Shown: in pieces, positions 1-24,000 of the stretch
How positions within the stretch are numbered: the first letter of the stretch is position 1
How the letters are laid out: the number at the start of each line of letters is the position of its first letter
Assembly (NCBI GenBank): GCA_041172365.1
Contig: JBEDKD010000203.1
Span: 1 to 24,000, forward strand
DNA from: Cyanobacteriota bacterium
GTDB taxonomy: Bacteria > Cyanobacteriota > Cyanobacteriia > Cyanobacteriales > Microcoleaceae
Length of the DNA: 24,000 bases
Reading direction: 5' to 3'
The notes under the pieces: model-generated
The model's database searches: none
Seen by the model: only the letters and a program-made list of their open reading frames with translations
Told to the model about the DNA's origin: nothing
Translations under genes and position numbers: made by a program

Positions 1-280
1 GTAATGCTGCTCCTGTGGAGGTGGGCTCGGAGTCTTCTGCGATTGTGGCTTTGGGTTGGGAAACACTAAGGCACTAAGGCACTAAGGAAGATAATGCTGC
101 TCCTGTGGAGGTGGGCTCGGAGTCTTCTGCGATTGTGGCTTTGGGTTGGGAAACACTAAGGCACTAAGGCACTAAGTGAAGATAATGCTGATCCTGTCGG
201 GGTGGGCTCGGAGTCTTCTCCGATTGTGGCTTTGGGTTGGGAAACACTAAGGCACTAAGGCACTAAGGAAGATAATGCTT
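1..280. repeat. Tandem repeat with a 90-91 bp unit, three full copies (unit starts about 1, 90/91 and 181; a fourth begins at 271 and breaks off). Each unit ends in the octamer run CACTAAGG x3. The array is truncated by the window edge.
   Basis: Direct reading: GATAATGCTGCTCCTGTGGAGGTGGGCTCGGAGTCTTCTGCGATTGTGGCTTTGGGTTGGGAAACACTAAGGCACTAAGGCACTAAGG recurs. Copies 1 and 2 are near-identical. Copy 3 has about 4 substitutions and a 1-nt offset (91 vs 90), so no reading frame is preserved. Confidence 0.9.
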
Positions 281-338
281 ATTTTCATATCCTCTCTCGG
301 TTTGGTCATATAATCTTACTATTGTGGCTTTTTGTTTT

Positions 339-387
339 GAACCACAAAGGCCGATTAGGACACAGAGGAAAGAAAAGAGAAAGAAAG
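339..387. repeat. Octamer-family repeat block (GAACCACAAAGG...CACAGAGGAAAGAAAAGA), the left member of an inverted pair flanking the orthocaspase-like gene
   Basis: The reverse complement of 2811-2850 reads GAACCACAAAGGCACAGAGGGCACAGAGGAAAGAAAAGAA. That is nearly the same string as 339-378. Confidence 0.75.
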
Positions 388-554
388 TAGATGTAGATAG
401 GGAAAATGTGTAGGCGATCGCGCTCAACACCGCGATCGAAGATTTCCCCATACATATTTGTGTAGAGTTTTTTGAAAATGGTATCGAATCCTGTTGCCAG
501 AAGAGCACCTACATCTGAAAATAGTCTGAATAGGGAGATAAGGATGAAGAAGCA

Positions 555-2801
555 ATGGCAATGAAGCGACGAGACTTTCTGCAACACGCGGCTTTGGCTT
601 TGACGACTTTGGGAGTCGGTGAATCATGGATGCCCCTAGGCGGTAACGCGATCGCGGGATCGCCTGACACCGAAATACTGGGAAAACCAACGGCGCGTAA
701 GTTAGCTTTATTAGTGGGAATTAATCAATATCCATCTCTGGGAAATGCCCCAACCAACCCGCTATCAGGATGTTTAACGGATGTGGAATTACAAAGAGAA
801 TTATTAATTTATAAATGGGGATTTCATCCCTCAGATATTCTCGTTTTAACGGATAGTCAAGCTACTCGCCAAAATATAGAAAATTCTTTTATTAGTCATT
901 TACAACAACAAGCCAAACCAGGGGATATTGTTGTTTTTCATTTTAGTGGTTATGGCAGTCGTGTTAAGGGTGGCACTACCCCCGATTTAGTCCAAAATAG
1001 TTTAGTCCCTGTTGATGATTTATTCCCGACTTCTGATAGTCCTTTTGTTAATGATTTGTTAGAGGAAACTTTATATTTAATGTTGGATTCGCTTCCTACT
1101 GATAACGCGATCGTGATTCTCGACACCAGTTATCTATATCCGGGGGGAGATTATCAAGGAAATTTGCGTATCCGTTCCCGTATTCGTCCGATAATTGCTC
1201 AAGTTAACCCGGAAAACCTCACCCTTCATACTAAATTAAAATCCTCTAGCCAGGGAATTTTTACCAATAAGAAATCGCCTCTTATTCTGACAGCTTCCTC
1301 CCCATCGCAGCCCGCGTCAGAAATACAAAAAAATGGTTTTTCTGCCGGAATATTTACTTATTCTCTTACCCAAACTCTTTGGTCAATTGCACCTGGGACT
1401 AATTTAAAATCAAGTTTTAATCGCATGGCTGAATCCCTAGAAATATTAACAAAAATGGAACAAGAACCTCAATTTTTGGGTAAGGAGATAACAACATTGG
1501 GGGAAAGTTTTTCGGGAGAAGGAGTTATTACAGAACTAGAATTAAAGGGGAAAACAGCCCAACTTTTCTTAGGAGGATTACCTTTAAATATTAGCGATAT
1601 GTATGGTATTAATTCTGTATTAAATTTAGCAAGTAATCCTAATTTAGGATGGCAAATTAAATCTAAACAGGGTTTAATTGCCCAAGGAAAATTAGTCGAT
1701 TTATCCTTAGAAAAAAAACAGGTTGATTTTCTGAATTTATCAATTAAAATCGGAGATATTCTGCAAGAAGCTATCAGAGTTATCCCTAAAGATATCCCAT
1801 TAATGATATCTTTAGATGCCCAATTTGATCGAATTGAAAAGGTTGATGCTACAAGCGCTTTAACAGGAATTACCCAAGTTTCTGTGGTGGTGGGAGAACA
1901 ACCCGCGGATTATCGTTTTGGGCGTTTAATGACAACGATCGCGCAAAATCCTTCGGCTTCTTTAGGATCAGTATATCAAGGCCGTTATGGTTTATTTAAT
2001 TTAGGGCAAAGTGCCATTACAAATACTTTAGGAGAGCAGGGAGAAGCCATCAAAGTCGCGGTGAAACGCGTTACTCCACAGTTGAAATCTTTGTTAGCCG
2101 CGAAATTGTTAAAATCAACCATTAATGAAACTTCATCACGGCTAAAAGTAAGGGCTACTTTATCCCTATTAAACCCCGACTCTCAAGTTTTAATAGAACG
2201 ATTTACCATGAGAGCCAATAATATATCATCATTCCCAGCATTAACTAAGAAAAATGAGGATAAAAATTCTCCCCTTGTCAGTATCCCAATGGGTATTCCT
2301 TGTCAATATCGTTTTTTTAACGAAGACGATCGCCCGGTTTATTGTCTAATTTTTGCTTTAGACAGTCGCGGAGAATTAAGATTATTTAATCCCCGCATAT
2401 TAGCTCAAAAAAGCACTGAGGAAAATGGGAATAATTTATCTGTGAATACGGAAATTAACCCCGGAGAAACTTTGACTTTTCCTTCAGTCAATTCTCTCAA
2501 TAGAGGCGAAAATAGAGAATGGATACTAGGAGCGCGATCGGGTTTAGCCGAAAATCTCATTATTTTCAGTAATGCACCTTTTCTACAGACATTAGCCGAA
2601 TTAGAAGAAGAGATAACACCCATGAAAGAATCTCCCCATATATCTCTATTAGGAAAACAGGTAAATGTGGCAAAAGCCCTATTACAAGATTTACATAATG
2701 CCAGTTTAAAACGAGTAGAAACCGCGGGAATAGTTACCGATGATTGGGCATTAGATGTTAAGGCTTGGGCGACTTTAAATTTTGTTTATCGAGTCGTTTA
2801 A
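555..2801 (+). CDS. Orthocaspase (peptidase C14) homologue, 748 aa, with a Tat signal peptide and a substituted catalytic dyad (Tyr/Ser instead of His/Cys). It has a long C-terminal region of about 500 aa with unknown function.
   Basis: Twin-arginine leader MAMKRRDFLQHAALALTTLGV. Caspase p20-like blocks are present: KLALLVGINQY, LSGCLTDVE, and GDIVVFHFSGYGS where the canonical motif is SGHG (Tyr133 = nt 951-953). VILDTSYLYPGG replaces the canonical D-x-C-H-S-G (Ser192 = nt 1128-1130). Confidence 0.8.
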   Translation: MAMKRRDFLQHAALALTTLGVGESWMPLGGNAIAGSPDTEILGKPTARKLALLVGINQYPSLGNAPTNPLSGCLTDVELQRELLIYKWGFHPSDILVLTDSQATRQNIENSFISHLQQQAKPGDIVVFHFSGYGSRVKGGTTPDLVQNSLVPVDDLFPTSDSPFVNDLLEETLYLMLDSLPTDNAIVILDTSYLYPGGDYQGNLRIRSRIRPIIAQVNPENLTLHTKLKSSSQGIFTNKKSPLILTASSPSQPASEIQKNGFSAGIFTYSLTQTLWSIAPGTNLKSSFNRMAESLEILTKMEQEPQFLGKEITTLGESFSGEGVITELELKGKTAQLFLGGLPLNISDMYGINSVLNLASNPNLGWQIKSKQGLIAQGKLVDLSLEKKQVDFLNLSIKIGDILQEAIRVIPKDIPLMISLDAQFDRIEKVDATSALTGITQVSVVVGEQPADYRFGRLMTTIAQNPSASLGSVYQGRYGLFNLGQSAITNTLGEQGEAIKVAVKRVTPQLKSLLAAKLLKSTINETSSRLKVRATLSLLNPDSQVLIERFTMRANNISSFPALTKKNEDKNSPLVSIPMGIPCQYRFFNEDDRPVYCLIFALDSRGELRLFNPRILAQKSTEENGNNLSVNTEINPGETLTFPSVNSLNRGENREWILGARSGLAENLIIFSNAPFLQTLAELEEEITPMKESPHISLLGKQVNVAKALLQDLHNASLKRVETAGIVTDDWALDVKAWATLNFVYRVV

Positions 2802-2810
2802 CTGATATTA

Positions 2811-2850
2811 TTCTTTTCTTTCCTCTGTGCCCTCTGTGCCTTTGTGGTTC
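2811..2850. repeat. Octamer-family repeat block (CCTCTGTG x2 + CCTTTGTGGTTC), the right inverted partner of 339-387
   Basis: TTCTTTTCTTTCCTCTGTGCCCTCTGTGCCTTTGTGGTTC lies directly after the stop codon at 2801. The same block recurs at 7494-7524. Confidence 0.75.
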
Positions 2851-3020
2851 ATAAAAAAGTGACTTTATCACTATCAAATGATATTACCGAGAAACAGTTT
2901 CAGAAACCCAGTTTCTTTGATTTGAACTAAAATTCAAACTTTTTTGATGACAAACCCCCCAAATTTTCCCAAACCGATTAAAATAAGAAAAGTAAAACAG
3001 AAGTCTTATGGGAATCCTTC

Positions 3021-4385
3021 ATGTCGGTAGTCTCAGTATTCGCGTCGATCGCAGTCTTAGCTATTCTTATTGTTGTTCACGAATTGGGGCACTTTCTCGC
3101 GGCACGTTGGCAAAATATCCACGTTAACCGTTTTTCCATCGGATTTGGCCCCATTCTTTGGAAATATCAAGGACCAGAAACAGAATACGCGATCCGAGGT
3201 TTTCCCCTGGGAGGTTTTGTCGGTTTTCCTGATGATGATCCTGATAGTAATATTCCTCCAAATGATCCCAATTTACTCCGTAATCGTCCGATTTTTGATC
3301 GGGCGATCGTCATTAGTGCAGGGGTGATCGCGAATTTAATTTTTGCCTATCTTCTGCTGGTATTTCAAATCGGTTTACTGGGAGTGCAAGAATTAGCACC
3401 CGGAGTATCTATTTCCCAAGTTAGTCCTCAAATTACTGTCGCGACTAAGGCGGGAATTAAACCAGGCGATCTGGTTTTAGCTGTCAATGGTGAAACTTTG
3501 GGTACTGAAACCGCCGCGGTGAAATCATTACAGGAATATATCCAAAAGCGCCCTAATCAATCGGTTCAATTATTAATTAAACGTGATAATGGTGCAACGT
3601 TAACCATTAGTGTTACTCCCGAAAAATCTAGTGATGGTAAGGGACGAATAGGGGTTCAATTAGCCCCGAATAGTGGAAAACCGGGTGTTTTAATGAATCC
3701 TGTCCCTGAAGTGATGCTCGCGTCTGATGCGGGGCTAAAACCGGGTGATGTTGTCTTAGCTGTTAATGGTGAAAAATTAGGAAAAATCCCAGGGGGCATG
3801 ACGGCTTTTATGGATTTTTTCTCAAGTCATCCGAATGAAAAAGTTTCTCTGTTAATTCAACAAGGAAGTGAAGAAAAGACGATTGAAGTCACGCCAACAA
3901 CTGCTGAAAGTCAAGGGTTTATTGCTCTGAGATTAGCGCCTAATGTCATCAGAAACAAAGCGCAAAATATCGGAGATGCCTTTAATAAGGGTGCGACGGA
4001 ATTTCAAAATATTTTCGTGAATACCTGGAAAGGATTTGGCAAATTAATCACCAATTTTCAACAAACCGCGGATCAATTATCTGGTCCTGTTGCTATTGTC
4101 GCCATTGGTGCGGATATTGCCAAATCTGATGGGGCGGCTCTTTTTCAATTTGCGGCAATTATTAGCATTAACCTGGCAATTATTAACATTTTACCTCTTC
4201 CGGCCCTTGATGGAGGTCAATTGGTATTTCTCTTAATTGAAGGATTATTAGGAAAACCATTACCCAATCGTATTCAGGAAGGTGTTATGCAGACGGGGTT
4301 AATCTTATTACTGGGGTTGGGTATTATCTTGATTGTTCGAGATACTGCCCATTTAGAATGGGTGCAAAAGTTGTTTCAACAATAA
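3021..4385 (+). CDS. rseP: RIP metalloprotease RseP / site-2 protease (peptidase M50) with two PDZ-like segments
   Basis: HELGH zinc motif in the first TM helix (VVHELGHFLAA). C-terminal LPLPALDGG motif. There are two internally similar PDZ-like stretches (GIKPGDLVLAVNGETLG and GLKPGDVVLAVNGEKLG). N- and C-termini are hydrophobic. Confidence 0.9.
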   Translation: MSVVSVFASIAVLAILIVVHELGHFLAARWQNIHVNRFSIGFGPILWKYQGPETEYAIRGFPLGGFVGFPDDDPDSNIPPNDPNLLRNRPIFDRAIVISAGVIANLIFAYLLLVFQIGLLGVQELAPGVSISQVSPQITVATKAGIKPGDLVLAVNGETLGTETAAVKSLQEYIQKRPNQSVQLLIKRDNGATLTISVTPEKSSDGKGRIGVQLAPNSGKPGVLMNPVPEVMLASDAGLKPGDVVLAVNGEKLGKIPGGMTAFMDFFSSHPNEKVSLLIQQGSEEKTIEVTPTTAESQGFIALRLAPNVIRNKAQNIGDAFNKGATEFQNIFVNTWKGFGKLITNFQQTADQLSGPVAIVAIGADIAKSDGAALFQFAAIISINLAIINILPLPALDGGQLVFLLIEGLLGKPLPNRIQEGVMQTGLILLLGLGIILIVRDTAHLEWVQKLFQQ

Positions 4386-4544
4386 TTAGAAAATAGGATA
4401 TGGGGCATTATATCATATCAGTACATTTTTTGTCAATAGCTAAAGAAAATAATGCCTTATATCCTATACCTTTAGGCCCCCATTAGTCTCTAAGGAGTTA
4501 AGTTTATCATGATATTTTAACAATTATAAAGTAATATTTCATTT

Positions 4545-4872
4545 GCTTGTGTTGCTCATCGGTGTAGGGAATAATGAAAGATAAGGGGAAACAGGAACTA
4601 AAGCTTGTGTCACCCCGCCATAACGCCACGGACTTACTGAAACCATAGACAATTTGGGACAATCCATGAAGTCTAAGTAAATCCAGGCTCTGGATCAGAC
4701 CACCGTTATCGGGAAGCGTTAAAGTTCCTACCTTGGGATGCTTGCCAGTTCCAAGCCCTAGAACTAAACAGTTAAACAAGCAAGGGTTTATTTAAAGCTA
4801 GTGCTGTTTGGATAGTACCGACTGATAACTTAGCCGAGGCACACATTACTGAAAAGGTCAGACACAACCATG
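4545..4872 (+). ncRNA. Putative IscB omega-RNA (HEARO-type structured RNA) immediately upstream of, and abutting, the iscB start codon. Boundaries are approximate.
   Basis: The 484-bp gap between rseP and iscB has no plausible + strand ORF. Verified local stems: ATCCAG-GCT-CTGGAT (4681-4695) and GTTCCTACCTTGG...CCAAGCCCTAGAAC (4724-4736 pairing with 4751-4764). The strings GCCACGGACTTACTGAAA and GGGAAGCGTTAAAGTTCCTACC resemble my recollection of published IscB omega-RNA scaffolds. The position, 5' of an IscB ORF on the same strand, is where omega-RNAs are encoded. Confidence 0.55.
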
Positions 4873-6144
4873 TCTAACTATGTTTTTGTTCTTGATACCC
4901 TCAAAAAACCTTTAACTCCCTGTAAGCCATCAATAGCACGAAAGTTGTTAAATGCTGGCAAGGCGGCTGTGTTTCGATGGTATCCATTTACCATCATTTT
5001 AAAAAAGGAGGTTGATGCCAATCCCGAACCACTCGAACTGAAACTAGATCCCGGTTCTAAAGTGACAGGAATTGCACTAAAAAAAGGCAACAAAATTATT
5101 TTTGGTGCCGAGTTGATTCATCAAGGACACGCGATTAAATCTCGTCTTGATTCCCGTCGTGCTATTCGACGTTCTCGACGAAATAGAAAAACTCGGTATC
5201 GTCCAGCTAGATTTCTTAATCGCACTCGTTCAAAGGGCTCCTTAGCTCCCTCCCTACAACATCGAGTAGAAACGACTATGACTTGGGTGAATCGCCTTCG
5301 GAAATTAGCACCGCTCGGTTCTATTTCTCAAGAATTAGTCAGATTTGATCTAAAACAGATGGAAAACCCAGAAATCTCAGGGATTGAATATCAACAAGGG
5401 GAATTACAAGGTTACGAGATTCGAGAATATCTACTTAATAAATGGGAGAGAAAATGTGCTTATTGTCGGGCAGAAAATGTGCCGTTACAAGTGGAACATA
5501 TTGAACCCAAAGCTAAAGGTGGAACTAATCGCATCTCCAATCTTTGTCTTTCTTGTGAGAAGTGTAACCAGAAAAAGGGGACTCAAGATATTAAGCAATT
5601 CTTAGCTGAAAAGCCAGAGATTCTTCACGGGATTTTATCTCAAGCTAAAAGACCTCTTAAGGATGCGGCGGCGGTTAATTCAACTCGATGGGCTTTGTTT
5701 AATCGACTCCAAGAAACAGGTTTACCTGTCTCAACGGGTTCTGGTGGATTAACTAAATTTAATCGAGTGCGATTAAATTTACCCAAATCACATTGGTTAG
5801 ATGCCGCGTGCGTGGGAAAAGTTGATTCTTTAGAGATTCTGACAACTCAACCGTTACGCATCACCGCGAAAGGATGGGGTTGTCGCCAAATGGTTCAAAA
5901 TGACAAATACGGTTTTCCTCGAAAGAATTATCGGGCAAAACAAAAAGTGAAAGAATGGAAAACGGGTGATATCGTTTCTGTCATCAGAGGAAAATGGGCA
6001 CCAATAACAGGAAAACGTATCAAAACGGTTCGATTTCAGGGTAATTTTGATGTCCGATTAGATAGCTCAACAGTAATCAGTGTATCTCGAAATCACATCA
6101 AGGCTATTCATCGCCAAGATGGATACGATTATACCTTTGTCTGA
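4870..6144 (+). CDS. iscB: IscB-type RNA-guided nuclease (OMEGA system effector; RRXRR/HNH protein), 424 aa
   Basis: Domain order by eye: PLMP-type N-terminus (KPLTPC aa 13-18); RuvC-I LKLDPGSKVTGIAL (D60, nt 5047-5049); Arg-rich bridge helix RLDSRRAIRRSRRNRKTRYRPARF; RuvC-II ISQELVRFD (E155, nt 5332-5334); HNH insert CAYC...VEHIEPKAKGG...NLCLSCEKCNQKKG (nt 5455-5577); RuvC-III SHWLDAACVG (H308 nt 5791-5793, D311 nt 5800-5802); and a C-terminal tail of about 95 aa. Confidence 0.85.
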   Translation: MSNYVFVLDTLKKPLTPCKPSIARKLLNAGKAAVFRWYPFTIILKKEVDANPEPLELKLDPGSKVTGIALKKGNKIIFGAELIHQGHAIKSRLDSRRAIRRSRRNRKTRYRPARFLNRTRSKGSLAPSLQHRVETTMTWVNRLRKLAPLGSISQELVRFDLKQMENPEISGIEYQQGELQGYEIREYLLNKWERKCAYCRAENVPLQVEHIEPKAKGGTNRISNLCLSCEKCNQKKGTQDIKQFLAEKPEILHGILSQAKRPLKDAAAVNSTRWALFNRLQETGLPVSTGSGGLTKFNRVRLNLPKSHWLDAACVGKVDSLEILTTQPLRITAKGWGCRQMVQNDKYGFPRKNYRAKQKVKEWKTGDIVSVIRGKWAPITGKRIKTVRFQGNFDVRLDSSTVISVSRNHIKAIHRQDGYDYTFV

Positions 6145-6460
6145 TTTTGTCCTTATTTGTCTAGCAAAAATGATGGAGGATAAACCGATGTATAATAGTC
6201 GAACCCCTGGACTCTCGAATACACAACAGAAGTATCTGAGAGAGCTAAACTTAGTTTCTCAACGTAATTGTCAGTTACGTGCCCGCGTTTCCCCTGAAGA
6301 AGCTTTGGTGAATGCTGAGTTAGAAGATTTATCTAATTTGTTAGCTTCTTTGGAGAGTTTTTCAGGAAAATAGACTAGGTTAGTAAATATCATTTACTCC
6401 TATTGGTACGCGGAACTCTTATGGCCAAGAGTTTAGATTTATACTGCCCATCTACAAGTA

Positions 6461-6501
6461 GAAACCCAATTTTATATCAAAATTGGGTTTCATCTTATTT
6501 T
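6461..6501 (+). terminator. Intrinsic-terminator-like hairpin downstream of iscB (alternatively an IS right-end structure)
   Basis: Perfect 13-bp stem GAAACCCAATTTT / AAAATTGGGTTTC (6461-6473 and 6479-6491) with a 5-nt loop, followed by the T-rich ATCTTATTTT. Confidence 0.5.
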
Positions 6502-6558
6502 AAGTTTCGTCTTTATTTGTTTGAGGAGATGAAAACAGCACCAATGGTTTTAATATAA

Positions 6559-7356
<798 letters not shown>

Positions 7357-7394
7357 TGTCATTATTTTCAGAAAAAATGGGAGTTTAAGAAAAT

Positions 7395-7524
7395 AACCAC
7401 TAAGGCACAAAGGCAAGAGAAAATAAACCGATTAAACCTCCGAATTGCGCTTATTTTATTCTCTTAAATCACCTCAAAGTGATAGAAGATTCACCTCTTT
7501 GTGTCCTCTGTGCCTTTGTGGTTC
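7395..7524. repeat. Inverted pair of octamer-family blocks (7395-7419 AACCACTAAGGCACAAAGGCAAGAG and 7494-7524 CCTCTTTGTGTCCTCTGTGCCTTTGTGGTTC) downstream of fabG
   Basis: The reverse complement of 7494-7524 is GAACCACAAAGGCACAGAGGACACAAAGAGG, which resembles 7395-7425. It could form a long imperfect hairpin just 3' of fabG. Confidence 0.65.
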
Positions 7525-7774
7525 ATTTTATTTCTTTAGGGAAAGAATAACCAAGAGACGTGCATCATTAATAAATAACAATAAGTCGTTATTTATCGCA
7601 TCCCATTAACAGCTACGATCAAAAAAATACCGCGTGGCTGCACATCCGGGTAAATCGGGTGGATAGGCTCAATAGACATCTCCAAAAACTACTGTAGGGT
7701 AGCATTAGCCTGCTTTTTACCTTATTTTTAGGAGATGTCTATTATGATTTAAGTATCACATAAATTTGATGTAT

Positions 7775-8137
7775 TTATTCAGTCCAAGCACTAAGAAACT
7801 CTATTTGATTTTGCATTTCTTCCGCTGACTTGACAGAAATTATATTCAAAAGGCGACGCATTTGTTCTCCCAGAGAATAATTTTGCTGTCCTAAAATAAT
7901 TCCTGCATGAGAGTCACCTTTTTCTAGCCAATTGGTATGGATTCTATAAAAATCCCTAGTGTTGAAACTATAAATTACCCTTTGATTCGCACAAGCCCAA
8001 ATCAGTTGATCCTCATCACTCCGAGATAACATCCCTGTTTCGGCAACTGTAATGGTATCTACACCACGACTTTGTAAAGCTTGTAATAGTTTTTTGCTGC
8101 GGGAATCTTCATCTAAGTAAAGACGAATTTGGCTCAT
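7775..8137 (-). CDS. DUF5615-family PIN-like (Mut7-C-like) putative toxin
   Basis: IRLYLDEDS...DEDQLIWACANQRVIYSFNTRDF...HAGIIL matches the DUF5615 pattern as I recall it. It has a 4-nt ATGA overlap with the upstream DUF433 gene. Confidence 0.75.
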   Translation of the reverse strand: MSQIRLYLDEDSRSKKLLQALQSRGVDTITVAETGMLSRSDEDQLIWACANQRVIYSFNTRDFYRIHTNWLEKGDSHAGIILGQQNYSLGEQMRRLLNIISVKSAEEMQNQIEFLSAWTE

Positions 8138-8433
8138 ACTGTCCCCTGATTTTTTCGCTGATTTAATGCTGCCAAACGCTCATATTCCGCTTTTTCGGCC
8201 GCTAAATCTGCTTCGATTTCCGCTCGATTTGCGTGATAATAAGTCAGCGCAGCATAAACTTGCGCTAAGGTGAGATGATCCAAATCCGCGGCTATTTCTT
8301 CAGCATTATTGCCTTGTTTGTATAAGGCGGCAATTCGCTGCACTGATGTAGCTGTATCTGCAATGATAGGGATGCCACCGCGAAGGTGTGGATTGCGGAT
8401 AATTAAAGTGCCAATATCAGTTAAAGTTGGCAT
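8134..8433 (-). CDS. DUF433-family putative antitoxin
   Basis: IIRNPHLRGGIPIIADTATSVQRIAALYKQGNNAEEIAADLDHLTLAQVYAALTYY matches the DUF433 consensus as I recall it. It is translationally coupled to the DUF5615 gene. Confidence 0.75.
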   Translation of the reverse strand: MPTLTDIGTLIIRNPHLRGGIPIIADTATSVQRIAALYKQGNNAEEIAADLDHLTLAQVYAALTYYHANRAEIEADLAAEKAEYERLAALNQRKNQGTV

Positions 8434-8480
8434 GGATTAATCAGGGGTTAAATGTTAGAATTTAATTTTAGCACATAACC

Positions 8481-9436
8481 AAAGAAACCGGGTTTTTACC
8501 TATAAATTTGGGTGAAAGAGCCCCTACAGAAGCACTCCATTCCTAGCTAAAAATGAGATCAATTTTTCCACATTATCCTTGTAGGGGCGCGATCGCCAAT
8601 ATCTTCGCCACCAAACAGATAGGCCAGAAAACCCGCCCCATCCCATTATATAGAAATTAATTTAACCGCAGATGAACGCAGATGAACACAGATGTTTGGC
8701 CTTATGTGGGTAGGAATGGGACTCGTTTATATCATTATGTCGGTGGGGTTGGGGCGGGTTTATTGAGGTTATTTGTGAGATTGATAAATTTGGGTGAAAG
8801 AGCCCCTACGTTTAACCGTTTTGAGATTAGCACGTATGATCAAAGAAACCGGGTTTTTACCTAATCTAATGGTGATAACGAAGTATTTAGTAAAAAACCC
8901 GGTTTCTGAACCCACATTATCCTTGTAGGGGCGCGATCGCCAATATCTTCGCCACCAAACAGATAGGCCAGAAAACCCGCCCCATCCCCACCGACATAAT
9001 GATATAAACGCGCGCCATTCCTACCGAAAAATTCCCAATTCATTCCATTTAATCCTTGGGTTGGGGCGGGTTTATTGAGGTTATTTGTGAGATTGATAAA
9101 TTTGGGTGAACCCGCCCCTACAGAAGCGCTCCATTCCTACCTAGAAATGAGATCAATTTTTCCACATTATCCTTGTAGGGGCCGTATCGCCAATATCTTC
9201 GCCACCAAACAGATAAGCCAGAAAACCCGCCCCATCCCATTATATAGAAATTAATTTAACCGCAGATGAACGCAGATGAACACAGATGTTTGGCCTTATG
9301 TGGGTAGGAATGAGACTCGTTTATATTATTCTGTCGGTGGGGTTGGGGCGGGTTTATTGAGGTTATTTGTGAGATTGATAAATTTGGGTGAAAGAGCCCC
9401 TACGTTTAACCGTTTTGAGATTAGCACGTATGATCA
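8481..9436. repeat. Nest of MITE-like small dispersed repeats, including a 341-bp direct duplication (8502-8842 and 9096-9436, offset 594 bp) and an inverted partial copy at about 8905-9043
   Basis: Direct reading: ATAAATTTGGGTGAA...GTATGATCA occurs at both positions with only a few substitutions. Modules such as GGGGCGGGTTT-N45-GCCCCTAC, AAAGAAACCGGGTTTTTACC and CGCAGATGAAC x2 are shuffled in both orientations. Confidence 0.85.
8842..8909. repeat. 68-bp hairpin element of the AAAGAAACCGGGTTTTT...AAAAACCCGGTTTCTGA family
   Basis: Terminal inverted repeats are 8842-8858 and 8892-8909. A second full copy at 12395-12463 has a related loop sequence. Half-sites occur at 8481-8500 and 11196-11215. 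Confidence 0.8.
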
Positions 9437-9443
9437 TTATCAT

Positions 9444-9605
9444 CTATTCCTCCGTTGATTCAGTAGTTTTTCCCTGACGTAAAAGCCATTTAGCCCCTTG
9501 GGATTTAGGAACAATTGCAATAATTTCTACAAAGTTATCCAGAATGTCATAGAAAATGCGAATTTCATCAACCCCTAGGCAATGCCGCGACAGATATGAG
9601 ACGTT
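9444..9605 (-). pseudogene. Remnant of a RelE/ParE-type toxin gene (C-terminal part only, no start codon)
   Basis: The minus-strand frame reads ...GVDEIRIFYDILDNFVEIIAIVPKSQGAKWLLRQGKTTESTEE*. This resembles the C-terminal RVGDYRIIYDV...V..I.HR block of RelE/ParE toxins. Upstream, the frame is closed by a stop and has no Met. Confidence 0.4.
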
Positions 9606-9887
9606 TTAGGTGTTCTAAAGATTTGGTGGTAAACTCTATTTGATATGGCCTATCTAAGCTATATGTTTTAACAGGATTGGGGCGTTACGCTTCGCGAACG
9701 CACCCGACATTTCTGCAAGTTCTGAAAATCAACAACTGTTGGATAAAATTGCTAATTTGGAGGAAGATAACCGAAAATTAGAGGCAACACTTGATCAAAT
9801 CCTTCCGTACCTACAACAGCCGAAATAAGGGTTCATTGGGGAAGGAAAAAAAGTTTCCCTTCCTCTGCCATCAAGGGTTCTCACTGA

Positions 9888-11102
9888 TTAACAACTGGGA
9901 GTCTCATCACGAATTTGTTGCAAAATTTGATATAAATTTTTAGCATGAATCCATCCCACATAACCCGCAAAACGACAAATTCCTAAAGGATCAGTTACAA
10001 AGACATGATCAACCCCTGCTAAGTTTTTCCAAACATTAATTTGGATGTTATTTTCTAAGAAAATATAGGGAGTAGAAGAGGGAAAATCTTGAGTGTTAGC
10101 ACGGGTCATCCCTGGAATAGTTTGTAAGCGATTAATAATCTTTAAGAGTTCTTTTTCACTGGTATCAGGGCGTGGTTGAGGTGATGATTGAGGTGATGAT
10201 TGAGGTGATGATTGAGGTGATGGTTGAGGTGATTGACTACCAAGATCCTGCAAAACTTCAGTAGCAGATTGATAACGTTTGTTAATAGCAGGTTGTATCA
10301 TTTTGTCTAAAATCTCACCCAGTTCTGAACTGACAGATTGTTGTAAGTATTCTCGCCACACCCATTCAAACTCGCTTGGATCGAATAAATCAAACGGTTC
10401 AACCTCAGTTAACAGATACAGACAAGTGACACCCAGACTATAAATATCACTAGGATAAATGGCTTTGCCGTTGACTTGTTCCGGTGCGGCATATCCAGCA
10501 CTTCCGATCATTGTTCCCGTTACCGCTAAAGCTGTTTGAGTCGCATATTTCGCCGCACCAAAGTCAACTAAAACCAGTTGCCCATTTTGCCTTTGAATAA
10601 TATTCTCTGGCTTGATATCTCGGTGAATGACTTGGTTTGAGTGAATAAACTCTAATACAGGGAGTAAATTTTTAAGTAAATTGCGAATCTGCGCCTCGCT
10701 AAAATATCCCTGAGATTCGAGGACTTTGGCTAAATTTTCACCGTCGATGAATTGTTGGACTAAATATTGCTGTCCATCTTGACTAAAATAGGCTAATAAG
10801 TCAGGAATTTGAGGATGTTTTCCTAACTGTTCTAAGCGTACTGCTTCACGCTCAAATAACTCAGTGGCTTTCTGGATACTAGAAGTCCCTTGAGCTTGGG
10901 GATAGAATTGTTTAATAACACAGGGAGGTTTTGAGGGTTTATACTCGTCAACCGCCTCAAAAGTGCGCCCAAAGCCCCCTTGGCCAAGAATTTTTCCGGC
11001 TCGGTAGCGATCGCCCAATAGCAGTTTATTCCCACACTTCTGACAGAAATTAGTACCGGATGGGTTTGGCAATAGACAATCAGGGTTTAGACACTGGCTC
11101 AT
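9888..11102 (-). CDS. Ser/Thr protein kinase with an N-terminal 4-Cys zinc ribbon, an SPQS-repeat linker and an uncharacterised C-terminal domain of about 100 aa
   Basis: CLNPDC...CQKCG prefix; GQGGFGRTF glycine loop; VIK lysine; HRDIKPENI; DFGAAK; GYAAPEQ. Confidence 0.9.
   Translation of the reverse strand: MSQCLNPDCLLPNPSGTNFCQKCGNKLLLGDRYRAGKILGQGGFGRTFEAVDEYKPSKPPCVIKQFYPQAQGTSSIQKATELFEREAVRLEQLGKHPQIPDLLAYFSQDGQQYLVQQFIDGENLAKVLESQGYFSEAQIRNLLKNLLPVLEFIHSNQVIHRDIKPENIIQRQNGQLVLVDFGAAKYATQTALAVTGTMIGSAGYAAPEQVNGKAIYPSDIYSLGVTCLYLLTEVEPFDLFDPSEFEWVWREYLQQSVSSELGEILDKMIQPAINKRYQSATEVLQDLGSQSPQPSPQSSPQSSPQSSPQPRPDTSEKELLKIINRLQTIPGMTRANTQDFPSSTPYIFLENNIQINVWKNLAGVDHVFVTDPLGICRFAGYVGWIHAKNLYQILQQIRDETPSC
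10174..10235. repeat. 12-bp in-frame microsatellite (TTGAGGTGATGA, about 5 units) encoding the SPQS repeats of the kinase linker
   Basis: GGTTGAGGTGATGATTGAGGTGATGATTGAGGTGATGATTGAGGTGATGGTTGAGGTGATTG read directly. The protein reads SPQPSPQSSPQSSPQSSPQP. Confidence 0.9.
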
Positions 11103-11316
11103 AAACTGTTGATCAATGTTTTCTTTGGGGAATTATAGCAAATATATAAGAATCATTAGCCTTAAAACTAAGCTGTTACACGGGATATGACTGACATCAA
11201 GAAACCGGGTTTCTGTTAAGATGCGGGTTTCGGGTGTCCACAGCATGGTTGGTTTCTTTTTTTCTGTCTCGTTTATTGATTTTAACCCGGAGCATCTCAA
11301 AGAAGCAAAAAAAACT

Positions 11317-11398
11317 GTAGTGGGTTGGCGTAGCCTGTGGGGAGCATCGGACGTCTCGCTTTGTATTAGAACCCTAGGGAGCGAGACGCTCCCACTAC
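11317..11398. repeat. MITE-like element of about 80 bp with GTAGTGGG...CCCACTAC termini. A second, inverted copy lies at 23026-23100.
   Basis: The reverse complement of 23026-23100 aligns by eye with 11317-11398 (GTAGTGGGTTGGCGTAGCCTGTG.GGAGCATCGGAC.TCTCGCT...GGGAGCGAGACG.TCCCACT). It has an internal stem GTCTCGCT / AGCGAGAC. Confidence 0.75.
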
Positions 11399-11472
11399 CA
11401 ATTTACCAACATGAGCCCGATCGCGCTTTTGATTCCATAAACCCGATCGCGCTCTCATTAAACTTTCCCCAT

Positions 11473-11967
11473 CTATCCCAAAGTCAAGACACCCGCGTTA
11501 AAATTGACAGTTAACGGAAAGAGTTTCAACCATTGCAAACCCAAAATCGGCTCAGGAATACCCGCACCTACCAACACAGGAATCATATACTCCTCTCCAT
11601 CCAATACAACCGTTCCCTGATAGATATAGCAACCGCCAGGGTAGTTAAGTCGTGGGGTGGGGGCGGGTTTTTATAATTTGTCTTTGGGGTTCAAAGATGA
11701 GGGTGAACCCGCCCCTACAAAATCTGTCCTAATAGCCTTGGCAGTTGCTATATCAAAAAAGTCAAGCCCCCGTGCTGTCTGCATCGTTTCATTTCGTTGA
11801 ATTACACACCAACCTAAACTTTCAGCATCTTGAGTATCAAGGGCTAACCACCCAGTTGTAAACCCCGTATCTAATAACACTTCAATGGGAAATCTTTCGC
11901 GATCAGCCGCAATTAAATCTATTTCAAAAAAGAGTTCCCCAATCTCGCCAAACTTGCCATTTATCAT
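11473..11967 (-). pseudogene. Retropepsin-like (clan AA) aspartic protease gene interrupted by a 67-bp dispersed repeat that supplies an in-frame TAA
   Basis: The N-terminal part (11671-11967) carries the active-site block VLLDTGFTTG. After the repeat, the same frame continues (11473-11652) as RLNYPGGCYIYQGTVVLDGEEYMIPVLVGAGIPEPILGLQWLKLFPLTVNFNAGVLTLG*, a typical C-terminal half of this family. Both parts share phase (11671 and 11473 are both 1 mod 3). Confidence 0.65.
11652..11718. repeat. 67-bp dispersed repeat (GGGGCGGGTTT...GGGTGAACCCGCCCCTAC family) inserted in the protease gene
   Basis: GTGGGGTGGGGGCGGGTTTTTATAATTTGTCTTTGGGGTTCAAAGATGAGGGTGAACCCGCCCCTAC. It has the same architecture as the units at about 8745-8810 and 9056-9120. 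GGGGCGGGTT can pair with AACCCGCCCC. Confidence 0.75.
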
Positions 11968-12299
11968 ATCAAACCACAGGCTCCTGTTTCATTGAGCCGG
12001 AAAGTAACCAGCCAGCCACTAGGGTATTTTTGACGAGCTTTAAGTGCCGCAACTTCTTCATCGGGATCGATAAAATAATCCCCACTATTGGGCTCAATAA
12101 TAATAAACCAGTTATAGTGGTCATCTATCAATTGGGGGCGCACTTGTTCAAAAATTCCTTGGCTACGCTGACAACGCTCATCTCGTTCGGCTTTGCGTCT
12201 TGCTAACTCCTCTGGTGCTATGGTAAATTCAGGAAATAACCTACCTCGACCGCGATCGCGTCTTGATGTTGTTTGAGTCATAACAGCTTTCCTCTTCAA
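11964..12299 (-). CDS. Hypothetical protein (111 aa), upstream partner of the retropepsin-like gene
   Basis: Clean ORF with a 4-nt ATGA overlap onto the protease start at 11967. I recognise no domain. Confidence 0.6.
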   Translation of the reverse strand: MKRKAVMTQTTSRRDRGRGRLFPEFTIAPEELARRKAERDERCQRSQGIFEQVRPQLIDDHYNWFIIIEPNSGDYFIDPDEEVAALKARQKYPSGWLVTFRLNETGACGLI

Positions 12300-12394
12300 C
12301 TATATCCAAATCTATCCTAAATCTTCACAAAAAACGCGATCGTCTGTCCAGTCAGAGCTTATTATTTAGCTCTTTCATCCATCTCGCGGCGACC

Positions 12395-12463
12395 AAAGAA
12401 ACCGGGTTTTTTACCTCCTCGCGGACGGCAACGAAATATTTTCCTCAAAAACCCGGTTTCTGA
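12395..12463. repeat. Second full copy of the 68-bp AAAGAAACCGGGTTTTT / AAAAACCCGGTTTCTGA hairpin element
   Basis: The arms are 12395-12412 and 12447-12463. The loop ACCTCCTCGCGGACGGCAACGAAATATTTTCCTC is related to the loop of the 8842-8909 copy. Confidence 0.8.
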
Positions 12464-12601
12464 CTTATCTGGGTTCATCTGCGTCGATCGCGCTTTCAAA
12501 AAAGAGAAAAAACCTCATTCTTTACAAATCTTTACCAAAAAAACGCGCCTTTTTTTTCCAACCCCTTGACAAATCCTTGATATTGACGGATGATATATAA
12601 C

Positions 12602-12648
12602 ATAATGGGATGGTGGCAATTTTTTTATTTTTGCCACCATCCCATTAT
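12602..12648. other. Perfect 18-bp-stem hairpin (ATAATGGGATGGTGGCAA / TTGCCACCATCCCATTAT) with a T-rich loop
   Basis: Read directly: arms at 12602-12619 and 12631-12648. It lies in the intergenic region downstream of the hydrolase gene (minus strand). Confidence 0.7.
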
Positions 12649-12754
12649 ACTAAAAATCCTTATCTAATTATCCTTAATCATACCACACCTCGATTTTTTA
12701 GCGCGCCGCGTGAATGTAAATTTTTGTAACAAACCAGACCGCGAAGGGAAAACA

Positions 12755-13639
12755 CTATAAAACAGAAGACTCTCGCAGAAACATCACTAACTCTCGATTC
12801 ACAGTTTGAGGGACTTCCTGTTGAATCCAATGGCCACAATGGGGAATGAATTTTAATTCAAAAGGTGCAGAAACTAATTTATCTAAACCTTCCGTTAAAT
12901 GTTGACTTAAAAAATCATCTTCCTGGCCCCATAATACCAAAGTAGGAGAAGTAATCAATGGAGTTTTCGCACCCCAATTCAATAACCAATTCGGATTTAA
13001 TAATTGTCGATAATAATTAATCGCGGCACCTAAGACACCGGGTTTATCTAAAGCCTCTTGATAAATACGAGTTTCTTCGGCACTAAAAGCACCTTTGCGA
13101 ACCGCGTGCCCCTGCATTACATTTTTGACAAAATCCTTGAGATTATTTTGGATTAACCATTCAGGAATACCTGGTACTTGAAACGCGAAGACAAACCAAC
13201 TTCGTCGCAGTTGATCTAAATTACTTACTAATTCTTGAACAAATTTCTGTGGTGGCGCGGCATTTAAAATCGCTAAACGGTTTAAAGATTGGGGGAATTT
13301 TTGTGCTAAGTGCCACGCGATCGTGCCCCCCCAGTCATGTCCGACAATATGAGCCGTTTTATAGCCAAAACGTTCAATCAAACCACGAATATCAGCGCTG
13401 AGGGTATCCAAATCATAACCACTTTCGGGTTTATCAGAATCATTATAGCCCCTCAGATCAGGGACAACCACCTTAAAATGACGCGCTAAAACCGGAATTT
13501 GATAGCGCCAAGAATACCAAAACTCAGGAAATCCATGCAGCAAAACAACCAGATCACCTTCCCCTTGACTGACACAGTGCAAACGGATGTTATTGGTTTC
13601 GATAAAATCATGTTTCCATTGAGACTCTAAATGCGTCAT
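12755..13639 (-). CDS. Alpha/beta-fold hydrolase (epoxide hydrolase / haloalkane dehalogenase-like subfamily)
   Basis: HGFPEFWYSWRYQIP oxyanion-region motif, GHDWGG nucleophile elbow with Asp, and a C-terminal HCGHWIQQE histidine block. Confidence 0.85.
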   Translation of the reverse strand: MTHLESQWKHDFIETNNIRLHCVSQGEGDLVVLLHGFPEFWYSWRYQIPVLARHFKVVVPDLRGYNDSDKPESGYDLDTLSADIRGLIERFGYKTAHIVGHDWGGTIAWHLAQKFPQSLNRLAILNAAPPQKFVQELVSNLDQLRRSWFVFAFQVPGIPEWLIQNNLKDFVKNVMQGHAVRKGAFSAEETRIYQEALDKPGVLGAAINYYRQLLNPNWLLNWGAKTPLITSPTLVLWGQEDDFLSQHLTEGLDKLVSAPFELKFIPHCGHWIQQEVPQTVNRELVMFLRESSVL

Positions 13640-13800
13640 AGCTTCGCGCGATCCTCCTCTGTGGGAAGTGCCACTGCTTCTGCAACAGCAGCAGGATGGA
13701 ACTTCCGCTTTTTCGTCATCTGTTTCCAGATTAACATTTTACAGTTCCACTCCTGCCATTTCCGCGTGGGAGGTTTTTGCTGAACGCGTTTAAAGTCCAT
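13636..13800 (-). CDS. Possible small ORF (54 aa, basic) translationally coupled to the hydrolase gene
   Basis: ATG at 13800-13798. Reads MDFKRVQQKPPTRKWQEWNCKMLIWKQMTKKRKFHPAAVAEAVALPTEEDRAKL*. Its TGA overlaps the hydrolase ATG (CTATGA). It lies 20 nt after the stop of the upstream 111-aa gene. It is below the ORF-track size cut-off and I recognise no homology. Confidence 0.3.
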   Translation of the reverse strand: MDFKRVQQKPPTRKWQEWNCKMLIWKQMTKKRKFHPAAVAEAVALPTEEDRAKL

Positions 13801-13820
13801 AGGGCTTTATTTTCCCGTGA

Positions 13821-14156
13821 TTACGCGGCACTAACCGCGGCTTCCGCGGGTTGGACTTGGTACTTCACCAAATTGGCTAATTCTTGTAATTGGCTAATGG
13901 CTTCCGCACCTTCTAACTTCATTAATTCGCGATCGTCACGCATCTCGGTCCAAGTAATCCCGTAGTCGGATACCAGAAACCGGATCAGATGATTTTCCGC
14001 CAAGCTCACCATAAACGAGGCACTGTTTCTTTGGCCCCCGCAAGTATAGCAAGATGCCAAATAACCTCGATTCTCTAGCACGATCGCGAGAGCTTGTAGA
14101 TTCATCACCAAGTCTTGTACGAATTGACGATGCTCTTCTGCTAATCTGAGAAACAC
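13821..14156 (-). CDS. Conserved hypothetical protein (111 aa)
   Basis: GTG start preceded by AGGAGG-N6 (the reverse complement of 14157-14175 reads ATAGGAGGAAAAAAGTG). Same strand as, and just upstream of, the small ORF and the hydrolase. I could not assign a family. Confidence 0.6.
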   Translation of the reverse strand: MFLRLAEEHRQFVQDLVMNLQALAIVLENRGYLASCYTCGGQRNSASFMVSLAENHLIRFLVSDYGITWTEMRDDRELMKLEGAEAISQLQELANLVKYQVQPAEAAVSAA

Positions 14157-14540
14157 TTTTTTCCTCCTATCACCACAAAGTACATTTTATCCCAAATTTT
14201 ACAATTTCTTAAGAATTGGGAAATATGGGCGTAGGCTTACTATAACCCCAGTATGTGAGAAGATCATCGGATGAACGACTTCCCAAACCGATTGCCCTAC
14301 CTTAACTAATCCCTTCAGCGATTGACGTATCAACGACAACACTCTAGGGGATCACGCTCCGATAAGGTGTTTACCCATAAAACCCCTTTACTGTCAAGGG
14401 GAAAATTAAATTAATTTTAGCTTTGATACAAATATTTAATGAAAAAAATAAGTATTCCTTAACTATTGAAATGAAAAATAAAAACAAATAATAAAACAGA
14501 AGAGGGGTAATAGCATTTTAATGATAAAATGCCGGAACTG

Positions 14541-14584
14541 GGCGGGTTAACTTGTGATACCCGCCAGCGCGCGAGGAGGCGCGC
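14541..14584 (-). terminator. Two adjacent GC-rich hairpins downstream of the DUF2839 gene
   Basis: GGCGGGT-N11-ACCCGCC (14541-14565) and GCGCGC-GAGGAG-GCGCGC (14567-14584) sit directly after the stop at 14613. On the minus strand they are followed by GCATTTTATC. Confidence 0.35.
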
Positions 14585-14612
14585 ACCTCCAAAAGCAGCC
14601 ATCCCAAGCCAA

Positions 14613-14825
14613 TTAATTAACTTCCCACCAGCCCAGACTAGGGCCAATAAATCGAATGGTAATCCAAGAAGCAACGAGAAGGGCAATGCCGATCCAGCTT
14701 CCTTGTGTTGTCCATTTCATAAACTGTTCGCTTTGGCTTTTGGTAAGGGGAAGCCAAGGGAGGATCGGCTCTTCTTTACCGTATTTTTCGCCCAGTGTTT
14801 CTTTTCGTCGTTTGGAATCGCCCAT
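14613..14825 (-). CDS. DUF2839-family small membrane protein (70 aa)
   Basis: MGDSKRRKETLGEKYGKE...LPLTKSQSEQFMKWTTQGSWIGIALLVASWITIRFIGPSLGWW matches my recollection of the cyanobacterial DUF2839 consensus. The overlapping + strand ORFs are Arg/Pro-rich with low complexity. Confidence 0.7.
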   Translation of the reverse strand: MGDSKRRKETLGEKYGKEEPILPWLPLTKSQSEQFMKWTTQGSWIGIALLVASWITIRFIGPSLGWWEVN

Positions 14826-14898
14826 AGCTTTTTTGTCACAAGGTTATTGAACTTTACCCTATCATACAGGAGACTATTTGTGAAGGACAAAAAGTATA

Positions 14899-15147
14899 AT
14901 GCTGGACAAATCTGAGCGAGTTAAAGCCAATACCGTGATTTTAGGTGGAGGGTTAGGATTAATCCTCTTAGGTGGATGTTTTATGATAGGTGTTATGTTG
15001 ACTGTGCTTTTTGTTAATGGTGACTGTCTCCAGATAGAGAGAAAAGTGGAAATTTTCAGGAGTGTGCTTTATTTTCTGGGTTTCCTTTGCTTTGGCGGTG
15101 CATTTATCTTAATTGTTACGGCAATACGCGCTCTGATCACCATTTAA
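14899..15147 (+). CDS. Hypothetical small membrane protein (82 aa, about 2-3 TM helices)
   Basis: An ORF with hydrophobic stretches (VILGGGLGLILLGGCFMIGVMLTVLFV and VLYFLGFLCFGGAFILIVTAI). I recognise no homology. Confidence 0.45.
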   Translation: MLDKSERVKANTVILGGGLGLILLGGCFMIGVMLTVLFVNGDCLQIERKVEIFRSVLYFLGFLCFGGAFILIVTAIRALITI

Positions 15148-15175
15148 AAAACAATCAAGACGCGATCGAGGAATG

Positions 15176-15362
15176 GAAATTAAATAACTTGACTAGGGGC
15201 TTAGTAGTTTTGCCCATAGTATCCCGAAAGCAGGCAAGATGCCTGTACTACTTTATTAATTTTTCCTTCCCCAGAAATTAAATAACTTGACAATGGGCTT
15301 AGTAGTTTTGCCCATAGTATCCCGAAAGCAGGCAAGATGCCTGCACTACTTTCTTTATTAAT
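15176..15362. repeat. Tandem duplication (offset 98 bp) of a unit of about 87 bp, each containing a GCAGGCA-AGA-TGCCTG(C/T) stem-loop followed by a T-rich tract
   Basis: GAAATTAAATAACTTGAC..GGGCTTAGTAGTTTTGCCCATAGTATCCCGAAAGCAGGCAAGATGCCTG.ACTACTTT occurs at 15176 and 15274. It lies between convergent genes. Confidence 0.85.
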
Positions 15363-15486
15363 CACCAGAGCAATAATTATAGACTTATTGCCCCACTAAA
15401 AACCAATATTCTTATTAATAAATACTCCCCCTTTATCTAGTTTTCTCGCCTCCCATATTTCCTCATTTTGACCTGAAATATAATGT

Positions 15487-17436
15487 TCATAGCCGTGATT
15501 TTTCTAACCAATAAGTCGTCATTTCTCCCCTCCCTTTAACAGAAACTTGCCCACGTTTCTCAAACTCAAACTTCTCTTTTAATCGTTCATAAGTTGCCTC
15601 AGTCACTTGAATCTTACCCGGTAAACCCGATGATTCCATACGAGAGGCAACATTTACCGCGTCACCCCACAAATCATAAATAAATTTCTTCACCCCAATG
15701 ACACCCGCGACTACAGAGCCACTATTAATACCAATTCGGATTTGTAAATCTTCGTCATACTTGGCCTGAAACTGCGCGATCGCGCCTTGCATATCCAGAG
15801 CCATAAGTGCAATAACTTCCGCGTGATCAGGTTTAGCAAGAGGCAATCCCCCCACCACCATATAAGCATCCCCAATGGTTTTAATTTTTTCTAAACCATG
15901 CTTTTCCGTTAACGCGTCGAAAGTGGAAAAAATCTCATTCAATAAATTGACTAACTCCGTCGGTTTGATCCGAGTAGATAAAGGAGTAAAACCGACAATA
16001 TCCGCAAATAAAATTGTCACTTCATCGAAGTTTTCAGCAATAGCACTTGTATCTTGTTTCAACCGTTTCACAATAGAACTAGGCAAAACATTTAATAATA
16101 ATTGCTCGGATTTCTCCTGACTTTCTTGTAAAGCTAAATCAGTAATTTGACGCTCTAATTCTGCTCCGGCTCTTGCCGCGAAAATCTTTAAAACTAACTC
16201 CCTTGTTTCATCATCTTGCATCGGATTTACATCCAACACCGCGATATGACCGATCACATTACCTGTAGAATCAATTAAGGGTATTCCGGCATAGCTTCGG
16301 GCCTTAGAATCAACTAAAATTGTCTCTTCAGAAAAACGAGAAATGATATTATCATGATAGCAAGAATATTTTTTATTACTAATGACTTCTTCACAGGGAG
16401 TTCCCTTCAAGTCATACTCAATATTTTGAACGAAATTATTATTGCTCCAAAATGATAAAGTTCTAACTCTATTTTTTTCAACATAGCCATATTCGGTGAC
16501 TAAAGTATAACTAGCTCCCAATATTTCCGCGAGGTTTCGGACACAGGAGCGAAAAAACTCACGGCCAGTTTTTGACGCGGTTCCCTCAACAATTAATTGC
16601 AGGGCTTCTTCCCGGCGTTTGCGCTCGCTAATATCCCTCACTACGCAGAGGACTGAGTTAGGAGAGAGGGGGGAAATATTCGCACATAAATCCGTTTTTC
16701 CTCGCGCTGTCATCAGACTATCTTCTATTTCAACATTCTGCTTAGTTTCTAAAACTTTTTGGATAGCCGAAAATATGATATCCGCGGTTTTTTGGGGTAA
16801 GATATCGTGCAGTTTTTTCCCTATTTTTTCTCCGTCGGATGGGAAGAATAACTGAGTATTTGTGTCAGCTATTTTTAAATAGTATCCCTCAGAATCAAAG
16901 ACGATAACTGATTCCGTCATTCCTTTAAATAGAGCGCGTAGTTCCGCCTCTGAACTTGCCAACGCGGCTTGAGTTTTTTGCAAAGCTGTTACGGTTTGCT
17001 GTAACTGTTCATTACGAAGTTGGAGATTTTTCTGAAGGCTTTGGATTTTCAACTGAGTTTGAATTCTCACTAAGATTTCTTCTAGTTGAAAGGGTTTGGT
17101 TATGTAATCTACTCCTCCCACTTCAAAGGCTTGAAGTTTATCATCAATGCCATCACCAGCACTTAAAAAAATGATAGGAATAGAACTGGTTTGGGGATTT
17201 TTTTTCAATTCTTGACAAACTTCATAGCCTCCCATTCCTGGCATATTAATGTCCAGAAGAATCAGAGCCGGAGTCACGGTTTTGGCAGCAATTAACGCAC
17301 CTTGTCCATTGATTGCTTTGCGTACATTGTATCCTTTTTCATAGAGAAAATCCGATAAAAAGCGAATATTTTCAATTTTGTCATCAACCACAAGAATATC
17401 CGCGATAAATTCATCATTTTTTACATTTATTTCCAT
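15487..17436 (-). CDS. Response-regulator receiver / PAS / GAF / class III adenylate (or guanylate) cyclase fusion protein, 649 aa
   Basis: REC: ILVVDD...LILLDINMPGMGG...KPF. A coiled-coil linker follows. PAS-like segment (LFKGMTESVIVFD...VVRDISERKRRE). GAF at aa 279-430. CHD: VTILFADIVGFTPLS...KIKTIGDAYMVVGGLP...RIGINSGSVVAGVIG...YDLWGDAVNVASRMES. Confidence 0.92.
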   Translation of the reverse strand: MEINVKNDEFIADILVVDDKIENIRFLSDFLYEKGYNVRKAINGQGALIAAKTVTPALILLDINMPGMGGYEVCQELKKNPQTSSIPIIFLSAGDGIDDKLQAFEVGGVDYITKPFQLEEILVRIQTQLKIQSLQKNLQLRNEQLQQTVTALQKTQAALASSEAELRALFKGMTESVIVFDSEGYYLKIADTNTQLFFPSDGEKIGKKLHDILPQKTADIIFSAIQKVLETKQNVEIEDSLMTARGKTDLCANISPLSPNSVLCVVRDISERKRREEALQLIVEGTASKTGREFFRSCVRNLAEILGASYTLVTEYGYVEKNRVRTLSFWSNNNFVQNIEYDLKGTPCEEVISNKKYSCYHDNIISRFSEETILVDSKARSYAGIPLIDSTGNVIGHIAVLDVNPMQDDETRELVLKIFAARAGAELERQITDLALQESQEKSEQLLLNVLPSSIVKRLKQDTSAIAENFDEVTILFADIVGFTPLSTRIKPTELVNLLNEIFSTFDALTEKHGLEKIKTIGDAYMVVGGLPLAKPDHAEVIALMALDMQGAIAQFQAKYDEDLQIRIGINSGSVVAGVIGVKKFIYDLWGDAVNVASRMESSGLPGKIQVTEATYERLKEKFEFEKRGQVSVKGRGEMTTYWLEKSRL

Positions 17437-17527
17437 TGAAGTCTATCCCAGAAAAGAATAATGAAGGCAAAGAGGGAGATATTGCCCCTACAGTTGGTGT
17501 ATGTGCATAAATTTTGTCCTAGTTTTT

Positions 17528-20500
17528 TCAAATATTTTGGGACTCCATCGGTTCAGTAATCATCTCGATTAATTGATGAAATTGATAGGTTTCCACCAGT
17601 TTAGTTAAAGTATCAATTAACGAGGGGTATTGAGGGGGAATTTGACTAATGAGTTTGAGACTAACCCTATCATCGCCTTGGGCGGCTGCATTGTGAAGTT
17701 GGGCGATCCATTCTGATGTCATAATTGTCCAAGCATTAGTATCCAAGGCACTATCGGGTTGAGAGTCAATGAGATTTTTCGCCTTCACGGATTCGGAGAT
17801 CGTTGCAGTTTCTTCATTATCATATTTTACCCCCAGATACTTAGCTAAAATCGCGAGAATTTCCTGTCGACGAAAGGGCTTGCCTACAAAGGCGTCGCAG
17901 CCGGCGTTGAAACATTCTTGCCGTTGTTCAGCAAAAGCACTCGCGGTGATCGCGATGATGATGGGAAGGTTGGGTAAAGGGGAGTTTTGTGAGGTTAATT
18001 CGGAGTTTTCTTGGGCATAATGTTTGATTTTTCGGGTTGCCTCATAGCCATCAACTACAGGCATTTGCATATCCATAAAGATGAGATGAGGATGCCACTT
18101 TTGCCAGAGAGTAATTGCCTCCTGTCCATTTTGGGCTTCCTGAACCTCAAAACCCAAATCGCGTAAGATTTTGACCAATAATAGACGGTTAACAGAGGTA
18201 TCTTCCGCGACTACAATGCGATAGTTAGGCTGTCCGGGTAAGAGACGTGATGCCTGTTCAAAATTAGAGGATACAGCCCGGGAGGTAAGTTCAGAAAAAC
18301 CCGCGTGAATTTGGAATGAAAAACAACTACCCTTACCCGGTTCACTTTTAACAGTAATTTCTCCTCCCATCATTTGCACAAACTTCTGACTAATTCGTAA
18401 TCCTAAACCTGTACCTTCTTTCGATTCCCGCCCGACGCGTGTCTGTTTAAAAGCCTTAAACAAATCCCCAATTTCTTCGGAGGCAATTCCATATCCTGTA
18501 TCTTCTACTTCAAAGTAAAGATTCCATTGTTTGTTATCTGTATCAAATCCTGACTCCTCACTTTTAATTCGCAAGATGACACTACCCTTGGGAGTAAATT
18601 TAATCGCGTTACCGAGGAGGTTAATTAATACCTGACGCAGTTTGTTTTCATCGGCTTTAATGTCTCGCGGTACATTGGCTCCCATCTCTAAACTTAGATG
18701 CAAGCCTTTCGACTGGGCTTTTTGTTGTAACATCCCTTTGAGACTATGAAGGAGATTGTGTAGATTAAACACCGCGTTATCAAGGGTAACTTGTCCTGCT
18801 TCGATTTTAGACATCTCCAAGACATCATTAATTAGTCCTAGTAAATGCTCCCCACTTTGATTAATAATGTTGATATATCGTTGATGAGCAGAAGTTAGGG
18901 ATTGATCTCGCTGCATTAATTGGGTATAACCAAGGATGGCATTGAGTGGAGTACGCAATTCATGGCTCATGTTTGCCAGAAATTCACTTTTGGCGCGGTT
19001 CGCGGTATCCGCGGCTTCTTTTGCCAGTTTTAATTCCTTAGCCTGGTGTTGAGTTTGGGCAAATAGTTCTGCTTGTTGCAGCGCGATCCCAAGCTGATTA
19101 CCAACTTTTGTTACCATTCGCACTTCTGCTTCTTGCCACTGGCGGGGATTACTATTTTGGTAAACTGCTAATAAACCCCAGAGTTGATTGCCACAAAAGA
19201 TGGGGGCATTGATGTAAGCCCGTGCCTGTAATTGTTCTAGGAGTTCAATATAGCAGGGAGTGAATCCGGCTTGGTAAATGTCACTCACACAGCAATAGCT
19301 GTCTTTTTGCCGATAAATTCCCCCTTTGGTGGTTTGCAGATGTGTGTCAGTAATCAACGTATCTGAAGAGTTGAGTTTGAGAATGCGACAATCTGGTTCA
19401 TTTACTGTCACTTTTGTTAGTTGAGGTGTCGATGCCCATTGGGGAAATATGGCATTCCAACCATCAACCACAGACTCAGAAACGATAGAGCCACTCCAAT
19501 CTGTATTGAAACGATAGATCAGGACGCGATCGCAGTGAATAGCCTGCCGTAGTTCAACTGTTGTGGCATTAAAAATGGATTCCAAGTTAAGGCTTTGACG
19601 CATTTGCAGGATCACATGATTCATGGCCTTTTCGCGTTCCGCCATCACCCGAATCGCGGCTTCCGCAGCCTTCCGTTCCGAAATTTCGGTTTCAAGGGCC
19701 TGATTCGCGGTCGTAAGTTCGGCCGTGCGTGCCTCAACCCGGCCTTCCAGTTTCTCATAGGCGGCGCGTTTCTCTTCCTCTGCCCATTTACGTTGTAATT
19801 CAGCGGAAGCTCGTGCGGCAAATACCTGTAGAAGGGTTTCGGTGCGATCGTCTGTCCGAAAGGGTTTGACATCGACAATACAAAGATTCCCAATCACATT
19901 CTGATTGATATCAACTATGGGAACACCTAGGTAGCTCTCCGCACCCAACTTTTCCAGCAATGGGTTATTCGGAAAAAGTTTCTGTAAGCCGCTGGGATAG
20001 GCACAGAACATATTCTTCTGAACGACGTTTTGACAAGGAGTGTTGCTCAATTCATATTCAAAGTTGTCTGCTAGATGATCTATATCCCAAACATTAATAC
20101 TACGAATTTTTTGTAAGGAGTTGTCAACCGTCTCAAATACCATCGCGTAGGCGACATCTAATGCTGTTGCCAGATTTTTTACTAGAGCCGGAAAAAAATC
20201 GTCTCCAGTGACAGAAGCGGTGCCAGAAACAATCGTTTTCAGGGTTTCCTCGGTTCGTTGCCTTTGAGCAACTTGCTGTTGTAATTCCCGATTCACGGCT
20301 TCAAGCTGCTCTGGGGTTTGCAGTGCCAAAAATTGCGGCAATAGTTCTACAAGTTGTAAGGCTGTATAACAAGAAACTAGAGCTGTAATGGCTTGCTCAA
20401 TTCCTGACACCCAATAGTCGGGGTGCCAAAGGGTCCAGATGTCTAATAAATGACCCGCACCACAGAGGACAATAAAGGCTCCAAATAAACGGAATACGTT

Positions 20501-20686
20501 GGAAAAGGGAATATCGCCCCGTTTGCGGACGAAGTAGATCAGCATTGCTGGAATCGAGAAGTACGCGATCGCGATCAGCGCATCACTGACAATATGCAAT
20601 CCCACCAGGGGAGTTTGCCAGAGGTAACAATGCCCATGTGGAATATAGTTATGAGAAGATAGAATATTTTTCAATAATTGCAACAC
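17528..20686 (-). CDS. Hybrid sensor histidine kinase, 1052 aa: ETR1-like ethylene-binding transmembrane domain, GAF, coiled coil, GAF, HisKA, HATPase, REC, and a C-terminal helical tail
   Basis: The N-terminus [28 protein letters not shown]...[23 protein letters not shown] parallels Arabidopsis ETR1 [29 protein letters not shown]...[21 protein letters not shown]. HisKA: [14 protein letters not shown]. HATPase: N-box [12 protein letters not shown] and G-boxes DTGYGI / GTGLGL. REC: IVVAEDT...[13 protein letters not shown]...GKPF. Confidence 0.92.
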
Positions 20687-20987
20687 AATACTTTTCTCCT
20701 GAAAAATAGTAGCTCACCAACATGATCGACTGGCTAGGTAGTTACTTCCGCCTCCGCCGATCCCCTATTTTTATGTATGATCAGCAATAAAGAAGGCTAA
20801 TGCCTGTTGCCACCGGTATTATTACCTTGAGATATGAGATTCCTTAACCCTAGTAACTTAAATCGTTACATCCTTAAATCTATATTGCCATCCACGATGG
20901 AACTTTAAGTCGGAAACTTAACAAATCAAAAGGGAATTTTAGCCAAAAGTCATAGAATGACGAAACGCGGTCTGAAAAAACGTTCTG

Positions 20988-22382
20988 TTGAGTAATATAA
21001 TCTTTGTGCGACCTGTGGTTTCTCCTGACGACTTCTTGGAACAATTAACATTACCATCTCACAAACGTAGAAGAGGCGTTCTTCTTAGCTCTCAGGGCTG
21101 GCAACGCTTACAGGCTGCGGAATATTTGTCCGCCGCACGGGACAATGCGGGTATTCCTTATACTTTAGAACAGTTGAGCGAACGTACCGGATTAAGCACT
21201 AAAACCCTAACGAAGGTACGTCGCCGCCAAAATCCTGTGGATTTGCCTACCTTAGCAGTTTACTTTAAAACCTTTGGACTTTCTTGGGGGGCCGATGACT
21301 ACATCAGCCAAGAGCCTGAGCCCAGTGCATCAATGACTATTTTGGCGGGCTTGCCACCCACGCCTCTGAAAGGGCAACTGCCTCTGGATTCGCCATTTTA
21401 TATCTATCGGCCACCCGCGGAAACACTCCTGCTCAAAGAGATTTTTCACCCCGGAGCCTTAATCCGAATCCGCGCCCCTCGACAGTTTGGCAAAACTTCT
21501 CTGGTTGCGCGCGCCCTCTGTCAAGCAGAAGAAAAGGGGGTTCGCACAGCAGTGGTTAGTTTACAATTGGCTGACAGTAGTGTATTTGAGAGTTTAAGCC
21601 AATTCCTTCAATGGTTGTGTGTGATGGTGAGTCGTAGTCTGGGCTTGCCTAACCAAATTGATAACTTTTGGAATCCGATGTTTGGCAGTAGTTATAGTTG
21701 TAATGATTATTTTGAGAGCTATTTGCTATCTGCGGCTGAGAGTCCCCTTGTCTTGGTATTGGATGAGGTTAATGTGGTGTTTCATTATCCTAAGATCGCG
21801 ACGGATTTTTTTGGAATGTTACGAGCTTGGTATGAGCGATCGCGACACTGCACGGATGGCAGTGATCTCTGGCAAAAACTTCGGCTGATTATTGTTTATT
21901 CTACTGATGTATTTTTGCCCTTGAATATACATCAATCGCCTTTTAATGTGGGGTTATTGATTACATTATCGGGATTTAATCAGGAGCAGGTGCAGGAATT
22001 GGCTGTGCGCTATGGAGTGACTCCTCCAGAAACTTATGGGGTCCAGTTATTAAGGCTTGTCGGTGGAAATCCCTACTTGACTCAATTGGCTCTATTTCAC
22101 TTAAGCCAACAACACATTACCCAGGAGCAATTATTAGAAACTGTGACAACTCCTCATAGTATTTTTGATAGTCATTTGAGGCAACTATTAGGATATTTAG
22201 AACAGTATCCAGAATTAAAAGAAACTATGAAAAAGGTGATTTTAGCCCCGGAGGGGATTGAGATTCACCCTACCCAAGCTTTTCAACTGCAAGGGGTAGG
22301 GTTAATTCGTTTTGAGCAGAGATTAGCTTTTTCCAGTTGTCTGTTATACCAAGAATACTTTACTCATATTTGGAATCGTTAA
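20988..22382 (+). CDS. HTH-domain plus AAA_35-type (AAA-like, STAND-related) ATPase, 464 aa. The start is uncertain (TTG at 20988).
   Basis: The N-terminus YTLEQLSERTGLSTKTLTKVRR is HTH-like. Then FYIYRPPAE...PGALIRIRAPRQFGKTSL (Walker A GKT nt 21489-21497), a Walker B-like LVLVLDEVN, then QSPFNVGL and GGNPYLTQ blocks typical of this family as I recall it. Confidence 0.8.
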   Translation: MSNIIFVRPVVSPDDFLEQLTLPSHKRRRGVLLSSQGWQRLQAAEYLSAARDNAGIPYTLEQLSERTGLSTKTLTKVRRRQNPVDLPTLAVYFKTFGLSWGADDYISQEPEPSASMTILAGLPPTPLKGQLPLDSPFYIYRPPAETLLLKEIFHPGALIRIRAPRQFGKTSLVARALCQAEEKGVRTAVVSLQLADSSVFESLSQFLQWLCVMVSRSLGLPNQIDNFWNPMFGSSYSCNDYFESYLLSAAESPLVLVLDEVNVVFHYPKIATDFFGMLRAWYERSRHCTDGSDLWQKLRLIIVYSTDVFLPLNIHQSPFNVGLLITLSGFNQEQVQELAVRYGVTPPETYGVQLLRLVGGNPYLTQLALFHLSQQHITQEQLLETVTTPHSIFDSHLRQLLGYLEQYPELKETMKKVILAPEGIEIHPTQAFQLQGVGLIRFEQRLAFSSCLLYQEYFTHIWNR

Positions 22383-22426
22383 ATTAACTACTAAGCTGTC
22401 ATACATTTGAGTTACTTATTTATAGT

Positions 22427-22706
22427 TATTTCAACGTATATTGAGAAATTTAAAAACAGTCTCACTAAGAATTTGCTAGATTTAATTCGTCTCATTTTTA
22501 TTGGGAATGACTATACACCACAAAGGCACTAAGGAATTAGGAGTAATACAACACTAAGACACTAAGACACTAAGGAAGAGGAATTCCTCAGAAGGAATCC
22601 CTCAGACGTAATATAATCATTTCAACGTATATTGAGAAATTCAAAAAACAGTCTCACTAAGAATTTGCTAGATTTAACTCGTCTCATTTTTATGGAAATG
22701 ACTATA
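22427..22706. repeat. Two copies of about 88 bp (22427-22515 and 22619-22706, offset 191 bp) bracketing an octamer-family block (CACAAAGG CACTAAGG ... CACTAAGA x2 CACTAAGG)
   Basis: ATTTCAACGTATATTGAGAAATT.AAAAACAGTCTCACTAAGAATTTGCTAGATTTAA.TCGTCTCATTTTTAT.GGAAATGACTATA was read at both positions. Confidence 0.85.
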
Positions 22707-22767
22707 TTTAGTATGTAATAAATCGTCAAAAATTTGGCACAGGCATCCTTTGTAGAAAAGAAACACG

Positions 22768-22796
22768 GTAGGGACACGGCAATGCCGTGTCCCTAC
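22768..22796. repeat. 29-bp perfect palindrome GTAGGGACACGGCAATGCCGTGTCCCTAC
   Basis: Read directly: 14-nt arms around a central A. Confidence 0.85.
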
Positions 22797-23025
22797 GAGG
22801 ATTGAACTACGCTCTACCCAACCTACAAAAAATGGCGTAGGTGTTGTCAATACTCAACAGCTTATCTGCCGCAATTCTTCTGTTTTTTCCATAACAAAAT
22901 TTCAGTTTTATACTATGATATTGTAAGTTGTGTTGAAAAAAATGGAGATGGTTACTAGGACTCTCTTTGTCTATTCAAGCTGGGAGCATCCCGATAGTGT
23001 AAAAAGCTTTTTTTTGGAGTGGGAT

Positions 23026-23100
23026 CGTCTCGCTCCCTAGCCCGATGGAGCCGGGAGCGAGAGGTCCGATGCTCCGCACAGGCTACGCCAACCCACTACC
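23026..23100. repeat. Inverted copy of the MITE-like element seen at 11317-11398
   Basis: GGAGTGGGATCGTCTCGCTCCC...GGGAGCGAGAGGTCCGATGCTCCGCACAGGCTACGCCAACCCACTACC is the reverse complement of the 11.3-kb copy with a variant central loop. Confidence 0.75.
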
Positions 23101-23192
23101 TATTTACAAAAATGGGATGCTCCCTTTAAGCCAGCCTACTCTGTTTTTTTCTCTGTTTTCTCTGTGGTATTACCTATCGAAAAACTCTCTCT

Positions 23193-24000
23193 ATGCTCAC
23201 CTCCTACAGTCCAAACCACAACTATCAAGTGGGTGGTAGTTTACCCTTCAATGCTTCCACCTATGTCCGACGACAAGCCGATGACACCTTATTTCAAGGA
23301 CTGTTGCGTGGTGAATTTTGCTATGTTTTTAATGCTCGACAAATGGGTAAGTCTAGTTTGCGCGTACAGACTACCTATCGTCTCCAAGCTCAAGGGGTGC
23401 GCTGTGGAGTGATTGATATTACCGCGATCGGGACTCAGGAGGTTTTACCTGAACAATGGTATGGCTCTATTGTTGGGTTTCTTGCTAAAAAATTTCAGCT
23501 TGATGTAAATTTATTAAGTTGGTGGAAAGAACGCGCTCATCTCTCTTTTGTTAACCGTTTAAGTGATTTTTTTGATAGTGTTCTACTTCCTCAAATTGCT
23601 GAACCAATCGTCATTTTTATTGATGAAATTGACAGCGTTTTGAGTCTGAAATTCTCGACGGATGACTTTTTTGCCCTCATTCGTGCCTGCTATAACCGAC
23701 GGGCTGAACAGTTTGAATATCGTCGTTTGACTTTTGCTCTTTTTGGCGTAGCCACTCCCGCGGACTTGATTTCTGATTCCACTCGCACTCCTTTTAATAT
23801 CGGACAGGCGATCGAATTACGCGGCTTTCAATTAACAGAAGCTACACCCCTTCTATCGGGGTTAGCCGAAACTGTTATTGACTCAAAAACGGCTCTTCAA
23901 CGTATTCTCTACTGGACGGGAGGACAACCATTTTTAACCCAAAAATTATGTCAATTAGTCGTCCAATTCGGGGGTAAAGATAATTCTGCTCTTGGGATTT
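23193..24000 (+). CDS. AAA_35-type/STAND-like ATPase, N-terminal part (ORF open to the window end, about 269 codons visible)
   Basis: ATG at 23193. Reads MLTSYSPNHNYQVGGSLPFNASTYVRRQADDTLFQGLLRGEFCYVFNARQMGKSSLRVQT...VIFIDEIDSVL...GGQPFLTQKLC. Walker A GKS is at nt 23346-23354. It is absent from the ORF track because no stop falls inside the window. The track ORF 23164..23412 is in the wrong frame. Confidence 0.8.
   Translation, partial: MLTSYSPNHNYQVGGSLPFNASTYVRRQADDTLFQGLLRGEFCYVFNARQMGKSSLRVQTTYRLQAQGVRCGVIDITAIGTQEVLPEQWYGSIVGFLAKKFQLDVNLLSWWKERAHLSFVNRLSDFFDSVLLPQIAEPIVIFIDEIDSVLSLKFSTDDFFALIRACYNRRAEQFEYRRLTFALFGVATPADLISDSTRTPFNIGQAIELRGFQLTEATPLLSGLAETVIDSKTALQRILYWTGGQPFLTQKLCQLVVQFGGKDNSALGI

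Follow-up and report, generated by a model that had tools for sequence, protein, structure and literature searches.

A probable IscB/OMEGA-type insertion element between rseP and fabG of a filamentous cyanobacterium

A 424-aa open reading frame (ORF) between rseP and fabG raised the question of whether this locus encodes an RNA-guided nuclease with its own RNA or an HNH endonuclease of another kind. An initial annotation of the 24,000-nt stretch of DNA analyzed here (the window) favored the former and placed a stand-alone IscB locus, inserted between the two genes, at positions 4386 to 6501. Equivalog matches confirmed the flanking genes, RseP at 3021 to 4385 (TIGR00054; 360 bits versus a cutoff of 147.6) and FabG at 6592 to 7356 (TIGR01830; 331.7 versus 297.75), but the inserted element was found to span only 4632 to 6176. 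Positions 4386 to 4631 and 6177 to 6582 are host DNA that also is present at empty sites. The 484 bp of noncoding DNA described upstream of the ORF (4386 to 4869) was borne out; fabG, in contrast, is not the immediate downstream neighbor that it had been taken for. That position is held by a 61-aa host ORF (6188 to 6373, plus strand), which is annotated at this length in every empty-site contig and had no NCBIfam match.

Profile searches with the 424-aa ORF (4870 to 6144, plus strand) returned the NCBIfam equivalog NF040563, "RNA-guided endonuclease IscB," at 463.3 bits versus a cutoff of 175, with amino acids 5 to 316 matching a profile of 314 positions. The Pfam families RRXRR (PF14239; 240 bits versus 25; E = 1.5e-71) and HNH (PF01844; 43 bits versus 21.4) also were recognized. 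Among proteins of solved structure, TbaIscB, HfmIscB, and OgeuIscB were identified as relatives by sequence (E = 1e-23 to 1e-36, or 1e-35 to 1e-54 with a family profile). The HNH-split RuvC architecture that had been described for this ORF was recovered, and all of the motifs listed at that time align to solved IscBs: a PLMP-like N terminus (amino acids ~1 to 50), in which PLTP (P14 to P17) aligns with the PLMP of solved IscB; RuvC-I, with D60 aligned to the aspartate of the IDPG motif; an Arg-rich bridge helix (approximately 86 to 120, with RRAIRRSRRNRKTRYRPARF at 96 to 115); RuvC-II (E155); an HNH domain (~180 to 245) whose finger comprises C196/C199, H210, N224, and C229/C232/N233; RuvC-III (H308 and D311); and a beta-rich C-terminal domain (317 to 424). 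A protein of 424 aa is too short to accommodate a REC lobe. The catalytic positions that had been called intact (D60, E155, H210, H308, and D311), together with the four zinc cysteines, align to the matching residues of OgeuIscB-type PDB chains. Across an alignment of 45 homologues, D60, E155, C196, C199, C229, C232, H308, and D311 are invariant, and H210, N224, and N233 are conserved in at least 90%. Judged by its sequence, the product is an IscB with all RuvC and HNH catalytic residues intact. The dN/dS ratio among independent iscB copies was 0.19 to 0.23, and the gene is under purifying selection.

An AF2 model of the protein (pLDDT, 73.9) was used for a Foldseek search of the PDB, a comparison at the level of the fold rather than a residue-level superposition. 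The best matches of the model were IscB-omegaRNA-target DNA complexes (8csz, E = 6.9e-22; 9liq, 1.4e-19; 9k30, 9nvu, 7xht, and 7utn), consistent with the RuvC/IscB fold anticipated for it. IsrB came next (8dmb; TMt, 0.74), followed by Cas9d/Cas9, with Cas9 proteins appearing only at E values of >1e-9. The C-terminal tail required revision. It had been put at about 95 aa, whereas about 108 aa (317 to 424) lie past detectable homology, and its assignment as the TAM-interacting domain was not corroborated: no sequence similarity between this region and the TAM-interacting domains of solved IscBs was detected, and profile-to-PDB homology ends at approximately residue 316 to 348. When the C-terminal region was modeled alone (pLDDT, 72), the fold search gave nothing below an E value of 0.04; the best matches, none of them significant, were SH3/KOW-like barrels, with IsrB (8dmb) second at 0.065 and TbaIscB at 0.24. 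This beta-rich domain is conserved within the family.

Comparison of the rseP-fabG interval in related strains, which had been suggested as a means of defining the element, yielded both alleles. The site is occupied in the window, L081, and L085 and empty in L082 to L084 and L086. The occupied allele is exactly 1545 bp longer than the empty one and has no target duplication: the empty allele reads ...GCCACGGAGGATAAACCGATG, and the occupied allele reads ...GCCACGG, then the insertion ACTTAC...ATGATGG, then AGGATAAACCGATG. The whole mobile element thus spans 4632 to 6176 (plus strand). BLAST breakpoints against L082 and L086 fell at 4632 and 6175; because GGA is present at both junctions (4630 to 4632 and 6175 to 6177), the register is uncertain by ±2 nt. 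The right boundary was set by the empty sites and by seven independent copies. Insertions with conserved ends were found at seven independent sites. The ends of the window element read ACTTACTGAAACC... and ...TTTGTCTAGNAAAAATGATGG. Beyond the iscB stop codon, the 3' tail of the element (6145 to 6176, plus strand) ends in ...CTAGCAAAAATGATGG and corresponds to the left-end (LE) side in canonical IS200/IS605 terms.

Directly after the element, the dinucleotide AG (6177 to 6178, plus strand; 3' of the protospacer in the iscB orientation) was found at 7/7 independent insertion sites, and it is present in the empty site too. Flank positions beyond AG (CT on the other strand) vary among the seven sites. 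On this alignment of flanks, AG is a candidate core of a target-adjacent motif, to be recognized by either IscB or a transposase, although it is shorter than published IscB TAMs. The possibility that TTAC within ACTTAC serves as an external target of the IS608 type was rejected, as ACTTAC belongs to the insertion itself, where it makes up the 5' strand of the P1 stem of the RNA described below. In the window, the element sits 11 nt upstream of the ATG of the 61-aa ORF, at its GGAGGA ribosome-binding site, and in occupied contigs gene callers lengthen this ORF to 83 to 84 aa by starting it at an ATG within the 3' end of iscB. Across the insertion sites, there is an apparent tendency to lie at the 5' ends of genes in the same orientation. 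At three sites, including that in the window, the host gene's own start codon lies 10 to 12 nt downstream of the junction. The element 3' end carries a ribosome-binding-site-like AGGA plus ATG ATG. A role for this terminal ATG ATG as a universal downstream start codon was dismissed, since it is in frame at only 4/7 sites.

Inspection of inverted repeats and DNA folding revealed convincing subterminal hairpins at neither end of the element. At the 3' end, no convincing stable hairpin was found; the best inverted repeat, with 14-nt arms that are 79% complementary, falls within the ORF, and L003 shows no compensating changes in it; the DNA fold z-score was -0.8. Because the subterminal hairpins of typical relatives are missing, a Y1 TnpA is no more than a possible agent of mobilization. 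As had been reported, neither TnpA (Y1, PF01797) nor cas1/cas2 was found in the 24-kb window, and there was no CRISPR array, the three tandem repeats of the window not being CRISPR-like; no Cas domain was detected in its other ORFs. The sister contig L085 carries a 252-aa Y1-type gene 3 kb away, which scored 63.5, below the cutoff of 80 of a REP-associated tyrosine transposase model, and none of the comparisons made tied it to this element. A tnpA gene is nearby for only about 1.5% of iscB genes (Meers et al. 2023). Within 0.95 Mb of fetched loci, no solo ends or other elements with the same ends were found apart from the IscB copies themselves. A scan of metagenome contigs with the first 23 nt of the element added only two further loci, L087 and L088, too few for a motif logo. 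An apparent tandem or remnant copy upstream in L089 was rejected, as just 14 nt were in common.

The proposal that the effector has its own RNA was upheld by a match to the Rfam family HEARO (RF02033) directly upstream of iscB on the same strand. The match covers 4677 to 4849 (86.5 bits versus a gathering score of 83; E = 1.7e-16) and is separated from the iscB ATG by a 20-nt spacer (4850 to 4869, plus strand). Sister copies scored 87.6 and 88.3 bits over 219 to 221 nt, and HEARO was found upstream of iscB in 11/14 related loci. Changes between copies preserve helix pairing (G-C to G-U; C-G/G-U to U-G/A-U). The canonical P1 stem (GUCA...UGAC) is absent; this subfamily instead has ACUUAC...GUAAGU, without the inner CCCCGCUCUAAAGAGACGGGG-type hairpin. 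The window copy reads ACUUAC...GUAAAU (~4632 to 4684) and contains one C-A mismatch in P1, which is deleted in the RF02033 alignment of the window. The score barely exceeds the threshold because of this divergent P1 and the mismatch. In L003 and L004, copies that are 94 to 95% identical, RF02033 aligns from the first base of the element. Taking the Rfam match and the element boundary together, we placed the omegaRNA scaffold at 4632 to 4849 (plus strand). Additional omegaRNA structure 3' of RF02033 is known to exist (Meers et al. 2023). The minimum-free-energy fold of 4616 to 4869 had a z-score of -0.8; since such a fold is uninformative for a pseudoknotted RNA, we relied on the covariance model. 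A scan for terminator-like structures noted a hairpin at 4857 to 4878, on the opposite strand, that spans the iscB ATG. A minus-strand ORF of 90 aa (4507 to 4779) overlaps the omegaRNA and host intergenic DNA; none of the results spoke for it as a gene, and it is regarded as spurious.

The boundary at 4632, set by the empty sites and the seven copies, is also the first P1 base in the model alignment of L003. This coincidence of the scaffold 5' end with the element end suggests that the guide is derived from the flank, in keeping with the finding that IscB guides are encoded 5' of the scaffold, beyond the transposon end that bounds the omegaRNA (Meers et al. 2023). The predicted omegaRNA guide is the 16-nt segment 4616 to 4631 (plus strand; CGCCATAACGCCACGG), a length borrowed from published IscB systems. 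It is host DNA directly 5' of the scaffold, outside the boundary defined by the empty sites and the copies at other sites. It is identical to the empty alleles of L082 and L086 at 15/16 and 14/16 positions, respectively, and the empty-site target sequence reads AGCCATAACGCCACGG followed by AGGATAA. No sigma-70-like promoter was found on the plus strand just upstream of the element, and expression of the guide therefore is assumed to occur by read-through.

We assign a probability of about 0.85 to the reading that 4632 to 6176 is a non-autonomous IscB/OMEGA-type insertion element of 1545 bp. This reading combines the protein family, fold, catalytic residues, RNA family and its location, exact insertion with its empty site, several insertion sites, and purifying selection observed above, and the recent same-site spread among diverged strains described below, with the following proposed guide and homing mechanism. 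Transcription would enter from the co-oriented rseP side, IscB elements tending to share the orientation of the upstream gene (Meers et al. 2023). The RNA would begin with approximately 16 nt of host flank serving as the guide, followed in the same molecule by the scaffold of about 218 nt and the iscB mRNA. The scaffold would be bound by IscB, and the complex would recognize guide-matching DNA that has a short motif starting with AG, the putative TAM, on its 3' side; this is the arrangement of the unoccupied rseP-fabG site. Both strands then would be cut, the target strand by HNH and the other strand by RuvC; cleavage of donor joints by IscB has been described (Meers et al. 2023). Repair from an element-carrying copy would reinstall the element, so that the nuclease would act as a homing device for it and homing may be the cause of its spread. 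Movement to a new site would need a transposase supplied in trans.

The three strains occupied at the rseP-fabG site (the window, L081, and L085) allowed the history of iscB to be compared with that of its neighbors. Among them, iscB dS was 0.003 to 0.009, while rseP and fabG gave 0.17 to 0.20 and 0.16 to 0.25, respectively; synonymous divergence of iscB is 20 to 60 times below that of both flanking housekeeping genes. Another copy, shared by two of these lineages, served as a control; its divergence is similar to that of its own flanks. Occupied L081 is nearest to empty L082. The element seems to have spread recently into the same site of diverged strains, and near-identical iscB genes within diverged flanks fit the pattern that homing would give. 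We tentatively entertain a stronger proposal, which is possible but falls well short of an even chance: "non-restorative" OMEGA homing, in which RNA-guided cleavage drove invasion of the orthologous empty rseP-fabG site in lineages ~5% diverged in DNA (dS of about 0.2), joined with a subfamily remodeled at both ends, with its hairpins lost, its boundary shifted, and a new AG flank motif. With both ends remodeled, the subfamily may be mobilized by a different transposase or rely chiefly on homing.

The same pattern could arise if this is a genuine IscB-omegaRNA element that spread without RNA-guided cleavage of the empty site, through ordinary homologous recombination of imported DNA (transformation or a gene-specific sweep) or through repeated transposition. 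We consider this somewhat unlikely, but it has the flanks to commend it. Near-identity barely extends past the element, the first mismatch in the left flank between the window and L085 falling 20 nt from the junction, and there is thus no long coconversion tract pointing to break repair; the right flank is uninformative, being conserved over 88 nt in all alleles, the empty ones included. Passive recombination, however, does not explain why, in each of two separate comparisons, the imported tract stops only tens of nucleotides from either border of the element. With AG as the sole conserved target feature, it is very unlikely that repeated transposition would hit precisely the same nucleotide in three lineages, and an intact nuclease under purifying selection argues against either route.

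A relic, decaying or domesticated, also was weighed, in which IscB no longer cuts and the gene is kept by drift or for a host function such as RNA-guided repression. The lack of a transposase in the window and the P1 mismatch of its omegaRNA are compatible with decay, as are the premature stop at codon 72 of the sister copy L004/L088 and a dN about equal to dS between the window and L081, a comparison that covers 8 substitutions only. The catalytic and zinc-binding residues, however, are all intact, the independent copies show constraint, the site is polymorphic and diverged hosts carry nearly identical copies at it, and the guide is the flank of the current site rather than a promoter elsewhere; we regard a relic as improbable. 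Database names suggested yet another identity. JGI calls the 424-aa protein and many homologues "5-methylcytosine-specific restriction endonuclease McrA," and the NCBI record of the protein reads "hypothetical protein"; the expectation in the initial annotation of only an HNH or RRXRR label is dated, as the current NCBI model names homologues of 68 to 70% identity "RNA-guided endonuclease IscB." A stand-alone HNH or McrA-type endonuclease, not RNA guided and lying beside an unrelated structured RNA, is refuted by the IscB equivalog over amino acids 5 to 316, by the alignment of RuvC-I, -II, and -III (D60, E155, H308, and D311) to solved IscBs, and by a fold search that gave IscB, IsrB, and Cas9 rather than McrA. 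The RNA and the gene, moreover, move as one unit with fixed ends, and we give this reading a negligible chance.

Reports of HEARO RNAs date from 2010 and those of IscB/OMEGA activity from 2021. HEARO ORFs and IscB constitute one family (Goltsman et al. 2022; PMC9755519). The IscB-omegaRNA element of the window resembles the characterized systems (OgeuIscB, with structures 7xht, 7utn, and 8csz; GstIscB of Geobacillus stearothermophilus; and the HEARO nucleases) in its domain order of PLMP, RuvC-I, bridge helix, RuvC-II, HNH, RuvC-III, and C-terminal domain, in its catalytic residues and lack of a REC lobe, in the HEARO-family omegaRNA directly upstream, and in the putative flank-supplied guide, the element without tnpA, and co-orientation with the upstream gene. 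It differs in the size of the protein (424 aa versus 496 aa for OgeuIscB), in a C-terminal 108 aa not detectably similar to the TAM-interacting domains of solved IscBs, in a first omegaRNA stem of ACUUAC... where GUCA... with an inner hairpin is usual, and in AG as the conserved flank motif, compared with the GstIscB TAM TTCAT (reverse complement, ATGAA). Typical cyanobacterial HEARO/IscB elements (L009 Floridaenema, L014 [Phormidium] sp., and L043 Rivularia) belong to the same protein and RNA families, with 54 to 68% protein identity and HEARO scores of 120 to 154 bits, and like the window element are chromosomal, single-gene elements of filamentous cyanobacteria. In these typical elements, the stop codon is followed by ~100 nt that contain two hairpins, of which one resembles a hairpin inside the omegaRNA P1, and the element ends in ...CCCGGAGGTTTTTAG followed by ATGAA. 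The window subfamily, in contrast, has lost both hairpins, retains just 32 nt downstream of the stop codon, and includes an ATGAT within the mobile unit itself.

Elements of the IS200/IS605 group (Y1 TnpA, peel-and-paste) share precise insertion without target duplication, a short motif beside one end, and the existence of non-autonomous, nuclease-only copies (also Meers et al. 2023); unlike them, the window has no tnpA and its element has convincing subterminal hairpins at neither end. We also compared the element with IS607-type elements, which have short subterminal repeats, encode a serine recombinase, and show one core dinucleotide, GG, in the target as well as at each terminus (Chen et al. 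2018; PMC6188088). GG(A) is present at both window junctions and at the empty site, but left junctions were GG in 2/7 cases and GA in 5/7; the right end contains three occurrences of TTGTC(T/C) and the left end two of GACAA, a statistically weak pattern. No resolvase gene was seen in this comparison, and an association of iscB with serine recombinases was not found by Meers et al. (2023). Type II CRISPR-Cas9 proteins, including compact Cas9d, have a similar HNH-split RuvC and Arg-rich bridge helix and were the next-best fold matches, but the Cas9d model scored 38 bits against a cutoff of 375 on the 424-aa protein, and the window, unlike these systems, has no REC lobe, cas1, cas2, CRISPR array, or tracrRNA.

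This locus is a real but ordinary member of the well-known IscB/omegaRNA family in a filamentous cyanobacterium. Such systems already are well characterized as Cas9 ancestors and compact genome editors, and one more cyanobacterial example leaves that picture unchanged. Two aspects go beyond the routine, the pattern of iscB dS at one site and a subfamily that lacks the terminal hairpins found in typical relatives. From the naturally occurring occupied and empty alleles, the guide, the target, and the motif beside it can be predicted for a small IscB of 424 aa. The low iscB dS relative to the flanks is population-level evidence for between-strain spread into the same site, which a 2026 review of OMEGA systems lists as still awaiting validation (PMC13565253). 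The altered ends of this subfamily indicate that an element can change its boundaries and target motif and still retain its nuclease and RNA.

The 424-aa open reading frame (ORF) at 4870 to 6144 of the forward strand was compared with protein family models. Pfam RRXRR (PF14239) matched at full length over residues 5 to 177 (E = 1.5e-71), HNH was matched as well, and the NCBIfam equivalog NF040563 (RNA-guided endonuclease IscB) covered residues 5 to 316 with 463.3 bits against a cutoff of 175. The best PDB sequence matches were TbaIscB, HfmIscB, and OgeuIscB-type chains (E = 1.6e-36 to 3.9e-23), improving to 1e-54 to 1e-35 with a 45-sequence family profile. The initial annotation had given this ORF, the coordinates of its locus, and a list of RuvC and HNH motifs. 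All of the motifs were found in the translation, which confirms the annotation at its coordinates. Residue-by-residue alignment to solved IscBs placed PLTP opposite PLMP, D60 opposite the aspartate of IDPG, E155 opposite the glutamate of LELNRF, E209-H210 opposite the HH pair of the HNH motif, and H308-x-x-D311 opposite HYLD. Among 45 homologues, D60, E155, H308, D311, and the zinc cysteines (C196, C199, C229, and C232) are invariant, and conservation is at least 90% at H210, N224, and N233. In a search with an AlphaFold model (mean pLDDT, 73.9), IscB-omegaRNA-target DNA complexes matched best (8csz [E = 6.9e-22], 9liq, 9k30, 9nvu, 7xht, and 7utn), followed by IsrB, Cas9d, and Cas9. A lone HNH domain with no RuvC fold, which would have spoken against this assignment, was not what the comparison revealed, and the protein therefore is an IscB.

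Homology to solved IscBs in the sequence profile ends near residue 316 to 348. Residues 317 to 424, modelled alone (pLDDT, 72), gave only nonsignificant matches in a fold search; these were small SH3/KOW-like barrels, and IsrB ranked second (E = 0.065). This C-terminal domain is rich in beta structure, is conserved across the family, and lies where a domain contacting the target-adjacent motif (TAM) would be; from its position, it is a putative TAM-interacting domain. Between independent copies, the iscB dN/dS ratio is 0.19 to 0.23, indicating purifying selection; the copy in contigs L004/L088 is a pseudogene.

iscB lies between rseP (site-2 protease; 3021 to 4385; TIGR00054 RseP, 360 bits against a cutoff of 147.6), which has the same orientation, and fabG (3-oxoacyl-ACP reductase; 6592 to 7356; TIGR01830, 331.7 against 297.75). 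The 484 bp 5' of iscB hold no convincing gene. The window RseP has 454 aa and two PDZ domains; near-identical relatives aside, most cyanobacterial RseP homologues found have approximately 363 aa and match only 44 to 56% of the query. A perfect sigma-70 consensus on the minus strand (4407 to 4436; TTGACA, 18 nt, TG-TATAAT; 12/12) points back at rseP from host intergenic DNA 3' of that gene and is found in alleles lacking the element too. A second variable region neighbors the IscB site: some 7.9 kb (7559 to 15486) between fabG and a response-regulator/adenylate cyclase gene, comprising a DUF5615/DUF433 pair (7775 to 8433), a Ser/Thr kinase (9888 to 11102), an alpha/beta hydrolase, DUF1815, and small ORFs, is missing in L081 and L082 (contigs from related strains), where the flanking genes are adjacent. 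Two tandem repeats, at the window start (2 to 279; 90 nt, 3.1 copies, 96% matches) and upstream of the cyclase gene (15176 to 15359; 98 nt, 1.9 copies), are not CRISPR-like.

DNA copies 92 to 95% identical to the element were found in further cyanobacterial assemblies, in unrelated contexts; the stretch that they share with the window runs from ACTTACTGAAACC (4632) to ...AAAAATGATGG AG. Contigs whose RseP is 96 to 98% identical to that of the window fell into two classes: the element is present in L081 and L085, and L082, L083, L084, and L086 carry rseP, a 61-aa ORF, and fabG with no element between. The empty site reads ...GCCATAACGCCACGGAGGATAAACCGATG and the window junctions read ...GCCATAACGCCACGG[ACTTAC ... 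ATGATGG]AGGATAAACCGATG. The insertion is exactly 1545 bp, without target duplication, and its register is ambiguous within 3 nt, since both junctions contain GGA. Empty sites and other copies together place the element at 4632 to 6176. It thus falls inside the interval first proposed for the locus (4386 to 6501), and 4386 to 4631 and 6177 to 6582 are host DNA. The insertion lies 11 nt 5' of the small host ORF's ATG, inside its GGAGGA ribosome-binding site.

AG directly follows the element at 7/7 independent insertion sites (window, L094, L003, L089, L087, L004/L088, and L090-93) and is found in the empty site too, which makes it a candidate for the core of the TAM, possibly not the whole motif. 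In the window, GG(A) stands at each junction and again in the target, reminiscent of the dinucleotide core used by serine transposases of the IS607 type (Chen et al. 2018); the other six sites give no consistent support for this pattern. We also compared 3'-junction regions (window 6119-6190, L003 7250-7330, L087 8640-8720, L004 7270-7350, L094 1625-1700, and L090 5250-5330). At six of the seven sites, a co-oriented host ORF starts within approximately 12 nt of the junction. The element's 3' end carries AGGA-like bases and ATG ATG, and the frame is open from the ATG at 6119, so gene callers merge the 3' end of iscB with the gene that follows (here, 84 versus 61 aa). In L003, where the host ATG is 9 nt 5' of the junction, an in-frame start is restored by the ATG ATG of the element.

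Typical cyanobacterial relatives, which make up most related loci, differ at this end. Past the iscB stop codon they extend for approximately 100 nt and contain two hairpins, one of which resembles a hairpin within omegaRNA P1, as paired IS200/IS605 ends would, and they end ...CCCGGAGGTTTTTAG, then ATGAA, which on the opposite strand reads as the TTCAT motif of GstIscB (Meers et al. 2023). The window subfamily lacks both hairpins, has just 32 nt after the stop codon, includes ATGAT within the mobile unit, and has AG as its flank motif. In L009, L014, L043, L015, L053, L059, and others, ...CCCGGAGGTTTTTAG followed by ATGAA or ATGA lies 60 to 110 nt past the stop, and in some 12 to 15 of 44 loci the terminal ATG or GTG is the start of a long host ORF in the same orientation. 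Typical elements seem to put a ribosome-binding site before a host start codon that also serves as the TAM. The locus is classed as an IscB/OMEGA element; membership in IS200/IS605 is likely by descent. In L009 (Floridaenema; 8446 to 9530, minus strand), a 66% identical element lies convergently beside an rseP homologue, at its 3' end, probably by coincidence.

An Rfam scan of the window gave a single match above the gathering score, HEARO (RF02033; 4677 to 4849, plus strand; 86.5 bits against 83), which stops 20 nt short of the iscB ATG. HEARO is now recognized as the IscB omegaRNA (Goltsman et al. 2022, PMC9755519; Meers et al. 2023), and with the equivalog and fold matches it supports the original interpretation of an IscB nuclease with its own RNA. 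An unusual first helix in the window subfamily accounts for the modest score. In L003 and L004 (94 to 95% identical copies), the model aligns from the element's first base, with GACUUAC paired with GUAAGUC; a G-to-A change disrupts one pair of this helix in the window, and other differences between copies keep pairing via wobble pairs. Of 14 related loci scanned, 11 have HEARO 5' of iscB. A 7-bp hairpin across the iscB start codon (4857 to 4878; GUCAGAC...GUCUAAC) may be a 3' part of the omegaRNA missing from the Rfam model or a translational control element.

According to Meers et al. (2023), the transposon end bounds the scaffold and the adjoining flank is the guide, so that transcription has to come from outside; IscB elements prefer co-orientation with the upstream gene, the nuclease cuts the joint left behind by excision, and tnpA is nearby for only ~1.5% of iscB genes. 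The window fits each point. No sigma-70-like plus-strand promoter was found just upstream of the element, and the 24-kb window contains no Y1 transposase, cas1, cas2, or CRISPR array. The predicted guide, CGCCATAACGCCACGG (4616 to 4631), matches the empty alleles at 15/16 (L082) and 14/16 (L086) positions, with AGGATAA next. In L089, a copy beside kaiA, the final 14 nt of the element (5295 to 5308) recur without a mismatch directly to its left (GGAAAAACGATTAG, 3749 to 3762), including positions where this copy departs from all others; its predicted guide therefore would match the junction at its own right end, with AG next. L085 has a 252-aa Y1_Tnp-domain gene (9292 to 10050; 63.5 bits against a cutoff of 80, REP-associated tyrosine transposase model) approximately 3 kb 3' of the element, with no window counterpart; none of the tests made tied this gene to the IscB element.

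Between the three strains whose site is occupied (window, L085, and L081), nucleotide identity is 99.0 to 99.9% in the element, 93.4 to 95.1% on the rseP side, and 92.2 to 96.0% on the fabG side; dS is 0.003 to 0.009 for iscB, 0.17 to 0.20 for rseP, and 0.16 to 0.25 for fabG. The flanks of occupied L081 are most like those of empty L082 (dS, 0.06 to 0.09). The element therefore came into hosts that had already diverged, and these comparisons indicate recent, horizontal arrival at the same site rather than inheritance along with it. As a control, a copy beside the PEP carboxylase gene, common to two of these lineages, differs by 0.26% against 0.5 to 1.3% in its flanks, as expected under vertical descent. 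Ordinary recombination of imported DNA may instead account for the spread, because the identical tract barely reaches past the element borders. The pattern fits what homing would produce; a 2026 review considers "non-restorative" homing of OMEGA elements plausible, with validation still awaited (PMC13565253).

The window protein is deposited as a hypothetical protein (MEY3868145.1; JGI name, McrA), and homologues 68 to 70% identical are already named IscB by the NCBI annotation pipeline. The IscB family, its RNA, and its biological role all have been published. What this locus adds is a clean pair of empty and occupied alleles, a signal of same-site spread, and remodelled element ends.

Follow-up and report, generated by a model that had tools for sequence, protein, structure and literature searches.

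A Predicted HEARO-Family Omega-RNA Upstream of iscB in a Probable IS200/IS605-Type Element of a Microcoleaceae Cyanobacterium

Organization of the Locus and the IscB Protein

The stretch of cyanobacterial DNA analyzed here, 24,000 nucleotides in length and referred to as the window, carries an rseP-like gene for an M50 protease (3021-4385, plus strand), followed by host intergenic DNA, an omega-RNA (HEARO) scaffold, an iscB gene, and a small host open reading frame (ORF), all on the same strand. The scaffold and iscB lie within an inserted mobile element of 1,545 bp (4631-6175, ±2 nt), whose right end in transposase terms is at 4631 and whose left end is near 6175. The iscB gene (4870-6144, plus strand) is intact and encodes a protein of 424 aa with Pfam matches to RRXRR (1.5e-71) and HNH (4.3e-11), and the RNA that precedes it on that strand ends at 4849-4861. 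As proposed in an initial annotation made from the sequence alone, no credible plus-strand ORF precedes iscB, none of at least 40 aa being found in 4386-4869. The minus-strand ORF noted there at 4507-4779 is present and antisense, without a Pfam match; because it crosses the boundary between host and element DNA at 4631, it is a chimera of the two and not a gene.

The protein matches the solved IscB structures TbaIscB, HfmIscB, and OgeuIscB. In alignments to the PDB chains, its residues D60, E155, H210, H308, and D311 fall on the catalytic residues of RuvC-I, RuvC-II, HNH, and RuvC-III of OgeuIscB, which we take to be D61/E193/H247/H340/D343 in the numbering of that enzyme, as matched to the same chain alignments. 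It shares with OgeuIscB/GstIscB (PDB 7xht, 7utn) an RRXRR/PLMP N-terminus, a split RuvC, and an inserted HNH, although the similarity is modest (phmmer E ~1e-23) and its 424 aa compare with ~496.

Near-identical copies of the element occur in other Microcoleaceae genomes, with DNA identities of 94.5% for the copy designated L001 and 92.6-92.8% for the copy designated L002. Judged from sequence divergence, the element is under purifying selection: iscB of the window and of L001 both encode full-length proteins with a dN/dS of 0.19, and 12 of the 239 positions of their RNAs differ (5%), compared with a dS of 0.15 in the ORF. The same protein and locus are present in several independent samples. 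The copy in L002 (Microcoleaceae UBA9251, L002:3001-4330) is a pseudogene, stopped at codon 72 and with a longer aligned span; its first scaffold base is C in place of G, and two substitutions break its 3' hairpin.

Identification of the Upstream RNA

The initial annotation proposed a HEARO-class omega-RNA that shares the strand of iscB, precedes it, and runs up to it, and suggested a covariance-model search together with a covariation analysis of homologous loci. The proposal is upheld by the Rfam model, by an independently built model, by covariation, and by the intact IscB. The HEARO RNA is, as Weinberg et al. 2010 and Altae-Tran et al. 2021 are said to have described, the IscB omega-RNA of OMEGA systems. 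In an Rfam scan of the whole window, HEARO (RF02033) was the single match at gathering level, at 4677-4849 (+) with 86.5 bits (E 1.7e-16), exceeding the gathering score of 83 bits by only 3.5 bits. The sister copy in L001 scored 87.6 bits against RF02033, with the terminal stem P1 included.

For comparison, 78 loci encoding IscB relatives were fetched, and a covariance model, R1, was built from 14 of them, with the window and its close copies deliberately left out. R1 gave one match in the window (4658-4849, 84.3 bits, E 4e-20), with no second HEARO copy found there, and 69 matches across the 78 related loci; every one is on the strand of iscB, and almost all immediately precede that gene. In an alignment of these 69 matches, which is fitted to R1 (A6), standard pairs occupy 93.3% of cells versus 69.4% when shuffled, a value reached by 0 of 500 shuffles, and both-sided (compensatory) changes are seen in 41 of 45 pairs; in a control on the R1-fitted alignment in which the partners were slid by 1-3 columns, pairing was at most 43%. 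Compensatory changes were found by RNAalifold in 27 of 45 pairs of a MAFFT-only alignment (A5). A MAFFT alignment that included the window family placed P1 off by 3 columns, with the result that RNAalifold lost P1, and it was rebuilt without that family. In minimum free energy, the whole scaffold does not fall below shuffled sequences (z 0.17), and thermodynamic stability was not used as evidence.

By homology and covariation, the region upstream of iscB is assigned as encoding a HEARO/omega-RNA, an ordinary member of a well-described system. The RNA scores above the curated threshold and shares with HEARO its position and strand relative to iscB, its covarying helices, its ACAUUAC tail, and the coincidence of its 5' end with the transposon end. 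From the scaffold start to the ATG there are 239 nt, compared with a published mean of 242 bp for HEARO RNA upstream of iscB (bioRxiv 10.1101/2023.03.14.532601).

Structure of the Scaffold

The scaffold extends from 4631 to 4861 on the plus strand, with model support to 4849 and a probable short terminal hairpin to 4861; its true 3' end may lie as far downstream as the iscB start codon. The core is a multibranch domain (4686-4835) defined by the Rfam and R1 alignments and by per-pair covariation. It is closed by an enclosing helix (4686-4688/4833-4835) and comprises a helix at 4705-4712/4822-4829, a covarying hairpin CUUGGGAU/GUUCCAAG (4732-4739/4748-4755), and a helix at 4764-4772/4803-4811 with inner pairs at 4776-4777/4801-4802 and 4779-4781/4797-4799. 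Substitutions that distinguish the window from L001/L002 at 4750, 4765, and 4766 all preserve the pairs in which they fall. The small hairpin that follows the enclosing helix has only 2-3 pairs in the window RNA, unlike that of other HEARO RNAs. Downstream of the core, the single-stranded 3' tail GAGGCACACAUUAC (4836-4849) occupies nearly invariant columns (A3/A5) and is aligned with high posterior by both models.

Several elements drawn earlier can be placed on this structure. The pairing of 4724-4736 with 4751-4764 exists and corresponds to the hairpin CUUGGGAU/GUUCCAAG plus UC/GA of the Rfam model, and the string GGGAAGCGTTAAAGTTCCTACC, put forward in the initial annotation as a conserved omega-RNA segment, was located as given at 4711-4732, inside the HEARO match and the core. 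The hairpin assigned to 4681-4695 can be drawn in the window but is not conserved, since substitutions at 4691 and 4694 remove two of its six pairs in L001 and one of six in L002; it also competes with P1 and with the conserved helix 4686-4688/4833-4835. A second such string, GCCACGGACTTACTGAAA, is found at 4625-4642 and not at 4624-4641, and it straddles the junction between host and element; because its GCCACG is host flank, the string in its entirety cannot represent a conserved segment of the omega-RNA.

Stem P1 (4631-4638/4676-4683, spanning 4631-4683) encloses an inner hairpin at 4646-4650/4671-4675. In the window family it is formed by GACUUACU (4631-4638) with AGUAAGUC (4676-4683), and a 37-nt insert with its own hairpin lies inside, whereas the P1 common in HEARO and found in most relatives is GUCAGCA/UGCUGAC. 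In a 66%-identical relative (L023), the stem reads GACUUACCA/UGGUAAGUC, with a compensatory change from U-A to C-G. Unlike other HEARO RNAs, the window copy contains one P1 mismatch, C4633-A4681, which occurs in this copy alone, the equivalent of 4681 being G in L001, L002, and L023. The mismatch weakens the stem and probably explains why neither covariance model (Rfam or R1) aligns P1 in the window; the stem was established from L001, L002, and L023 and from folding. The RF02033 alignment of the L001 RNA begins at the base equivalent to 4631 and includes all eight P1 pairs. The fold energy of P1 is -8.5 kcal/mol in the window (z -1.2), compared with -15.8 in L001 (z -3.9) and -16.3 in L023 (z -6.3).

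A short hairpin directly 3' of ACAUUAC is found in 31 of 46 relatives versus 23.9 ± 3.3 in shuffled sequences, with a summed score of 274 versus 184 ± 26, and its sequence varies among relatives. In the window it is formed by CUGA (4849-4852) with UCAG (4858-4861). This pairing and an alternative, AGACA/UGUCU (4860-4864/4871-4875), which takes in the start codon, are mutually exclusive. In many relatives, the 3' arm of the terminal hairpin overlaps a GGAG-like ribosome-binding site.

Boundaries of the Element and the Empty Site

The DNA common to the window and L001/L002 runs only from 4631/4632 to 6178, and the flanks are unrelated. Two metagenome contigs (L084 and L085), with an RseP 96% identical to that of the window, carry the same rseP-fabG locus without iscB. 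In these contigs, the sequences corresponding to 3000-4632 and 6175-7558 of the window are contiguous, which identifies the intervening 1,545 bp as an insertion; this insertion-free allele comes from a relative that is 5-7% divergent and is not the true pre-insertion allele. L085 reads ...CTAACGCCACGGAGGATAAG... at this point. The empty site reads ...CCACGGAGGATAA..., and its occupied counterpart ...CCAC GGA (element) GGA GGATAA; in full, the former is ...CTAACGCCAC-GGA-GGATAAGCCG... and the latter is ...ATAACGCCAC-GGA-CTTACTG...AAAAATGAT-GGA-GGATAAACCG.... With GGA at both junctions, the register of the boundaries is ambiguous by 3 nt, from 4630-6174 to 4633-6177. A 3-bp GGA target-site duplication was considered and rejected, as the left junction reads TGA in L001 and ACA in L002, while the right one reads GGA(G) in both. 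The insertion is precise, with a conserved motif on one side only and without a target-site duplication. When metagenome contigs were searched for exact matches to the left flank, none was found, and all places found with the 254-aa form of FabG carry the insertion, with no empty site among them.

Position 4631 is preferred as the first scaffold base because the L001 alignment to Rfam begins there, because the conserved block of the main family likewise opens with a G, the partner of the C that closes P1, and the contig L003 terminates at precisely this first scaffold base, and because G4631 is able to pair with C4683. The scaffold region had initially been drawn from 4545; the homology boundary with L001/L002, the empty site in L084/L085, and the P1 alignment of L001 instead place its start at about 4631.

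The element is very probably a non-autonomous, IS200/IS605-type member of the OMEGA class, located between the rseP-like gene and the small ORF in the orientation of rseP. Precise insertion, a one-sided motif, the lack of a duplication, the absence of tnpA beside iscB, and the orientation of the upstream host gene are all features that it shares with non-autonomous, iscB-only IS200/IS605 elements. No match to Y1_Tnp (TnpA) was obtained among the ORFs scanned in the 24-kb window, and most iscB elements occur without tnpA (Meers et al. 2023, bioRxiv 10.1101/2023.03.14.532601). The tail downstream of iscB, at ~31 nt, is unusually short compared with the 90-110 nt of most relatives.

Predicted Guide and Candidate TAM

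In IscB systems, the guide is contiguous with the scaffold and is taken from the DNA next to the transposon end (Meers et al., bioRxiv 10.1101/2023.03.14.532601). With the scaffold starting precisely at that end, the guide at this locus would be flanking host DNA, most likely the ~16 nt directly 5' of the scaffold, CCGCCATAACGCCACG (4615-4630, plus strand), with a 3' boundary of ±2 nt and the 16-nt length adopted by analogy with characterized IscBs. This sequence occurs once only in the window, where no second guide match was found. The guide of the initial annotation, at 4541-4560, is misplaced: it lies ~70 nt upstream of the scaffold, in host DNA that is also present in the relative without the element.

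A candidate TAM, (G)GAG (6175-6178, plus strand), was selected because the right junctions of the window, L001, L002, and L023 all preserve it and the empty site contains it; the base that follows GGAG is G, C, A, and T in these four copies, respectively. The right end of the window family and of L023 has the form AAAAAT-nnn-GGAG. This motif is likely to be the insertion target and the TAM of IscB, judging from only four insertions. It differs from the NWRRNA of OgeuIscB, as given in PMC12660989, and from the motif of Geobacillus GstTnpA/IscB elements, which is TTCAT on the transposase strand and ATGAA on the IscB strand (bioRxiv 10.1101/2023.03.14.532601). It differs likewise from the ...ATGA in which the conserved block of most relatives ends, an ending that resembles the Geobacillus ATGAA.

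In the window, GGAG is part of GGAGGA (6175-6180), 7 nt upstream of the ATG of a 61-aa host ORF. A tentative reading, rather doubtful at present, is that the window family and L023 form a sub-lineage in which both transposon ends were re-specified together, from GUCAG... to GACUUAC... at the RNA-side tip and from ...ATGA to (G)GAG in the target/TAM at the other end, the old ATGA-like bases now being internal. If so, a matching change would be expected in the DNA-guide pairing of TnpA and in the TAM-reading domain of IscB, and the preferred target would resemble a ribosome-binding site, the insertion here having occurred on the GGAGGA of a small host ORF.

Transcription Context

The host intergenic DNA downstream of rseP (4386-4614, plus strand) is outside the element and holds both the promoter and the guide that were proposed earlier. 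No plus-strand terminator-like site was found between rseP and the RNA, so that read-through from rseP is a plausible source of the guide-bearing transcript; on that strand, 4300-6700 holds a single such site, at 6461-6491, beyond the small ORF. Read-through would also fit the published tendency of iscB elements to be oriented like the gene that precedes them (bioRxiv 10.1101/2023.03.14.532601). Promoter-like sites are not in excess in the scanned region (9 versus 5.9 ± 2.6).

Additional features were recorded around the insertion. A perfect sigma-70 consensus lies on the minus strand at 4407-4436 (TTGACA-18 nt-TATAAT with an upstream TG, 12/12), just downstream of rseP and pointing into its 3' end; both hexamers are unchanged in the insertion-free L085, and this promoter might drive an antisense or divergent transcript. 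The 61-aa host ORF (6188-6373, plus strand) starts 13 nt past the insertion point and has a strong ribosome-binding site, and no Pfam match was found for it; the ORFs called at 6080/6119-6373 are chimeras across the right end of the element. An Rfam match to SSRC34_2 at 6456-6537 (minus strand), with 27.7 bits against a required 48, coincides with the terminator-like hairpin and was dismissed as chance.

Proposed Mechanism and Alternative Explanations

The sequence comparisons show that the RNA and the protein belong to known families, that the RNA structure is conserved, where the element begins and ends, what its empty site looks like, and that it evolves under purifying selection. The first 239 nt of the element (4631-4869) encode the omega-RNA, with P1, the multibranch core, and the conserved ACAUUAC tail. 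For transcription, 5' processing, guide length, TAM, and cleavage, we infer the following steps by analogy with published work on IscB and TnpB. A transcript arriving from upstream, likely by rseP read-through or else from a host promoter, would supply both guide and scaffold. IscB (4870-6144) would bind this guide-bearing transcript, and the complex would recognize the donor joint left by excision of the element, that is, CCGCCATAACGCCACG followed by (G)GAG. The HNH and RuvC sites would cut this joint, and recombination with an occupied copy would then restore the element.

An alternative, implied by the initial annotation, is a longer omega-RNA that begins at ~4540, with a promoter at 4504-4532, a guide at 4541-4560, and extra scaffold at 4560-4676. 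A weak pair of hexamers resembling -35 and -10 elements does exist there (TTATCA 4504-4509 and TAAAGT 4527-4532), and a primary transcript could traverse guide and scaffold alike, but the pair agrees with the consensus at only 8/12 positions, falls below the scan threshold, and sits in host DNA. The whole interval 4386-4632 is 97% identical in the insertion-free L085, nothing upstream of 4631 is common to L001/L002, and the host stretch 4541-4630 shows no structure above chance (z +1.24 versus shuffles); in characterized IscB systems, moreover, the guide abuts the scaffold (Meers et al.). The longer RNA is already largely refuted by the empty site and is scarcely credible.

Two other explanations accept the RNA but question its role. 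That the element is a decaying, immobile relic, its RNA and protein still recognizable but with no RNA-guided nuclease action in the source strain, would agree with the P1 mismatch C4633-A4681 specific to the window copy, the borderline Rfam score, the lack of TnpA in the window, and the state of the sister copy L002, already a pseudogene, interrupted by a stop codon at codon 72 and altered in its terminal base. Decay is nevertheless unlikely in view of the full-length ORF with all five catalytic residues, the dN/dS of 0.19 against L001, the retention of pairing in three of four helix substitutions between the window and L001, and the recurrence of the protein and locus in several independent samples. 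The RNA might otherwise be mainly a cis-acting 5' leader that controls iscB translation through alternative 3' hairpins over the ribosome-binding site or start codon, and not a guide. The excess of hairpins after ACAUUAC over shuffles (31/46 versus 23.9 ± 3.3), the overlap of their 3' arm with a GGAG-like ribosome-binding site in many relatives, and the mutually exclusive pairings CUGA/UCAG (4849-4861) and AGACA/UGUCU (4860-4875, with the AUG) in the window all accord with such a leader. Cis-regulation is, however, compatible with guide function, which has been established experimentally for the HEARO RNA family, and a leader would leave the coincidence of the RNA 5' end with the transposon end unexplained; as the main role of this RNA, it is highly improbable.

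Significance

The locus offers a well-delimited natural example of IscB with its omega-RNA, accompanied by an empty-site comparator, a predicted guide, and a candidate TAM, the data required for testing a compact (424-aa) cyanobacterial IscB experimentally. The RNA family and the kind of locus are already known, and the current understanding of IscB/omega-RNA systems is unchanged; the only mildly unusual features are an end motif of the GGAG type and the variant form of P1. For work that surveys the diversity of TAMs with genome-editing tools in view, this P1 and the possible GGAG TAM might be of interest. The comparison also indicates that guide positions are better set from transposon boundaries than from promoter guesses.

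Other Features of the Window and Related Loci

Two of the comparison loci contain further iscB-related features. In Floridaenema flaviceps, a different iscB element (L007:5446-6530, minus strand) lies ~1.1 kb from a convergent rseP homologue, a proximity that is probably a coincidence. The Xenococcaceae contig L023 carries an additional, incomplete omega-RNA match at 801-911, which covers model positions 86-192 and precedes another iscB-like region.

Elsewhere in the window, a DUF433/DUF5615 gene pair (7775-8433, minus strand; Pfam labels from called genes) lies just downstream of fabG. Such pairs are usually annotated as toxin-antitoxin-like. Several repeats were also recorded. Three tandem copies of a ~90-nt unit and short repeats of the CACTAAGG type, the latter at both ends of the window, are found at 2-279, 62-91, 152-181, 243-272, and 22509-22579. 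Clustered direct and inverted repeats of 64-300 nt with 95-100% identity and GCGATCGC (HIP1-like) cores are located at 8475-9403 and 11655-11718, and they look like nested small mobile or repetitive elements. Adjacent inverted-repeat pairs at 11317-11401 and 23013-23099, which lie 11.6 kb apart, match over 44 nt (95%) and 28 nt (89%); they are suggestive of a single short element present twice, in opposite orientations.
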